A program made the position numbers and the translations under genes. The notes below the pieces were generated by a model. The model saw nothing but the letters and a program-made list of their open reading frames with translations, did not search any database and had not been told where the DNA came from. From Candidatus Hydrogenedentota bacterium (GTDB lineage: Bacteria; Hydrogenedentota; Hydrogenedentia; Hydrogenedentales; SLHB01), in NCBI GenBank assembly GCA_963745075.1, contig CAVUWV010000032.1, positions 103,485 to 167,484 on the forward strand: a DNA stretch of 64,000 nucleotides. The letters run 5' to 3'. Every line of letters begins with the position of its first letter. The stretch's first letter is position 1. Positions 1 through 64,000 of this stretch are shown piece after piece.

Positions 1-993
1 ATCAACGGCAAACGCGAAAAGGTCGAAGGCTACGTGACCGACCTCATCACGGATCACGCCGTGGACTTCATTAAGACGGACGATGACCGGCCCTTCTTCC
101 TGTATGTATCCCACAAGGCCGTGCACGCCGACTTCTATCCGCCCGAACGCCACAAAGGCCGTTACGCGGACAAGACGTTTCCGCATCCTGCCTCCATGGC
201 GAACACGGAAGAGAACTACAAGGGCAAACCCAAGTGGGTGCGCACGCAACGCGACAGTTGGCACGGGGTCGATGGCATGTACAACAAGCGTGTCGATTTC
301 GATCAGTTCACGCGCGACTACGCGGAGACCATGCTTTCCGTCGACGAAAGTGTCGGCCGTATCGTGGACACGCTGCGCGAACAGGGCCTGCTCGATTCGA
401 CCTTACTGCTCTTCACGTCGGACAACGGATTCCTCTTCGGCGAACACGGGCTCATCGACAAGCGGTGCATGTACGAACCGTCTATCCGCATCCCGGTCAT
501 CGCCGTATGCCCGGAACTGTTCGATGGTGGCCAGCGCAGGAAGGAAGTTATCGCCAACATCGACTTCGCGCCGACCTTCCTCGACTGCGCAGGTGTGCCC
601 ATTCCGGATTCGGTCCAGGGCCGCTCGTTCATGGACGTGCTTACCGGCACGGAACAGCACTGGCGCGATGGGCTGCTTTACGAATACTTCTGGGAACGGT
701 CCTTCCCGCAGACCCCGTCCATGCTGGGCGTGCGCACGGAAACGCACAAATACATCAAGTACCAGGGCATCTGGGACAAGTACGAGATCTACGATATCGA
801 GCACGACCCCGACGAGATGAACAACCTCCTCGGCGACTTCATCCAGCATGACGAAGCTGGCACGTTGGACAACTACATCCGCAACAACGCGCCCGAGGAC
901 ATCAAGGCCCTCTTTAACGATCTCGACGGGAAACTCGAGGCGTTGCTGAAGGAGACCGGCTGCCTGGCAGAACCGTCCTGGCGCGCGTGGTGA
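1..993 (+). CDS. Sulfatase (N-acetylglucosamine-6-sulfatase-like), 5'-truncated by the window edge
   Basis: Frame is open from base 1. Sulfatase motifs FFLYVSHKAVH, TSDNG..GEHGLIDKR, YEPSIRIP, NIDFAPT. Confidence 0.9.
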   Translation: MNGKREKVEGYVTDLITDHAVDFIKTDDDRPFFLYVSHKAVHADFYPPERHKGRYADKTFPHPASMANTEENYKGKPKWVRTQRDSWHGVDGMYNKRVDFDQFTRDYAETMLSVDESVGRIVDTLREQGLLDSTLLLFTSDNGFLFGEHGLIDKRCMYEPSIRIPVIAVCPELFDGGQRRKEVIANIDFAPTFLDCAGVPIPDSVQGRSFMDVLTGTEQHWRDGLLYEYFWERSFPQTPSMLGVRTETHKYIKYQGIWDKYEIYDIEHDPDEMNNLLGDFIQHDEAGTLDNYIRNNAPEDIKALFNDLDGKLEALLKETGCLAEPSWRAW

Positions 994-1006
994 GGACACG
1001 CACTTT

Positions 1007-1294
1007 ATGATCGTACAAATCGTCAGACTGAAATCTGAACTACCGGAGGACGAACTCCTTAGGATCGCCGAAGAACGCGAGCCGCAGTTCAAAGCGATCC
1101 CCGGACTTCTTCAAAAGTACTACGTCAAGATGGGTCCGCCCGGACACATTGGCGGGATCTATGTCTGGGATTCCGAGGAGTCGCTAAAGGCCTATCGAGC
1201 ATCGGATTTAGCGGCAAGCATTCCCGAAGCGTATAAAGTTGTCGAGGCGCCGGACGTTGAAACTCTGGAAGTTCTCTTTCAATTAAGAGACTGA
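1007..1294 (+). CDS. YdhR-like dimeric alpha-beta barrel putative monooxygenase
   Basis: 95 aa with IPGLLQKYY...GGIYVWDSEE pattern; GAGG RBS upstream. Confidence 0.7.
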   Translation: MIVQIVRLKSELPEDELLRIAEEREPQFKAIPGLLQKYYVKMGPPGHIGGIYVWDSEESLKAYRASDLAASIPEAYKVVEAPDVETLEVLFQLRD

Positions 1295-1369
1295 GCAGAG
1301 TGCTGGAGAGTCTCCAAAACAACGGACGAGTAGTTGCTGCGCTACATTCCGCGTCCCACACGCGCACGG

Positions 1370-2858
1370 CTACTCGTCCCGCGTGATGCTCGAGCAGTTG
1401 TCGTCAATACGGAAGACGGGCACCTCGGAGACCTGCTCGGTTTGGATGCCGTGAAACTCGGAGTCGTGCACGTCGTCGAGGACGAAACAGGGGCGCGCGT
1501 CTTCCTGCCGGATCGACACGTTGACGTTGTTCATGTGAAGGTCCTTGACGTGGCGGATGTAGAACCCGTGAGCAGGTAACACGCCGAACATGCGGTTCTC
1601 GGGATACTTCGTGGAGTTCTCCTCGACCACACGCTGCGCGTCCTCTTCCGTCCGGACCGGAAACCCGCCCAGGATTTCGATGTTCACGTCGTCGATGTAC
1701 AGCCGTTCGATGCAGTACCCGGGAATCCCCGTGATGGTGGACGTGTACGGCGTGTAGTTGTGTTGGGCCTCTTCTTCGTCACCGTATTTTTCCGCGTTGT
1801 TGACCGTGGCGTGGATGCCGCTGATGTGCACGTCGCGGATGGCGCCGTTGGCCGGTTTCGTTTCGACGCCGTTCGGGTAGACCGGACGGTTGCGGTCGCC
1901 CAGCTTGATGAAGATGGGCGTTTCGACCACGTCCATCTCGATGTTGCGTACGATGACGTTTTGCATGAGCCCGCCGTCGACCAGTTCCAGCGCGATCCCC
2001 GCGATGCCCGTCTGCCAGATGCGGTTGTTTTCGATGAGGATGTTCTGGAACCCGCCGGAGGAATCCGTGCCCGCCTTGATGCCGTTGCACAGGCTGCGCA
2101 CCGTGTTGTTCCGGATCACGACGTTCTTGCAGCCTTCCTCCGTGTACCCTTTCAGGCAAATGCCGTCGTCGAGGGCGTTGATGTCGCAGTTCTCGACCAG
2201 CGCGTTTTCGCAATCGATGATGTTGCAGCCGTCGTTGTTGCGGAAGGTGCTGTCCCGGACCGTGATCCCGTCCACATGGACGTTTTTGCACTTCGTGTAG
2301 GTCTCGGTCCAGAACCCCGACGATGTAAAGGTCACGCCCCGGACCAGTCACGTTCGTGCATTCGTCAAACCAGATCAGGCAAGGCCGATGCTTCCCTGCC
2401 CGGCCCTCTTCCATGAAATCGTTCGGACTCTGTGCTGTTCCCGTTCAACGTCCCCGTGCCGGTCACCGAGATGTCGTTTGCACCCTGCGCGAAGAGCAGG
2501 CTCGTGAGCAGATACTTGTCGTACCGCACTTTCGTCCGGGGTTCGTGATGCGGGTAATCGCGCATCCACGGACTGCCCAGCAGCACCGCATCCGCGTCGA
2601 GATGGAGTTCGACCCCGCTCTTAAGCGTCACGCCGCCAGTAAGAAACGTCCCCGCCGGCACCACAACCCGTCCCCCACCCGATTCCGCGCACGCGTCAAT
2701 CGCCGCCTGGATCGCCGCGCTGCACAACGCCTCGCCCCCCGCCACCGCGCCGTAGTCGAGGATATTGAAATCCTTCGCGAAAGCATTCGTGCCCGCCATG
2801 AGTGATCACACCAAACCGACTGCCGCTACCCAACACCCCTGCACCCAAGCCGATTCAT
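1370..2858 (-). CDS. Glycoside hydrolase family 28 / pectin-lyase-fold protein, split by several frameshifts
   Basis: N-terminal part FNILDYGAVAGG..AIQAAIDAC..VVVPAGTFLTG (2365-2799), bridge RPCLIWFDECTNV, C-terminal part NNDG..DDGICLK (1370-2335). GGAGG RBS precedes an ATG near 2858; start is uncertain. Confidence 0.8.
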
Positions 2859-3204
2859 TCCGGTCCTCCGTGTTATTTCCGTGGCTTGAGCGTCCTCACC
2901 CAAGTCTTCAAGACCTTGGCACCCGCTCCAACTGTATTCGAGTATTCCCTTGTACATGATCCCCTGGCGAAAGGGAAAACGCGTTCGTACACCGGGACAC
3001 AATCAACCACGCGTCATTGAATCAAACGGCAGAGCGCGATACCATACGGTTCGGTGCAATTCTCCGGAATCGTTGCGAGATTTTCGTGGAGCTGAGAGAC
3101 GCTAACGCGTAATTCGGCGATAGGAAGAATTCCCCCCAGACTTGGCGCGGCCTGCTCAGACGCTGGTGATTCGAGCCGTCGCATTGCGGCAAGGAGATGG
3201 AATC

Positions 3205-4738
3205 GTGGCAGTGACGGCTTCCCAATCGAGTGGCGCGGTGGCGGCGTATCTGGCCAAGGTGGAACCGGACCAGATCGACCCCGGTTTCCTGGGGTATCTG
3301 GCGAACCTGAGCGCGGTGGCGGCGGTGGCGCCGCTGGTCGCGAAGGAGATCGTGCAGGAACTGGCCGATCAACGGAGCTACCTCAAGCTCATCGCCAGCG
3401 AGAACTATTGCTCGCTCGCCACGCAGCTCGCCATGGGCAACCTGCTCACGGACAAGTACGCGGAAGGGTTCCCCCACTCGCGCTTTTACGAAGGCTGCGA
3501 CAACGTCGACGAGATCGAAGCCTACGCCTGCGAACAGGCCTGCAAACTCTTCGGCTGCGAGCACGCCTACGTGCAGCCCCACAGCGGCGCGGACGCGAAC
3601 ATGGTCGCCTTCTGGGGCATCCTGCAGGCGCGCGTCGCGGTGCCGGCGTTGGAAGAACTGGGCGTGAAGGATCCGGGCGCGCTGTCCCACGAGGATTGGG
3701 AGACGCTGCGCCAGAAGCTGGGCAACCAGCGCCTGCTGGGCTTGAACCTCGCCGCGGGCGGCCACCTCACCCACGGCTACCGCCACAACGTCTCGGGCAA
3801 AATGTTCGACGCCTACGCCTACGGCGTGAACGAGGATACCTTCCTCCTCGATTACGACGCCATCGAGAAACAGGCGGAGGACGTAAGCCGCTGATCCTGC
3901 TCGCGGGCTACAGCGCCTATCCGCGCGCCATCGATTTCAAGCGCATGCGCGCCATCGCCGACAAGGTCGGCGCGGTGCTCATGGTGGACATGGCCCACTT
4001 CGCGGGGCTCGTCGCGGGCGGCGTGTTCACCGGCGACCACAGTCCCTTCCCCCACGCCCAAGTAGTCACGTCGACGACCCACAAGACCCTGCGCGGACCG
4101 CGCGGCGGCATCATGCTTGTCGACGAAGGAATTCGGCCAGTACATGGACAAGGGCTGCCCCATGGTGCTCGGCGGACCGCTGCCGCACATCATGGCGGCC
4201 AAGGCCATCGCGTTGACCGAAGCCAACCGGCCCGAGTTCAAGGACTATACGAAGCAGATCGTCACGAATTGCCAGGCCCTCGCACAGGCCTGCGTCGACG
4301 AAGGCATGAGCGTCGTCTCCGGCGGCACGGACAACCATCTCATGCTCATCGACGTGACGACCTTCGGCCTCACCGGCCGCCAGGGCGCCAGCGCCTTGCG
4401 CGACTGCGGCATCACGCTCAACAAAAACGCCATCCCCTTCGACAAGAACTCGCCCGATGATCACCAGCGGCATGCGCCTCGGCACGCCCGCCGTGACGAC
4501 CCTCGGCATGGGCGTCGAGGAGATGAAGGAGATCGCCGCCATCATCAAGCTCGCCCTCAGCAATACGAAAGCGGGGGTCGTCGAGTCCGGCAAAAACGCG
4601 GGCAAACCCAGCAAGATCAATTACGTGCTGGACGAAAAGGCCCACCAGGAAGGCAAGGCCCGCGTGAAAGCGCTACTGGATAGATTCCCCGTCTACCCGG
4701 AACTGGACCTGGCGCTGTTGCAGGAGTATTTCGGGTAG
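3205..4738 (+). CDS. glyA: Serine hydroxymethyltransferase, three frameshifts (~3885, ~4117, ~4455)
   Basis: [47 protein letters not shown] and SGMRLGTPA occur in order across successive frames; AAGGAG RBS before GTG at 3205. Confidence 0.93.
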
Positions 4739-4763
4739 GGCTGCGGCGCAAACTCTTTTGGAA

Positions 4764-4845
4764 ATGGGACTCATGGGACCGATGCGACCTATGGGACGGA
4801 AATTCGCGTTGAATCTATACGTCTCGTAGGGCTTATTGGTTCCAT
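4764..4845. repeat. 9-bp-period array (4 x ATGGGACnn) with a degenerate inverted partner
   Basis: atgggactc/atgggaccg/atgcgacct/atgggacgg at 4764-4799; inverted degenerate units at 4819-4845. Confidence 0.75.
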
Positions 4846-4895
4846 TGGCATTTCGACCTTTGCCGCAACTTGCCGATTGCCCCGCAGATTCACTC

Positions 4896-4924
4896 TTGAC
4901 AGATTCTTGCATTGCCAGCACAAT
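4896..4924 (+). promoter_or_regulatory. Sigma70-like promoter
   Basis: TTGACA-N17-CACAAT upstream of the ATG at 4952. Confidence 0.55.
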
Positions 4925-4951
4925 AGCCTTGGGTCGGGGACAAGGAGAGTT

Positions 4952-5443
4952 ATGGCATCATACCTGCGCACCAAGCGCCGTAAGGCCGGGTTGCCGGAGT
5001 TTTTGCTTGTATTCGCGATGATCGCGGCGATCGTGCCTTTGACGGTCGTCTGGTACAGCCTTAACCAGCCCGACTGGCCCGCCGCGGGGGGGTGGGTCCT
5101 CTCCGGCAAAATCGTCAACACCCACTACAACGCCCCCGACTACAAGCAGAAGGTCACCGTTGACTACGAGTACCTCATCGGCGGCGCTAACTACAAAGGC
5201 GAATTCGTCGGCCTCTGGCCCGACGTCGGCAGTCCCAACGCGCTCCCTCCCAGCGAACTCGAAAAGATTACGCAGAAAGGCTACCCCCTCACCGTCTTCT
5301 ACGACCCCGACGACCCCACCCGCAGCCGCCTCCACACCCGCGGCCACGACGATCAGCTCAGTTTGATTCTGATCGCCGGTTGTTGCGTGGTCTTAGCGGG
5401 GGTGTATGCGTTTGTCGTATACCCCGCCTGGCGGAGCCGGTGA
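4952..5443 (+). CDS. DUF3592-like two-TM membrane protein
   Basis: N- and C-terminal TM helices, V.YEY.IGG..Y and TVFYDPDDPTRSRL motifs; GGAG RBS. Confidence 0.7.
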   Translation: MASYLRTKRRKAGLPEFLLVFAMIAAIVPLTVVWYSLNQPDWPAAGGWVLSGKIVNTHYNAPDYKQKVTVDYEYLIGGANYKGEFVGLWPDVGSPNALPPSELEKITQKGYPLTVFYDPDDPTRSRLHTRGHDDQLSLILIAGCCVVLAGVYAFVVYPAWRSR

Positions 5444-5465
5444 AGTGTGATGACGCACCCTCCCC

Positions 5466-5972
5466 ATCGTACTCGCTCTCGTACGCGTACTCGTACTCGA
5501 ATCCAAGGAGAGGTGCAGCATGCCAACCTTTGACCACGAGAAACTCGATGTGTACCGAGTCAGCCTCGAATTCGTCCGATTCGCACACCAAGTTTGCGAC
5601 AAACTACAAGCTAACCATCGTGCCGCAAAAGATCAGTTACTACGAGCAAGTATATCCATCCCACTGAACATTGCCGAAGGAAACGGAAAACGACCGACTG
5701 CGGACCGTAAACGATTCCTGGAGATTGCGCGCGGGTCGGCGACAGAGTGTGCCGCGATTCTCGATGTGCTGCGCGCCACGGGCGGGTGCACTGATGAGCA
5801 CGTTGACGAAGGAAAGGCAATGCTCGTGCGAATCGTGGCTATGCTGACGAAGATGATAAATATGGATCAGGTTCGGGAAGACGACACCGAGTATGGTTCG
5901 GACGCCGACCGTACCACCGAATGATCGCGAGCACGTTTCGAGTACGAGTACGCGTACGAGAGCGAGTACGAT
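5466..5972. repeat. Perfect 36-bp inverted repeat pair (5466-5501 / 5937-5972) of hexamer-like units enclosing one gene
   Basis: ATCGTACTCGCTCTCGTACGCGTACTCGTACTCGAA is the exact reverse complement of TTCGAGTACGAGTACGCGTACGAGAGCGAGTACGAT. Confidence 0.95.
5520..5924 (+). CDS. Four-helix-bundle protein (23S rRNA IVS-protein / TIGR02436-like)
   Basis: FDHEKLDVY...[17 protein letters not shown]...[13 protein letters not shown] signature; AAGGAG RBS. Confidence 0.9.
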
Positions 5973-5987
5973 TCGGAGATCCCCTCG

Positions 5988-7767
5988 CTACTTCTCCGTC
6001 TTCGGCGGGTACTTGATTTGGAGATGCAGCTCTTGGAGCTGCCTCTCCGTGACCTCGCTGGGCGCGCCCATCAACAAGTCCTGCGCTTTCTGCGTCAGCG
6101 GGAACGCAATGACCTCGCGGATGTTGGGCTCGTCGGCGAGTAGCATGACGATGCGGTCGAAACCCGGGCGCGATCCCTCCGTGAGGAGGGGCCCCGTAAT
6201 GGAAGGCGTTCCACAACGCCGGGAACTTTGACTTCACTGTGTCCTCGGGATACCCCGCGATTTCAAAGGCCTTCAGCATGATCTCGGGCCGGTGGTTACG
6301 GATGGCCCCCGACGACAACTCGATCCCGTTGCACACTACGTCATACTGGAACGCGAGCACGTCGAGGGGATCCCCCAGCAGCGCTTCCAATCCACCCTGC
6401 GGCATCGAGAAAGGGTTGTGCGAAAAATCGACCTTCTTCTCATCCTCGTTCCACTCGAACATGGGAAAGTCGACCACCCAACAGAAGGCGGCGAGGTTGT
6501 TGTCAACGATGCCAAGCGCATTCGCGAGGTAGACGCGAACCTTCCCGAGGAGAGCATTCGTCTCCGCGCGGTCGCCGGCGCCGAAGAAGAGGGCGTCGCC
6601 TTCGCGCGCGGCCGTGCGATCGATGAGGGCTTTCCGTTCGGCCTCGCTCAAGAACTTGACGATGGGACCCTTGAGTTCGCCGTCGCGCAGCGCGATCCAG
6701 GCGAGCCCTTTCGCGCCTTCGCCCTTGGCGAAGGATTCCGCGTCGTCGAAGAACTTGCGGGACTGCGTGGCCACGCCTTTCGCATTGATGACTTTCACCG
6801 CGCCCTTGCTCTTCACGGCGTTCGCGAAAACCTTGAACTCGCTGTCGCCGAAGATATCCGTCGCGTCGATCATTTCGAGCCCGAAACGGATATCGGGCTT
6901 GTCCGTGCCGTACTTCTCCATGGCGTCGCGATAGGGAATCCGCGGGAAGGGATTTGCCTGGATGGTCTTGTCCGACAACTCGCTGAACAGGCGCACGAGC
7001 AGCAACTCGATCTCGTGGAAGAGATCGTCCTGCGTGATATATGACATCTCGATATCGATTTGATAGAACTCGCCGGGGCTGCGGTCCGCGCGGCTGTCTT
7101 CATCGCGGAAACAGGGCGCGATCTGAAAGTACTTGTCGAAGCCCGAAATCATCAGCAACTGTTTGAACTGCTGCGGCGCTTGGGGCAGCGCATAAAACTC
7201 GCCGGGATACAACCGGCTCGGAACAAGGTAGTCCCGCGCGCCTTCCGGCGACGAACTGGTCAGGATTGGCGTGTGATACTCCGTGAACCCGCGCTCGGTG
7301 AGGTGTGCGCGGGTAAGTTGCGCGGTCTGCGAACGAAGCAGGATGTTGCGGTGCAACCGTTCCCGCCGTAGATCGAGGAATCGATGGGCAAGCCGCGTTT
7401 CTTCGGGATACTCCAATTCCTGGTTGATCGGAAACGGCAGTTGTTCCGCGATGGACTCGACATGGAAACTCGCGGCGACCACTTCAATTTCGCCCGTGTC
7501 GAGATTCGGGTTGATCGTCTCCGCCGTACGCGCGACAACCTTGCCGTCCACGCGAATGACGCTTTCGGACCGCACCTGCTCGGCTTCGGCAAAGAACGGT
7601 TGATCCGGATTCACGACCACCTGCGTGAGGCCGTAGTGATCGCGTAGATCGATAAAGATCACGCCGCCGTGGTCGCGTTTCCGGTGAACCCAGCCCGACA
7701 GGCGGACCTCGTTGTCCACGTCCGCGGGACGCAGTTCACCACAGGTATGCGTGCGAAAGGGATGCAT
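5988..7767 (-). CDS. aspS: Aspartate-tRNA ligase, probably non-discriminating Asp/Asn type; frameshift near 6162
   Basis: [44 protein letters not shown]. After a one-base correction it reads [21 protein letters not shown] with TAG at 5988-5990. Confidence 0.95.
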
Positions 7768-7817
7768 TGCCGTATCTCCAGAGCGGGTACTGATTTCGCG
7801 CCGTAGTTAAACGCCGG

Positions 7818-7846
7818 ATCGTAGCGGTTGACGGGGCGATTGTCAA
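7818..7846 (-). promoter_or_regulatory. Sigma70-like promoter of aspS
   Basis: Minus strand TTGACA-N17-TACGAT. Confidence 0.6.
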
Positions 7847-7934
7847 ATTGTTGGAGCAAAGCGCAGCCCTGCGCTCGTGGAATATGGGCTGGCACTACCG
7901 CCCGATCCAGGGCGGCACGCGCGGATATGGAGCA

Positions 7935-7970
7935 CCGGCCGATCGGAGGGATAGGTCCGATCGGTCCGAT
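7935..7970 (-). repeat. 9-bp-period array (4 units, ATCGGACCn)
   Basis: ccggccgat/cggagggat/aggtccgat/cggtccgat; resembles the array at 4764. Confidence 0.65.
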
Positions 7971-8079
7971 CCAACCAACAAGTTGCCTCCGGCGGATTGC
8001 CGGATCTGCCGCGCGGTGCTATGATTGCACCGGGGCGTCTCGGGCCAAAACCGCATTGGTCTAAAGGGGGAATTCTGCC

Positions 8080-9561
8080 ATGAGTACTCACGCCCACACC
8101 CATTGTTCCGGCTGTCTGATGTCCCGCCGCTGTTTTCTGGGCGCCATGTCCGTCGCGGCGGCAGCCGGCCCGGCTGTTTCCACTGTCGCTGCGGCGCCGG
8201 AGCCCGGTAAACTCAGCGAACACGTCGACCTCTCTGAGTTCCGGCCCAAACCGGAGGTCGTGGTTTACGGAGCGGTCGTGCGCCAGGCGCCGCCCTACTG
8301 GCTGGGTTGGCCCGGTACGGCGTACGACGTGGAGGGGCGCCGCAAGGAGTACACCCAAGGCGCGGCGGACGCCGCGCAGCGGCTGGGGATCACCTTGTCC
8401 CAAGTGGAATCGCCACTCGAATCGGACGAGGCGGTGGACGGTTTCGTGCGTATGGTTTCCGCCGATGAGCCCGACGCGGTCCTCCTCGTCCTGCAACACT
8501 TCGCGGTATGGGGGCAGGTCGAGAAGATCGCGAAGGCCGGCGTTCCCACGATCGTCTTCGCCCCGATCGGGATGGCCTTCACCGGCCACGTCCTCGAGAT
8601 TTCGCGCCAGCCCGGTGTGCATGTCATTTCATCCCTCGAGATGGGAGCCGTGGAACAAGCGTTGCGCATGGTACGCGCCCGCAAACAATTGGCCACGTCC
8701 CGGCTGCTGGTCCTGGCCGGCACCGAGCGCAAAGACGAAGCCATCGAAGTCGTTACCCATGTGCTGCGTATCCCGCTCGATTCTCTGCACGAGACTTTCG
8801 AAAGGATGCCCGTCAACGACGAGGTCCACGAGGTCGCCAAGATCATGCGACGAGGCGCCCAGGATATCGTCGAGCCCACCCCGGACGATCTGCTGAACTC
8901 GGCCCGTACCTTTGTCACGGCGAAGCGCCTGTTGAAGGACGAGGAGTGCAACGGGGTAACCTCGGACTGTCTCGGCATGGTGTCGTCCCGCGTTGTACCG
9001 ACGCCGCCATGCATGGCGGCGACCTTGTTCCAGGACGCGGGCGTCACGTACGGATGCGAGGCGGACGTGTTCGGCGCGCTGTCGCTGATGCTGACGAGTT
9101 ATCTCCTCGACCGGCCCGGATTCATGAACGACCCGGTCCCGGAAACCTATAAGAACGTGCTTATCGCCGCTCACTGCACCTCGGGCACGCGGCTCAACGG
9201 CTTCCGGGAAGCCCCGGAACCGTATATCCTGCGGTCCCATTCGGAGTCGAACCTCGGGGTCGCGACGCAGGTGCTGTGGCGTGAAGGGCAAAAAGTGACG
9301 CTGGTGCGCTTTACCAACGGCAAGGAGATGATCGTCGACACGGGTACCGTGGTGAGCAACGTCAGCACACCGCCTGCCGGCGGGTGCCGGACGAGCTTCG
9401 AAATTGCCATGGACCGGATTGAAGACGTGCGCGACGTGAAGGGGTTCCATCAGGTCGTGTCTTACGGTGATCACCGCCGCGACGTGGAGGCCTTCTGCCA
9501 GATGTACGGCATCAAGGTGGTCCGTTCCCCGGCACAGCCGCCGGAACCCGAGACGGCGTAA
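8080..9561 (+). CDS. Tat-exported L-fucose/L-arabinose-isomerase-like hypothetical protein
   Basis: SRRCFL twin-arginine signal; DCL, PC, GCEAD, AHCT, CRT and GFHQV motifs resembling the fucose-isomerase fold. Confidence 0.65.
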   Translation: MSTHAHTHCSGCLMSRRCFLGAMSVAAAAGPAVSTVAAAPEPGKLSEHVDLSEFRPKPEVVVYGAVVRQAPPYWLGWPGTAYDVEGRRKEYTQGAADAAQRLGITLSQVESPLESDEAVDGFVRMVSADEPDAVLLVLQHFAVWGQVEKIAKAGVPTIVFAPIGMAFTGHVLEISRQPGVHVISSLEMGAVEQALRMVRARKQLATSRLLVLAGTERKDEAIEVVTHVLRIPLDSLHETFERMPVNDEVHEVAKIMRRGAQDIVEPTPDDLLNSARTFVTAKRLLKDEECNGVTSDCLGMVSSRVVPTPPCMAATLFQDAGVTYGCEADVFGALSLMLTSYLLDRPGFMNDPVPETYKNVLIAAHCTSGTRLNGFREAPEPYILRSHSESNLGVATQVLWREGQKVTLVRFTNGKEMIVDTGTVVSNVSTPPAGGCRTSFEIAMDRIEDVRDVKGFHQVVSYGDHRRDVEAFCQMYGIKVVRSPAQPPEPETA

Positions 9562-9571
9562 GTCCGCTCGC

Positions 9572-9607
9572 CTCGCCGGGCGCGGAATGCTTGCCGCGCT
9601 CGGCGAG
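9572..9607. terminator. Hairpin between convergent genes
   Basis: ctcgccgggcgcgg...ccgcgctcggcgag stem; no strong U-tract. Confidence 0.5.
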
Positions 9608-9634
9608 CACGGCACTACGAGGGGGCGCGCTCGC

Positions 9635-10720
9635 CTACTTCACGATATCCGTCTTCAAGAGTTTGTAGATTCCGGAGTCGATCCCGACGAGCATTTCGCT
9701 TCCTTCCGGCGTGGATTCTTGCATGACTTCGAGAGATCGCATGTACACGTACAACTCCGGGTTCGACCCAAAGGCCTCGGCGAAGATATGGATGGCTTCC
9801 GCATCGCCTTCACCGCGCAATTTCGCTGCGTCACGCTCGGCGTTCGCCAGGATGACTTGCACCCTCCGGTCCGTGGTGCCTTCGATGATGTCCGCCTGTT
9901 TCTGCCCTTCGCTGCGATAGGCTTTGGAGATTCGCGAACGTTCGGCCTGCATACGGCCGTAGACCGCTTCAAAGTTTTCCGGCAGCAGGTCGGCCCGCTT
10001 GATGCGCACATCGATCACGCGGATGCCGTACTGCGCTTTCGCGCGCGCATCGGCCTGGGCCGTCACCGCGTTCATGATCTTCTCGCGACCTTGGGTGATG
10101 CGCTCCTTCATGGGATTGTCCATCACCATGTCCTCCATGTCCTCAAGGCCTTCCTCCGCCGTTTCCATGGGACGGTCGACGTAGTCGTTGGTCGTGCGAA
10201 TGACTTCCGTCAGATTGTTCTGTCCCAGCTCCTCGCGCACCGCGGAATAGATGACGTTGTCCAAGGCGCCTTTCGCGGCGGTCGTGGTGCGTACGCTGAT
10301 GCGGAACAACAGCGGATTCTCGATTCTCCACCGTGCGAAGTTGTCCACGATAAGTGTCTTCTTGTCCGCCAGTACCACGGCTTCGGGTTCCGCATCGTAC
10401 GTTTTCAGTACGTCCGGAAACCGCTCGACGGTATCGACAAAGGGGAGCTTGAAATACAGTCCCGCACCGCGGCTGACCTTCAGCGATTCGGTATCGACCT
10501 CCGTTTCGGAACGGGCGGCGGTTTGCATGATCGCCTGGCGGACATTCTCATACTCATCGTCCGGCATATCGCCGACGATGATGAGAATGGGTTTGGCGAG
10601 CCGCGTCACGACCGCCTGCTCGCGTTCGTGCACGATAAAGGTGCACGTTTTCCCCGCGATGGCGCCCACGATGAGTACGATGGCCAGAATAGTCAGTAAG
10701 GATCCGGCAGTTTTCAACAT
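9635..10720 (-). CDS. hflC: FtsH protease modulator HflC
   Basis: GLYFKLPF, DKKTLIVDNFARWRI, DVRIKRADL, RMQAER, GEGDAEA; follows hflK. Confidence 0.93.
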   Translation of the reverse strand: MLKTAGSLLTILAIVLIVGAIAGKTCTFIVHEREQAVVTRLAKPILIIVGDMPDDEYENVRQAIMQTAARSETEVDTESLKVSRGAGLYFKLPFVDTVERFPDVLKTYDAEPEAVVLADKKTLIVDNFARWRIENPLLFRISVRTTTAAKGALDNVIYSAVREELGQNNLTEVIRTTNDYVDRPMETAEEGLEDMEDMVMDNPMKERITQGREKIMNAVTAQADARAKAQYGIRVIDVRIKRADLLPENFEAVYGRMQAERSRISKAYRSEGQKQADIIEGTTDRRVQVILANAERDAAKLRGEGDAEAIHIFAEAFGSNPELYVYMRSLEVMQESTPEGSEMLVGIDSGIYKLLKTDIVK

Positions 10721-11775
10721 TATTGTCCGCCTCCTTCCTGGCTTTGCGGCGGCGTGGGCATCAAGACCATCCCGTTGCGCCCCATGGTTTTCAGGTTTAC
10801 AATTCCCGCGTTGTCATCCACAACCGTAATCTGCATCTTCGGCAGCAGTTTCGCCATGGTTTCCAAATACAATCGCGCGCGCGTAATTTCCGGCGCGAGT
10901 TCGTACTGCTCCGCAATCGATTCAAACCGCGCGACCGCGCCTTGGGCCTCCGCGATATGGGCCTCTTTGTATCCCTCCGCATCCTGCTTCACGCGTTCGC
11001 CCTCGCCTTCGGCCTTGGGGATCTGCTCGCTCTGATAGGCGTGGGCCTCGTTGATGATCTTCTCCCGCTCTTCGCGTGCGCTGGCCACGTCCTTGAATGC
11101 GTCCGCCACCTGTTCCGGCGGTTGCACATCCTGCAAGTACACGTCGTGAATCGTGACGCCGGCGCCCGTCAGGTCGGCGAGATCCTGCATTTTCTGCTTG
11201 ATCTCGCTCGAGATTTGGACCTTGCCGGTCGTCAACACGTCGTTGATGGGGTGATCGCCTACTGCCTGGCGCAACGCCGCTTCCGCGATCGCCTGTAACA
11301 TGTTCGCCACGTCTCCCGGCTCGAAGTTAAAGAGGTAATCGCGGGAGTTCTTGATGCGGTACTGCACCGCCATCGAGCAATCCACCACGTTCTCGTCGCC
11401 GGTCAACATCTGCGCTTCCTGGAGCAGGCTCTTGTCCGCGTCAAAACTGCGGTACGTGTTCTGGCCGCCGTATTGCTCGGACCGGAATCCGATTTCCAGG
11501 CGCTTTACCTCGCCGATGTCGGCCAGTTCGACCGTTTGGATCGGCCAGGGCAATTTGAAATGAAACCCGGGCTCCGTGGTCTTCGTGTACTTGCCGAATG
11601 TGAGCACGAGCCCCTCTTCCCCGGGCGCTACCGTGTAGGCCGGTCCGCCGAAAAGGAACCAGGCAATGAGTATGATCGCAATCACTGGTGCAATCACGAG
11701 TTGGGGCTTCAAGTCCGGCAGCTTGAATTCCGGCTTGCCGCCGACCACCTCGGGTCGGAATCCTTTGCGTTGCAT
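10720..11775 (-). CDS. hflK: FtsH protease modulator HflK
   Basis: PGFHFKLPWPI, MLTGDENVV, DVQPPEQV.DAF.DV, APEITRARLYLETM. Confidence 0.93.
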   Translation of the reverse strand: MQRKGFRPEVVGGKPEFKLPDLKPQLVIAPVIAIILIAWFLFGGPAYTVAPGEEGLVLTFGKYTKTTEPGFHFKLPWPIQTVELADIGEVKRLEIGFRSEQYGGQNTYRSFDADKSLLQEAQMLTGDENVVDCSMAVQYRIKNSRDYLFNFEPGDVANMLQAIAEAALRQAVGDHPINDVLTTGKVQISSEIKQKMQDLADLTGAGVTIHDVYLQDVQPPEQVADAFKDVASAREEREKIINEAHAYQSEQIPKAEGEGERVKQDAEGYKEAHIAEAQGAVARFESIAEQYELAPEITRARLYLETMAKLLPKMQITVVDDNAGIVNLKTMGRNGMVLMPTPPQSQEGGGQ

Positions 11776-11861
11776 CTTGGGGGTTGCCTTTCTGTGAATG
11801 CGACAAATTTCGCGGTACTGAGAGGATGTGGGATATGTATCAGCATAGGTGCCAGCCGCAA

Positions 11862-12043
11862 GGAATTCAACAAGACCAGGAATTCAACAAGACCACAGCC
11901 GAGGGCGGCTGTGCCACACGTCTTCCTTCAAAGCCATGGTTTTGCGACACTATCGTAGCATCTCTCTACGCCCAGATCAGAGATTGGAAAACCCGCAAAC
12001 GACATCGATCAAGCGAGTGCGGCACAACCGCCCTCGGCTGTGG
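11862..12043. repeat. REP-like inverted doublet (11893-11919 / 12017-12043) plus a 17-bp tandem duplication
   Basis: ccacagccgagggcggctgtgccacac vs gtgcggcacaaccgccctcggctgtgg (2 mismatches); ggaattcaacaagacca x2 at 11862-11895. Confidence 0.85.
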
Positions 12044-12074
12044 ACTTCTCTACTTACTGAAGAAAGCCGAAACC

Positions 12075-13064
12075 CTATCGGGGCGCATGCACGTGACAGG
12101 CCGCGGTGTGACAGCCTCCCACATGGGTCAGCACTTGTTCCGTGGAGGCACAGACGGGCTGCGCGTCCTGGCAACGTGGATGGAAATGGCAACCCGATGG
12201 CGGTCGCAGCGGACTCGGCACGTCGCCCGTCAAAACGATGCGCTCTTCTTTGCCATCGGGATCGGGAACCGGTACCGCCGAGAGCAATGCTTTCGTATAC
12301 GGATGCACGGTGCGCGTGAAGATATCTTCCGTCGTTCCGTACTCGACGATGCGGCCGAGGTACATGACGGCCACGTAATCCGAGATGTGCTTGACGACGC
12401 TGAGATCGTGCCCGATAAACAAGTACGTAAGGTTCAATTTCTGCTGAAGGTCTTCCATTAAATTTAGAATCTGCGCTTGAATCGATACGTCCAATGCCGA
12501 CACGGGTTCGTCGGCAACAATCAAATCCGGTTCGACTGCCAGCGCCCGCGCAATGCCCAGCCGTTGCCGCTGACCGCCGCTGAACTCGTGAGGATAGCGG
12601 TCCGCCGCTTCCGGCGTCAGCCCGACCAGATCAAGCAACTCGATCACGCGCTCCCGGCGTTTTGTCCCCGACGCCAACCGATGCACACGAAGGATTTCGC
12701 TGAGCATGGAATTGACGGTCATACGGGGATTCAGCGAACCGTACGGATCCTGGAAAATGATCTGCATGCGCTTGCGCACTTCGCGCAGCTCGCGGCGCGG
12801 CAAGGTTGTTACGTCGATCCCGTCAAAGTTCACGACGCCCGACGTTGGTTCGATCAGACGCAGGATCGCGCGGCCGCAGGTTGTCTTACCGCTCCCGCTT
12901 TCCCCGACGAGGCTCAAGGTCTTCCCCCGCGGGATCGAAAAACTGACGCCGTCGACGGCGCGCACTGCGCCCACCGTTCGTGAAAGCACGCCCTTCCGGA
13001 CGGGGAAATGCTTCACGAGATCCTTCACGACAAGAAGTTCGCCGTTGGCCGTCGCGTCGCTCAT
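12075..13064 (-). CDS. oppF: Oligopeptide/dipeptide ABC transporter ATPase (OppF/DppF type)
   Basis: [43 protein letters not shown] at 13064 overlaps the upstream stop. Confidence 0.9.
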
Positions 13065-14119
13065 ACCGTCTCTCCGGATTTCTCGGGTACGCCCACGGGC
13101 CGGCCCTGTTGCTCCATCACGTCCTTGTCGTGCAACCAGCATGCGGCTTGATGATTCGCCACAATCGCGTCGAGCGACGGCTCCCGCCGTGGGCACACGT
13201 CCATGACGTGCGGGCATCGCGGATGAAACCGGCATCCGGAGGGGAAATTGGTTGCGGCGGGCACGTTGCCGCGGATGGTGTACAACCGTTCGCGATCCTG
13301 GTGAACGCTCGGCAGCGACTCGAACAACCCGATGGTGTAGGGATGTTTCGGCGCACCGAACAGGTCGCGCACCGGGGCGTGCTCGACAATCTTGCCGGCA
13401 TACATAATCGCGACATCTTCTGCGGTCTCGGCAACGATCCCGAGGTCGTGCGTGATGAGCAGCATCGCCATACCCGTTTCCGCTTGCAGTTGCTGCAACA
13501 GTTCGAGAATCTGCGCCTGGATGGTCACGTCCAACGCGGTAGTCGGTTCGTCCGCAATCAGCAGGCGTGGCCCGCACGCCAGCGCCATGGCAATCATGAC
13601 CCGCTGCCGCATGCCGCCCGACATCTGGTGCGGATAATCGTCCACGCGATCCTCGGGTGACGGAATCCCGACCTTGCTGAGCAACTCGATGGTCTGGTCG
13701 CGCGCTTCCTTCTTCGAAACCTTCTTGTGCACGCGAATCGCCGAACCGATTTGGCTGCCCACGCGGAACACGGGATTCAGCGAGGTCATCGGCTCCTGGA
13801 AGATCATCGAGATCTCGTTGCCGCGCAGCCCGCGCATCTGTTTCTCCGTGAGTTTCATGACATCCTGCCCGTCCAGCAGGATTTCGCCATCCACGTAACG
13901 GCCCGGCGGCTGGGGAATGAGCCGCATCGCGGACAGTGCGGTCACGCTCTTGCCGCACCCACTTTCGCCAACGAGAGCTACCGTCTTGCCCGCGGGGATG
14001 TCCAACGACACGCCATCGACCGCGTGGGCCTCGCCGAGTTCCGTCTTGAACCACGTCTTGAGATTGCGGATGCGCAGAACTGATCGGGTGGTGTCACTCT
14101 TGCCAGAAACCACAGACAA
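13061..14119 (-). CDS. oppD: Oligopeptide/dipeptide ABC transporter ATPase (OppD/DppD type)
   Basis: [41 protein letters not shown]. Confidence 0.92.
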
Positions 14120-14166
14120 ATGAGCACTCCATCGTTAGTTTCGAATCCTCGAATTCGTATTCATAT

Positions 14167-14218
14167 TCGAAATCGGGATCGGGATCGAAATCGATTTCGA
14201 TCCCGATCCCGATTTCGA
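14167..14218. repeat. Perfect 52-bp palindrome made of ATCGGG/ATCGAA hexamers
   Basis: tcgaaatcgggatcgggatcgaaatc|gatttcgatcccgatcccgatttcga; the hexamer tract spans about 14140-14232. Confidence 0.92.
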
Positions 14219-14280
14219 TCCCGATTTCGATTTTGACGAATAGCAGAACGCATTCTCACTGGCCGCTAGGATACCCATCG

Positions 14281-15327
14281 TCACATCCTCAGCCGCGGGT
14301 CCATGGCGTCCCGCAGTCCTTCGCCGACAAGATTGAACGCGGTCACGGTGAGAAAGATCGCCGCGCCCGGGAAGGTCACGAGCCACCACGCGCCCCGATA
14401 CAGGTAATTCTGCGATTGCGCCAACAGTTCGCCCCAGCTTGCCGTGGGCGGCGGTACGCCAAACCCCAGAAAGCTCAGGCCGGTCTCGGTGAGAATCGCC
14501 GAAGCCACCCCGAAGGTCGCCGCGACCAGCACGGGCGACAAGGCATTCGGCAAAATGTGCCGGAAAATGATGCGCAAATCTTTCAAACCCGACGCGCGCG
14601 CGGCCATGGCAAATTCGCTATCGCGCAGTTTCAGGAACTCGCCGCGGACCAGCCGGGCGGAACTCGTCCACCCGAAAAGGCCAAGCACGATCATCACGTT
14701 GTAGACATTCGGGGGGAGAAAGGCCATCACCGCCAGAATCAGGAAAAACACGGGGAAACATAACACAATTTCGATGATGCGCAGCACGATCGCGTCGACT
14801 AAGCCGCCGTAGAATCCCGCCATCGAGCCGAGGATGACGCCGATGAAGATGGCGATTCCCGTGGCCACAAATCCGACGGTCATGGAGATCCGCGTGCCCC
14901 AGATCACGCGGCTGAGCACGTCGCGCCCGCGATCGTCCGTACCCATCCAGTGCTTGTTATCCGGCTTCCCAACGCGATTGTACAGATCGGATCGTTCCGG
15001 GGCGTAGGGGATCAATGGACGGATGGCGCTTTCTCCCTGTCCCGGTTCCCAGCTTCTCCAATCAACCGAGACCAACGTCTTGTATTTGATGACGTTCGGG
15101 AGCCAGTAAGCCTTGCCCTGATATACACAGTAAATCGGCACTTCACCCGCGAGGAACGGCGCGGAAATCGCGATAAGTCCCAGCAACAGCAAGAGCACTA
15201 GCGAAACCACCGCCTGCTTCCGCTTGCGGAATTGCCGCGCAACCAGCCGCCAATAGCCTTCCTTCCGCCGTTTCTTCGGAAGCTGCAACGGCTCCGGCAC
15301 TTCTTTCATATCCATCGCCGCGTTCAC
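14281..15327 (-). CDS. oppC: Peptide ABC transporter permease (OppC type)
   Basis: HWMGTDDRGRDVLSR, RHILPN, GLSFLGFG, GEGLRDAMDPR. Confidence 0.92.
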   Translation of the reverse strand: MNAAMDMKEVPEPLQLPKKRRKEGYWRLVARQFRKRKQAVVSLVLLLLLGLIAISAPFLAGEVPIYCVYQGKAYWLPNVIKYKTLVSVDWRSWEPGQGESAIRPLIPYAPERSDLYNRVGKPDNKHWMGTDDRGRDVLSRVIWGTRISMTVGFVATGIAIFIGVILGSMAGFYGGLVDAIVLRIIEIVLCFPVFFLILAVMAFLPPNVYNVMIVLGLFGWTSSARLVRGEFLKLRDSEFAMAARASGLKDLRIIFRHILPNALSPVLVAATFGVASAILTETGLSFLGFGVPPPTASWGELLAQSQNYLYRGAWWLVTFPGAAIFLTVTAFNLVGEGLRDAMDPRLRM

Positions 15328-16319
15328 TCGAATCGAATCCTCGGGTCGGTCAGCGCATACAGTATGTCCGAGATAATGAGACCCACCAGCGTCAGCAAGG
15401 CGGAGATAGCGAGGATACCCATGACCAGCGGGTAATCGCGCGACAGAATGGCTTCAAACCCCAGCCGGCCCATCCCGGGAATCGAAAAAATCTGCTCGAT
15501 GATCACGCTGCCGCCCAGCAGCGCCGGCAACAACGTACCGAGCAACGTGATGATCGGAATCAGCGAATTGCGGAATGCGTATTTGAAAATGACAACCTTG
15601 TTCGAAAAGCCGTAGGCCTTCGCAGTACGAATGTAGTCCTGCCGGATGACGTCAATCATGCCCGATCGCGCGTACCGCGAGATGTATGCAAAGCCCGCGT
15701 ACGTCAAACAAAACGTCGGCAATACCAGATGCCACAACCGATCCCCCAACCACGGCCAAAACGTCATCTCGCTCGCACCCAGCGAATTGATCCCGTAGAT
15801 GGGAAACCAATTCAGGTACTGGCCCCCGCCCAGAAAGAACATTAGGAGCATGGCCACCCAGAAACTGGGCAGACTGTATAAAAGGAACAAGATGAAGGTC
15901 GTGACGGAATCTGCCAACGAGCCTTGTTTCACCGCGCTGAACACACCTAATGGAACGGAGAGCACGTAGATGAAGAACAACGAAAGGATGTTGATCTGGA
16001 GAGTAATTGGCAAGGCTTCGCCGATCTTCTCGAGAACCGGGCGCCGGTCTTTGTAGGACCTGCCGAAGTCGAAGGTAACCAGACGTTTCAACCACAAGAC
16101 ATATTGCACGGGAATCGGTTTGTCGAGACCGTACAAGGCCTTCGTCTGTTGAATGATTTCGTCGGGCACGCTTTCGGATCCCATGGCGCCCTGCATCTTC
16201 ATCAGACGCATGCTCACCGGGTTCCCCGGCGCAAGCTGGATGACGGCGAAACTCAGCGCACTGATGCCGAGGAAGGTCGGAATCAGCAGCAGAAACCGCC
16301 GAATAAGATAGGCTTTCAT
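15324..16319 (-). CDS. oppB: Peptide ABC transporter permease (OppB type)
   Basis: YLIRR..IPT, YGLDKP, DYIRTAKAYG, EQIFSIPGMG, DILYALTDPRI. Confidence 0.92.
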   Translation of the reverse strand: MKAYLIRRFLLLIPTFLGISALSFAVIQLAPGNPVSMRLMKMQGAMGSESVPDEIIQQTKALYGLDKPIPVQYVLWLKRLVTFDFGRSYKDRRPVLEKIGEALPITLQINILSLFFIYVLSVPLGVFSAVKQGSLADSVTTFILFLLYSLPSFWVAMLLMFFLGGGQYLNWFPIYGINSLGASEMTFWPWLGDRLWHLVLPTFCLTYAGFAYISRYARSGMIDVIRQDYIRTAKAYGFSNKVVIFKYAFRNSLIPIITLLGTLLPALLGGSVIIEQIFSIPGMGRLGFEAILSRDYPLVMGILAISALLTLVGLIISDILYALTDPRIRFE

Positions 16320-16438
16320 ACGAACGCGCTCCTTGGCGCGGAATGCGTGGTCGAATGGGTATGGATTGTCTGTGCTGGACCTTTGGTCCTGCGACGCAAA
16401 TGGCAATCAAGGGTCCGGTCAATGACGTTTGGAATAAG

Positions 16439-16525
16439 ATGGATTCCCGCGTTCGCGGGAATCACGGACTCTCGCAAAGCTGGTCGCAAACCCACGCCGT
16501 CATCCCCGCGAACGCAGGAACCCAT
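16439..16525. repeat. REP-like inverted doublet with an ATTCCC-N8-GGGAAT core
   Basis: 16439-16467 vs 16497-16525, 29 bp with 4 mismatches; each unit is itself palindromic. Confidence 0.85.
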
Positions 16526-16594
16526 CTTCCACTTCTCAGGATAGGCTGCGACCATCGTTAGCGTCTGATTCTTGTCGTGCCAATGCGGCCCGGG

Positions 16595-18313
16595 TTAGTG
16601 ATACCGCTGCTTGTCTTTCGGCACCCACCACTCCGTCGTGTCCAGACCCAGGCGGTATACCTTCACCCCATGGTACCGTTTGTCGACGGCAGCCAGGGCT
16701 TGGAGACTCCACAAGAAGGTATAAGGTTGATCCTCATGCAGGATGGCCTGGAACTGATGGAACAGGGGAATGCGCTTCTGCCGGTCGAATTCGACCCGGA
16801 TCTCTTCGAGAATCTTGTCCACCTGAGGGTTTTTGTAACCCGGATAGTTCGAGCCGTGCTCGGTTTGTGACGAATGCCAGACCTGATAGGGATCGCTGTC
16901 TGGAGGAATCGCCCAACGCATCGTATATGCGTCGAATTCCCGCTTTGTAACGTTATCAATAAATGCCGCCCATTCGATGGTGCGAATGTTCATCTCAATG
17001 CCGGCCCGCTTCAACTCTTCCTGGTACACCGTGGCCATGGTCTGGAGCTCGTTGTTGCCGGGAGGGAACATCAGTTCAAAGGTAAACGGCTGCCCGTCCT
17101 TGTCCCGAACCCCGTCGGAATCGCTGTCCACCCAACCCGCTTCATCGAGCAGAGCCTTGGCGGCCTCGGGATCGAAGGGCCACGGCTTGATGGATTTATC
17201 GTATTCCGGACTGTTCAAATCGTTCGGGCCGGTGATCACCTTTCCCAACCCGTAGTACACCGTTTCGAGAATCTCCTCGCGGTTCAGCAGCATGGTCAGT
17301 GCCTGGCGGACGCGCTTGTCGGCGAATTGCGGTTTGCGCAAGTTCCATCCGATGTACGAGTAACTCGCGGCGTAGCCCGAGGTGCCCCAATACTTGTACT
17401 TGTTGAATTCCGACTCGAACTGCGGGGTGAGCGTGCGGTTCATCCATTGCTCGGGGGTCAGCCCCATCACGTCGAGTTCCTTCCGCTCCAGGACTTGAAA
17501 GGCGGCGTTGTCGTCGCTGATAAACTTGTAGACCAGTTTGTCCGGATGGCCGACGCGGGTTGGATCCCAGAAATTCTCGTTGCGCTTGAGCACGATCTGC
17601 TGGTTGGTTTGCCAGGAATCAAACACGTACGGTCCGGATCCAACCGGGCTTCGATTGTTTTCGCTCGTATTAAAGTCACCCTTTCCGTAAATGTGCTCGG
17701 GATAGACGGGCATGCCGGACAACATTACGATGTGCCGGAAATACGGTTTGCTGCACGTAAACCGAATCGTGTAGTCGTCGAGCAACTCCACGTTGGTCAC
17801 GTCCTGGAAGTAATTGCGAAGATCGGCAGTCTCGTTCTCGGGATTCTGGATGGTGTCGAAGGTAAACTTCACGTCTTTGGCTGTGACGGGCGTCCCATCG
17901 GAGAACTTGGCGTCTTTCCGCATGTGGAACGTGTACGTGAGATGATCGTCGGAAATTTCGTATTCATCCGCGAGCATCGGCTTCAATTCGAAGGTGTCCT
18001 TGTCCATGTCCAGCAGCGATTCGAAGATGTTCGCTGTTACGCGCGCCGTATAGGCATCAGCGGTGTCCAGCAGCGGGTTAAGATGCTGTGGCTCGACGGG
18101 ATAGCGCTGGACCACCCAATCGCCATTGACGGGTTTACCTTCATCGACCGGCGTCGCGTTCGCTTCCGGCTCAGTACTCGCTTCGGTGCCGGCGTTTTGG
18201 CCGGATTCCGACGGTGTTGCTGCTGGCTCGGACGAGCCGCCGCAACCCGCAAGGACAATCACCAGAACCAAAAGCAACGAAAAGAGCGGGGAAAAGACAC
18301 GTCGTACGATCAT
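16595..18313 (-). CDS. oppA: Peptide ABC transporter substrate-binding lipoprotein (SBP family 5)
   Basis: LAGC lipobox, FSDGTPVTAKDVKFT, GSGPY, DKRVRQAL, AKALLDEAGW. Confidence 0.92.
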   Translation of the reverse strand: MIVRRVFSPLFSLLLVLVIVLAGCGGSSEPAATPSESGQNAGTEASTEPEANATPVDEGKPVNGDWVVQRYPVEPQHLNPLLDTADAYTARVTANIFESLLDMDKDTFELKPMLADEYEISDDHLTYTFHMRKDAKFSDGTPVTAKDVKFTFDTIQNPENETADLRNYFQDVTNVELLDDYTIRFTCSKPYFRHIVMLSGMPVYPEHIYGKGDFNTSENNRSPVGSGPYVFDSWQTNQQIVLKRNENFWDPTRVGHPDKLVYKFISDDNAAFQVLERKELDVMGLTPEQWMNRTLTPQFESEFNKYKYWGTSGYAASYSYIGWNLRKPQFADKRVRQALTMLLNREEILETVYYGLGKVITGPNDLNSPEYDKSIKPWPFDPEAAKALLDEAGWVDSDSDGVRDKDGQPFTFELMFPPGNNELQTMATVYQEELKRAGIEMNIRTIEWAAFIDNVTKREFDAYTMRWAIPPDSDPYQVWHSSQTEHGSNYPGYKNPQVDKILEEIRVEFDRQKRIPLFHQFQAILHEDQPYTFLWSLQALAAVDKRYHGVKVYRLGLDTTEWWVPKDKQRYH

Positions 18314-18514
18314 GATGTACTCCGTCGTTTGAACGATTTCGGGTCCGTAGGATCGGCAAAAAAAGCGCCAAGTCGAGCGGTCATCCTAACATAAAGGTAG
18401 CCGGGTGCGAAAAATGCCGACCGTGGCCCGCGCGAACCGCGTGCCCATTCAGAACGTACCGGGGTAGGAGTACATTCCGGGGAGGGCAAACTTTGAGTCA
18501 GGGGACTGCACGCA

Positions 18515-18541
18515 ATAGGACGGATGGGACCCATGGGACGT
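18515..18541 (+). repeat. 9-bp-period array (3 units)
   Basis: ataggacgg/atgggaccc/atgggacgt. Confidence 0.7.
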
Positions 18542-18814
18542 ATATATAGCCGTCTTCTCGCGCTGACGTTGCTTTCGTTGCCGCTCAACGCGCTGGTCTG
18601 GTTTGAGTTGGCTTCGAATTGGCGCATGTTTCATCCGCCGGTGTATCTCCTATTGCCAGCGATGGGTGTTTTAGCGATCCTGACGGGGGTGTGGTTTCTC
18701 GCGACGGCTCGAACGGCCACCACCAGCGGGTCGCTGTCAGCTATCGGGTGTATCGCCGCGGGCGGATTGCACGTTTTGCTGTTCCTTCTGATTCTTCATC
18801 GCCCTATGATTTGA
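18524..18814 (+). CDS. Small hypothetical membrane protein (about 3 TM)
   Basis: Three hydrophobic segments filling an otherwise empty gap; the start codons lie inside the 9-bp repeat. Confidence 0.45.
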   Translation: MGPMGRIYSRLLALTLLSLPLNALVWFELASNWRMFHPPVYLLLPAMGVLAILTGVWFLATARTATTSGSLSAIGCIAAGGLHVLLFLLILHRPMI

Positions 18815-18819
18815 CCGCT

Positions 18820-19800
18820 TTACGCCCCAATCGGCGGCCCCACAAACTCGATTCCATGCTTCGCTGCCACCGCTTCCACCGCCGGGATTTCAGGCGGACC
18901 CGCCGCGCAGAGTTGGTCCACGTCACGGAAGAACGCCTCGTATCCGCCCGGTGTGGTCAGGACAAGCAAGCGGCCCGGAGAATCGCCAATCCGGGCGTAG
19001 GTGTGGGCCACGCCGCGCGGGAAGAAGGCAAAATCGCCGGGCGACACGTCCCGCAACGTATCGCCCACCCGGATGCGGTAGTCGCCTTCCAATACGAACA
19101 TGCTTTCGTCTTCCTCGCGGTGGATGTGCAACGGCGGACCAGCAAGTTTCGGGTCCTCGGTGATGAATGCAGAAAGGACACCACCGGTTTGCTCGGCGGC
19201 CAGTTTCACGGTGGTGGGAATGCCGATGACATTGAGGCAATCGCCCTCGCCCGCTGCGGAGATTGCCGCCTTCAACCCCGGTTGCTCGTTGGACGGATGC
19301 CCCGCGACCGACGCACCCGGCGGGAGAAATTCGAGACCGAAATCCGCCCCCGCCGCGATAAACTGTTCCATATCCGGCATGGTGACCGGCTCCGGTTCCA
19401 GTCCCAGATGTTCCGCCGGGCGGCTGAAAGCATTGAAATAGGTCTCCAAGCCGCCGGGGAGTACGCCAATCAGCAACCGGACCTGCCCGTCCAGCGGTTC
19501 GAAAGTGTGGGCGCGGTCCCGGGGAAGAAAGGCAATCGTCCCAGGCCCGTACTCCGCTTCCACGGCACCCGCTATGAAGCGGACCCGCCCTTCCACCACG
19601 CAAAAGAACTCATCCTCCCGCGTGTGCAAGTGGGGCGGCGGCCCGTAGCCTTCGCGGTAGATGGAATCGATCAGCGTGAACGTATTGGCCGTTTGGGCGG
19701 GGACCGCGAGGCTCGCGTGGAGATTCCCGAGGAACCAGGTCGCGTTCGCCAAAGACCGGCTATTGAAATGGATGTCTTCAAGGGTCGCATTGTTGCCCAT
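18820..19800 (-). CDS. Bicupin quercetin 2,3-dioxygenase-like protein
   Basis: Two cupin domains, each with an H-x-H...E...H set (PPPHLHTREDE..AHTF; PPLHIHREEDE..AHTY). Confidence 0.8.
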   Translation of the reverse strand: MGNNATLEDIHFNSRSLANATWFLGNLHASLAVPAQTANTFTLIDSIYREGYGPPPHLHTREDEFFCVVEGRVRFIAGAVEAEYGPGTIAFLPRDRAHTFEPLDGQVRLLIGVLPGGLETYFNAFSRPAEHLGLEPEPVTMPDMEQFIAAGADFGLEFLPPGASVAGHPSNEQPGLKAAISAAGEGDCLNVIGIPTTVKLAAEQTGGVLSAFITEDPKLAGPPLHIHREEDESMFVLEGDYRIRVGDTLRDVSPGDFAFFPRGVAHTYARIGDSPGRLLVLTTPGGYEAFFRDVDQLCAAGPPEIPAVEAVAAKHGIEFVGPPIGA

Positions 19801-20201
19801 ACCAGGACCTTTCTCGGCTGTATGCAACGAATGGAGTTGTTGCCGTAGTGTCGCGCTGACCGATCGCGGCAACAACCCTCCTTCGAATAAGATAGTGAAG
19901 CAACTACTTACAACGTTGGCCTTGCAGTCTCCGGAAATCGCGCGGTCGGCGACCGCGCGAGTACGAAACCATCTCCGGAAGCGGCGCATTGTCCGCGAGA
20001 ACGTGGACGGATTTCAAGCGGGAATCTTTGCTGCGAGGCCGGGGAAATGACCGGCGCCGGATTCGTGCATCGCCACCCGTTTGGCGTGCATAATAGGAGT
20101 GTCTTTGCGCAGGACGAACCCAGTGCGAAATAACCGGTTGCCCCCCGTTCGTTTCCTTTAGTGAAAGGGACTGCGACGAAGGGCGTAAGCCAATATACAC
20201 C

Positions 20202-21329
20202 ATGGACTTGGAATTAAACACAGGACTGGAATCGTGGCCCGCTGAACGGGTCCACCGCGAGATTCACCGCGCGGATCCCGGCGACGTGGACCGTGCGCTC
20301 ACGCGTGACGAACGTACGCCGGGGGACCTCTGCGCGCTCCTCTCGCCCCATGCCGTCCCGCGGCTCGAAGACATGGCCCGGGAGGCCCAACGCCTGACGC
20401 GGTGGCACTTTGGGCGTACCATCAGCATGTACGTGCCCCTCTACATCTCCAACGTCTGCGGCGCGGATTGCACGTATTGCGGATACGCCGTCCGCTCCGG
20501 CAACAAGGAAAAGCGGCGCACCCTGACCGATGCCGAGATCCGGCGTGAGTGCGAAGCGTTGGCATCCGAGGGGTTCCAAAGCGTGCTGCTGCTCACCGGC
20601 GAAGCCCGGCGCGCCGTGCCGCCGGGCATGATTGCTAATGCCGTCTCCATCGCGCGCGAGTATTTCCCTTCCGTGGCAGTCGAGGTATACTCGCTGGACC
20701 AATCCGACTACGAAGAGCTGTACCGGCGCGGTGCCGACGGCGTCACCATCTACATGGAAACCTACGATCGCGAGACCTACGGCCGGGTCCACCTCATCGG
20801 CGAAAAGATGGACTATGAGTACCGTCTGGGCGCCAGTGAGCGAGCGGGCCACGCGGGGATCCGGCGGCTAAGCGTCGGTGCGCTGCTCGGCCTGTATGAC
20901 TGGCGGGCCGACAGCTTTTGGACGGCGCTGCATGCACGTCATTTGCAGCGTGCGTGTTGGCAGAGTTCGGTCTCGATCTCGTTTCCGCGGCTGCAGCATG
21001 TGCCGGAGCGTTTCCATATCCCCGCGTTGGTCACGGACAAGGAACTGGTTCAACTGATGCTCGCGCTGCGGTTGTTCCTCCCCGAAGCGGGGTTTAATCT
21101 GTCGACCCGGGAGCGTCCGTTGTTCCGGGACAAGCTGATCCCCCTCGGCGTTACCACCATGAGTGCAGGTTCGTCGACGCGGCCCGGCGGGTACACCACC
21201 TACGGCGAGGAGACGCTTGAACAATTCGAGATCGAAGACACCCGGCCGGTAAAGGAAGTGGCGGACGCCATCCGCCGCGCCGGTTACGAACCGGTCTGGA
21301 AGGATTACGACCACGCATTCGACAGTTGA
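20202..21329 (+). CDS. thiH: 2-iminoacetate synthase (radical SAM)
   Basis: YVPLYISNVCGADCTYCG, LLTGE, YMETY, LSTRE, SAGSSTRPGGY, QFEIED, PVWKD. Confidence 0.92.
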   Translation: MDLELNTGLESWPAERVHREIHRADPGDVDRALTRDERTPGDLCALLSPHAVPRLEDMAREAQRLTRWHFGRTISMYVPLYISNVCGADCTYCGYAVRSGNKEKRRTLTDAEIRRECEALASEGFQSVLLLTGEARRAVPPGMIANAVSIAREYFPSVAVEVYSLDQSDYEELYRRGADGVTIYMETYDRETYGRVHLIGEKMDYEYRLGASERAGHAGIRRLSVGALLGLYDWRADSFWTALHARHLQRACWQSSVSISFPRLQHVPERFHIPALVTDKELVQLMLALRLFLPEAGFNLSTRERPLFRDKLIPLGVTTMSAGSSTRPGGYTTYGEETLEQFEIEDTRPVKEVADAIRRAGYEPVWKDYDHAFDS

Positions 21330-21335
21330 GAGAAA

Positions 21336-21501
21336 GAACATCCCCCTCGCTCCCCCTTCAAAGGGGGAACTAATGGCAACGCTTTGCGTTGCGTTTTGGA
21401 TGAGGCAGAGACCACGACTCGCGGGATGGGGAAGAGTGCATCTTCCCATTGACTGGATTGGTCACATTTCCCCCTTTGAAGGGGGATCAAGGGGGATGTT
21501 C
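21336..21501. repeat. Inverted doublet of a CCCCCTT-n-AAGGGGG REP-like repeat
   Basis: 21336-21369 vs 21468-21501, 34 bp with 2 mismatches; a third copy lies at 61494-61526. Confidence 0.88.
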
Positions 21502-21566
21502 AGTCGCTGGATGTACTGGACTTGGTACCATCGATTCTGCTCAAAATGTGGAGAGCTACATATCCC

Positions 21567-21767
21567 ATGAACATCACCATTAACGGCGAGACAAAACAAA
21601 TCCCGGACGGCTCGACCGTGGCCGCCCTGCTGAAGGAACTCGGACTCGATCCACAAGCGACCGTCGTCGAGCGAAATGCAGATATCCTTGAGCGCGCGAA
21701 GTATCCCGACACGGCCCTCGCGAATGGAGACGCGCTTGAACTGGTCCGGTTTGTCGGAGGCGGCTGA
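21567..21767 (+). CDS. thiS: Sulfur carrier protein ThiS
   Basis: MNITINGE...VVERN...ELVRFVGGG, C-terminal GG. Confidence 0.93.
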   Translation: MNITINGETKQIPDGSTVAALLKELGLDPQATVVERNADILERAKYPDTALANGDALELVRFVGGG

Positions 21768-22432
21768 TGACGCTCGCTCAACGGATGGTGCGGTTTGAAG
21801 ACACCGACCTCTACGTCGTGATTACGGAACGGTTCTGCGGGGGTCGGTCCCCGCTTGCCGTGTTGGACGCCGTGCTGGAAGCGGGTGTCCGCCTCGTTCA
21901 GTTCCGCGAGAAGGATATCGAGGGGCGCGACCTGTTCGAGCGCGCATTGAAATTCCGGGAACGCACGCGCGAGGCGGGGGCATTACTCATCGTGGATGAC
22001 CGCGTGGACATCGCGGTCGCCGTGGATGCTGACGGCGTGCATCTCGGCGAATTCGACCTGCCCATAGACGTTGCTCGCCGCGTCGCGCCGGAGCTCATCG
22101 TCGGTGCTTCGTCCCATAACCTCGATGAAGCCCTTGCTGCGCAAAAGGCTGGCGCGGGCTACGTCAACATCGGCCCCATTTTCTCAACCCAGACCAAGTC
22201 CGTGCCTACCGGTGCCGTCGGACCCGAGATGATCGACCGCATCGCACCCCATCTCACCATCCCCTGGACCACCATGGGCGGCATCAAACGTCACAACATC
22301 GACCAAGTCCTCCAACATGGCGCAAGACGCGTCGCGGTTGTCACGGCAGTAACGGAAGCCAAGGACGTGCGCGCCGCCGCCACGGAGTTCCGCCAAGCCA
22401 TCCTGGAAAGCCGATCGGGGACCGTCGCGTAG
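21767..22432 (+). CDS. thiE: Thiamine-phosphate synthase
   Basis: VQFREK, DDRVDIA, DGVHLG, GPIFSTQTK, MGGI. Confidence 0.92.
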   Translation: MTLAQRMVRFEDTDLYVVITERFCGGRSPLAVLDAVLEAGVRLVQFREKDIEGRDLFERALKFRERTREAGALLIVDDRVDIAVAVDADGVHLGEFDLPIDVARRVAPELIVGASSHNLDEALAAQKAGAGYVNIGPIFSTQTKSVPTGAVGPEMIDRIAPHLTIPWTTMGGIKRHNIDQVLQHGARRVAVVTAVTEAKDVRAAATEFRQAILESRSGTVA

Positions 22433-22452
22433 GCCGAACCGGACGCGTTCGG

Positions 22453-23476
22453 CTAGGCGGAAGGAACGGCGACGGGGAAGGTGCTCGTATTCGCCGCCTG
22501 TTGCGCGAGCAGGGCAATGCGGGAACTGCGCAGCACGCGATCCGTGTGTAAGCCGTCCATGTTCGGTGTGCCGGCGACGTCGAGCAGAAAATCGTCGAAG
22601 AATCCCCCGGTCAGATGTGGCGCAATGGGCTCCTCGATGGTTCTTTTTGAGTCGTGGCGATACAGGTGCACCTTCGTATCGTTGCACGACGTTCTCGATC
22701 AGGCCCGCTGAACCCGCGATGGTGAAGCGCCAGTACGCCGGATTCGTATATCCCGTGGAATCGGCGCTCAAGTACGACACGTCGCCCTGCGCGGACCCCT
22801 TGTTGTCGAGTTCCAGCATCACGGTGCCGCCGTCCTGAAAGTCGGGATGCTGTGGTAGACGCGCGTTCCAGCCGCGCGCCCCGGTAACCTTCGCGATTTG
22901 GCGGTCCGTCAGCCACGGGATGATGTCGATGGCGTGGACGCCGATGTCGTTCACCGTGCCGCCGTGTTTCCCCGGTTCGAAATACCACTTGGGCCGCTTC
23001 GCGTAGCTGAGGGGATGCAATCCGAGAAAGGTTATCGTGTGCACTTCGCCGACGCCGCCGTTCCGAATCATCTTACGCAGCGTGATGTAGGGGCCGAGAT
23101 TCGGCAGATCCAGCATGCACCCGACCGCGCGGTGCTTGCTGTACGCCAATTCCTGGATGCGGTCGAGTTCGGTCAAGCTGGTGCACAACGGCTTGTCGCC
23201 CAAAATGTGCTTTCCCGCTTCCAAGGCGGCAATCAGACGTTGCCCCCGGATGGAAAAGTAGTCGCCGCAGGCAATCACGTCGCACTCCGCCGATTCCAGC
23301 ATTTCCTCATAGGTCCGGTGAGTGATGTGGACGCCCTGTTCCATTGCCGCGGCCCGGGCTTCCGGATCTTCCTCGCACGCGGCGGAAATCGCAGCGTCAC
23401 CCCGTTCCTTCAGCAGACGATACAGGGCCATAATATGGCCGTGACGAAACCCGACAAAGGCAATCTTCAACACCAT
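22453..23476 (-). CDS. Gfo/Idh/MocA oxidoreductase, frameshift near 22695
   Basis: IAFVGFRHGH, AGKHILGDKPLC, GGTVNDIGVHAID; C-terminus continues in ORF 22453-22671. Confidence 0.85.
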
Positions 23477-23575
23477 ACTTCGAAACACTCCATGGAGATT
23501 TCCTTCCGTTCGTACAGGCGCGCGCCACGATGATTTCACTATACCGCACCAAAGGCGGTCGGGTACACGGAACCG

Positions 23576-23620
23576 ATAGATGTTGACACAATAGATGTTT
23601 TACGGTATAATTAGACCGTA
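23576..23620 (+). promoter_or_regulatory. Consensus sigma70 promoter overlapped by a probable MarR operator
   Basis: TTGACA(23583)-N17-TATAAT(23606); palindrome TACGGTataattagACCGTA at 23601-23620; ATAGATGTT repeated at 23576 and 23591. Confidence 0.85.
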
Positions 23621-23639
23621 CGACAGAAGGAGACGACCG

Positions 23640-24113
23640 ATGGCCGATTCGGTGTTGGGCGCGGAAATCAAACAGCGCAAAGGATTTGACAGCCCCCAGG
23701 AGGAAGCAATGCTTAACCTCCTGCGCACGCACAGCGTACTTATGGGGATTTCTTCGACCCTGTTAAAGGAACGGAACCTGTCGCTGCCGCTCTACAACAT
23801 CCTGCGCATTCTGCGCGGAGCGGGCGACGACGGCGTGCGGGTACACGATATCGGCGATCGCATGATTGCGCGCGAGCCCGACATGACACGGCTCGTCGAT
23901 CGCCTCGAGAGACTCAAACTCGCCCGCCGGCAGCGCTGCAAGGAAGACCGGCGCGTCATCTTCGTACACGTTACGCCGGCCGGCTTGAAACTGTTGGCGG
24001 CGTTGGATGAACCCGTCCGGAAGATGCACCAGCACGCGCTGGGGCACATGAGTGCAACCGAACTGGCGACGCTCAGCCGGCTCCTGGTCAAAGCCCGGCA
24101 ACCGCACGGGTAA
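23640..24113 (+). CDS. MarR-family transcriptional regulator
   Basis: YNILRILRG, PDMTRLVDRLE, EDRRV..V.VTPAG; AAGGAG RBS. Confidence 0.9.
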   Translation: MADSVLGAEIKQRKGFDSPQEEAMLNLLRTHSVLMGISSTLLKERNLSLPLYNILRILRGAGDDGVRVHDIGDRMIAREPDMTRLVDRLERLKLARRQRCKEDRRVIFVHVTPAGLKLLAALDEPVRKMHQHALGHMSATELATLSRLLVKARQPHG

Positions 24114-24321
24114 CGGCAATGGAACGTTAATGGGCTGGACGCCCGATAAACGAGAACAGGGACTCGTGGTCCTTTAACTTGGATTCGCCTTGTGTCCCTT
24201 TCGTCCTATAGGTCCGTTTGGTTCTTTGGTTTCGCAAGACATAAAAGGGATTACTTCAGACAAACACCTGTTTTAACGACTATTTCGGCGGGCGCAGGCC
24301 CGCAACGAAAAGGAGGTCCTA

Positions 24322-24738
24322 ATGAACGCTGCGATCACCCGATTTGCGCCCCTCGCCGGGCGAATTCTGTTGAGTGCGATCTTCCTGTTCAGCGCATTCG
24401 GAAAGATCACGGATTGGTCCGGCACGGCCGGATATATGGCATCGCGCGGAATGCCGGCGGTCCCGTTCTTTCTCTTCATGGCGATCGTTTTCGAGTCGCT
24501 GGGCGGACTGTCCGTACTGACCGGCTTCAAAGCCCGCTGGGGCGCGGCGGCACTGTTCGTCTTTCTGATTCCGACCACGCTGATCTTCCACGCATTCTGG
24601 TCGGCCGGGCCGGACATGTTTCGCATGCAACTGATCAATTTCATGAAGAACGTAGCCATCATGGGCGGCTTGCTCCAAATCGTCGCCCATGGACCCGGTG
24701 CGTTGAGTCTCGGACAGAAGGACACGACTTCCCCGTAA
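24322..24738 (+). CDS. DoxX-family membrane protein
   Basis: GRILLSAIFL.S..GKI, IFHAFW, FMKNVAIMGGLL, GPGALSL; AGGAGG RBS. Confidence 0.9.
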   Translation: MNAAITRFAPLAGRILLSAIFLFSAFGKITDWSGTAGYMASRGMPAVPFFLFMAIVFESLGGLSVLTGFKARWGAAALFVFLIPTTLIFHAFWSAGPDMFRMQLINFMKNVAIMGGLLQIVAHGPGALSLGQKDTTSP

Positions 24739-24795
24739 CAGAATTCATTTCGGCAATCTGAATGAAACGTTGTTGACGATGACAGGAGAATTGCG

Positions 24796-25494
24796 ATGAT
24801 TACGGTTCGAAAATCCGACAAGCGCGGCCATTTCGATCACGGCTGGCTGGACACGTATCACACGTTTTCCTTCGGCATGTATCGCGACCGCAACCACATG
24901 GAGTTTCGCGCGCTGCGCGTGATGAACGAGGACCGCGTGCAACCGGGCGAAGGGTTCGGCGAACACGGGCACGAGAATATGGAGATTCTGACCTACGTGC
25001 TCGAGGGCGGTCTCCAACACCGCGACAGCCTGGGGAACGGGTCCGTGCTGCGGCCCGGTATGTTCCAGCGTATGACGGCGGGTTCAGGCATCCGGCATAG
25101 CGAATTCAACGCCTCCGAAACCGAGCCGGTCCACTTATACCAGATCTGGTTGTACCCGGAGCGGGACGGCTTGACGCCGAGTTACGAGGAGCGCACCTTC
25201 AGCGACGACGAGAAACACAACCGCTTGCTCCTCGTGGCGTCTCACGAAGGCGGGAACGGTACAATGACGATTCATCAGGACGCCGCGGTGTACATCGGCG
25301 CCCTGCGACAGCGGCACAACGGTCGCCACACACTCGACGAAGGCCGCCATGCCTGGGTGCAGGTCCTGCGTGGCGCGGTCACGGTAAACGGCAAAGCGCT
25401 GGACGCCTCCGACGGCGCGGCCATCAGCGACGAAACTGAATTGGAGATTCGCGCGACCGCCGACGCCGAAGTTCTCGTATTCGACCTCGCGTGA
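24796..25494 (+). CDS. Pirin-family protein (YhhW-like)
   Basis: RGHFDHGWLDTYHTFSF, LRVMNED, HGHENMEI, MTAGSGIRHSE, QIW. Confidence 0.92.
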   Translation: MITVRKSDKRGHFDHGWLDTYHTFSFGMYRDRNHMEFRALRVMNEDRVQPGEGFGEHGHENMEILTYVLEGGLQHRDSLGNGSVLRPGMFQRMTAGSGIRHSEFNASETEPVHLYQIWLYPERDGLTPSYEERTFSDDEKHNRLLLVASHEGGNGTMTIHQDAAVYIGALRQRHNGRHTLDEGRHAWVQVLRGAVTVNGKALDASDGAAISDETELEIRATADAEVLVFDLA

Positions 25495-25597
25495 TAGTAG
25501 AGGTTTGATGATAACAATATGCATCGAAACTCTTTGCGTCTAACGCCCGAAAGTCGTGCTGATGGAATTCCAATCTCAAGTATGCTAATCATATGGT

Positions 25598-26335
25598 ATG
25601 CATATTGATGGAACTCGCGTAGACGTAGAAGATCGAATACGACGTTCGGTGGCTCATTTCTGGGAAACCAGGACTTCGCAGCACTCAAGGCAGAGAACGA
25701 GCGGCCGTCTTGACCAGGGCGCCCGCGGAGCCGTCACGGGCGGAGCTCAGATGGATGGATTCATTAATCTTTTCACGGACTTGATTCATGACGCCGGTAT
25801 TCCGTCCGCCTGCATCTACAAGAAGAAATCCTTGGAGTTGCCTGGATTCTTTCGTCCAACCAAAGAGTGGGATCTTCTTGTCATAATGGACCAAACACTC
25901 GCCGTGGCGATAGAGGCAAAATCCCAGGTCGGTCCATCCTTTGGCAACAATTTCAATAACCGAACAGAGGAAGCGATGGGGAGTGCCCTGGATCTGTGGA
26001 CCGCATATCGTGAGGGAGCGTTTGGAGCTAAGTTTCAGCCGTTTCTTGGATATTTCTTCATGCTCGAAGATTGTCCGGCATCGAGTCGTCCGGTACGTGT
26101 CAAGGAGCCACACTTTGCGGTATTCCCGGAATTCGTGGGCGCATCCTACGCTCGACGGTACGAGATCTTCTGCAAGAAACTGATTCTGGAACGTCACTAC
26201 ACGGCATCGGCATTCATCACGTCCAATCGTGAAACAGGACTTACCGGGCGGTATGGGTGCCCGGCACCCGAACTTGGCCCAGTAGGCTTCGTGAGATCAC
26301 TTGTTGCGCACGTTGCTCAGGTGTGTCAGTCTTAG
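25598..26335 (+). CDS. XhoI/PaeR7I-family type II restriction endonuclease
   Basis: GAVTGGAQMDGF, LPGFFRPTKEWD, EAKSQVGPSFGNNFNNRTEEA motifs recalled for this family; more AT-rich than the flanks. Confidence 0.85.
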   Translation: MHIDGTRVDVEDRIRRSVAHFWETRTSQHSRQRTSGRLDQGARGAVTGGAQMDGFINLFTDLIHDAGIPSACIYKKKSLELPGFFRPTKEWDLLVIMDQTLAVAIEAKSQVGPSFGNNFNNRTEEAMGSALDLWTAYREGAFGAKFQPFLGYFFMLEDCPASSRPVRVKEPHFAVFPEFVGASYARRYEIFCKKLILERHYTASAFITSNRETGLTGRYGCPAPELGPVGFVRSLVAHVAQVCQS

Positions 26336-26338
26336 CGC

Positions 26339-27297
26339 ATGGAACCAACTACGCACAGACTCATTAACGGAGACGCTCGGGATCTCAGCTTTTTGGATGA
26401 TGGTTCAATTCACCTTGTCGTAACTTCTCCACCATACTGGAATCTCAAGAAATACAATGAGAGCCCAGGGCAGATGGGCCACATCCAGGACTACGAGCAG
26501 TTTTTGAGCGAACTTGACCGAATGCTAACTCACGCCTATCGAGTTTTGGTTCCTGGCGGCAGACTTGTATGCGTCGTTGGAGACGTTTGTGTATCCCGGA
26601 AACGGTATGGACGTTCATCCTTGTCTTTCCCTTGCATGCCGATATTTGCGTGTTGTGCAGGAAGCTGGGATTTGACAACCTAAATCCGATCATCTGGCAC
26701 AAGATTTCCAACGCATCCTATGAGGTCTCGAACGGTTCCAAATTCCTTGGAAAGCCTTATGAGCCAAACGCAATTATCAAGAACGACATGGAATTCTTGT
26801 TGATGCAGCGTAAACCCGGAGGGTACAGAAAGCCGACGGAGGAGCAACGACGTAAGAGCATGATCGCAAAGAAGGATTTTGATCGGTGGTTTCAGCAGAT
26901 ATGGAACCTGCCTGGCGCATCATTAAAGAATCATCCGGCACCATTTCCTCTCGAGTTGGCGGCTCGACTGGTGCGTATGTTCTCATTTGTTGGTGATACT
27001 GTTCTGGATCCATTTTGCGGCTCTGGCACAACCATGGTCGCAGCACTCAGACACGAGCGAAACAGTGTCGGGGTAGAGATCGATTCAGATTACTGCCGCA
27101 TGGCTGCGCGATATCTCAAGGCCGAGAGTGCAGACCTCTTCATGGATGCGGACCTTCAATTCGAACGAGTCGTAAAGAAACGACAACAACAAGTTGTGAA
27201 AGAAGATACCGCATTGTACAGAGTAAGGCCCGCGCCAAAACGCCTTCTGGATGCGTTAAACAAGGACACGGAGTCGAAGCCCGCGGGTGCCAACTAA
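26339..27297 (+). CDS. Site-specific DNA methyltransferase (N4/N6, beta class), frameshift near 26615-26622
   Basis: Catalytic VTSPPY precedes HPAPFP and the SAM-binding VLDPFCGSGTT motif; two overlapping frames. Confidence 0.88.
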
Positions 27298-27387
27298 CGT
27301 ACACCCTATAATTTGACTGCTTGCGCTTCTGCGACCCTTCTGCTATTTCCGGGATAACCATTCGTACCGTCCCTGCGCCCCTTTCCC

Positions 27388-27416
27388 TTGCCCGATCGGC
27401 CTTCTTGCGGTATAGT
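27388..27416 (+). promoter_or_regulatory. Sigma70-like promoter
   Basis: TTGCCC-N17-TATAGT upstream of 27464. Confidence 0.5.
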
Positions 27417-27463
27417 GACTTCGGAGACCGGCTGCCGAGTTACTGCTGTATTTAGGGGATTAT

Positions 27464-29699
27464 ATGGGCGCGTTTGCATTCAAGTCCTCCAAGTGGACCC
27501 TCGATATCGCGACCAAGTTAATTAAGGCGAATATCCGGCTCCACAACGTCGAAAACATTCGCGACGACCTCGCCACCATCTTTGTGGTCAACCACTTTAC
27601 GCGCCTCGAAACCGTCCTTCTGCCTTACATCCTGAACCGGGAGACCGGCAAGGAAGTCTGGTCCCTCGCCGCGGCCGAACTTTTCGTGGGCCGCATCGGC
27701 AAGTACCTGCTCTCCATGGGCAACGTGTCGACCAAGGACCCGGACCGCGACCGCACGATTGTGTGCTCACTGCTGAACGGCGATAACCCCTGGATCATCT
27801 TTCCGGAAGGCGGAATGATTAAAGACAAGAAGGTCGTCGACCATCAGGGCATGTTCACGATCTACAGCAAAGGGTCCCGGCGTCCCCCGCACACCGGCGC
27901 GGCCGTCCTCGCGCTCCGCGCGGAGTTTTACCGGCAGCGCATGGCATTGTTGAAAGGTCAACCGGACGCGCACGAGGATTTGACCAACGTACTCGAGAAA
28001 TTCTGCGTGGTGTCGCTCGATAAAGCGCTCGAACGCCGCACGGCGATCATCCCGGTCAACGTTACGTACTTCCCGATTCGCGCCCACGAGAATATTGTGT
28101 TGCGCGTGGCGCGGGGCATTGCAAAAGATCTCAGCCGGCGCGCGCTCGAAGAACTGTCCGTGGAAGGCACGGTGCTCTCAAAAGACACGGACATCGACGT
28201 GACGTTCGGCGAACCCATCGACGTGAGCGAGTATCTCACGGATCCCGATCTGTCACGCCTGAAAGAAAACCCCGGCGAGGACCTGACGCCGCAGGAGGAA
28301 GATCCCGAGTCCACCTTTAATGAAGCCGCGCGGCGTCTGATGATTCGTTACATGGCGGACATCTACCGCAACACGACCGTCAATTACGACCACATCTTCG
28401 GCACTTTGATCCGGCACCAGCGCGCGCGCAAGTTCACGGAACGCGCCTACCGCAATCGAATCTTTCTATGCGTGCACCAGATCAAACATCTGGGCCAGCA
28501 TCGGTTGCACCACGTGTTGGATCAGTCCTATCGCAACATCATCTACGAAGACCCCAGCAAAGCATTCAATGATTTCGTGGAGTTGTGCATCAACGACGGA
28601 ATCCTGCGGCGCGAGGGCGACTTCTACGTCAAGAATTTTCGCTTGCGACCCGGCCGCGGTAACTTTCAAACCGTCCGGAAAGACGAACTCACGACGGTCA
28701 TCGCCAACGAGGTCGAGCCCTTATCCTTGTTGACGAACCTGATTCGAAACGTCGCCCACACGCCTCGGGCGGTGTTGTCGAGCAAGATCCGATTCGATCT
28801 TTCTCCAGGAAGACCTGGAAATCTTCGAACAGGATTACGCCCGGTTCGCGAAACCCGGCGAAAGCAAGCCGACCGAAGTAGGGCGCCCCTTCCTGTTGAC
28901 GCCGCAACGGTATAAAGCGGGCGTCCTGTTGGTCCATGGTTACATGGCGGCGCCGCTCGAGGTCCGCGCCCTGGCTGAGTACTTTGAAGCCAAAGGCTAC
29001 GCCGCGTACGTCGCGCGATTGCGCGGGCACGGTACCGCCTCGGAAGATCTGGCCCAAACACCGTGGGAAGAATGGTACGAATCGGTCAACCGCGGCTACG
29101 CCATCATTAAGAGCCTGACGGACAACATCATCGTCGGGGGATTCTCCACGGGAGGCGTGTTGGCCTTGTTGGCGGCGGGCAAAAAGGGGGACAAGATCAA
29201 GGCCGTGTTTTCCATCAACGCCCCCCTGCAACTGCGCAACTACATGGCGCGTTTCGCGTCGTCCATCGTGTCCATGAACGGCTTGTTATCGCGCTTCAAA
29301 GGCGGCAGTAACTGGGAATACGTTGAAAACTCGCCCGAAAACAAGCACATCAACTACACGCGCAATCCCGTGACGGGCGTCAAAGAGCTGGGCGAGGCCA
29401 TGCGCGCCATGGAGAACGTGCTCGGCGACATCTGCGTTCCCACGCTGATCGTCCAGGGCCACCGGGATCCCATCGTCGAGCCTTCCAGTGGGATGGGAAT
29501 CTACGAGCAGATCGGCACCCATCTGAAGGAATTGACCTACTTTGATTTCGACCGCCACGGTATCGTTAACGGGCCTGGTTCGGAAGAAGTATTCGATCGG
29601 GTTGACCGGTTCCTCATGTGGGCCCAGGAACGGGAAGCCACCACCCGACTGGAAAAACACGAGGATACCGACGAAGACGACGAGGCCGAAGCGGGTTAG
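27464..29699 (+). CDS. PlsC-like acyltransferase fused to an alpha/beta-hydrolase (esterase), frameshift near 28790
   Basis: NHFTRLE and IFPEG motifs; then LLVHG, GFSTGG nucleophile elbow, D-P-I-V and RHG. No separate start or RBS is evident for the second part. Confidence 0.75.
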
Positions 29700-29719
29700 C
29701 CTCACCTTCCCCCACATCC

Positions 29720-29754
29720 TTCTTGCTTCTTGCTTCTCAATTCGTAGTTGGCAA
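29720..29754 (+). repeat. 7-bp-period tract between convergent genes
   Basis: ttcttgc/ttcttgc/ttctcaa/ttcgtag/ttggcaa. Confidence 0.5.
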
Positions 29755-29757
29755 CCG

Positions 29758-30564
29758 TCAGATCCCGTCGCCATTGCCGTTCGCAATCCGATGATCCATT
29801 TCCAGCGCGGGAACGTCTGTACGCGTGCTGCCGACGATTTCGGCCGGCACACCGGCGGCCGTGCTATGGGGCGGAATGGGCTTGAGCACGACACTCCCAG
29901 CGCCGATCTTCGCCCCTTCGCCCACTTCCACGTTGCCCAGGATCTTGGCCCCCGCGCCGATGAGTACCCCCTTGCGGATCTTCGGATGCCGGTCGCCGTG
30001 CTGTTTTCCCGTCCCGCCGAGCGTAACTTCGTGCAGCATGGACACGTTATCCTCGACAACCGCCGTTTCGCCGATGACCACGCTGGTCGCGTGGTCGATC
30101 AGGATGCCCGAGCCGATCCGGGCGGCAGGGTGAATGTCCACGGCAAAAGTCTGTGAGATCCGGCTCTGCAAAAACAGGGCCAGGGACCGGCGACCGTGGG
30201 TCCAGAAATAGTGCGCGGCGCGGTAGGACTGGAGCGCGTGAAATCCCTTGAAGTAGAGTAACGGCACCGAATACCCGCCGCAGGCCGGGTCGCGGGTCAC
30301 GATCGCCTTGATATCGGCCCGCACCGCCGCCCCGATTGAGGGATCTTTCTTGTACGCCTCGTCCAGCAAGTCCCGCAACGAAATGGCCGTGATGGTCGTA
30401 CTCTCGAGCTTCGCGGCGAGGAGAAACGTCAGGGCATCCTCCAGACTCTTATGGTTGAGGACGACCCCGTAGAGAAAGTTTGCGAGCATCGGTTCGTTCC
30501 GCGCTTCTTCCTCCACTTCCTTGCGTATGGATTCCCAGATGGGATCGACTTTTGGCTTCGTCAT
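29758..30564 (-). CDS. cysE: Serine O-acetyltransferase
   Basis: RDPAC, YFKGFHALQ, DIHPAARIG, IDHAT, VTLGGTGK..GDRHPKI. Confidence 0.95.
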   Translation of the reverse strand: MTKPKVDPIWESIRKEVEEEARNEPMLANFLYGVVLNHKSLEDALTFLLAAKLESTTITAISLRDLLDEAYKKDPSIGAAVRADIKAIVTRDPACGGYSVPLLYFKGFHALQSYRAAHYFWTHGRRSLALFLQSRISQTFAVDIHPAARIGSGILIDHATSVVIGETAVVEDNVSMLHEVTLGGTGKQHGDRHPKIRKGVLIGAGAKILGNVEVGEGAKIGAGSVVLKPIPPHSTAAGVPAEIVGSTRTDVPALEMDHRIANGNGDGI

Positions 30565-30789
30565 GATGCGCTCCCTGCAGCAATCTGTCACTCGGGTTTC
30601 TTACTGCTTCCCAAGGATATGCATGCAAGTGTACACGGCGGAACGCCCGGGTTGCGAACTGCGCCGGGCGCGGCTACCCGGAATGAAGACAGTAATCGGT
30701 GTTGTTTCCCGTCCCTGCTATACTTGCGCGACTACGCGCCCCGGGACGCCTGAAGGCAGGAACCTCCGCGGCCGAAGAAAGGTCTGACG

Positions 30790-31779
30790 ATGTCGCTGTC
30801 GCTGGTTTGGCTTGTGTGTTCGCTGGTAATCCTGACGCTGGGCGCGGAGTCCCTGGTGCGCGGGTCCACGGGGCTGGCCCGCCGGATGGGGGTCTCGTCG
30901 TTCTTCATTGGGCTGACCATCGTCGGGTTCGGAACCAGCACGCCGGAACTGGCCACCGGGATCACCGCCGCGCTCAAGGGCTATGCCGATATCAACATCG
31001 GCAACGTCGTCGGCAGCAACATTTTTAACATCGCCGTTATTCTCGGCATCACCGCTTTGATCGCGCCGATCCCCGTAAACACCTCGGTCGTTCGCAGTGA
31101 AGTCTGGCTCGTCATTGCCACGGCGTTTGTCCCTTTTGTCGCCGTACTCACCGGCGCCGAAGTGACCCGCTTCGAAGGGACTCTCATGGCGGCCGGTCTC
31201 ATCGCCTTCCTCGTACGGGGGTATCGCAAGGCCCGTGCGGAAGGTAACGGTCCCGGCGAAGAAGTTTCCGATCAACTGAGCGCTGCCGCGGCCGGTCCAT
31301 TGATGCGCCTTCCCATTTCCCTGACGCTGATCGTCGTAGGATTGGCCATGTTGGTGGGCGGATCGCACCTGCTCGTCGATTCCGCCGTCCGTATCGCGCG
31401 GATGCTGGGCATTTCGGAGTTGGTCATTGCGTTGACCGTTGTCAGCGCCGGCACCTCGGCGCCCGAACTCGTCACGTCGCTCGTGGCGGCGCTGCGAAAA
31501 CAGTCCGACATCTCGATCGGCAATATTCTCGGATCGAATATCTTCAACGTGCTCGGTATCCTCGGGATCACCAGCATGGTGAAAGGCCAGCACGTGAGCG
31601 CCCAGGTCTTGTGGCTCGACACGCCCGTCATGATCGGCCTGAGCGTCGCCTGCATGCCCATCATGATGAGTCACCGGAAGATCAGCCGGTCCGAAGGTGC
31701 GTTTCTTCTCCTGCTGTTCGCCGGGTATTTGACCATGCTGTTCACGGTGGCGCCTCGCTGGTTCGGCGCCACAGGCTGA
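30790..31779 (+). CDS. Ca2+/Na+ antiporter (YrbG family)
   Basis: Duplicated GTS.PEL and GN..GSNIFN alpha-repeats. Confidence 0.92.
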   Translation: MSLSLVWLVCSLVILTLGAESLVRGSTGLARRMGVSSFFIGLTIVGFGTSTPELATGITAALKGYADINIGNVVGSNIFNIAVILGITALIAPIPVNTSVVRSEVWLVIATAFVPFVAVLTGAEVTRFEGTLMAAGLIAFLVRGYRKARAEGNGPGEEVSDQLSAAAAGPLMRLPISLTLIVVGLAMLVGGSHLLVDSAVRIARMLGISELVIALTVVSAGTSAPELVTSLVAALRKQSDISIGNILGSNIFNVLGILGITSMVKGQHVSAQVLWLDTPVMIGLSVACMPIMMSHRKISRSEGAFLLLLFAGYLTMLFTVAPRWFGATG

Positions 31780-31823
31780 TCGTCCAGCTATCGTTTTCGT
31801 CGTGTCGGGATTGCCCCGAAATG

Positions 31824-33969
31824 TCACCCGTCGTTCAAGATGGCGCCGACGCGAGCGAGCAGGAACGTCCGGCGTGAATGGCTTCTGGATGAAACGATTG
31901 CCAAATTGCTCGACGATCGATCGCGAATCCCCATCCTCGATATGGCCGGACATGAAAAGGATGCGCATGGAGGGATGGGATTCGAGCACGCGTTCCGCCA
32001 AGTGCCTCCCCGATAGTCCGGGCATGATCATATCGGTGAGGACGAGGTCGATATTCGCACTTTGCTCGTCGACGATTCGCAAGGCTTCCTGCCCATTCGC
32101 CGCGCTCAAGACGGTGTAACCTCCCCTGCGGAGGACCCGGTCCACGATCGTCCGAACCGCATCTTCGTCTTCGACCACCAGGATCGTTCCCGTCCCCGTA
32201 ACGCTGATCGGCGATCCGGAGGGGGTCGCTGTCTCCCGTTCAGCGAGTTTGGCCGCCGGGATCCGAAGGGTGAAACTGGAACCTTGTCCTTCGCTGCTCT
32301 CCACGGTCACGTCGCCATGGCACCCCTGCACGATCGCATATACCGTTGAAAGCCCCAGGCCGGTGCCCTTCCCCTCTTCTTTGGTCGTAAAGAACGGCTC
32401 GAACGCTTTCGCACAGATATCGGGCGTCATACCCGCCCCCGTGTCTGAAACGTTCAGCACGATGTGCGGCAATGTCGACAATGGTGCGAGCGCATCTGCG
32501 TCATGAAACGGGCCGTCCGCTGCGGCGGTTTGGATCGACAGCGTACCCCCGTCCGGCATCGCGTCGCGGGCGTTGATAACCAAGTTGAGAATCACCTGTT
32601 CAAGCTGGCTGACGTCTGCGTAGATGTCGGGAAGTCCGGGCGAGAGTTCCACATTTAGTGTGATGTGCTCGCCGATTAGACGGTGCAGCATTTCCTGCAT
32701 CCCGCCAATGACCTGGTTAAGATTGAAGAGCGTCCGGTTCGCGACTTGCCGGCGGCTGAAAGCCAGCAACTGGCGCGTCAGGGATGCCCCTCGTTCGGCG
32801 ATTCGCACGATCTCGTTCGCGCCCTCACGCACCGCGGCCGAATCCTCACAAAGACCGCCGAGCAAGTCTGCCGTACCCATGATCGCGGTCAGCAGATTGT
32901 TAAAATCATGGGCGACGCCTCCGGCAAGGCGGCCCACGGCCTCCATTTTTTGGGATTGACTGAGTTGCTCCTCCAACCGCCGCAGTTCCGTGACGTCCAG
33001 GCTGTAAATGAGAACCCCCGTGACGTCGCCGCGCTCATTGGTGATAGGGCGATGCGTGCGGATCCAATGCTCGACCTCTCCCGTGTCTGACGCGAAATGC
33101 TCCTCGAACTGCATTACCTCGTTTTGCGCGGCAACGTGCGCCACCCATTGCAGGCGCCAATCAGCGACCGCCGCGCCGATTCCCAGGTAATCGCATAAGT
33201 CTGCCATCGTCCGGCCGATGAACGAAACCCGTACGTCGGCATCCGGCAGAATGCTTGGCGAGATATATTCGTAGCGGCCGTTCGAATCGACCAGCGCCAC
33301 ATGCGCGGGAAGGAGCGCAAGAAGTTCCTCATAAAATGCCCGCAATCGTATCGCTTCCTGCTCGGCCCTCCGTCGTTCCTCGATGTTCTGAGTAATGGAC
33401 AGGATGCAACGCTTGCCACCCAGGGTAACGACGCGGGCAAAGAAGCGGGCATGCATCACTTCACCGCTTTTCAACCGCACGCGTATCTCCAGTCCGTCTA
33501 CCTCTCCGTCCCGGCGAAGGGCTTCCGCAAATTGTTCCCGGCTTTCGCCTTCGAGCCACAGATTGAGTTCGTTGGAGGTCCGTCCAATTACTTCATGACG
33601 GGCGTACCCGGTTCGCATAGTAAAGGTATCGTTGATATCCAGAAACCGGCCGTCATCCAAGGTCGCAATGGCCATGGTAAATGGACTGCTTTCATAGGCG
33701 AAGCTGCGAAACTCCTCCGCCTGACCCCGCCGCGCAACTTCCTCGTCCAGCGCATCGATTAGCCGCTCCTCGCGCGTTTCGATCTGACGCAAGGCCGATT
33801 CGAGTGCATCGCACGCTTCGGCCCCGTCCGGTGTCTCACCGAGTAGTGCGCGCAACCGTTGCACATTCGACCGCATCCGCTGCCGAAGTTCATCGGGCCG
33901 TGTTGGGTCGCTTTCCCTGTCTGATTTCGGCGACCCAATCGGCCTCTTCTGCGATCGTTGATCCGGCAC
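31824..33969 (-). CDS. PAS-PAS hybrid histidine kinase/response regulator, frameshift near 31863
   Basis: GGVAHDFNNLL H-box, NARDAM, GKGTGLGL, receiver VVEDE..TDMIMP..KPF; corrected end VLLARVGAILNDG*. Confidence 0.9.
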
Positions 33970-33986
33970 GACCCTCTCCCCTTCGA

Positions 33987-34949
33987 TTACGCCGTAACCG
34001 CCGGAAACAGCGCTTCGATTCGCGACGCCACGTCAACCGTGAACTTTGTATCCGCGGCGGCCAGATTCTCTTTCAGTTGCTTTACCGACGTGGCGCCCAG
34101 GATCACGCTCGATACATTGGGGTTTGCCAAACACCACGCGACCGCCAATTGCGCGGCGGAGACCCCCAGTTCTTCCGCAATTTCCACGAATTCCTGCGCG
34201 CGGGTTTTGTAGTCTTCTTTCCAATACATCTCTTTGATAACCATATTCTGTTTGTCGTCGGCGGCACGTGTGCCGGCCGGTGCATCCTCTCCGGGCTTGT
34301 ATTTTCCGGTGAGCATTCCGTGGGCCAAGGGAGAGAACGTAACGTTTCCGATGCCTTCCGCCGCGGTGGTCGGGAACAGTTGGGTCTCGGGATGCCGGTA
34401 GAGCAGGTTGTAGCGCGGCTGACTCACGGCAATGGGGCGTGCGCCGATTTCGCGCGCGATGGCATTGGCCTGTACGATTAACGGCGCCGGCCATTCGCTG
34501 ACGCCCCAGTAGAGAATCTTGCCCGCCCGCGCGAGATCTTCCATGGCCCGAATCGTCTCTTCAAGGGGCGTCGCAGGATCGGGACGATGACACATGTAAA
34601 CGTCCACATAGTCCATGCCCAGCCGCTGCAAGCTGGCGTCGCACTGCTCACGAATATGCTTGGCCGAAAGGCCGCGATCGTTCGGCCCGTCGCCCATGGG
34701 CGCCCAGACCTTGGTCAATACAACCAGATCGGACCGGGGAAACACGGCAAGATGTTTACCCAGGACCCGTTCGCCTTCGCCCTTGTTGTAAGCGTTGGCC
34801 GTGTCGAAGTAGTTAATGCCGTTCTCATACGCAACGCGAATGGTGTCGCGCGACGTGTCGTCGTCACAAGTCATGCCGATGGTAAGATAGCTGCCAAGCC
34901 CGAGGCTGCTGACGCGAATGCCCCACTTGCCAAGTTGACGGTATTCCAT
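33987..34949 (-). CDS. Aldo/keto reductase (K+ channel beta-subunit-like)
   Basis: MEYRQLG, FDTANAY, SLQRLGMDYVD, GKILYWGVSEW, FSPLAHG. Confidence 0.92.
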   Translation of the reverse strand: MEYRQLGKWGIRVSSLGLGSYLTIGMTCDDDTSRDTIRVAYENGINYFDTANAYNKGEGERVLGKHLAVFPRSDLVVLTKVWAPMGDGPNDRGLSAKHIREQCDASLQRLGMDYVDVYMCHRPDPATPLEETIRAMEDLARAGKILYWGVSEWPAPLIVQANAIAREIGARPIAVSQPRYNLLYRHPETQLFPTTAAEGIGNVTFSPLAHGMLTGKYKPGEDAPAGTRAADDKQNMVIKEMYWKEDYKTRAQEFVEIAEELGVSAAQLAVAWCLANPNVSSVILGATSVKQLKENLAAADTKFTVDVASRIEALFPAVTA

Positions 34950-35104
34950 TGCTCCCCCTCTCTGTTCCGCGCGTCACACTATCGTATCACCCGTCAGGAC
35001 GGGGCGCAATCGCGAGGTGGGAGTCTGTCGAAACTCTTTGATAATGTCCCCTGGAAAACTCATTAGAAATGTCCCCATGGTTGCGGCCTTAGAAAGGAGG
35101 CTGC

Positions 35105-36367
35105 GTGGAAGGGGACATTTTGATGAGTCGCAAGGAGCGTACGCGCAAGTCGGTGTTGGATCGTGTGAAGAGTGGTGCGTTGAAGCTGCGTGAGGCGGCG
35201 GAGATGCTGGGGTTGAGCTACCGGCAGTGTAAGCGGGTGTATGCGCGGTATCGCCGGGAAGGAGATGTAGGGCTGGTTCACCGGCGGCGCGGGAAGTCGT
35301 CTGCGCGGGCCAAGCCCCCGGAAATGCGGGAGAAGGTGCTGGCGCGTTACGAGGAGCGCTACAAGGGCATGGGTCCGACGTTGGCGGCCGAGAAGCTGGC
35401 GGAGGAGGGTTTGGTGCTGGACCACGAGACGCTGCGGCGCTGGCTGATTGCGGCGGGGCTTTGGCAACGAGCCCGCAAACGGGGTCCCCATCGAACGCGG
35501 CGGCCGCGTAAGGAGCACTTCGGAGAGTTGGTCCAGTTCGACGGCAGTCACCACGCCTGGTTCGGTCCCGACTATCCCCGAGCGTGTCTGATGAATCTGG
35601 TGGACGACGCCACGGGGCGTACCTTGGCTACGATGGATGTCCAAGAAACCACCGAGGCTGCCATGCGGACCCTGTGGAAGTGGATTGAGCGTTACGGCGT
35701 CCCCAAGGCGCTGTATTGTGACCGCAAGACCGTATATGTCACGGAGCGCGAACCGACGGTGGAAGAGCAGTTGGCGGACGAAGAACCCTTGACCAGCTTC
35801 GGAAAAGCCTGTAAAAAGCTGGGAATTCAGATCATTACCGCCTACAGCCCTCAAGCCAAAGGCCGGGTGGAACGCAATCACGGCGTCTATCAAGACCGCC
35901 TGTTCCACGAACTGCGCTTACGCCAAATCACCACCATTGAGCAGACCAATGCCTTACTGGAAAACGGCTTCGTCGACCACCTCAACGAAAAGTTTGCCCG
36001 TCCCGCACAAAAGACGCATAACCTCCACCGTCGGCTCCCCAAGAACGTCGACCTGCGCGACGTGTTCTGCTTTGAAGAGTACCGTACCGTGGGCAATGAC
36101 TGGACCGTTCGTCACCAAAACCGCTTTTTCCAAATACACAAAACCAAGAAGCACTTGCCCAAACCGAAGCACAAGGTCCTCGTACGCACTTGGCTCGATG
36201 GAAGCATTCACCTCGTGTACAACGGTCACAAACTCGACTATGAACAACTCGACGAACCGCCGTGCAGACCCGCCAAGCCCGCCGCGAAAAAGCCCAAGGC
36301 CAGCACCCCCCCATCAAAACCAAAACCCCGCCACGACCACCCATGGCGCAAGCGGCGCGTGGCATGA
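35105..36367 (+). CDS. DDE transposase (ISNCY/IS1202-like, rve core)
   Basis: N-terminal HTH; LVQFDGSHH, LYCDRK, SPQAKGRVER; C-terminal HPW; AAGGAGG RBS. Confidence 0.93.
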   Translation: MEGDILMSRKERTRKSVLDRVKSGALKLREAAEMLGLSYRQCKRVYARYRREGDVGLVHRRRGKSSARAKPPEMREKVLARYEERYKGMGPTLAAEKLAEEGLVLDHETLRRWLIAAGLWQRARKRGPHRTRRPRKEHFGELVQFDGSHHAWFGPDYPRACLMNLVDDATGRTLATMDVQETTEAAMRTLWKWIERYGVPKALYCDRKTVYVTEREPTVEEQLADEEPLTSFGKACKKLGIQIITAYSPQAKGRVERNHGVYQDRLFHELRLRQITTIEQTNALLENGFVDHLNEKFARPAQKTHNLHRRLPKNVDLRDVFCFEEYRTVGNDWTVRHQNRFFQIHKTKKHLPKPKHKVLVRTWLDGSIHLVYNGHKLDYEQLDEPPCRPAKPAAKKPKASTPPSKPKPRHDHPWRKRRVA

Positions 36368-36430
36368 TGGCCAGTGGCATCGGAAAGAACCAATGAGTTT
36401 TTCGCTTTGCAGGATTCCGGTTACAAAAAG

Positions 36431-36466
36431 CCGGGACAGCCACCCCACCCGGGGTGGCTGTCCCGG
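36431..36466. other. Perfect 16-bp-stem hairpin in the IS 3' non-coding region
   Basis: ccgggacagccacccc-accc-ggggtggctgtcccgg. Confidence 0.8.
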
Positions 36467-36746
36467 AACCGTCTATCCACCTGACGGGCGCTCAGGTCGC
36501 TCTCCAGCGTTGCCCTATCCTCCCGCCAGGTCCACCTACTGTAGCAGAAAACAAAAAACAGGGGACATTTCTAACGAGTTAACACCGGGGACATTTTAAT
36601 CGAGCTTTGACATCGCGAGGTGGGAGTCCGGCGACGATATGGAGAGCCGACGCGCATGAGCCATCGGATGCACCACACGCTCCGCTACGATAGGATAGAC
36701 CGTTGCCGCGTCGTCTGCGGCGGCCGCGAGAACCTTGTGAGGTGTT

Positions 36747-37547
36747 GTGAAACCTGAACTCTTTCAACTTTTCGGAGTCTCTTTCTATTCGTACCGTGTG
36801 TTGTTGGCGACAGCGTTTGTCATCGGCACGCTGTTCGCCGTGCGAAACTCGGAACGGCATGGCGAGGTACGGCTGGTCCCGCTGATGGGGATCTGGGGAC
36901 TGGCGGGGGCGCTCCTCGGCGCACGCGTCTTCTACGTGGTCCAATATCAAGGCTGGGGGTCGCTGTGGCGAGCCTTCCTCCTGTGGGACGGGGGCCTCGT
37001 CTTCTACGGCGGGCTGCTCGGAGGCGCCGCAGCGGTGGCCGTTCATTGGCGGTTGCGGGGAACGCCCTACCTCAAAGGGGCCGACCTGGTGGTGCCGTAT
37101 CTTGCGCTGGGGGAAGCGCTCACGCGGGTGGGGTGTTTCCTCAACGGTTGTTGTTATGGCGCGCTGACGACCATGCCGTGGGGGGTTCGATTTCCACCGG
37201 GAAGCGTGGCGTATCAAGCGCAGTTGGACGCAGACCTCATCACGCCCGCAGACAGCCATGCCCTGGCGTGTCATCCCACGGAACTCTATATGACCGTGGG
37301 GCTGGTCGCAGTCTATCTCGCGCTTCGAAGCAGTCTGTTTCGCCGGCCCTGGGATGGGGCGGTCGTGTGCGGATACCTGCTTTTGTATGGTATCCTACGG
37401 TTTCTCGTCGAATCGTTGCGCGGTGACAGCGCCCGTTCGGTCTTCGGAATGACCGTGTCGCAGGCCATCAGTGCCGCGTTGATTCTGTGCGCGGGAGCCG
37501 TCCTCGTCCGGCTGTTTCGTCAGACCGCGCGCGGACCCGCTTCCTAG
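36747..37547 (+). CDS. lgt: Prolipoprotein diacylglyceryl transferase-like protein
   Basis: LGARVFYV, GGLVFYGG, RVGCFLNGCCYG, HPTELY, RFLVESLR. Confidence 0.85.
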   Translation: MKPELFQLFGVSFYSYRVLLATAFVIGTLFAVRNSERHGEVRLVPLMGIWGLAGALLGARVFYVVQYQGWGSLWRAFLLWDGGLVFYGGLLGGAAAVAVHWRLRGTPYLKGADLVVPYLALGEALTRVGCFLNGCCYGALTTMPWGVRFPPGSVAYQAQLDADLITPADSHALACHPTELYMTVGLVAVYLALRSSLFRRPWDGAVVCGYLLLYGILRFLVESLRGDSARSVFGMTVSQAISAALILCAGAVLVRLFRQTARGPAS

Positions 37548-37693
37548 GGGGTCCCGGCTCCAAGGGCACAGACAGACACGGCGACGAATGGACGGACCGC
37601 GCACGCGATGCAACCCCGGCGCGCACGCGGCTATCTATTCAGCAGTATCGCTCGGTTACAAGGGACGCTGCGGCGTTCACGGAGTACACGAGA

Positions 37694-39133
37694 ATGAAGC
37701 GAGTCATCCTCATGGTTACAGTGATCTTTTTTCCGCGCTTGCTGGTCGCCCAAACCCTCGATCTTTCGAACCTGGAAGGGGAAAGTTGGTACGGGCTGTA
37801 CCTCAACGGCCAGAAGTCCGGGTATTCCATGCACGCCGTAACGAAGGCCGACGACGGGAACGTGAGCGTGGTCGAAGACGCCCATTTTCGCATGAACATG
37901 GCCGGCGTTCCGCAGGACATGCGCATGTACTCCAATCGCATCTATGGACCCGATGGCCAACTAAAAGCCGTCGAATCAAAGATCGACGACGCCAAGAGCA
38001 CCTCCGTATTCAATGCGCTGGTCGATGGCGACGAATTGGTGCTGCATGCGGACGTGGGCGGCGTGGAAAAGGAGCAGCGACTGCCGCGGCCGAAGGAGTC
38101 CCTCCAGGACGCACTGAAACAGGCCGAACTGGTGCAGGGCAACCCCAAAGTGGGGGACGCGCTGACCTTCACCACGTTTGAGCCGATGAAACCGGGAGAG
38201 ATTAAGGGCCGCAGCGAAATTACCGGGATTGAAGAACGGCTCCTCGAAGGCGCCCCCACCAAAGTGTATAAAATCCACACAAGCCTGGAATTCATGGGGA
38301 TCGAGACGGTCTCCTACGTCACCGGGCAAGGGACGGTTCTCGAAGATATCACCGCCGGTCAAATTACGATGCGCCTGGAACCCAAGGAAATCGCCAAGGA
38401 CGTCGACTACAGCAACGACGTTATCGTGTCGAATGCGGCCATGGTTGACGAACCCATCAGCAATCCGCGAACGCGCAAAAGCCTTCAGTTGCGGTTGACC
38501 GGCCCCCTTTCTCCCGCACATCTGTTCAACGACGAACGCCAATTCCTCACGCAAAACGGCGACGCCTACGACTTCACCAGCAAGTCGCTTAATCTGGATG
38601 GATTCAAAACGGAACCAATTCCTGTGACGAACGAAAAGGTCAAGCAATGGCTCGAACCGACGCTGTTCGTACAGTGCGACGACCCGCGAATCGTTGCCAA
38701 GGCCAAGGAAATTATCGGGGACGAGACGGACTCGTTGAAAGCATCCACCCTGTTATGTGAGTGGGTCTACAACAACGTCAAGACGATCTTCTCCGCGCGC
38801 CTGACCAACGCGCTCGAAGTGCTCGACAGCCTTGAAGGCGACTGTACCGAACACAGCATTCTGTTCGTAGCGCTGGCCCGCGCCGCAGGCATTCCCGCGC
38901 GCGAAGTGGCTGGCCTGATCTACATGGACGGGGCCCAGCCCGGCTTTTATTTCCACCAGTGGGCGAAGGTCTGGGTCGGTAAATGGGTTAACGTCGACCC
39001 GACCTGGAACCAGCCCCTGGCCAACGTCACCCACATCAAACTCGCGGAAGGCGACTTGTTCCAACAGGCCCAACTGATCCCCATTATCGGCCAGATCAAA
39101 GTGGAGGTGGTCGACGAAGCCACGGGCGGCTGA
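37694..39133 (+). CDS. Secreted transglutaminase-like domain protein
   Basis: GDCTEH, ARAAGIPAR, FHQW, WVNVDPTW (Cys-His-Asp triad); N-terminal hydrophobic leader. Confidence 0.85.
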   Translation: MKRVILMVTVIFFPRLLVAQTLDLSNLEGESWYGLYLNGQKSGYSMHAVTKADDGNVSVVEDAHFRMNMAGVPQDMRMYSNRIYGPDGQLKAVESKIDDAKSTSVFNALVDGDELVLHADVGGVEKEQRLPRPKESLQDALKQAELVQGNPKVGDALTFTTFEPMKPGEIKGRSEITGIEERLLEGAPTKVYKIHTSLEFMGIETVSYVTGQGTVLEDITAGQITMRLEPKEIAKDVDYSNDVIVSNAAMVDEPISNPRTRKSLQLRLTGPLSPAHLFNDERQFLTQNGDAYDFTSKSLNLDGFKTEPIPVTNEKVKQWLEPTLFVQCDDPRIVAKAKEIIGDETDSLKASTLLCEWVYNNVKTIFSARLTNALEVLDSLEGDCTEHSILFVALARAAGIPAREVAGLIYMDGAQPGFYFHQWAKVWVGKWVNVDPTWNQPLANVTHIKLAEGDLFQQAQLIPIIGQIKVEVVDEATGG

Positions 39134-39147
39134 CCCGGGAGCGACGT

Positions 39148-42100
39148 ATGTCCGAGTCCGCGCAGCAATCCACACCAACGGCAAAACGCGTGCGCTGGCG
39201 CCGCGCCCTTGCCGGGTCGGCGGCGTTTATTCTGGCCGTTGCTGTCGCGCTGCTGACCGGCATCCCCCAACGAGTGACGGTCGAATACGCGATGCAACGG
39301 GCGTTAGGCGCGGACGTTCGTGTGACGGGACTTTCCCTCACGCCCCGGGTTCGCATCGCGCAACTTCGCCTTGCTGACGCTTCCGGTACCGATGCATCGC
39401 CGATGATCCTTCGCGATGTGGACCTCCGTTATACGTACCATCGCGGTCAGGGTTTGACTATCCCCGAACTCCACATCGGCGCCGTGAAACTCGATTTGCG
39501 CAGACACGCCGACGAATCCACCAATTATGCCTTCATCGAGCGGATGCTTCGTCCAAAACCCGATTCCCGAGAATCGTTCGACGCCGATCGCTATCTTCCC
39601 CGCTCCTTCCGAATCGGAGACCTCTCCGTAAAACTCGACGCTCCCGAAGGCGGCCTTGACCTGGAAGGATTGCAGGTCGATGCCGAGATTGATTCGCTGT
39701 TGAGCCTGGACGTCCTTCTGCACGGCGACGACGTTCACGGCTCGGTACGCGTGCCCGAAGAGACCGAAGCCCGGCCCGTTGCGGGCACAGTAAATGTTCA
39801 GATCCTTCAAAACATGGCAAACACCGGCGTCACCGTTGCGGTTTCGCTTGAAAACATCGCTACGCTTGATGGAAAGGCCAACATCATCCGGGCCCTGGGC
39901 ACGACGGCCGCCCAACTGCAATTCGCCGACGCGCGATTCCTGAACGATACGTGGGCGACGCTGGTGCCCGGACCCTTGCGTTTCGACGCACTCGACCTGT
40001 CCGGCACGTCCGTTGCCTTGATCACGTCGCCGGGCGCAACGTGGACCGCGAAAGCGGATATCCAGTTCGATGGGCAAAATATTCGCTACGGCGAACCGGG
40101 GCACGAATGGTACGAAGGCAATCTCAAAGTCTCCGGAAACTACGACGGAGAGCGCGGCCAATTCGAAGCCTTGCTCAACAAAGGCCAACGCCTGGCTGTG
40201 ATGGCGGAGGGGGAACCGGCGAAAGCACACGTGGCCGCTACGCTCATCGATTGGGGTCGCGCTGATCTGGAAGACGCCTTGCCAAAGGACTGGCGCCCGT
40301 TGTTGGATAACCTCCCCCACCTGAGCCAGATTGCTGCGTCGGCCGAAATACGGACCGATTTGCCGGCCTACACGCTGAACGCCAGCGCGGACCCCATCTT
40401 CACCAACGAAGCCGGTGACAACGAACGGTTCTCGCTGCGCATCAACGGAGGCGGATCCACGAATGACAAGGACCGGGACTTGTTCCACGGAGACCTCGAT
40501 GCCACGCTCGGCGAGGGTACCGTCCACTCGTCGGTTGACGCGGATACCGCACAACTGTACACGGCAAATGTATCCCTGAAGACCATGGCGCTCTCCGCCA
40601 TGACCGCCTTGCTACGGCTCAACGCGCTTCCCGACAACGTGCGCGCAATCGTGTCGGGAGCGGTGGACGTCACACACGGGTCCAAAGGCGTTTCCGCCGG
40701 TCTCGATCTGAAACTTGCCCCCGCAACGTTAGGTCCTGTTGCTATACCGGATGACCCACCCTTGACCATCGCTGGGACGCTCGCCGGAACCGACGCCATG
40801 GATGCGGTGAAGTCCAATTTGCTCGCGCTGCGATTCACTGATGATGCCGCAATCGAGGTGAAGGACTTCCAACTCACCTTCACGCCATTCACCATCACAG
40901 GGCACGCGACCGGCAAGATCGACTTCGATTATGTGGGGCCCACCATCGGAATGCCGTCGGTAGTCGGCGCGCTGACCGTAGACATGCCCTTGCGTTATGC
41001 AGACGGCGCGATCGAAAGCACTTTCCGGTGCGAAGGCGACGGCTTTGGCTACGGCTCGTGGGCGGGGCCGTATGGAACCTCGGTCGTCTTAACCGGACAG
41101 GGCCGCTACGACACCCAATCCGCCGCCATAACGATTGACAACGCAAGCGGCAACTGGGGGGACGGCACGACCTTCGCCAGTTCGTCGTTAAATATCGGGC
41201 TGAACCCCCTGAGCGTGTCCGGACCGTTTTCCATGGACACCAACCTGTCCCCCTTCGTGGATCTGCGCTTCTTGAACGCCGCCGAAGGGCACGCGACGGC
41301 GAAGGGCACGCTCGCGTACGGCACGGACCAGGTGACGGCCATTGACTACGATCTGGCCGCGAGCTCACTCACCCTGCGCGACGCGGTAGCGGCCTTCGGC
41401 GGGTTGACCTCATCCGGATCGATGGCCTATGGCGATACCTTCAACGGACGGGCCGGGTTCGCAGCAGCCGACGCAGCCGCCGCGGGCGCCATGCTTCACA
41501 ATCCCCAGGGCTCGGCGACTATCGAAAACGGCGTTGCGCAGGCCACGGGGGTGCATGCATCCCTGTACGGAGGCAATGTAACCTTCGACGTGGCAGTGAA
41601 TGTGTTGGACGTGGACGCGGGGGGGCGATTGGACGCCCACCTCGAGAACATCGATCTCGACCGGTTCACCCAGGAATACGAGCCGCCTTCCGTCACCCTC
41701 ACCGGTATCGCCAATGGTGATGCGATGCTCGCGTGGAACAAAGACGCGCTACGGGAACTACGGGTCGACCTCGCATCCGACCAGGGTTTCTCGCTGAATC
41801 GGGAGATTATCCAGGACTTGCTGCTCCAATCCCTCACCGCCGAGGTCACGGGGATGAAGAAACTGAATAAGCAAATTGAGAAAGAGACCATCGGCAAGGC
41901 GGCACAACGTCCCTTTGACAGCGCTTCGGTTTCGCTTAGTCTGGAAGGCGACACGTATGAGGATCAGCGCTTGGTCGGACCAATCGCGCTCAAGAGCAAA
42001 ATGCTCAACTTGTCCATCGACCTGGGGGTCGATCTTCGGGCTATCGCCGACGCCCTCGACCTTCAGCAGCAGGCCCGCCTCGGCGAGGGTGATACGATCT

Positions 42101-42204
42101 CCGCCGAACCTGTACAATGGAAGCTTCCCGATACGTCCCCTAAACTGAAATCGAATAATCCGGACGAGGATTCGTCCAGTACGGCAAAGGAGGAGGAACC
42201 ATGA
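39148..42204 (+). CDS. Large AsmA/YdbH-like beta-rich intermembrane protein
   Basis: Single N-terminal TM, about 1000 aa beta-rich; ASLYGG.V and L.NIDL..F patterns; coupled to a YdbL-like gene. Confidence 0.6.
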   Translation: MSESAQQSTPTAKRVRWRRALAGSAAFILAVAVALLTGIPQRVTVEYAMQRALGADVRVTGLSLTPRVRIAQLRLADASGTDASPMILRDVDLRYTYHRGQGLTIPELHIGAVKLDLRRHADESTNYAFIERMLRPKPDSRESFDADRYLPRSFRIGDLSVKLDAPEGGLDLEGLQVDAEIDSLLSLDVLLHGDDVHGSVRVPEETEARPVAGTVNVQILQNMANTGVTVAVSLENIATLDGKANIIRALGTTAAQLQFADARFLNDTWATLVPGPLRFDALDLSGTSVALITSPGATWTAKADIQFDGQNIRYGEPGHEWYEGNLKVSGNYDGERGQFEALLNKGQRLAVMAEGEPAKAHVAATLIDWGRADLEDALPKDWRPLLDNLPHLSQIAASAEIRTDLPAYTLNASADPIFTNEAGDNERFSLRINGGGSTNDKDRDLFHGDLDATLGEGTVHSSVDADTAQLYTANVSLKTMALSAMTALLRLNALPDNVRAIVSGAVDVTHGSKGVSAGLDLKLAPATLGPVAIPDDPPLTIAGTLAGTDAMDAVKSNLLALRFTDDAAIEVKDFQLTFTPFTITGHATGKIDFDYVGPTIGMPSVVGALTVDMPLRYADGAIESTFRCEGDGFGYGSWAGPYGTSVVLTGQGRYDTQSAAITIDNASGNWGDGTTFASSSLNIGLNPLSVSGPFSMDTNLSPFVDLRFLNAAEGHATAKGTLAYGTDQVTAIDYDLAASSLTLRDAVAAFGGLTSSGSMAYGDTFNGRAGFAAADAAAAGAMLHNPQGSATIENGVAQATGVHASLYGGNVTFDVAVNVLDVDAGGRLDAHLENIDLDRFTQEYEPPSVTLTGIANGDAMLAWNKDALRELRVDLASDQGFSLNREIIQDLLLQSLTAEVTGMKKLNKQIEKETIGKAAQRPFDSASVSLSLEGDTYEDQRLVGPIALKSKMLNLSIDLGVDLRAIADALDLQQQARLGEGDTISAEPVQWKLPDTSPKLKSNNPDEDSSSTAKEEEP

Positions 42205-42890
42205 AGCGAATCGGACTTGCACTCGCCACGACCGTGACGCTCATCGCCCTCGGCTGTGTGATTACGACGAAACACCAGATCGACGCCCATATCGTGCTCG
42301 ATATCCGCCATATTCAGGAACAGGCCGATGACGTGCTCGATTACGTTGAAGGTAAATCCGACACCCTGCCCACGACCACCGAACCCACCAGTTTCAACGC
42401 GAGCCCGGGGATGCTGCAGCAGGCGCTCTACGCCATGCTGCCGGTCCGCGTCGCTTACGCGGCGGAGCTGAAAGAGTCGTCCCCCAAGGTGAAGGAACTC
42501 GCGGACAAGATGCGCGATCGGCAACCCAAGATCGAAGCGTTGAAAAAGCAGGGCGCCATCGGTGAAGACAACCGCGGCTACGTCGCCCTTCGCGAGAGTG
42601 ATGCCATCGCCGACGCGGACAAGAAGAACGAAGCGCAACAACTCGTCGGCGCGGAAAACGCCGACCGCAAAGCGCTCTATCGTGAAATCGCCAATGACAA
42701 CGCCGATCAGAATGTCACCCTGACCACCGTGGAACGCATCTTCGCCCAGCGCCGCTTGATGCGCGGATCGGCCGGCGAGATTTTCCAATTGCCGCCTGCC
42801 GGTGAAGACTTCGACAAGTTCAAAGCCTCAGCTACGGGCAAAAAGCTGGGCGATGACTGCGCCCCCGGCGCCTGGGTGAAGCTCAAGTAA
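42201..42890 (+). CDS. Lipoprotein with a YnbE-like N-terminus and a YdbL (DUF1318) domain
   Basis: ALGC lipobox, HIVLDIRHI..QADDVL, then LKKQGAIGEDNRGYV...ENADRKALYREIA. Confidence 0.8.
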   Translation: MKRIGLALATTVTLIALGCVITTKHQIDAHIVLDIRHIQEQADDVLDYVEGKSDTLPTTTEPTSFNASPGMLQQALYAMLPVRVAYAAELKESSPKVKELADKMRDRQPKIEALKKQGAIGEDNRGYVALRESDAIADADKKNEAQQLVGAENADRKALYREIANDNADQNVTLTTVERIFAQRRLMRGSAGEIFQLPPAGEDFDKFKASATGKKLGDDCAPGAWVKLK

Positions 42891-42937
42891 ATACCCCAAC
42901 CATACGACGCCGCGCTCACTACGAGCGATTGGAACCG

Positions 42938-42967
42938 AAACGCCCGGGCCTCACCACCCGGGCGTTT
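42938..42967. terminator. Probable bidirectional terminator
   Basis: aaacgcccggg-loop-cccgggcgttt between convergent genes. Confidence 0.6.
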
Positions 42968-42995
42968 AGGCGTCTGGACCAACCGGCTCACGAAT

Positions 42996-44089
42996 CTATT
43001 TCTCGCTGGCCCGTGTCAGTCCGTGCGAGTCCGTGCTGATCCTGCCCCGCGCCCCCACCATCACACCAAGATAAACCAACAACAACACACCCCCCAACGC
43101 CGACAACCACAAACCATCCCGATAGCTCTCCGGCGCAAACCTGAACTGAATCCCCGTATCGCCGGGCTCCACAAGCACGCCCATGAAATCGCCATTAACA
43201 CGGAATACCTCCCGGCTACGATGCCCAGGCGTTGCCTCCGCCGTCCAGCCCGGGTGGTAGCGCTCATCGAAGACCAACAGTTGGGGCGAGTCCACATCGA
43301 CGCGGACTCGTACGTCACCGGGGTGTGATTCCATGATACCGGCTTCGCCCCAGCCGGGTTGAACGTTGAACGGTTGTTCGACCAGCACCGTCGTATCGAC
43401 ATCGATCTGCTGGATGTCAATCGCCGGGTTGTGGCTGACACGCACCGAGGACACCAGATACACCGGTGCAACGGGATCGGGCACGGGTATCCAGCGGTCC
43501 GGTTCGAGCGGCACGTCGTCGTTCGTGTAATACTGCGCGCCGGGCTACTCTTTGTACGCGGCCCCGCGGCGCGCAACGCGGCGTCGTTGTCGTAGACCAG
43601 TTCGCGCCGCGGCAGGAGACCGGCAAGTCCATCCGCCAGAATATGCCCACTCAGGATCCAGCCGTTCGTTGCCGGTTTGCGGCTGGTATACAGGCGATAG
43701 GGACCCACATCCTCCGGCGCGGGAAACCGGCTTGCATACCCTTCAACCGTCGTAGGGGTGTTCCACCAGTAAAGGAAATGGAGCCTATATAACGACTGGT
43801 CCAGCGCGGCCAGGACAAAAAGCAAAGGCAGCGCCGAGCGAATCCCAAACGTCGTACCCGCAACAAGCGCGACGCAAGCCGTCATGGCAAGCGGGCCCCA
43901 CCAAAGCAACGGCGAAGGCGACACGTCGCCGTGAAACGGTTCATCGAGAAATCCCCCGTACGTAAGACCGGCCAACGCCCAACTGGTCAACGCCAGGGCG
44001 ACAGCGACAACGAACGCCGGCCGCAATCGGTGCGGTTCCGACAAAACATGCAGCCGACAGAACAAAGAACGCGGGGTGCGCGGCTTCAA
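42996..44089 (-). pseudogene. C-terminal portion of a YfhO-like membrane protein, frameshifted and apparently 5'-truncated
   Basis: LLVFDERYHPGWTA, RVNGDFMGV.V, FRFAPES..GL..S C-terminal pattern; TM segments upstream; no convincing start. Confidence 0.55.
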
Positions 44090-44126
44090 CCGCGCACCCC
44101 GCAGAATTGGGTCTTCTAATCCGCTC

Positions 44127-45758
44127 TTACATCATGCCGGGCATGCCGCCGCCGTGGGGCGGTCCGGCCGGCGCCGGAGGTTCAGGCTTGGGAATGTCGG
44201 TGACCAGGCATTCGGTCGTCACGAAGACGCCCGCCACGCTCACCGCGTTCCGCAGAGCCGCCGCGATCACCTTGGCCGGGTCGATGATGCCTGCCTTGGC
44301 GAGGTCCTCGACCTTGCCCGTCGCGGCGTTCAACCCGAATCCGGCTTTCGCGTCCAGCACCGTCTGCACCATCACATTGCCTTCGAAACCGGCGTTCTTC
44401 GCGATCTGTGCAAGAGGGGAGGCCAACGCGCGGCTCACGATCGACGCGCCGGAGACTTCGTCTCCTGACAATTTCAGGGCGTCCACCTTCTTGCGTGCGG
44501 CCAGCAACGCCGTGCCGCCGCCCGGCACCACGCCTTCTTCGATCGCGGCGCGGGTCGCGTTGAGCGCATCGTCCGTGCGGGCTTTCTTTTCTTTGAGTTC
44601 GATTTCCGTCGCGGCGCCGACCTTGATCACAGCGACGCCCCCGGCCAGTTTAGCCAGACGTTCCTGCAACTTCTCGCGGTCGTAATCCGACGTGGTCGAT
44701 TCGATGCCCTTCCGGATCATCTCACAGCGGCCGACGATGTCCTTCTTGGCGCCGCCGCCTTCGACGATGGTCGTATGATCTTTCGTGACTTCGACCCGCT
44801 TCGCCCGGCCCAGATCTTTCAAGGTGACGCTTTCCAGTTTGGTGCCGAGATCTTCCGAGATGTACATGCCGCCGGTCAGCACGGCGATGTCACGCAGAAT
44901 TTCCTTGCGGCGGTCTCCAAAGGCCGGGGCCTTCACCGCCGTGCAATTCAAAATGCCGCGCAGACGGTTCACAACAAGCGTTGCGAGCGCCTCGCCTTCA
45001 ACGTCTTCGGAAATAATCAACAGCGGCTTGCCACTTTGGGCGATAGCCTGCAACAGCGGAACCAGTTCCTGCAGCCCGCTAATCTTCTTCTCGCAGCAGA
45101 GGATGTAGCAGTCTTCCAACACCGCGGTCATCGTCTCGGGATTGGTGACAAAGTACGGCGACAGGAAACCACGGTCGAACTGCATACCATCGACCAGTTC
45201 GAGTTCGCTGATCAACCCTTTGCCTTCCTCGATGGTCACCACACCGTCCTGCCCGACGGACTCGATGGCGTCCGCGATCATCTTGCCGATTTCTTCGTCG
45301 CCATTGGCAGAAATCGTGGCCACGTGGGCAATATCTTCGCTGTTACGAACTTTCTTGCTCGCCGACTTGATCGCGTCCAATGCCGCGACCAGTGCTTTCT
45401 CCATTCCCCGTTTCAAATGCATGGGATTCGCGCCCAACGTCACGTGGCGCATGCCCTCATGAACCATGTCCTGCGCAAGCACCGTGGCCGTCGTCGTACC
45501 GTCACCGGCCGTGTCCTGGGTCTTGCTGGCGGCTTCGCGCACCATCCGTGCGCCCATGTTCTCATACCCGTCTTTCAACTCCACTTCCTTGGCAACCGTT
45601 ACCCCGTCTTTGGTGATATTGGGGGCTCCGAAGGACTTTTCGATGACGACGTTGCGGCCCCTGGGCCCCAAAGTGGCCTTGACGGCGTCCGCAAGGATGT
45701 CAGCCCCGCGCAACAGCGCGTTGCGAGCTTCCTGGTTGAAGGCCATCTTTTTTGCCAT
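44127..45758 (-). CDS. groEL: Chaperonin GroEL
   Basis: [53 protein letters not shown] tail. Confidence 0.97.
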
Positions 45759-45820
45759 TGGTCTATCTCCTTTAACACATGAATCTTACGACTTATTGTT
45801 TTCTTTACCCGGAGGATATG

Positions 45821-45847
45821 TTAGCACTCCATACAACTGAGTGCTAA
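45821..45847. promoter_or_regulatory. CIRCE element (HrcA operator)
   Basis: Exact TTAGCACTC-N9-GAGTGCTAA. Confidence 0.97.
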
Positions 45848-45856
45848 CAGCCCGCC

Positions 45857-45885
45857 ATGGTAGCATAGCCGCATCCCGCTGTCAA
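45857..45885 (-). promoter_or_regulatory. Sigma70 promoter of groEL
   Basis: Minus strand TTGACA-N17-TACCAT with extended -10 TG, directly upstream of CIRCE. Confidence 0.75.
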
Positions 45886-46036
45886 GTTGTTGATCACCTG
45901 GAGCCTATGCCACCGTGGCAACGCTCGCCACAACGCGCGCCTGAATCCAGCTTCCAGACCCTTATCCCGGAAATCTCACACGCACCCAACGTACCGGTCT
46001 GCAAAACGAGGACTTTCGGGCACTGAGAAATGCGGA

Positions 46037-46717
46037 TTATGATGTGAAATTGGTGTTGCCCGTCAGACGTGTCACCGCTGCCTCCAGTTCCCCCGGCGTC
46101 ACTTCCTCCATCCAGTATTTCACTAGCTTCCCGTCCGGGTCCAGCACGACCGTCAGGGGGAGCGTGCCGTCAAAGCCCGATTCCGAGGCACCAATCATCG
46201 CGGCGAGCTTTACGGGGTCCGGGTCTTTGAAGTCCAGCACGTGGACCGGGAAAGGTAGTGTGTGTTCCTTGACGAAGGGTTTGACGGTGTCGTCGAGGGA
46301 GTAAACCATATCTGCGGAAAGGCTGAGGAATACTACACGGTCGCGATCCATGCCCTCGTAGAACTTGGCGAAGACCGGCAACTCCTTAATACACGGAAGG
46401 CACCACGTCGCCCAAACGTTGACGACCAGAATCTTGCCGCGTGCAGTGTCGAGGATCTGCTGAAGTTGTTTTTCGTTGGTGAGGGAAACGTCCGGTTGGC
46501 TTACTCCCGCCTCCGCTTTCGGATTCTCCGAAGCCGCGGAGGTCTCCTCCGGCGCAGGGGCCGTCTCTGCCGCTTTCGGCGAGGCGGTCTCCGCTGAGGG
46601 CGCCGGTGCCCTATCCGAGGATCCGCAGCCGGATACGCAGAGCCCAACCACCACGAATAACAATACCGGGGGACCGGAAACCCGTCGTCCCCGGCCCCCC
46701 GGGAAAAATGCTTGCAT
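46037..46717 (-). CDS. TlpA-family thiol-disulfide oxidoreductase lipoprotein
   Basis: VSGC lipobox, NVWATWCLPC..ELP, GTLPLT. Confidence 0.85.
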   Translation of the reverse strand: MQAFFPGGRGRRVSGPPVLLFVVVGLCVSGCGSSDRAPAPSAETASPKAAETAPAPEETSAASENPKAEAGVSQPDVSLTNEKQLQQILDTARGKILVVNVWATWCLPCIKELPVFAKFYEGMDRDRVVFLSLSADMVYSLDDTVKPFVKEHTLPFPVHVLDFKDPDPVKLAAMIGASESGFDGTLPLTVVLDPDGKLVKYWMEEVTPGELEAAVTRLTGNTNFTS

Positions 46718-46730
46718 CTTCAACGTTTGC

Positions 46731-47363
46731 TCAGCTCGCGCGATTGATGCCGCAACCATAAGCGCTCTTTTCCGGAGTGCTCACGGATTTGCCCGCCAGC
46801 ATCTCATCGAGCGCGTTCTTCACGTAGTTCACGTAATCCGGGTCGTCCGGCTTCTTCATATTGTCCAACGCGCCATGATAAACGAGCTTCTCGTCTTTGT
46901 CCTTGATGTAGATCTCGGGGGTCCGTTTGGCACCCATGGTGTCCGCATATTTGTTCATATCATCTTTGAGGATGGGATAGGGGAGCTTCTTCCCAGTCTT
47001 GTTCTTGGATGTTGCGTAGTCCTCGATATCGGACGGCGAGTTGTTTTTGTCCGCGTCGACGCTGAGGAAGGAGACGCCCTTGTCTCTATATACATTCGCC
47101 AACGTCGCGTAAACGGGCTCGGCGCCGCGCGAGTAGGGGCACCCTTGCGATGTGAACGACAACACCAGGATCTTGCCTTTGTACTGGTCGAGGGAGTGCG
47201 GATTGCCTTCATAATCGGACAACGTGAAGGCGGGAAAATCGGAGCCAATCGCAGGAGGATCGGGGATTTGCGCCAATGCGAATTGGTTCATCATAACCGC
47301 GACCGCACCAACACCGATGCAGGCACACACCGTCGCCGTCGCAAGCTTTGCCTTCGTCTTCAT
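46731..47363 (-). CDS. Exported redoxin (AhpC/TSA-like) protein
   Basis: Signal peptide; FTL.D..G, GCPY, GAKRTPE, YHGALD, YGC. Confidence 0.85.
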   Translation of the reverse strand: MKTKAKLATATVCACIGVGAVAVMMNQFALAQIPDPPAIGSDFPAFTLSDYEGNPHSLDQYKGKILVLSFTSQGCPYSRGAEPVYATLANVYRDKGVSFLSVDADKNNSPSDIEDYATSKNKTGKKLPYPILKDDMNKYADTMGAKRTPEIYIKDKDEKLVYHGALDNMKKPDDPDYVNYVKNALDEMLAGKSVSTPEKSAYGCGINRAS

Positions 47364-47548
47364 GGGAATAGCCCTCCTTCGTCGCACTATGCCATGTCCA
47401 CACCCATCATTCACGCAACCTTGCAGAGGAAACACCGTCGCGGAGGGAATTCTGCCCGGAAAACGGTAATCGTACCGGGGAAAACGCACCCGTCCACCTT
47501 CCGCGAGCGTCACGTGAAGGATACATTCGGGAACACGCCCGAAGGTTG

Positions 47549-48877
47549 TCAGTCCACGAGTCGAATGACCTGCAACATCGATGCTCCCGGCCAAGGCGGG
47601 TCCCGCGGCCGATCCCGGTTCGGCCCAAGGGTTTCCCAACGAAGCACATAGCGCCCTTCGCCCGCGAAACTTCCCGAATCCGAAGCCCAGCGCACCGTCA
47701 TACCCGGGAAGTCCGAACGAACGGTGCGAAGTTCCGTCGGAGTGGAATCGTGATATTCCTCAGTCTTCACAATTTGCAGGGTTTTCTCGTCCAGAACCCA
47801 GGTTCCCCGCCCTTCGATTTTGTGGCGGAACGCCTGCGTCAGTCCAACACCGGGCTTGTACACGACCGGACTTACGCCGATCTCAAACCCGATGCTGCCG
47901 CCGCCGGAGAAGTCCCATCGATACGACCACTGACTGGTCTGGTAGATGACCCAATCGCCGTGTTCGAATCGCGCGTTGTAGAGCTGCGTCTTTCCGGTTC
48001 CGTCATACTTGTGATACGCAATGATCGGCCGCTGCCGGCTATCGAAACCGACCCTGGTGTTGCCGTTGATGATCCCACCACCCGGCAGGACGGGATCGAC
48101 GACATCCGCCGTTTTCAATGTGATCGGCAACGTTAACGGCTTGCCACCGGCCGTCTCCCAATGGATCAGGTCTTTGCTGCGGGCATAGCAAAGGTCGTGG
48201 TTGGTGGCGCAGTCGGGCGTATCCCGCCACACCCAACACACATGGTAGAACCCGTCCGGACCGACCGACGGCCCCACCAGGTAGGCGTTCATCTCGCCCT
48301 CGCCGTCGGTCAACGGATAGTCCAGGAGCCGTTTCCACTGTTGCGTTTCGGCATCGTAGATCTTGTAGATCTGGTTGCCGGAGCCGCTGGAGCCGTCGCG
48401 GTACGTGAACACCAGGGCACCGTCCGGCGACTCGAAAAATCGGGGATAGGTAACCCGTTGTTCCGCGTCGCCCGTCATGGTGGGAATTCGGTCCAACGCA
48501 TGGATGTTCCCTGTTTTGTGGGTACGGAAATACACCAGGGGGCGCACGTGCATATTTCCTGAGACGTGGAGGTTTCCCGCGGAATCCAGGGCCATGGTGA
48601 CGGAGTTGTGGCTATCCCAGCCCACCGTTTCGGGGAGCACCTGATAGTCCCAATCCGAATTTCCCAGTGGACGGTGTGCAACCGTCATGCGACGTTCGGC
48701 ATCATAATAGGCAACAAATTGATCGTCGCCCGCGGTCATCAGGCAGAATCCGACCGGATGCCCCGCCCATACGGGGGCCACATCGGAAACCTCGGCCACG
48801 GTTGCGGCGTCTGAATTAGAGAGCAAGACCAGCAAGAAGCCGGTTGCGGCGACAATGTATCGTATTGGAACGCACAT
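47549..48877 (-). CDS. Secreted BNR-repeat (BNR_4-like) beta-propeller protein
   Basis: GWDSHN, HVSGNMH, TYPRF, YRDGSSGSG, TNHDLCYARSKD. Confidence 0.8.
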   Translation of the reverse strand: MCVPIRYIVAATGFLLVLLSNSDAATVAEVSDVAPVWAGHPVGFCLMTAGDDQFVAYYDAERRMTVAHRPLGNSDWDYQVLPETVGWDSHNSVTMALDSAGNLHVSGNMHVRPLVYFRTHKTGNIHALDRIPTMTGDAEQRVTYPRFFESPDGALVFTYRDGSSGSGNQIYKIYDAETQQWKRLLDYPLTDGEGEMNAYLVGPSVGPDGFYHVCWVWRDTPDCATNHDLCYARSKDLIHWETAGGKPLTLPITLKTADVVDPVLPGGGIINGNTRVGFDSRQRPIIAYHKYDGTGKTQLYNARFEHGDWVIYQTSQWSYRWDFSGGGSIGFEIGVSPVVYKPGVGLTQAFRHKIEGRGTWVLDEKTLQIVKTEEYHDSTPTELRTVRSDFPGMTVRWASDSGSFAGEGRYVLRWETLGPNRDRPRDPPWPGASMLQVIRLVD

Positions 48878-49123
48878 AGTTTTACTCCTTCCCGTGCAGC
48901 ATACAGATCTTTCGATAAGGGATTCGATCGAAAGAGGAAAACGAAAGCCGGGTTGTGTATACTCTAGCGCAGTCGAGTGTGAATCACTCATGCAAGGTTG
49001 TCAATGGTGGTCGCTTCACGAAACCGGATGGAAATACCGGTGTCAAGCGTTCCCTTTGTCGACGAGAAATTACGCCGCGCCACCCGGGCGGGCATGGACG
49101 CTTAGGCGAAAGGAATTTGGTTT

Positions 49124-50051
49124 ATGGCACTGTTGCCGTCTTGGGTTACCCCACGACACATCAAGTACGGGACCATCGCGGTCATCGGACTACTCCACGT
49201 GGCTGCGTTGGCGGCCCCCTTCACCTTCAGTTGGACGGGACTGATACTCTGCCTCATTCTTTTCTGGGTGACGGGCGGCTTGGGGATTACCCTGTGTTAC
49301 CACCGTTTGCTGACGCACCGGAGTTACCGCACCCCAAAATTTGTTGAGTACATTCTGACCTTCTTCGGATGTCTCGCGCTGCAAGGCGGACCCATTACGT
49401 GGGTCGCAACCCATCGCGTCCATCACAAGGAATCCGACGAGGAACCCGACCCGCACACGCCGGTCGTGGAGAATTTCCTGTGGGCGCACCTTCTGTGGAA
49501 CTTCTTCGACGATCCGAAGCTGGACTCGTTTGATAAGTGCAAACGGTTTGCCAAAGACCTGGCACGGGATCCCGTGCAACGGTTTTTCAATAAGACTTTC
49601 TTCCTGATCTACCTTGCCGGCGCCGGCGGTGTTGTACACCATCGGCCACGTCATCGGGGGCTGGGAACTGGGACTTTCCCTCGTGGTATGGGGTGTCGCG
49701 GTGCGGACGGTACTCGTATGGCATTCGACATGGCTCGTAAATTCCGCCACGCACCTCTGGGGCTATTCGAATTACAAGACTACCGATAACAGCCGGAACA
49801 CCTGGTGGGTCGCTCTCATCACCTTCGGCGAAGGCTGGCACAACAACCACCACGCGGATCAGCGTTCCGCCGCCCACGGGCACAAATGGTGGGAGTTCGA
49901 TATGACCTACTGGACGATCAAGCTTATGCAGTGGGTCGGTCTCGCCAAGGACGTGGTCAAACCCGGCCGCCTCAGCACCATCCGCGCCAAGGTTTCCATC
50001 GCGGAGACGCTCGATCTGGAACAGGAAGAACCGGAGACCGTGGAAGTTTAG
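49124..50051 (+). CDS. Delta-9 fatty acid desaturase, frameshift near 49625
   Basis: His boxes HRLLTH, HRVHH, EGWHNNHH; VNSATH. Confidence 0.9.
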
Positions 50052-50082
50052 CTACGGCACCTGAGACACCGAATCGGATTAC

Positions 50083-50114
50083 GAACGCCCGGACTTGTCC
50101 GGGCGTTTTCTTTT
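50083..50114 (+). terminator. Rho-independent terminator
   Basis: aacgcccgga-cttg-tccgggcgtt followed by a T-rich tract. Confidence 0.8.
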
Positions 50115-50143
50115 GATGGAAAGACTGGGGTGGATACGATCTG

Positions 50144-50452
50144 TCAGCCCCAACCCGCGTCGTCGGGGAAGCAGTTGTTGAACTTAAGGCTCTGCCGGGG
50201 CTCGGCCATCATGGGTTCGACTGTGTCGCGCCATTTCTTGTAATGGGCCGTCTCCTTGTGGCGCGCCGGGTCGCCGAGCGTGCGGTACACTTCGACCAAC
50301 ACGAACCGCGACGGGTCATCCGTCTGTTGCACCACATCGAAGCGTGCAATCCCCGGTTCCTGAATGCTCTGCCGCGCGTTCTCCAACGTCGCGGCCTTGA
50401 ACACACCGATGCTTTCTTCTTTCACATGCACGTTGACATGAACGATGAACAT
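50144..50452 (-). CDS. Antibiotic-biosynthesis-monooxygenase (LsrG-like) protein
   Basis: [37 protein letters not shown]. Confidence 0.85.
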
Positions 50453-50462
50453 ACGCATTCTC

Positions 50463-52184
50463 CTACGTGGTACCCTGCAACGGCGGACGGACGCGACGAT
50501 GATACGGGTCGTCCGTTTCCGTCAGGCAGTGATAAATTTCGATCAGACGGCGCATGGCGGCCTCAGCCGCGGGAGACTCCAATCCGTCGCCGCCGAACCG
50601 CTCCCGGTCGAGCACCGCGCGCAGATGCAGGATCTCCCATCGCCAGTTTTGCCTGGCCCAATTCGGCAACCGTGAGTTCACGCCCTCCGCCAGTTCAAAG
50701 GCGCGCCGCACGCCGTCGGTATCCACCGGTTGCTTCTGATACGACTGGCTGGCAGCGGTTTCGAGGAGGCCAATCATGGCCAAGACGTCGTCGGAAACCC
50801 CTGACCCGAATTCATACGCAATGTACTCTTCCAATGTTGCCGACGCCCGCTGCTCCCGGTTCCAGTAGAACTGAGCGACCACGGCTTTGTTGGTGTCTTC
50901 GTAGATGCCCTCGCTGTACGGGAACCCGCCGTCGACGACGTGCTTCACCTGGTCCCAAAGACGCTGGAACCGGGACGGCAACGGATTCGCCCCGAAACCT
51001 CCCCACGGCCAATTGCCCCACATGCTAATCTCTGGGAAGTTGAGCAGCGGCAAATCGCCGGGCACTCCAACGTCCAGCGGATAGCGGGGAAAGTCTTCGT
51101 GTGAATCGGCCAGGATGTAGTCCACCCAATTACCATCGCTGGCCAGTGTGTCGGAAAGTCCTTGCCACTCGCCCTCGGGTGGCGTGTCGAACATCCAGGT
51201 GCTCAGAACGACTTTCAAATTCGGAAAGTATTCTCGTCCAAGTTGCGCTTGGTCTCTGGAGAGTTTCAAAAAACCGTTGTTGCCCCAGGGTCGGCAGTTC
51301 TCGCACGCACAGCCGCCTTCGTCGTAAGGCCAGAAGACCACGAAATCCAGACCCACGTCGGTCAATTGCTCGAAGAGTTGCCGGTAATTCTCCATGATGT
51401 AGGCATGCCCTTCCGCGTTGCTGGGGCATATCGGGTTCCCGCTGTTCCCGCGCCGCTTGGTCGGGTCCGGCAAGCGCGTCGCCCGGATACTATCCGGAGC
51501 GCCGTTAAACAGCGCGTTGTTCGCGCCGATACCGAATTGGAGTCCCAGGCCCTTGGCATGCCGAGCGTACTTGCGCATCATGGCGACAGCCGGCTCGGCA
51601 TGCGGATCGTTCCAGTCCTGGAGATTGATGAAGGGGAAGGCGACCTTGACGGCATTGACGCCCCAGAGCGCCAGGTCTTCTATGTACCGCGCGATTTCCG
51701 GCTCCGACGCCTGGTGATACCAATTGTGAAAATGCGTCGCGAAGTACATACCGCGCAAAGAACCGTCAGGCACCGACGTGCCGCGCCAGGACGACGGATG
51801 GAATGTCTCATGATACTGGCTGGTCCGGAGAAACTTGCCGATTCCATACAACAGCCCGCGCGGCGATCCCGCCGCAACGCGCACCGCGGAACGGGTCTCA
51901 TCAATACGAAACGCCTCGGCCGTCAGGCGGTCATCCACGGTCAGAACAACCTGCGCTTCGGAATCAACTTTGACCACCTTTACCGGGCAGCGCTGCTCGA
52001 TTCGATCTTTGAGTATCGAGAACGTTCTCGCCACAATCGGGTCGTCGGGTGCTTTCACGCGCACCGGGATTTCGCGACGAGACGTGTCGGCGGGTTCGTT
52101 AGCCGTCGCGCGACGTGGGAACCCCACGCCCACCGCTGCAGCCCCGGCAAACTTCAGGAATGTCCTCCGGTCGTGGGCAGCCAC
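50463..52184 (-). CDS. Tat-exported hypothetical glycoside-hydrolase-like protein
   Basis: DRRTFL signal; EAFRI...G..RGLLYG..FLR segment resembling the GH20/GH67 N-domain, followed by a probable catalytic domain. Confidence 0.6.
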
Positions 52185-52188
52185 TTTC

Positions 52189-53763
52189 TTACGCCCGCCG
52201 GTTCTTGCCGTGACACTTGCAGCCGGGCCAATTGGGCGAGTAAAGATACGACCCCTTGCGGATAGCCAGTTTCCCGTCTTTCACGAACGGTTCGCCGCGC
52301 TCGGACAGATGATCCACCATGTATTGGCGCCACTTCGCCACTCGGTCCGCGTACGCCGGATCCTGCGCACGATCTTTCGTCTCGCCGGGATCGGCGTCGA
52401 GATCGAAAAACTGCTCCTCGCCCGTCTCGCAATGGAAGATAAACTTGCTGCGCCCGTCCGTTACCGCCGTCCAATGGTTGAGAGGACTGTAGCAGCGGTC
52501 GTGTTCGAGATCGATGTATGGCCGCCATTCCGCATCGCTGTTTTCGACAAGGGTCAGCATGCTCTTGCCGTCGAGCGTCTCAGCCCCGGCCGCACCCGCC
52601 GCATCCATGAACGTCGGGAAAATATCGCGCAATTCGACCGGTTGATCCAACACGCGGCCGCGATTCTCAGACAACGTTCCTTTCGGCCAGCGCACGATCA
52701 TGGGCACGTTTGCGGAACCCTGATACGCGTAGGTCTTCCGCCACATGTGATGGTCGCCCATCATGTCACCGTGATCGGCGGTGAAGACAATGAGCGTATT
52801 CTCCAACATTCCGCGCTTCTCCAGCGCCGCCAGGATCTCGCCAATCTTCTCGTCGATAAACGTGATGTTGCCGTAATACCCCTGTCGCGACGTTCGCACC
52901 TGGTCCGCGCCCATGTCGCCGTGCCAGATGCTGTTCGAGTCGTCGCTGCGCGGCGCATACTTCGCGGCCCAGTCGCCAACGCTCGCGGGCGGAATGTCCG
53001 CGTCCTCGTACATGTCCCAAAACCGCGGAGGCGCGTCGTAGGGACTGTGCGGCCGCGCGAAGGACACTTTTAAGAAGAACGGCTCAGGCCGATCGTAGGT
53101 CTCGATAAAGTGACAAGCGGTATCACCGGTCCACTTCGTGGGGTGATATTCCTCCGGTAACTTGTACGGCCATCCGCGGTAGTCGTTCCACCCGAGTCCC
53201 GTCACGTCGGAATCGACCTCTGGTGCCTTCGAGAACAACCAGGAATGATAATCGCTGCGGAAGTCCACGGTTTGTTCGCGTCCCGACTCATCGAGAATGG
53301 TCCGGTGAAACCCGTGGGTATGCCGTTGCGGATGCCAGTGCATCTTGCCGATGCCCGTCGTGTAGTACCCGGCATCGCGCAAGGTCTGGGGCATCTCATA
53401 CTCGTACCCTTCGCCCACACGGCCGTAGCCGAGCATGCCGTTTCGCCAGGGTCCCAACCCCGTCAGCAAAGCTGAACGCGCGGGCGTGCACGACGGTACA
53501 CAGGAGTACCCGTTGCGAAACCGCACCCCTTCCTTCGCGAGACGGTCCATGTTGGGCGTCTTGATAGCGGGATGTCCTGCCACGCCCAGGCAATCGCCCC
53601 GTTGCTGATCCGTCATCAGTAGCAGGAGGTTGGGCTTCTTGAGCCGGGGAAGCGGCGCAGCCTGCGCGCGAGCCCCGGCTGCGACCGCGGTCGCGCCGGC
53701 CGCCAGGCCCACTTTGAACAGGTCGCGTCGAGATAAGGTCGGAGATTCTGGTTTCGCGTTCAT
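52189..53763 (-). CDS. Tat-exported arylsulfatase
   Basis: SRRDLF signal; PNLLLLMTDQQR, CTPARSALLTG (CxPxR), GKMH, DHG. Confidence 0.93.
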   Translation of the reverse strand: MNAKPESPTLSRRDLFKVGLAAGATAVAAGARAQAAPLPRLKKPNLLLLMTDQQRGDCLGVAGHPAIKTPNMDRLAKEGVRFRNGYSCVPSCTPARSALLTGLGPWRNGMLGYGRVGEGYEYEMPQTLRDAGYYTTGIGKMHWHPQRHTHGFHRTILDESGREQTVDFRSDYHSWLFSKAPEVDSDVTGLGWNDYRGWPYKLPEEYHPTKWTGDTACHFIETYDRPEPFFLKVSFARPHSPYDAPPRFWDMYEDADIPPASVGDWAAKYAPRSDDSNSIWHGDMGADQVRTSRQGYYGNITFIDEKIGEILAALEKRGMLENTLIVFTADHGDMMGDHHMWRKTYAYQGSANVPMIVRWPKGTLSENRGRVLDQPVELRDIFPTFMDAAGAAGAETLDGKSMLTLVENSDAEWRPYIDLEHDRCYSPLNHWTAVTDGRSKFIFHCETGEEQFFDLDADPGETKDRAQDPAYADRVAKWRQYMVDHLSERGEPFVKDGKLAIRKGSYLYSPNWPGCKCHGKNRRA

Positions 53764-53851
53764 ACATCGAGTATGCCACACGACTGATGCGCGGGCAACG
53801 GCACTGACCAATCGTGTCACTGGCCAATCGCACAAAAGTTGTCAAAACGGG

Positions 53852-53985
53852 CACACTGGGAGCGCCTGGCACCAGCCTGGCGGGTTTCGGAGCGTATCCG
53901 GTTGCGATGCACAAACGGCGATTGTGTAGCCTAAATGGATTAGCTCCAACGCTTCGCCAGGCTGGTGCGAGGCGATCCCAGTGTG
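53852..53985. repeat. REP-like inverted doublet
   Basis: 53852-53882 vs 53955-53985, 31 bp with 2 mismatches. Confidence 0.85.
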
Positions 53986-54047
53986 TGGGCAACACGACTT
54001 TCCGCTGGAAAAGGGCGTGGTTATTGCAACTTGTCCGATCCGCAAAC

Positions 54048-54076
54048 TTGACGAAGCAGGGCGACCCCGCTAGAGT
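54048..54076 (+). promoter_or_regulatory. Sigma70-like promoter
   Basis: TTGACG-N17-TAGAGT upstream of 54152. Confidence 0.5.
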
Positions 54077-54151
54077 CGAGCTTTCTGTCGTTCGCAGGTC
54101 CGCTCCGCAACGACCACTGCAAATACTTGCCACCACGGAGGCTCAACTACG

Positions 54152-55669
54152 ATGTCTGTTCATACCCGAGCTAGTCTGGCGCACGATCTGTTTTTCCCCT
54201 TGGCTTTGTTTGGTGCCATCGGAGGTATGACCTGGGCCGTGCGGGGTTCGTCGGGCTTTGGCGCGGCGGCCGGATGCATATTCGCGGGTGTCATGTTGGG
54301 AACCGCGTGGTGGTATATCGCCCGCGACCCGAGTCCCACGCAATCGCGCCGCTACGCGTCGGGCTGGATCATTCTCGCCATGACGGTGGCCTTCGGCATC
54401 GCCGGCACGCGGGGCTGGATGCAATGGCCCCACTTTTTCAACGAGAAGATGTATACGAATTATCAAAACAACGAGTTCGAGCCCATCTCACGGTCCTACG
54501 GGTTCGCGTGGATGTTCATAGCAGGCATTCCCTGGGCCGGGCTGGGCGCCTGTATGGTCGCGTGGTGTGCTTCCGGAAGGCGAACTACGCCGTTACAGTG
54601 GGTGATCCGGCTCGCCATGGGATTCGGCGCCGCGTATCTCCTGAGCGTGGTCATCTACCGGGCCTTTCCCCAGGTGTTCCTTCCCTTCTACAACACGATG
54701 TACGACCAGTACCACAACCTGGAAAGCTACCCGAACCTCAAGAAGTTGGTCCGCGATAACCGTGAAGCCATGATCCAGATGGGGCTCTATCTCGGTTTTC
54801 TGCTGTTCGAGGTCTTCCGGCGCGACTGGAAGAACGTTCTGTTGATACTGACCGTCGGGGTGTTAAACGGTATCGCGTGGTCGCTCCTGCAAAATTGGAT
54901 GTGGGCCGAACAGTTGTGGCCCGACGCACGATTTAACTTTTGGCGGTGCTGGGAAACGTCCGGCGGTGTTACCATCGGTCTTTCCTACGGCGTGGCATAC
55001 TTCCTCGTGAACCGCCGCATGTCCGAGACCGAAATCGCCGAACACGCCAAGCAGCGAACGACGGGACCGACGACGCTCGGCTGGTTCGCGGCGTATATCG
55101 TATACGCGTTGACGCTGTGTTGGCTGATGCTAGAAGTCATGCCGCTCTGGTCGTCGCTTGCGTTTACCGTTGTCGCTCTCTGGTTTGGCGGCCGCTACTA
55201 CCGAATCGGCGCACGCGAATCGCAGAACGAGGCGTCTCCCTGGCCGGTCAACGGCCCCATCCTCGAACGTTGGGGCGCGTACACGGGACTGATTCTGGGA
55301 CTCGGCCTATCCATCAAAAACGGCCTGAAAGGTTGGGCCAACATCTATCTCGGTAACGAAGGTCTGTGGAATGACCGGTTTTGGTTGATGGCTTTTCCCG
55401 TCATGTTCATCCTGGCGATCATCGTTGCCATGATACTGCTGCGACGACGCCCATCTCAGGGACTCGACACGAACGTCTTTCCCCATGCCTACGCACTGCT
55501 ATGGCTGGTCCTCATCGTGCAGAACGTCATCGCGCAACTCATCACCGGCCCCTTCGCAAGCTGGCCGGAGGTCGCGTTCAAACTCTACTATGCGCTGCTG
55601 TTCGTCATCTCGGCGGTCGTCGTGCACCATTACTACCTCTTCAAGAAGTACGAGTTCGAGCGGAGCTGA
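54152..55669 (+). CDS. Multi-pass hypothetical membrane protein
   Basis: About a dozen hydrophobic segments; GGAGG RBS; family not recognised. Confidence 0.8.
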   Translation: MSVHTRASLAHDLFFPLALFGAIGGMTWAVRGSSGFGAAAGCIFAGVMLGTAWWYIARDPSPTQSRRYASGWIILAMTVAFGIAGTRGWMQWPHFFNEKMYTNYQNNEFEPISRSYGFAWMFIAGIPWAGLGACMVAWCASGRRTTPLQWVIRLAMGFGAAYLLSVVIYRAFPQVFLPFYNTMYDQYHNLESYPNLKKLVRDNREAMIQMGLYLGFLLFEVFRRDWKNVLLILTVGVLNGIAWSLLQNWMWAEQLWPDARFNFWRCWETSGGVTIGLSYGVAYFLVNRRMSETEIAEHAKQRTTGPTTLGWFAAYIVYALTLCWLMLEVMPLWSSLAFTVVALWFGGRYYRIGARESQNEASPWPVNGPILERWGAYTGLILGLGLSIKNGLKGWANIYLGNEGLWNDRFWLMAFPVMFILAIIVAMILLRRRPSQGLDTNVFPHAYALLWLVLIVQNVIAQLITGPFASWPEVAFKLYYALLFVISAVVVHHYYLFKKYEFERS

Positions 55670-55670
55670 G

Positions 55671-57136
55671 ATGATTGGGAGTGTGCGTCGAACGATTGTC
55701 CTCACTTTCGCAATCGCCTTGCCATTAATCGCCCGGGCCGATGACACACCCTTCGACATCGGCGACCTCCCCCAACTCTTCATCGACCACCGCTTTATCG
55801 CACGCAGCGAAAACGTTCACCTGCACATGAACCCGGTGCAGAAGCTCGGCAAGGTCCAAGTGGATACCGGCGAGAATCTCTACGGCCACGTCAGCCGCGT
55901 CATCGAAGATCACGGGAAGATCCATCTCTACGTCGGCGCGGACGGCGTGACGTTCTTCGAAAGTGATGACGGCCTGCACTTCATCCGCACGGACACGGTC
56001 ATCGCCAAGGGCATCTTCACGACAGTTTTCCTCGACGAGCACGATCCCGACCCGGCCAAGCGGTACAAGGCGTTTTGGTTGAAATTCGAGCTGCCCTTCG
56101 ATCCGGCGACGCACGGCGTCTACGCGGGGTATTCGGGCGACGGCGTGCACTTCACCGACGTGGGGCGGGTGCTGCCGTTCTTCGTGGACAACCCGTGCAT
56201 CGTGAATTGGGACGCACGCACCGGCAAGTACGTGATCTACACGCGGTCATTCGAGCCGGACTCGGAAAACCAGCGCCGGATTTGCCGCATCGAAACCGAC
56301 GACCCGTTGAAACCCTGGCCCTACGCCGATTCCGATCGCGACGTTATGTGGCTGACGCCGGAGCGCACCAACGTTGTCCTGCAAGCAGACGGTGAGGACG
56401 ACCCGTATTCTGACATGTACTACAACTCCGCCACGTTCTATACCCGAGCTCGGGACGTGTATCTCATGTTTCCGACCATGTTCCGCCACTTTTCGCCTGA
56501 ACGCCAGCCATTCATCCGTCCGCGCGAACCGGGGCAGTGGGAGGACTACGGCCTGCTCGAAGTGCAACTCGCGGTCAGCCGCGACGGGATTCACTGGGTC
56601 CGGCCCAGTCGCGAACCCTATTTCCCGACCGGCCTCGCGGATGAGTGGGATCGCTGGTACGCCGTCATGGCCCCCGGCATCGCCCGGCGCGGCAACTACC
56701 TCTATCAATACTACGTGTCCAGCGGCCGCACGCACGACTCGGCCATCCTCCGCCCGGAGTATGACGATCTCCGTGTCGGGCCCCGGCGGAATCGGCGTGG
56801 TTCGTCAACGGCTCGATGGGTTCATCTCTGCGGATGTTGACCACCGGGGTGGGTGGCTCGAGAACGCCTCCCCTCGTTTTCACCGGCAATCGTCTACGCC
56901 TCAACATCGACACGGGTTCCATGGGCACTGCTTTCGTCGAACTCCGCGACGCGGAAGGCAAACCCATCGAAGGCTACACACTCGACGACTGCGAAGAGAT
57001 CGACGGAAACTTCATCGATCAATCCGTCTATTGGAACGGATCGACGGACGTGTCGCCCCTGGCCGGCAAGCCGGTACGGATCTACTTCAAACTGACCAGG
57101 GCGAAACTGTACTCGTTCATCTTCACAAGCGAGTGA
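55671..57136 (+). CDS. Secreted beta-propeller glycosidase-like protein, frameshifts near 56770 and 56860
   Basis: Signal peptide, QLFID, SxDG repeats, LAVSRDG.HW, RLDGF.S, C-terminal A.LYSF.F. Confidence 0.7.
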
Positions 57137-57199
57137 AGGGGGGGCTAGATGGACGACCTGCAAGACAAGGAAGAAGATGACACTATTGATGAGTGTAAG

Positions 57200-57271
57200 G
57201 TGTGGGACCGGCGCCCCCGCCGGTCTCTTCTGATCACTCGAGTATGACCGGCGAGGGCGCCGGTCCCACAC
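57200..57271. repeat. GTGG-type REP-like inverted doublet
   Basis: 57200-57225 vs 57246-57271, 26 bp with 1 mismatch. Confidence 0.88.
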
Positions 57272-57295
57272 TTTCCAATCCCATACCGTCCACGT

Positions 57296-57347
57296 CCAAA
57301 AAGAGCGGTGGGAACTCAACCTCTTGGGTGAGTTCCCACCGCCTTTT
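57296..57347. terminator. Bidirectional Rho-independent terminator
   Basis: 14-bp stem gcggtgggaactca / tgagttcccaccgc with A- and T-tracts on either side. Confidence 0.8.
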
Positions 57348-57372
57348 GTACATATCAATGCTGCCGAAGGGC

Positions 57373-57540
57373 CTACTGCTCCGCGCCGCCCTCCGCCGCC
57401 TGATCGCCGGCCGCAGCGCCGCCGGCACCGGAATCCTGGGTGGTCGTCGTCTGATCGCTGCTCTTGTCAGCGCTCGGACCACATCCCGCGGCAAAAAGCG
57501 TCAAACACACCACACCCAGCGCAATCAATAGTTTTTTCAC
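57373..57540 (-). CDS. Small 55-aa lipoprotein (absent from the ORF track)
   Basis: AGGAGG RBS, GTG start, MKKLLIALGVVCLTLFAAGC signal/lipobox, terminator downstream. Confidence 0.8.
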   Translation of the reverse strand: MKKLLIALGVVCLTLFAAGCGPSADKSSDQTTTTQDSGAGGAAAGDQAAEGGAEQ

Positions 57541-57716
57541 TGATCATCCCTCCTGGTTGAATTGATTGGAATCCCACACCAATGGCATCGGAATACGTTC
57601 GTGAAGTGCACCAGACACGCCACGCTCGTCTTCCGCAACCTGGCCAACAGTATAACACCTTTGTCGCAATTTCGTCTTGACACAATTTCTATGGCCGATT
57701 GGACTCCGCCACGCGC

Positions 57717-58637
57717 CTACCGTCCCTGAATCGAAATCCCGCCGCTGAAGGCTTGGGCGTGGATGCGGGCGGACCCGGAGCCACTGACGAATTCAAGGGA
57801 CCGGCCCGGACCGTACTTGGGTTTTTCGATCGTTCCGCCGAGGTCGCTCTTGATGCCGCCACTGAAGGTATTCAAGTCGAACGCGGCCGAGGTGTCCGCC
57901 GGTATGCGCAAATCGATGCCGCCGCTGTGCGTTTCGAGGTCGGCCTCGCCATTCTCCGCGAACGCGCCGGTAAAGTCGATGGAACCAGACACCGCTTCGC
58001 ATTCGAGCCGCTGCACTTCGACCGATTCGATGTCGATGCTGCCACTGACCGTAGAAGCCTTGATACGTTCCATGTGCTTCCGCACGATAGCCTCTCCGTT
58101 GGGTCCACGCGCATGGAGCGGTTTTTCGGAAGCCGCCAAAATGTCCACCGAACCGCTGACGGCCTTCGCCTCAACGCTGACGGGACGACCTTCGATATTA
58201 ATGGAACCACTAACCGTCTCCGCGCGCACCCGGCCCCCGACACCGCTTGCGTCGATCTTGCCGCTAACGGCTTGCAGGTCGAGTTCGCCTTCCACGTTCT
58301 CCACCTGTATCTTTGCGCTCACGCAGTCGATATCCAGCGATGCGCCGAACGGAACCCGCAACTGCAAATCCGCTTCATGTACGCGCCGATTCGGATTAAA
58401 CACCCGTACGGTGAGCCGGCTTTCGGTCCCGCTGAACTCAAACTCGTCGGAATCCGAATCGAGCCTGCCGGTCACCTCGACCGCGGCTTGGTCCCACCCC
58501 GAGACTTCGACCGAACCTTTGACGTTGGTGATGTCCACCGCCACGGTCGTCGCGGCCGGCTTCGTTTCGGCAATCTCGTTCGCTGCGTACGCCACCCCGA
58601 CGAACGCCGTCATGACCAGTATCAATCGCGTTACCAT
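57717..58637 (-). CDS. DUF4097 / putative-adhesin beta-strand-repeat protein
   Basis: Signal peptide and many (T/A)VSGSI-type repeats. Confidence 0.85.
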   Translation of the reverse strand: MVTRLILVMTAFVGVAYAANEIAETKPAATTVAVDITNVKGSVEVSGWDQAAVEVTGRLDSDSDEFEFSGTESRLTVRVFNPNRRVHEADLQLRVPFGASLDIDCVSAKIQVENVEGELDLQAVSGKIDASGVGGRVRAETVSGSINIEGRPVSVEAKAVSGSVDILAASEKPLHARGPNGEAIVRKHMERIKASTVSGSIDIESVEVQRLECEAVSGSIDFTGAFAENGEADLETHSGGIDLRIPADTSAAFDLNTFSGGIKSDLGGTIEKPKYGPGRSLEFVSGSGSARIHAQAFSGGISIQGR

Positions 58638-58648
58638 GTCCTAATCCT

Positions 58649-59302
58649 TTAGAGTTGCTCGGACAACTGCGTTGCCTGCTGCAAGAGGTCGATTTCCCGA
58701 TCGTGCGCCGCCACCAGCGATCGAATGAGTTGCTGGTCTCCAGGGTCTTTTTCCAGTGCGGTCTTAATCTCCCCGATTGCATTGCCGATGATCGCGAGGT
58801 TCTCGTCGACGACCGCCTGCGTCTCCGGCGAAAGCCGATCCCGCGAGTCATTCAACGCCTGCACGAGAAGATCGCGCGCTTGGCCGTACTCGGCCTCCAC
58901 GACGGCCAATTCGGAAGGTTCTCCGCCGGTCCCGTTCGGCAACAGGGCCGTGGTCGGCGGCGGCTCGGTTCCCCGGAACTGCGCGTAGAAAATCCCCGCA
59001 AGAAACACCGCCGCGAAGGATGCCGCCAGCAAGGCGTACCGCAATCCCGGCCTCATCCGGCGCCGTTCGCTCACTACGGATGGTGTCCCCAGCCGCGCGT
59101 CGATACCGGCCCAGAGATCCCGCTCCGGCGCGATGTCGTTCGGCAGGTTCATCGCTTCAGAGATCACCCGCCGAAGCGATTGCTCCAGCGCGCGGTATTC
59201 CGGATCGCGCGCCAGATCTTCTTCCACGGCACGCGCATCCCCGGGAGCCAACACCCCATCGAGGTAGTCGTTCAACCGTGCTTCGCGATCGTCTACGTTC
59301 AT
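58649..59302 (-). CDS. Membrane anti-sigma factor
   Basis: LNDYLDG.L N-terminus, one TM, ATGA-coupled to the ECF sigma gene; lacks the HxxxCxxC motif. Confidence 0.75.
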   Translation of the reverse strand: MNVDDREARLNDYLDGVLAPGDARAVEEDLARDPEYRALEQSLRRVISEAMNLPNDIAPERDLWAGIDARLGTPSVVSERRRMRPGLRYALLAASFAAVFLAGIFYAQFRGTEPPPTTALLPNGTGGEPSELAVVEAEYGQARDLLVQALNDSRDRLSPETQAVVDENLAIIGNAIGEIKTALEKDPGDQQLIRSLVAAHDREIDLLQQATQLSEQL

Positions 59303-59835
59303 TGCAACTGTTCCCTCAGGAGTTTCCTCGCCCGATGGAGGTGCGCCTTCGACGTGCCCGGCGCCAACCCCGTTATCTTCGCGATCTCGTCATGCTTGTA
59401 CCCCTCGACGTCGTGCAGGATAAACACCTGCCGCGCGCCGGGAGGCAAGGTCGCAATCGCCGCTTCGAGGTCCACCCGTAACCCCGCCCGATGGTGATCG
59501 CCATCGCTATGCGGCAGATCCGCCAGGTCTTCGCGCTCGACCACCCGCGCCAAACGCCGGGATTGCGAGCGCTTGTCCCCGAGCACGACGTTGAACGTCA
59601 GCCGGTACAGCCAGGAGAAGAACGCGCTGTCACCGCGAAAGGAGCCGAGCTTCTCCCAGGCGCGGATAAATGCGTCCTGCGTCAGGTCTTCGGCGAGGGT
59701 TTGCTGCCCGCACATCCGCAGGCACAACCCGTACACCCGGTTGACGTACAGCCGATACAACTCTTCAAAAGCCCGCCGGTCCCCACCCTGGGCCCGGCGC
59801 ACCAGCAACATATCGTCCGGCGCCGTTGTCTCCAT
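59299..59835 (-). CDS. ECF sigma-70 factor
   Basis: GDRRAFEELY, AEDLTQDAF, F.SWLYRL..N, VFILHDVEGY.H.EIA, GTSKAHLHRAR. Confidence 0.93.
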   Translation of the reverse strand: METTAPDDMLLVRRAQGGDRRAFEELYRLYVNRVYGLCLRMCGQQTLAEDLTQDAFIRAWEKLGSFRGDSAFFSWLYRLTFNVVLGDKRSQSRRLARVVEREDLADLPHSDGDHHRAGLRVDLEAAIATLPPGARQVFILHDVEGYKHDEIAKITGLAPGTSKAHLHRARKLLREQLQ

Positions 59836-60180
59836 CGCACACACGTGCGTTCTCGCTCCTCGCCCCACTACGCCATGGCCAATTGCGTTCACAACCTATA
59901 AGATACCGCGTTTGCGTCATTGGTTTACCGCGCTGCGAGGAGAGTATACGGGAAACTTGCCGTTCCGTGTGCTATACCAAGCTGCATTTCTGCAATACTT
60001 ACTGGACCTGAGAGAGAATCACCCATGGTGCCGCGTACCACAAGTGAAACGGGCGGGATCTGCGCGAGCACTATATAGAGTGCGTAAGCTTGCTTGCGGT
60101 ACCGTATACTCGGCAGGGTCGCCGAACTGTATTGGGTTAAACCATACCGAGCCGGGAATGACTCTTCTGAGAAACCCGTA

Positions 60181-61380
60181 ATGAACAACTTAACAAGAAC
60201 ACCAAGTATTCCGCCGCCATCCCCCGCGCGGTCATCGTCCTGGGCGTGGTCAGCCTGCTGACTGACCTTTCCAGCGAGATGATCTATCCCCTTCTCCCGG
60301 TGTTTCTTACAACCACCTTGGGTGCCGGGGCCGTAGCGATCGGGGTGATCGAAGGCATTGCAGAGTCCACCGCAGCGGTCCTCAAGGTCGTATCCGGCGC
60401 GTGGACGGACAAGATCGCGCGCCGTAAGCCCTTTGTATTCGCCGGTTACGGGCTTGCCGGGGCCGCCCGGCCACTTATCGGCTTGGCCACGGGGTGGCCT
60501 TTCGTGCTCGTTTGCCGGTTCTTGGATCGCGTGGGTAAGGGCGTTCGAACGTCGCCCCGGGACGCGTTGATCGCCGACGTAACACCCGAAGAGTCGCGCG
60601 GCCGCGCCTACGGCTACCACCGCATGATGGACCACGCGGGCGCGGTGCTGGGTCCCTTGGTCGCCGCCGCGATGCTCTCCTTCGCGGGATTCTCATTGCG
60701 CACGGTCTTCTTGTGCGCGGGTATTCCTGCCTTCGCGGTCATGGTCGTGATTGTCTTTGGCGTGCACGAGCCGAAACGCTCCGGACAGGCTGCGACCGAA
60801 GAAGAGAATCCAACTGCGTGAATGGCGCGACCTCGGCGGAGACTTTCGGGCGCTGCTCGTCGCCGTGATCGTTTTCACCTTGGGGAACTCGACCGACGCC
60901 TTTCTCATCCTCCGGCTGTCGGACGGGGGCATTCACCCCAGTTGGATCGCCCTGATCTGGGCCGCGCAACACGTCGTGAAATCGGGGTCCGCCTATCTCG
61001 GCGGTACCCTCTCCGACCGATGGGGACCGCGCCGCACGATACGCGTGGGCTGGATCGTATACGCCGCCGTATACGTGGCCTTCGCGTTGGGAAATTCGTC
61101 CGTCTTTCTGGTGATCGTATTCCTGCTATACGGAATCTACTTCGGACTGACCGAACCTGCCGAAAAGGCCTGGGTCGCAGCACTCATGCCTGAAAACCTG
61201 CGCGGCACCGGGATGGGCCTGTATCACGGCGCCGTCGGAATCGCTGCTCTCCCCGCAAGCATCATCTTCGGATTTCTCTGGGAGTCGTTCGGCGCACACG
61301 TCGCATTCTTTTTTGGCGCCGCCCTCGCCGTACTCGCCGTTGCGCTGATCGGCCGCGTCAAGGAGAATCCACAGACGTAA
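60181..61380 (+). CDS. MFS transporter, frameshifts near 60183 and 60810
   Basis: SLLTDLSSEMIYPLLP, DRVGKGVRTSPRDALIAD, GNSTDAFL, LSDRWG. Confidence 0.85.
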
Positions 61381-61493
61381 CCCGTCGCTGGGTCACTGGC
61401 TGTACCGTTCAAGCGTGGTGCGGTGAGTTTCCGGCCGGAATCACCGAAAGGTAGAGCATCCCCGGTACTGACCAGCGAAGCGGGTAACAAAAC

Positions 61494-61526
61494 TCCCCCT
61501 TTGAAGGGGGATCAAGGGGGATGTTC
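61494..61526. repeat. Single copy of the CCCCCTT/AAGGGGG REP-like repeat
   Basis: 33 bp identical to 21469-21501. Confidence 0.88.
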
Positions 61527-61585
61527 TTTGCACTCTTCCACAACCCGACACGAGTGCGATATGTTGCAAATCCCGCTGTCTTGCG

Positions 61586-62716
61586 TCAGCTCAATGTCTT
61601 CCGGAACCGTGCGACGGCCAGCGTGATGAACGTGAGCGCGAGACCCGTCTGCCAGAGAATCACCGGCCAGAGCGTGGCCACGCCTTCGCCTTTCAACACG
61701 ATCCCGCGCATGATGATTAGAAACCAGCGCATGGGGTTCAGATAGGTTGCGTATTGAACCACTTCCGGCATGTTGCGGATGGGAAACATGAAGCCGCTGA
61801 GCAGCACGCCCGGCATGAGCACGAAGAACGCGGTCAACAGCGCTTGTTGCTGCGTCGCGGCGCTCACGCTGATCACCATGGCAATGCCGAGGTTGCCCAC
61901 GACATAGATGCCCGCTAACGCGTATAACAATAGCCAGTTCCCGTGAATGCGCACGCCGAACACCAGCATGGCGATGACGAACATCAAGGTCATTGTGATG
62001 TAGCCGGTGAGCAGGTACGGCACGGTTTTTCCGATGATAAACTCGAAGCGCCGGATGGGCGTCACCATCACCTGCTCGATGGTGCCGATCTCTTTTTCGC
62101 GCACGATGGCGATGCTCGTTAACAAGGTGCTGACCACCATGAGCATCACTGCGATGAGCCCCGGTACGTAGTAGTAGGCGCTTTCGAGGTTCGGATTAAA
62201 CCACGCCCGCGTGGCGAACTCCACCGGCGGCGGAATCGCATCGGGGCCGAGCAGCACCTCCATCTGTTCCATGCGCTTCGACTCCGCGAACTGCATCGCG
62301 ATCTGATTCGCGTACGACAAGGTGACCGCCGCATTATTCGTCTCGGTGCCGTCGACCAGCAGTTGCACGTGCGCCGTGCGGCCGCCGGTCAAATCGCTCT
62401 CAAAATCCTGCGGAATCTCGAGGGCCGCCTGCGCGTGGCCGGAGTCCAGCAACCGGTGAAAGTCGCCGGGGGAATCCGCTACGGCAACGATGTCGAAATA
62501 GTCGCTCGCGGTAAAGGCGTCCAATAGCTCGCGCGACACCGGCGTGCGATCGCGATCGAGCACGACCGTCCGGATGTTCGTCACGTCCGTCGTCAACGCA
62601 AAGGCGAACACCGTCATCTGGATCACGGGCGCGACAAACACGATGAGGCGCATGCGCGGATCGCGAAACATCTGCAGGAACTCTTTGATCAACATCCGGC
62701 GGATGCGTTCAAACAT
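61586..62716 (-). CDS. ABC-2 permease (YbhR-like)
   Basis: KEF.Q..RD, WFNPNL, VREKEIGTIEQ.MVTPI, LSGFMFPI.NMP. Confidence 0.9.
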   Translation of the reverse strand: MFERIRRMLIKEFLQMFRDPRMRLIVFVAPVIQMTVFAFALTTDVTNIRTVVLDRDRTPVSRELLDAFTASDYFDIVAVADSPGDFHRLLDSGHAQAALEIPQDFESDLTGGRTAHVQLLVDGTETNNAAVTLSYANQIAMQFAESKRMEQMEVLLGPDAIPPPVEFATRAWFNPNLESAYYYVPGLIAVMLMVVSTLLTSIAIVREKEIGTIEQVMVTPIRRFEFIIGKTVPYLLTGYITMTLMFVIAMLVFGVRIHGNWLLLYALAGIYVVGNLGIAMVISVSAATQQQALLTAFFVLMPGVLLSGFMFPIRNMPEVVQYATYLNPMRWFLIIMRGIVLKGEGVATLWPVILWQTGLALTFITLAVARFRKTLS

Positions 62717-62719
62717 GGC

Positions 62720-63856
62720 TCACTCCAGTTTCAATCGCATGCGTTTCAGCGCCAGGAAGATCATGATCGTCGCGTATACGGTCAGGAGCAGCGCGTTTAG
62801 CCAAAGCACTTCGAGCCCGATCCCTTTGAGATAGATCCCGCGCAACAAGGCGATGAAATACCGCGCCGGAATGATGTACGTGAGCAACTGGAGGGGTTTG
62901 GGCATGTTGGCGATGGCGAATACGAACCCGCTCAACAGCAGGGTCGGCAAGTAGCTGGCAAACAACGCAATCTGATTCGCCAACACCTGTTTCTTGAGAT
63001 TAATGCTCAGCATCAAGCCGAAGAACAACGCGCCCAGCAGAAAGATCGCCCCCACAAAAAACACCAGCCCCGGATTGCCCCGAAGCGGTACGTGGAAAAG
63101 CCCCCGGCCCAGGACCATGGCAATCACGATGTCGACCATGCCGATGACGAAGTATGGGACCACCTTGCCCAGGACGACCTCCGGCACGCGGATGGGCGTG
63201 CTGATGAGCTGTTCCATCGTGCCCATCTCCCATTCCCGCGCGACGGTGACACTCGTCAGCATGGCCGCGATGACGACCAGCACGATGGCGATGATGCCGG
63301 GGATGATGTCATTCTCGCTGCGCAGGTCCGGGTTGTACCAGGCCCGCGCATCCAACACCAGGGGCTCCACGAGGGGTCCCCGACCCATGAGCGCGACGCG
63401 TTCTGCCAACAGATTCTGGTTATAGATCATGCCCACGCCCGTCGCGTAGCCAACGGCCATGCGCGCGGTGCTTGCGTCGCTGCCGTCGGCCAGGACCTGC
63501 ACGGACACGGGGCGGTTCCCGCGGACCTTATCGGCAAAATCGCTCGGCACCACGATGGCGATCATGGCGCTGCCGTCCACGAGGGCCGTCTGGAGCGCGG
63601 CATAGCCTTGGTGATACCCCTCGATGGCGAAATAGGGCGAGCCATCGAAAAGGCTGAGGAGTTCGCGGCTTTCCGGCGTGCGGGACTGGTCCCACACGAG
63701 CGTCGGCACGTTGTCCAGGTCCATGTTTAGCGCGTAGCCAAACAGGAGAATCAGCACCATGGGTATCGCGATCGCCAGGTAGAGGCTGCGCCAGTCGCGG
63801 ATGACGTGAATGAATTCCTTACGGGCGATGGCGGTAAATCTGCGCATGCTAATCAT
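62720..63856 (-). CDS. ABC-2 permease (YbhS-like)
   Basis: RKEFIHVIRD, WYNPDL, AREWEMGTMEQL, LSGFVFAI.NMP. Confidence 0.9.
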   Translation of the reverse strand: MISMRRFTAIARKEFIHVIRDWRSLYLAIAIPMVLILLFGYALNMDLDNVPTLVWDQSRTPESRELLSLFDGSPYFAIEGYHQGYAALQTALVDGSAMIAIVVPSDFADKVRGNRPVSVQVLADGSDASTARMAVGYATGVGMIYNQNLLAERVALMGRGPLVEPLVLDARAWYNPDLRSENDIIPGIIAIVLVVIAAMLTSVTVAREWEMGTMEQLISTPIRVPEVVLGKVVPYFVIGMVDIVIAMVLGRGLFHVPLRGNPGLVFFVGAIFLLGALFFGLMLSINLKKQVLANQIALFASYLPTLLLSGFVFAIANMPKPLQLLTYIIPARYFIALLRGIYLKGIGLEVLWLNALLLTVYATIMIFLALKRMRLKLE

Positions 63857-64000
63857 GAGGCACGCTCCGCGGCCGCTTCTTTGCGGTCTTCCGCTTCGAT
63901 GAGGGAGACGAATACGTCCTCCATGTCGGCGTGATCTGTTCGATTTCCTGCAGGTGCAGGCCGCGCCGTTGGCATTCCGCCGCGATGGACTGTTTCGCTG
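63853..64000 (-). CDS. C-terminal end of an ABC ATPase (YbhF-like), truncated by the window edge
   Basis: ...MEDVFVSLIEAEDRKEAAAERAS*; the stop overlaps the permease ATG. Confidence 0.7.
   Translation of the reverse strand, partial: SETVHRGGMPTARPAPAGNRTDHADMEDVFVSLIEAEDRKEAAAERAS

What the first reader, a model, noticed from the sequence alone, without database searches (positions are those of the whole stretch)
5460..5978. Four-helix-bundle gene enclosed by a perfect 36-bp hexamer-built inverted repeat: candidate mobile or RNA-processed cassette
Seen: a 134-aa four-helix-bundle ORF and its RBS fill the loop of an exact 36-bp inverted repeat (5466-5501 / 5937-5972) made of GAGTAC-like hexamers. 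The cassette fills almost all of the gap between a membrane-protein gene and the aspS stop, with no transposase or obvious target duplication. Known: this protein family was first found inside excised 23S rRNA intervening sequences, shares a fold with the DGR accessory protein Avd, and has no assigned function. Inference: the transcript would form a long dsRNA stem with the ORF looped out, like an IVS outside rRNA. Exact arm identity in low-complexity sequence suggests selection or recent mobility, so this may be an uncharacterised selfish or regulatory element.
Basis: partly seen in the sequence, partly recalled or inferred. Interest (0 to 1): 0.82.

Follow-up and report, generated by a model that had tools for sequence, protein, structure and literature searches.

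The report
Repeat-armed four-helix gene seeding genome hairpins
A small conserved gene of unknown function sits as an insert between two mirror-image runs of a six-base repeat, and gene-less hairpins of that same repeat type occur across this genome but not in its closest relatives, which suggests the gene likely drives the spread of its own repeat family.

Summary
A perfect 36-bp inverted repeat encloses an intact PF05635/TIGR02436 gene whose predicted fold matches Xcc0516 and Avd.

The cassette is an insertion. Six family relatives have DUF3592 and aspS −26 to 44 bp apart, against 544 bp here. Of 155 homologues, 125 have inverted arms (0 of 323 control windows). The protein is under purifying selection (median dN/dS 0.06).

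The arm type of the resident gene predicts the genome's dispersed repeat type. This genome has a TCGT-armed gene (here) and a TCGG/TCGA-armed paralogue, and both repeat families. Five congeners, where the TCGT-armed gene was not found, have no TCGT arrays. In 44 other genomes, 34 agree, 6 disagree and 4 are uninformative. Four of four gene-less hairpins tested are lineage-specific insertions.

Best reading: a REP/RAYT-like system whose resident gene is a probably non-catalytic, Avd-like nucleic-acid-binding ring. The moving enzyme is unknown. RNA excision is untested; arm mismatches show no G·U bias. I found no description in nine literature searches. This scan has reported the cassette on other DNA many times (55 notes).

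The parts
5466..5501 (+). Left arm: TCG-phased hexamer array (TCGTAC type), inner end TCGAA, 18 nt before the start codon
5505..5513 (+). Shine-Dalgarno-like AAGGAGAGG just inside the loop
   Evidence: sequence
5520..5924 (+). Four-helix-bundle gene (TIGR02436 / PF05635), 134 aa, intact; GC3 0.56 vs 0.78-0.82 in the two neighbours; predicted four long helices plus a disordered acidic tail
5937..5972 (+). Right arm: exact reverse complement of the left arm, starting 12 nt after the stop codon
5444..5987 (.). Whole 544-bp gap that holds the insertion; -26 to 44 bp in six relatives; exact element ends not resolved, no target duplication seen
4952..5443 (+). Host gene, DUF3592 membrane protein (left flank, not part of the cassette)
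5988..7767 (-). Host gene aspS (right flank, convergent); carries a frameshift near 6160-6180 in this assembly

Best explanation
This is an inserted cassette, a four-helix-bundle gene between two inward-facing hexamer arrays, and it is likely the resident copy of a REP/REPIN-like repeat system in which the protein is predicted to form an Avd-like ring that would bind its own arm type and help an unknown enzyme copy arm-bounded hairpins into other intergenic gaps. Shown: the insertion into an otherwise tight junction, a foreign codon signature, purifying selection on the protein, matched arms across the clade, arm type tracking the protein tree, arm type predicting the genome-wide repeat type, and lineage-specific insertion of gene-less hairpins. 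Inferred: pentamer formation (from solved homologues), binding to the phased TCG/CGA triplets on single-stranded DNA or RNA, and recruitment of a host or trans-acting enzyme (a reverse transcriptase, as for Avd, or a repair/recombination enzyme). The enzyme and the intermediate are not identified.
For: Empty sites: DUF3592 and aspS are adjacent in 6 of the 28 relatives' DUF3592 loci, with gaps of 2, 44, 23, 18, -4 and -26 bp and no four-helix hit. Conversely, this genome is empty at accB-accC and nuoI-nuoJ, where other genera carry the cassette. Arms: 125 of 155 homologues score 15 or more vs 0 of 323 shifted windows. Left and right arm class agree in 112 of 115; in 41 disjoint pairs of close proteins with different left arms, own pairing wins 33 and cross pairing 6; arm class needs 6 changes on the tree vs 36.6 shuffled (quick tree, few supported forks). 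Selection: median dN/dS 0.058 over 318 non-independent pairs. Genome-wide match (TCGT vs TCGV pattern matches, overlapping counts): this genome, both genes, 83/48; congeners with only the G-type gene 0/315 and 0/88; congeners with no gene found 0/0, 0/0 and 0/25. In other genera of the phylum, 8 of 9 T-gene genomes are T-dominant (one has no arrays) and 3 of 3 G-gene genomes are G-dominant. In 44 genomes reached through other loci, mostly of other phyla, T-armed genes gave 18 T-dominant, 5 G-dominant, 3 none; G-armed genes gave 16 G-dominant, 1 T-dominant, 1 tie (Fisher p = 5e-6, kin not independent). Two of five discordant genomes checked hold a second gene of the other type. Four of four gene-less T-type hairpins tested are insertions relative to three congeners. 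Apart from chance overlaps with flanking genes, the only intact genes I saw enclosed by matched arm pairs in this genome are the two four-helix genes. Fold: 2GSC Z 20.0 (rmsd 1.4, 116 aligned), 2RLD Z 17.9 (rmsd 2.1, 110), Avd 4DWL Z 15.0 (rmsd 1.7, 108). In the DGR complex all five Avd protomers contact one RNA stem-loop (10.1101/2023.10.23.563531, section 8 read). Arm mismatches fall at the variable positions (16-32%) far more than at TCG (1-5%) (phase was defined from the left arm, so this is partly circular).
Against: No binding, movement or intermediate was observed. No consistent transposase, integrase or RT neighbour was found: 612 of 679 neighbour clusters are singletons, and an intron-type RT lies beside only 5 of 176 loci. 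Eight of 16 array-rich genomes in the phylum had no full clade gene detected, one of them only a fragment at a contig end (72-96% complete MAGs). Three of five discordant genomes checked were not explained, and a sixth was not checked. One gene-bearing genome has no dispersed arrays by the strict patterns (G013). The type match could also arise if arms spread without the protein after arriving with it. The core is not net basic by count (17 K+R, 16 D+E). In 96 of 134 homologues the right arm starts inside the ORF, so part of its conservation may act at protein level.
Confidence: 0.55

Rival explanations
1. IVS-like RNA element: the arms pair in the transcript and RNase III cuts the stem, freeing or silencing the gene and splitting host operon mRNAs. 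The arms are kept for this RNA role, and spread is by ordinary recombination.
For: Same layout as the Coxiella 23S IVS: a 28-bp terminal stem, heptamer repeats before the ORF, and RNase III cleavage in vitro (PMC4990558, passages read). The RNA fold here has z = -5.17. The nearest upstream gene is co-oriented in 103 of 137 loci with a crude call. A perfect 36-bp duplex is a plausible RNase III substrate (own knowledge).
Against: Sense-strand G-U and A-C mismatches are equal (137 vs 142, p = 0.81; 33 vs 39 loci). Many mismatches are transversions. None of 20 loci scanned is in rRNA. It does not explain new insertions at unrelated sites or the gene-to-repeat type match. It can be true alongside the best explanation as a side effect.
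Confidence: 0.17
2. The arms are the mobile unit, moved by an unrelated enzyme in trans. The four-helix gene is a useful passenger captured between arms, and repeats seed from an incoming cassette without any action of the protein.
For: No catalytic motif is known for the family (own knowledge). Array-rich genomes without a detected gene exist. This genome has 16 Y1-transposase matches and many other REPIN-like families. Gene-less hairpins mostly have unrelated spacers.
Against: 15 of 16 Y1 matches have no TCG array within 900 bp, and the one that does has its own REP arms. Matched arm pairs enclose only four-helix genes in this genome. Arm class follows the protein tree across phyla.
Confidence: 0.2
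3. By-product: polymerase slippage makes hexamer arrays, template switching makes them inverted and identical, and the gene is an ordinary horizontally moved gene.
For: Array lengths vary widely. Slippage has been proposed for excess heptamer repeats (PMC4692102, passages read).
Against: 0 of 323 control windows show such arms. Same-composition control periodic patterns give 0-4 hits vs 77, apart from a phase-shifted form of the same arrays (29). TCGT arrays are absent from five congeners. Hairpins of 120-230 bp appear as whole insertions. Conserved left-right asymmetries in Pirellulales arms argue against simple homogenisation.
Confidence: 0.05

Closest known systems
ORF-bearing intervening sequences (IVS) of 23S rRNA, e.g. 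Coxiella burnetii helix 45 with S23p (PMC4990558, passages read)
   Same: PF05635 gene in the loop of a terminal inverted repeat; short tandem repeats just before the start codon; sporadic distribution.
   Different: Here it lies between protein-coding genes, not in rRNA. The arms are hexamers, the ribosome-binding site is inside the loop, the ORF family is under purifying selection, and a genome-wide family of gene-less hairpins matches the arms. RNase III excision is untested.
REPIN-RAYT systems (PMC3116915, abstract and outline read; 10.1101/2022.05.22.493013, passages read)
   Same: One or few resident genes, each tied to its own family of dispersed intergenic inverted doublets with a spacer; the repeat type follows the gene type.
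   Different: The resident protein is an all-helical bundle, not a Y1/HUH transposase. The arms are phased tandem hexamers, not short palindromes. The gene sits inside one doublet. Close protein relatives are found in different phyla, whereas REPIN-RAYT is described as mostly vertically inherited.
Avd of diversity-generating retroelements (4DWL, 8UB7; 10.1101/2023.10.23.563531, passages and section 8 read)
   Same: Same fold (Z 15.0-15.4, rmsd 1.6-1.7, 107-108 aligned). Avd is a pentamer that binds a stem-loop of its element's RNA.
   Different: 10-12% identity. No RT is consistently adjacent to clade members; no template/variable repeat pair was looked for.
GGGAATC heptamer repeats of Xanthomonas and Nostoc (PMC4692102, passages read)
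   Same: Dispersed intergenic short tandem arrays, often as inverted pairs, close to stop codons.
   Different: Interpreted there as G-quadruplex formers; the term 'four helix' does not occur in the main text. The arrays here are not G-rich.

Membership tests
PF05635 / TIGR02436 four-helix-bundle proteins | Profile score above the curated cut-off | tested here: met
   85.1 vs 33.8 bits; 81.5 vs 24 bits
PF05635 / TIGR02436 four-helix-bundle proteins | Four-helix fold of Xcc0516 / BT_0352 | tested here: met
   Predicted model, mean pLDDT 88; 2GSC Z 20.0, rmsd 1.4, 116 aligned
PF05635 / TIGR02436 four-helix-bundle proteins | Homopentamer | not tested
   Inferred from 2GSC (5 chains) and Avd; no complex prediction was run
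23S rRNA intervening sequence (IVS) | Located inside an rRNA gene | tested here: not met
   Between DUF3592 and aspS; no rRNA match in 3500-8500; none in 20 homologous loci
23S rRNA intervening sequence (IVS) | Terminal inverted repeat forming a long stem around the ORF | tested here: met
23S rRNA intervening sequence (IVS) | Excised from RNA by RNase III without religation | not testable with these tools
   Needs RNA reads or an in vitro assay
REPIN-RAYT | Resident gene is a Y1 (HUH) tyrosine transposase | tested here: not met
   The only Pfam match is PF05635, for all 56 aligned members apart from two single weak hits; all-helical model
REPIN-RAYT | Dispersed intergenic inverted doublets of the cognate repeat | tested here: met
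   77 strict arrays, 10 of them inside long ORFs against 74% genome cover; 10 close left-right pairs, all type-matched
REPIN-RAYT | Repeat family tied to the resident gene | tested here: met
   exceptions listed in the Against line
REPIN-RAYT | Protein cleaves or moves the repeat | not testable with these tools
   Biochemistry needed
Insertion sequence / MITE | Own or cognate transposase and target-site duplication | tested here: inconclusive
   No transposase in the cassette and none consistently nearby. No duplication seen at five sites, but the relatives are about 80% identical or less
Diversity-generating retroelement | RT gene next to the Avd-like gene | tested here: not met
   No RT among the neighbours here. 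An intron-type RT lies beside 5 of 176 homologous loci

The most novel reading that the evidence does not exclude
PF05635 proteins are the specificity factors of an undescribed class of mobile repeat. A non-catalytic pentameric ring reads phased triplets in its own hexamer or heptamer arms and recruits a trans-acting enzyme to copy arm-bounded hairpins around the genome. This would make 23S rRNA IVSs one landing site of the element and explain the excess of 6-7-base intergenic repeats in many bacteria.
Probability: 0.4. Interest if true: 0.88.

Novelty: new variant of a known kind. Interest (0 to 1): 0.72.

Why it matters
It gives a large orphan protein family a candidate job and a candidate ligand, and it ties it to intergenic short-repeat families that the papers I read leave unexplained. 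This genome is a natural experiment. It has two paralogues with different arms and two matching repeat families, while congeners with one paralogue have one family. A simple cross-binding assay with the two proteins and the two arm types tests the idea directly. It also bears on where rRNA intervening sequences and the DGR factor Avd came from.

Tried and rejected
(1) Sequencing runs: no RNA holder listed. Three soil DNA runs were laid; no piece spans the cassette, and one joint across it has only 23 letters on its side and other letters between, so it is uninformative.
(2) G-U bias test for an RNA-level stem: null. Transcription-linked C-to-T mutation would have confounded a positive result anyway.
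(3) Inversion-breakpoint idea: in congeners G003 and G005, DUF3592 and aspS have other neighbours whose orthologues lie head-to-head in this genome. I first read this as a cassette-linked rearrangement. Six family relatives share this genome's gene order without the cassette, so this order is probably ancestral and the idea was dropped.
(4) Linked mobiliser: none consistent, from crude ORF calls clustered by BLAST without family scans. Y1 transposases have other REPs. A strict RT motif scan of this genome printed no hit; it is crude and no evidence of absence.
(5) No tblastn match in the phage or plasmid collections at E 1e-5.
(6) 'Five units for five subunits': left-arm spans range from 2 to 20 units with no sharp mode; not supported.
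(7) Gene-less spacers as deletion derivatives of the gene: a clade HMM found only the two full genes strongly.
(8) The reversed-pattern control also matches TCGTGC-type and non-CG arrays, so it is not a clean null for those genomes.
(9) The weak PF05635 hits on C18 and C20 have no arms.
(10) Literature searches found no paper linking this family to flanking or dispersed repeats outside rRNA. The library lacks most subscription papers, and I read no supplements.
(11) Complex prediction was not used, since a pass would follow from likeness to solved pentamers.

Full report
OBSERVATION. The arms at 5466-5501 and 5937-5972 are exact reverse complements, extendable to 42 nt at 95%. They enclose a ribosome-binding site and a 134-aa ORF that passes the curated cut-offs of TIGR02436 and PF05635. 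A model from a 56-row alignment (pLDDT 88, residues 117-134 disordered) matches Xcc0516 (2GSC, Z 20.0, rmsd 1.4, 116 aligned), BT_0352 (2RLD, Z 17.9) and Avd (Z 15.0-15.4). The flanks are DUF3592 and a convergent aspS. The host appears to be in Hydrogenedentota: a same-family locus (L216) reads the same around the gene as a record so titled (L075). Perfection of the arms is unusual within the clade (6 of 134) but not in this genome (58 perfect 30-nt inverted repeats).

IT IS AN INSERTION. Of the 28 relatives with a DUF3592 match among 53 family genomes searched, six have aspS convergent next to it, with gaps of -26 to 44 bp and no four-helix hit, against 544 bp here. The four congeners with a DUF3592 match have other gene orders. 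The ORF has GC3 0.56 against 0.78-0.82 in its neighbours. The reverse also holds: other genera carry the cassette between accB and accC or nuoI and nuoJ, where this genome's genes are contiguous. No target duplication was seen, but the relatives are too distant to fix the ends.

IT IS A FAMILY DESIGN. I fetched 185 clade loci; 176 were unique and 155 had full flanks. 125 of 155 have an inverted repeat scoring 15 or more, against 0 of 323 shifted windows. Only 21 of 155 match their own downstream arm better than every other locus's, because repeat types are shared between loci. The units are TCGnnn. Among 115 loci with at least two units a side, left and right class agree in 112. In 41 disjoint pairs of similar proteins with different left arms, own pairing wins 33 and cross pairing 6, mostly among the more distant pairs; against the nearest protein neighbour it is 53 to 34. 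Arm class needs 6 changes on the protein tree against 36.6 shuffled (quick tree, 8 starred forks). This genome's paralogue on C24 has its own 35/36 arms of another type and groups with Desulfuromonadales proteins. More distant PF05635 genes in the phylum often carry 7- to 8-base arms instead. Median dN/dS is 0.058 over 318 non-independent pairs, and 8 of 185 loci have an early stop. In 96 of 134 loci the right arm starts inside the ORF and encodes an acidic tail; here it starts after the stop.

THE GENE TYPE PREDICTS THE GENOME'S REPEATS. This genome has 77 strict (TCGnnn)4TCG arrays, 53 T-type, 21 G-type and 3 unclassed. Ten lie inside long ORFs against 74% genome cover. Ten close left-right pairs are all type-matched. 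At least seven gene-less hairpins share a spacer of about 75 nt at 75-89% identity. Four gene-less T-type hairpins, of 12 regions fetched, were compared with three congeners, and all four are insertions: 274 vs 42-43, 209 vs 94-137, 212 vs 60-62 and 180 vs 4-8 bp. In 33 selected genomes of the phylum (gene-bearing, array-rich, and two congeners without the gene), pattern matches T/G were 83/48 here, 0/315 and 0/88 in the congeners with only the G-type gene, and 0/25, 0/0 and 0/0 in the congeners with no gene found (72-93% complete). Eight of nine T-gene genomes of other genera are T-dominant and three of three G-gene genomes are G-dominant. Four genomes with non-CG arms, three with armless distant genes and one with unclear arms were not scored. 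As an outside test I took 44 genomes from the 80 genome loci: 34 agree, 6 disagree and 4 are uninformative (p = 5e-6, overstated by kinship). Two of five discordant genomes checked hold a second gene of the other type; three are unexplained. Across 135 phylum genomes, 8 of 16 array-rich ones have the gene against 15 of 119 others. The eight array-rich genomes without a full gene gave only distant hits, one fragment at a contig end, or nothing.

MECHANISM. The pattern is that of REPIN-RAYT: a resident gene with a cognate population of intergenic inverted doublets (PMC3116915 abstract). But the resident protein is not a transposase, the Y1 genes here have their own REPs, and no mover is consistently linked. 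Avd, the one structural relative here with a known function, is a pentamer whose five subunits hold one RNA stem-loop for a reverse transcriptase. I therefore infer that the protein is a ring that recognises its arm type and recruits an enzyme in trans (0.55). Arm mismatches spare the TCG triplet (1-5%) more than the variable positions (16-32%) (partly circular), as expected if a phased motif is read. They show no G-U bias, so nothing here singles out RNA. The rivals are a passenger gene between independently mobile arms (0.2), an IVS-like RNase III substrate (0.17, compatible as a side effect) and a slippage by-product (0.05).

COMPARISON AND NOVELTY. The layout is that of the Coxiella 23S IVS, which also has heptamer repeats and a terminal stem (PMC4990558 passages). 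Membership fails on location. It works like REPIN-RAYT but fails on the enzyme. Nine searches of the open library found no description of the link to dispersed repeats; subscription papers and supplements were not seen. I class it as a new variant of a known kind, with a 0.4 chance that it is the protein-specified mobile repeat class described in the section on the most novel reading. This scan has reported the same cassette on other DNA many times (55 notes in one look-up), including the tie to gene-less hairpins. Those notes are unchecked, and two are marked as partly fallen. The tests above are my own. What this locus adds is a two-paralogue, two-repeat genome with congeners lacking one type, plus empty sites for both the cassette and its gene-less forms.

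Noticed in passing
window 6160-6180 (aspS) and 3142-4738 (glyA): aspS has a frameshift near its 3' end and glyA is split over several frames. These are likely indel errors of the assembly rather than pseudogenes; not tested.
   Followed up: partly
G000:C8:222000-222250 vs L034, L035, L038-L040: The genes that follow DUF3592 and aspS in congeners G003-G005 lie head-to-head in this genome. This is the reciprocal junction of a rearrangement with both breakpoints in short intergenic gaps; no hexamer arrays were seen there.
   Followed up: yes
L051, L101, L131, L149 (just downstream of the right arm): Group II intron-type RT elements sit directly after the right arm in 4 of 176 homologous loci (a fifth RT, L159, lies upstream), as if the arms were used as hairpin targets.
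   Followed up: partly
G000:C24:309993-310632 (L231) and L222: The G-type paralogue has an extra right-type arm about 140-200 bp upstream, giving a direct repeat around leader plus gene. In G005 the repeat extends about 60 bp, which may hint at a circular intermediate.
   Followed up: no
G000, e.g. C10:238526, C13:59890, C19:4500, C28:39166, C14:342268: Several G-type hairpins are nested in a second repeated element with conserved flanks ending in a GCTCAGAATGAC-like motif.
   Followed up: no
G000 genome-wide: At least five other REPIN-like families give most of the 58 perfect 30-nt inverted repeats; a CCCCCTTGATCCCCCTTCAAAGGGGG type is the commonest.
   Followed up: no
Pirellulales loci, e.g. 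L055, L066, L074, L107: The arms keep a conserved asymmetric internal loop that differs between left and right, and several genomes hold tandem or multiple copies (8 matches in G166).
   Followed up: partly
L218, L219, L085, L224, L172: A subgroup of the same protein clade has non-CG hexamer arms (TCTTGC type), so the CG is not universal.
   Followed up: partly
G000:C18:249539 and C20:74523: Two distant PF05635-like genes with longer frames have no arms.
   Followed up: partly
G000:C27:244040-244571: A long nested perfect inverted repeat in coding-like sequence; possibly an assembly fold-back or a real inverted duplication.
   Followed up: no
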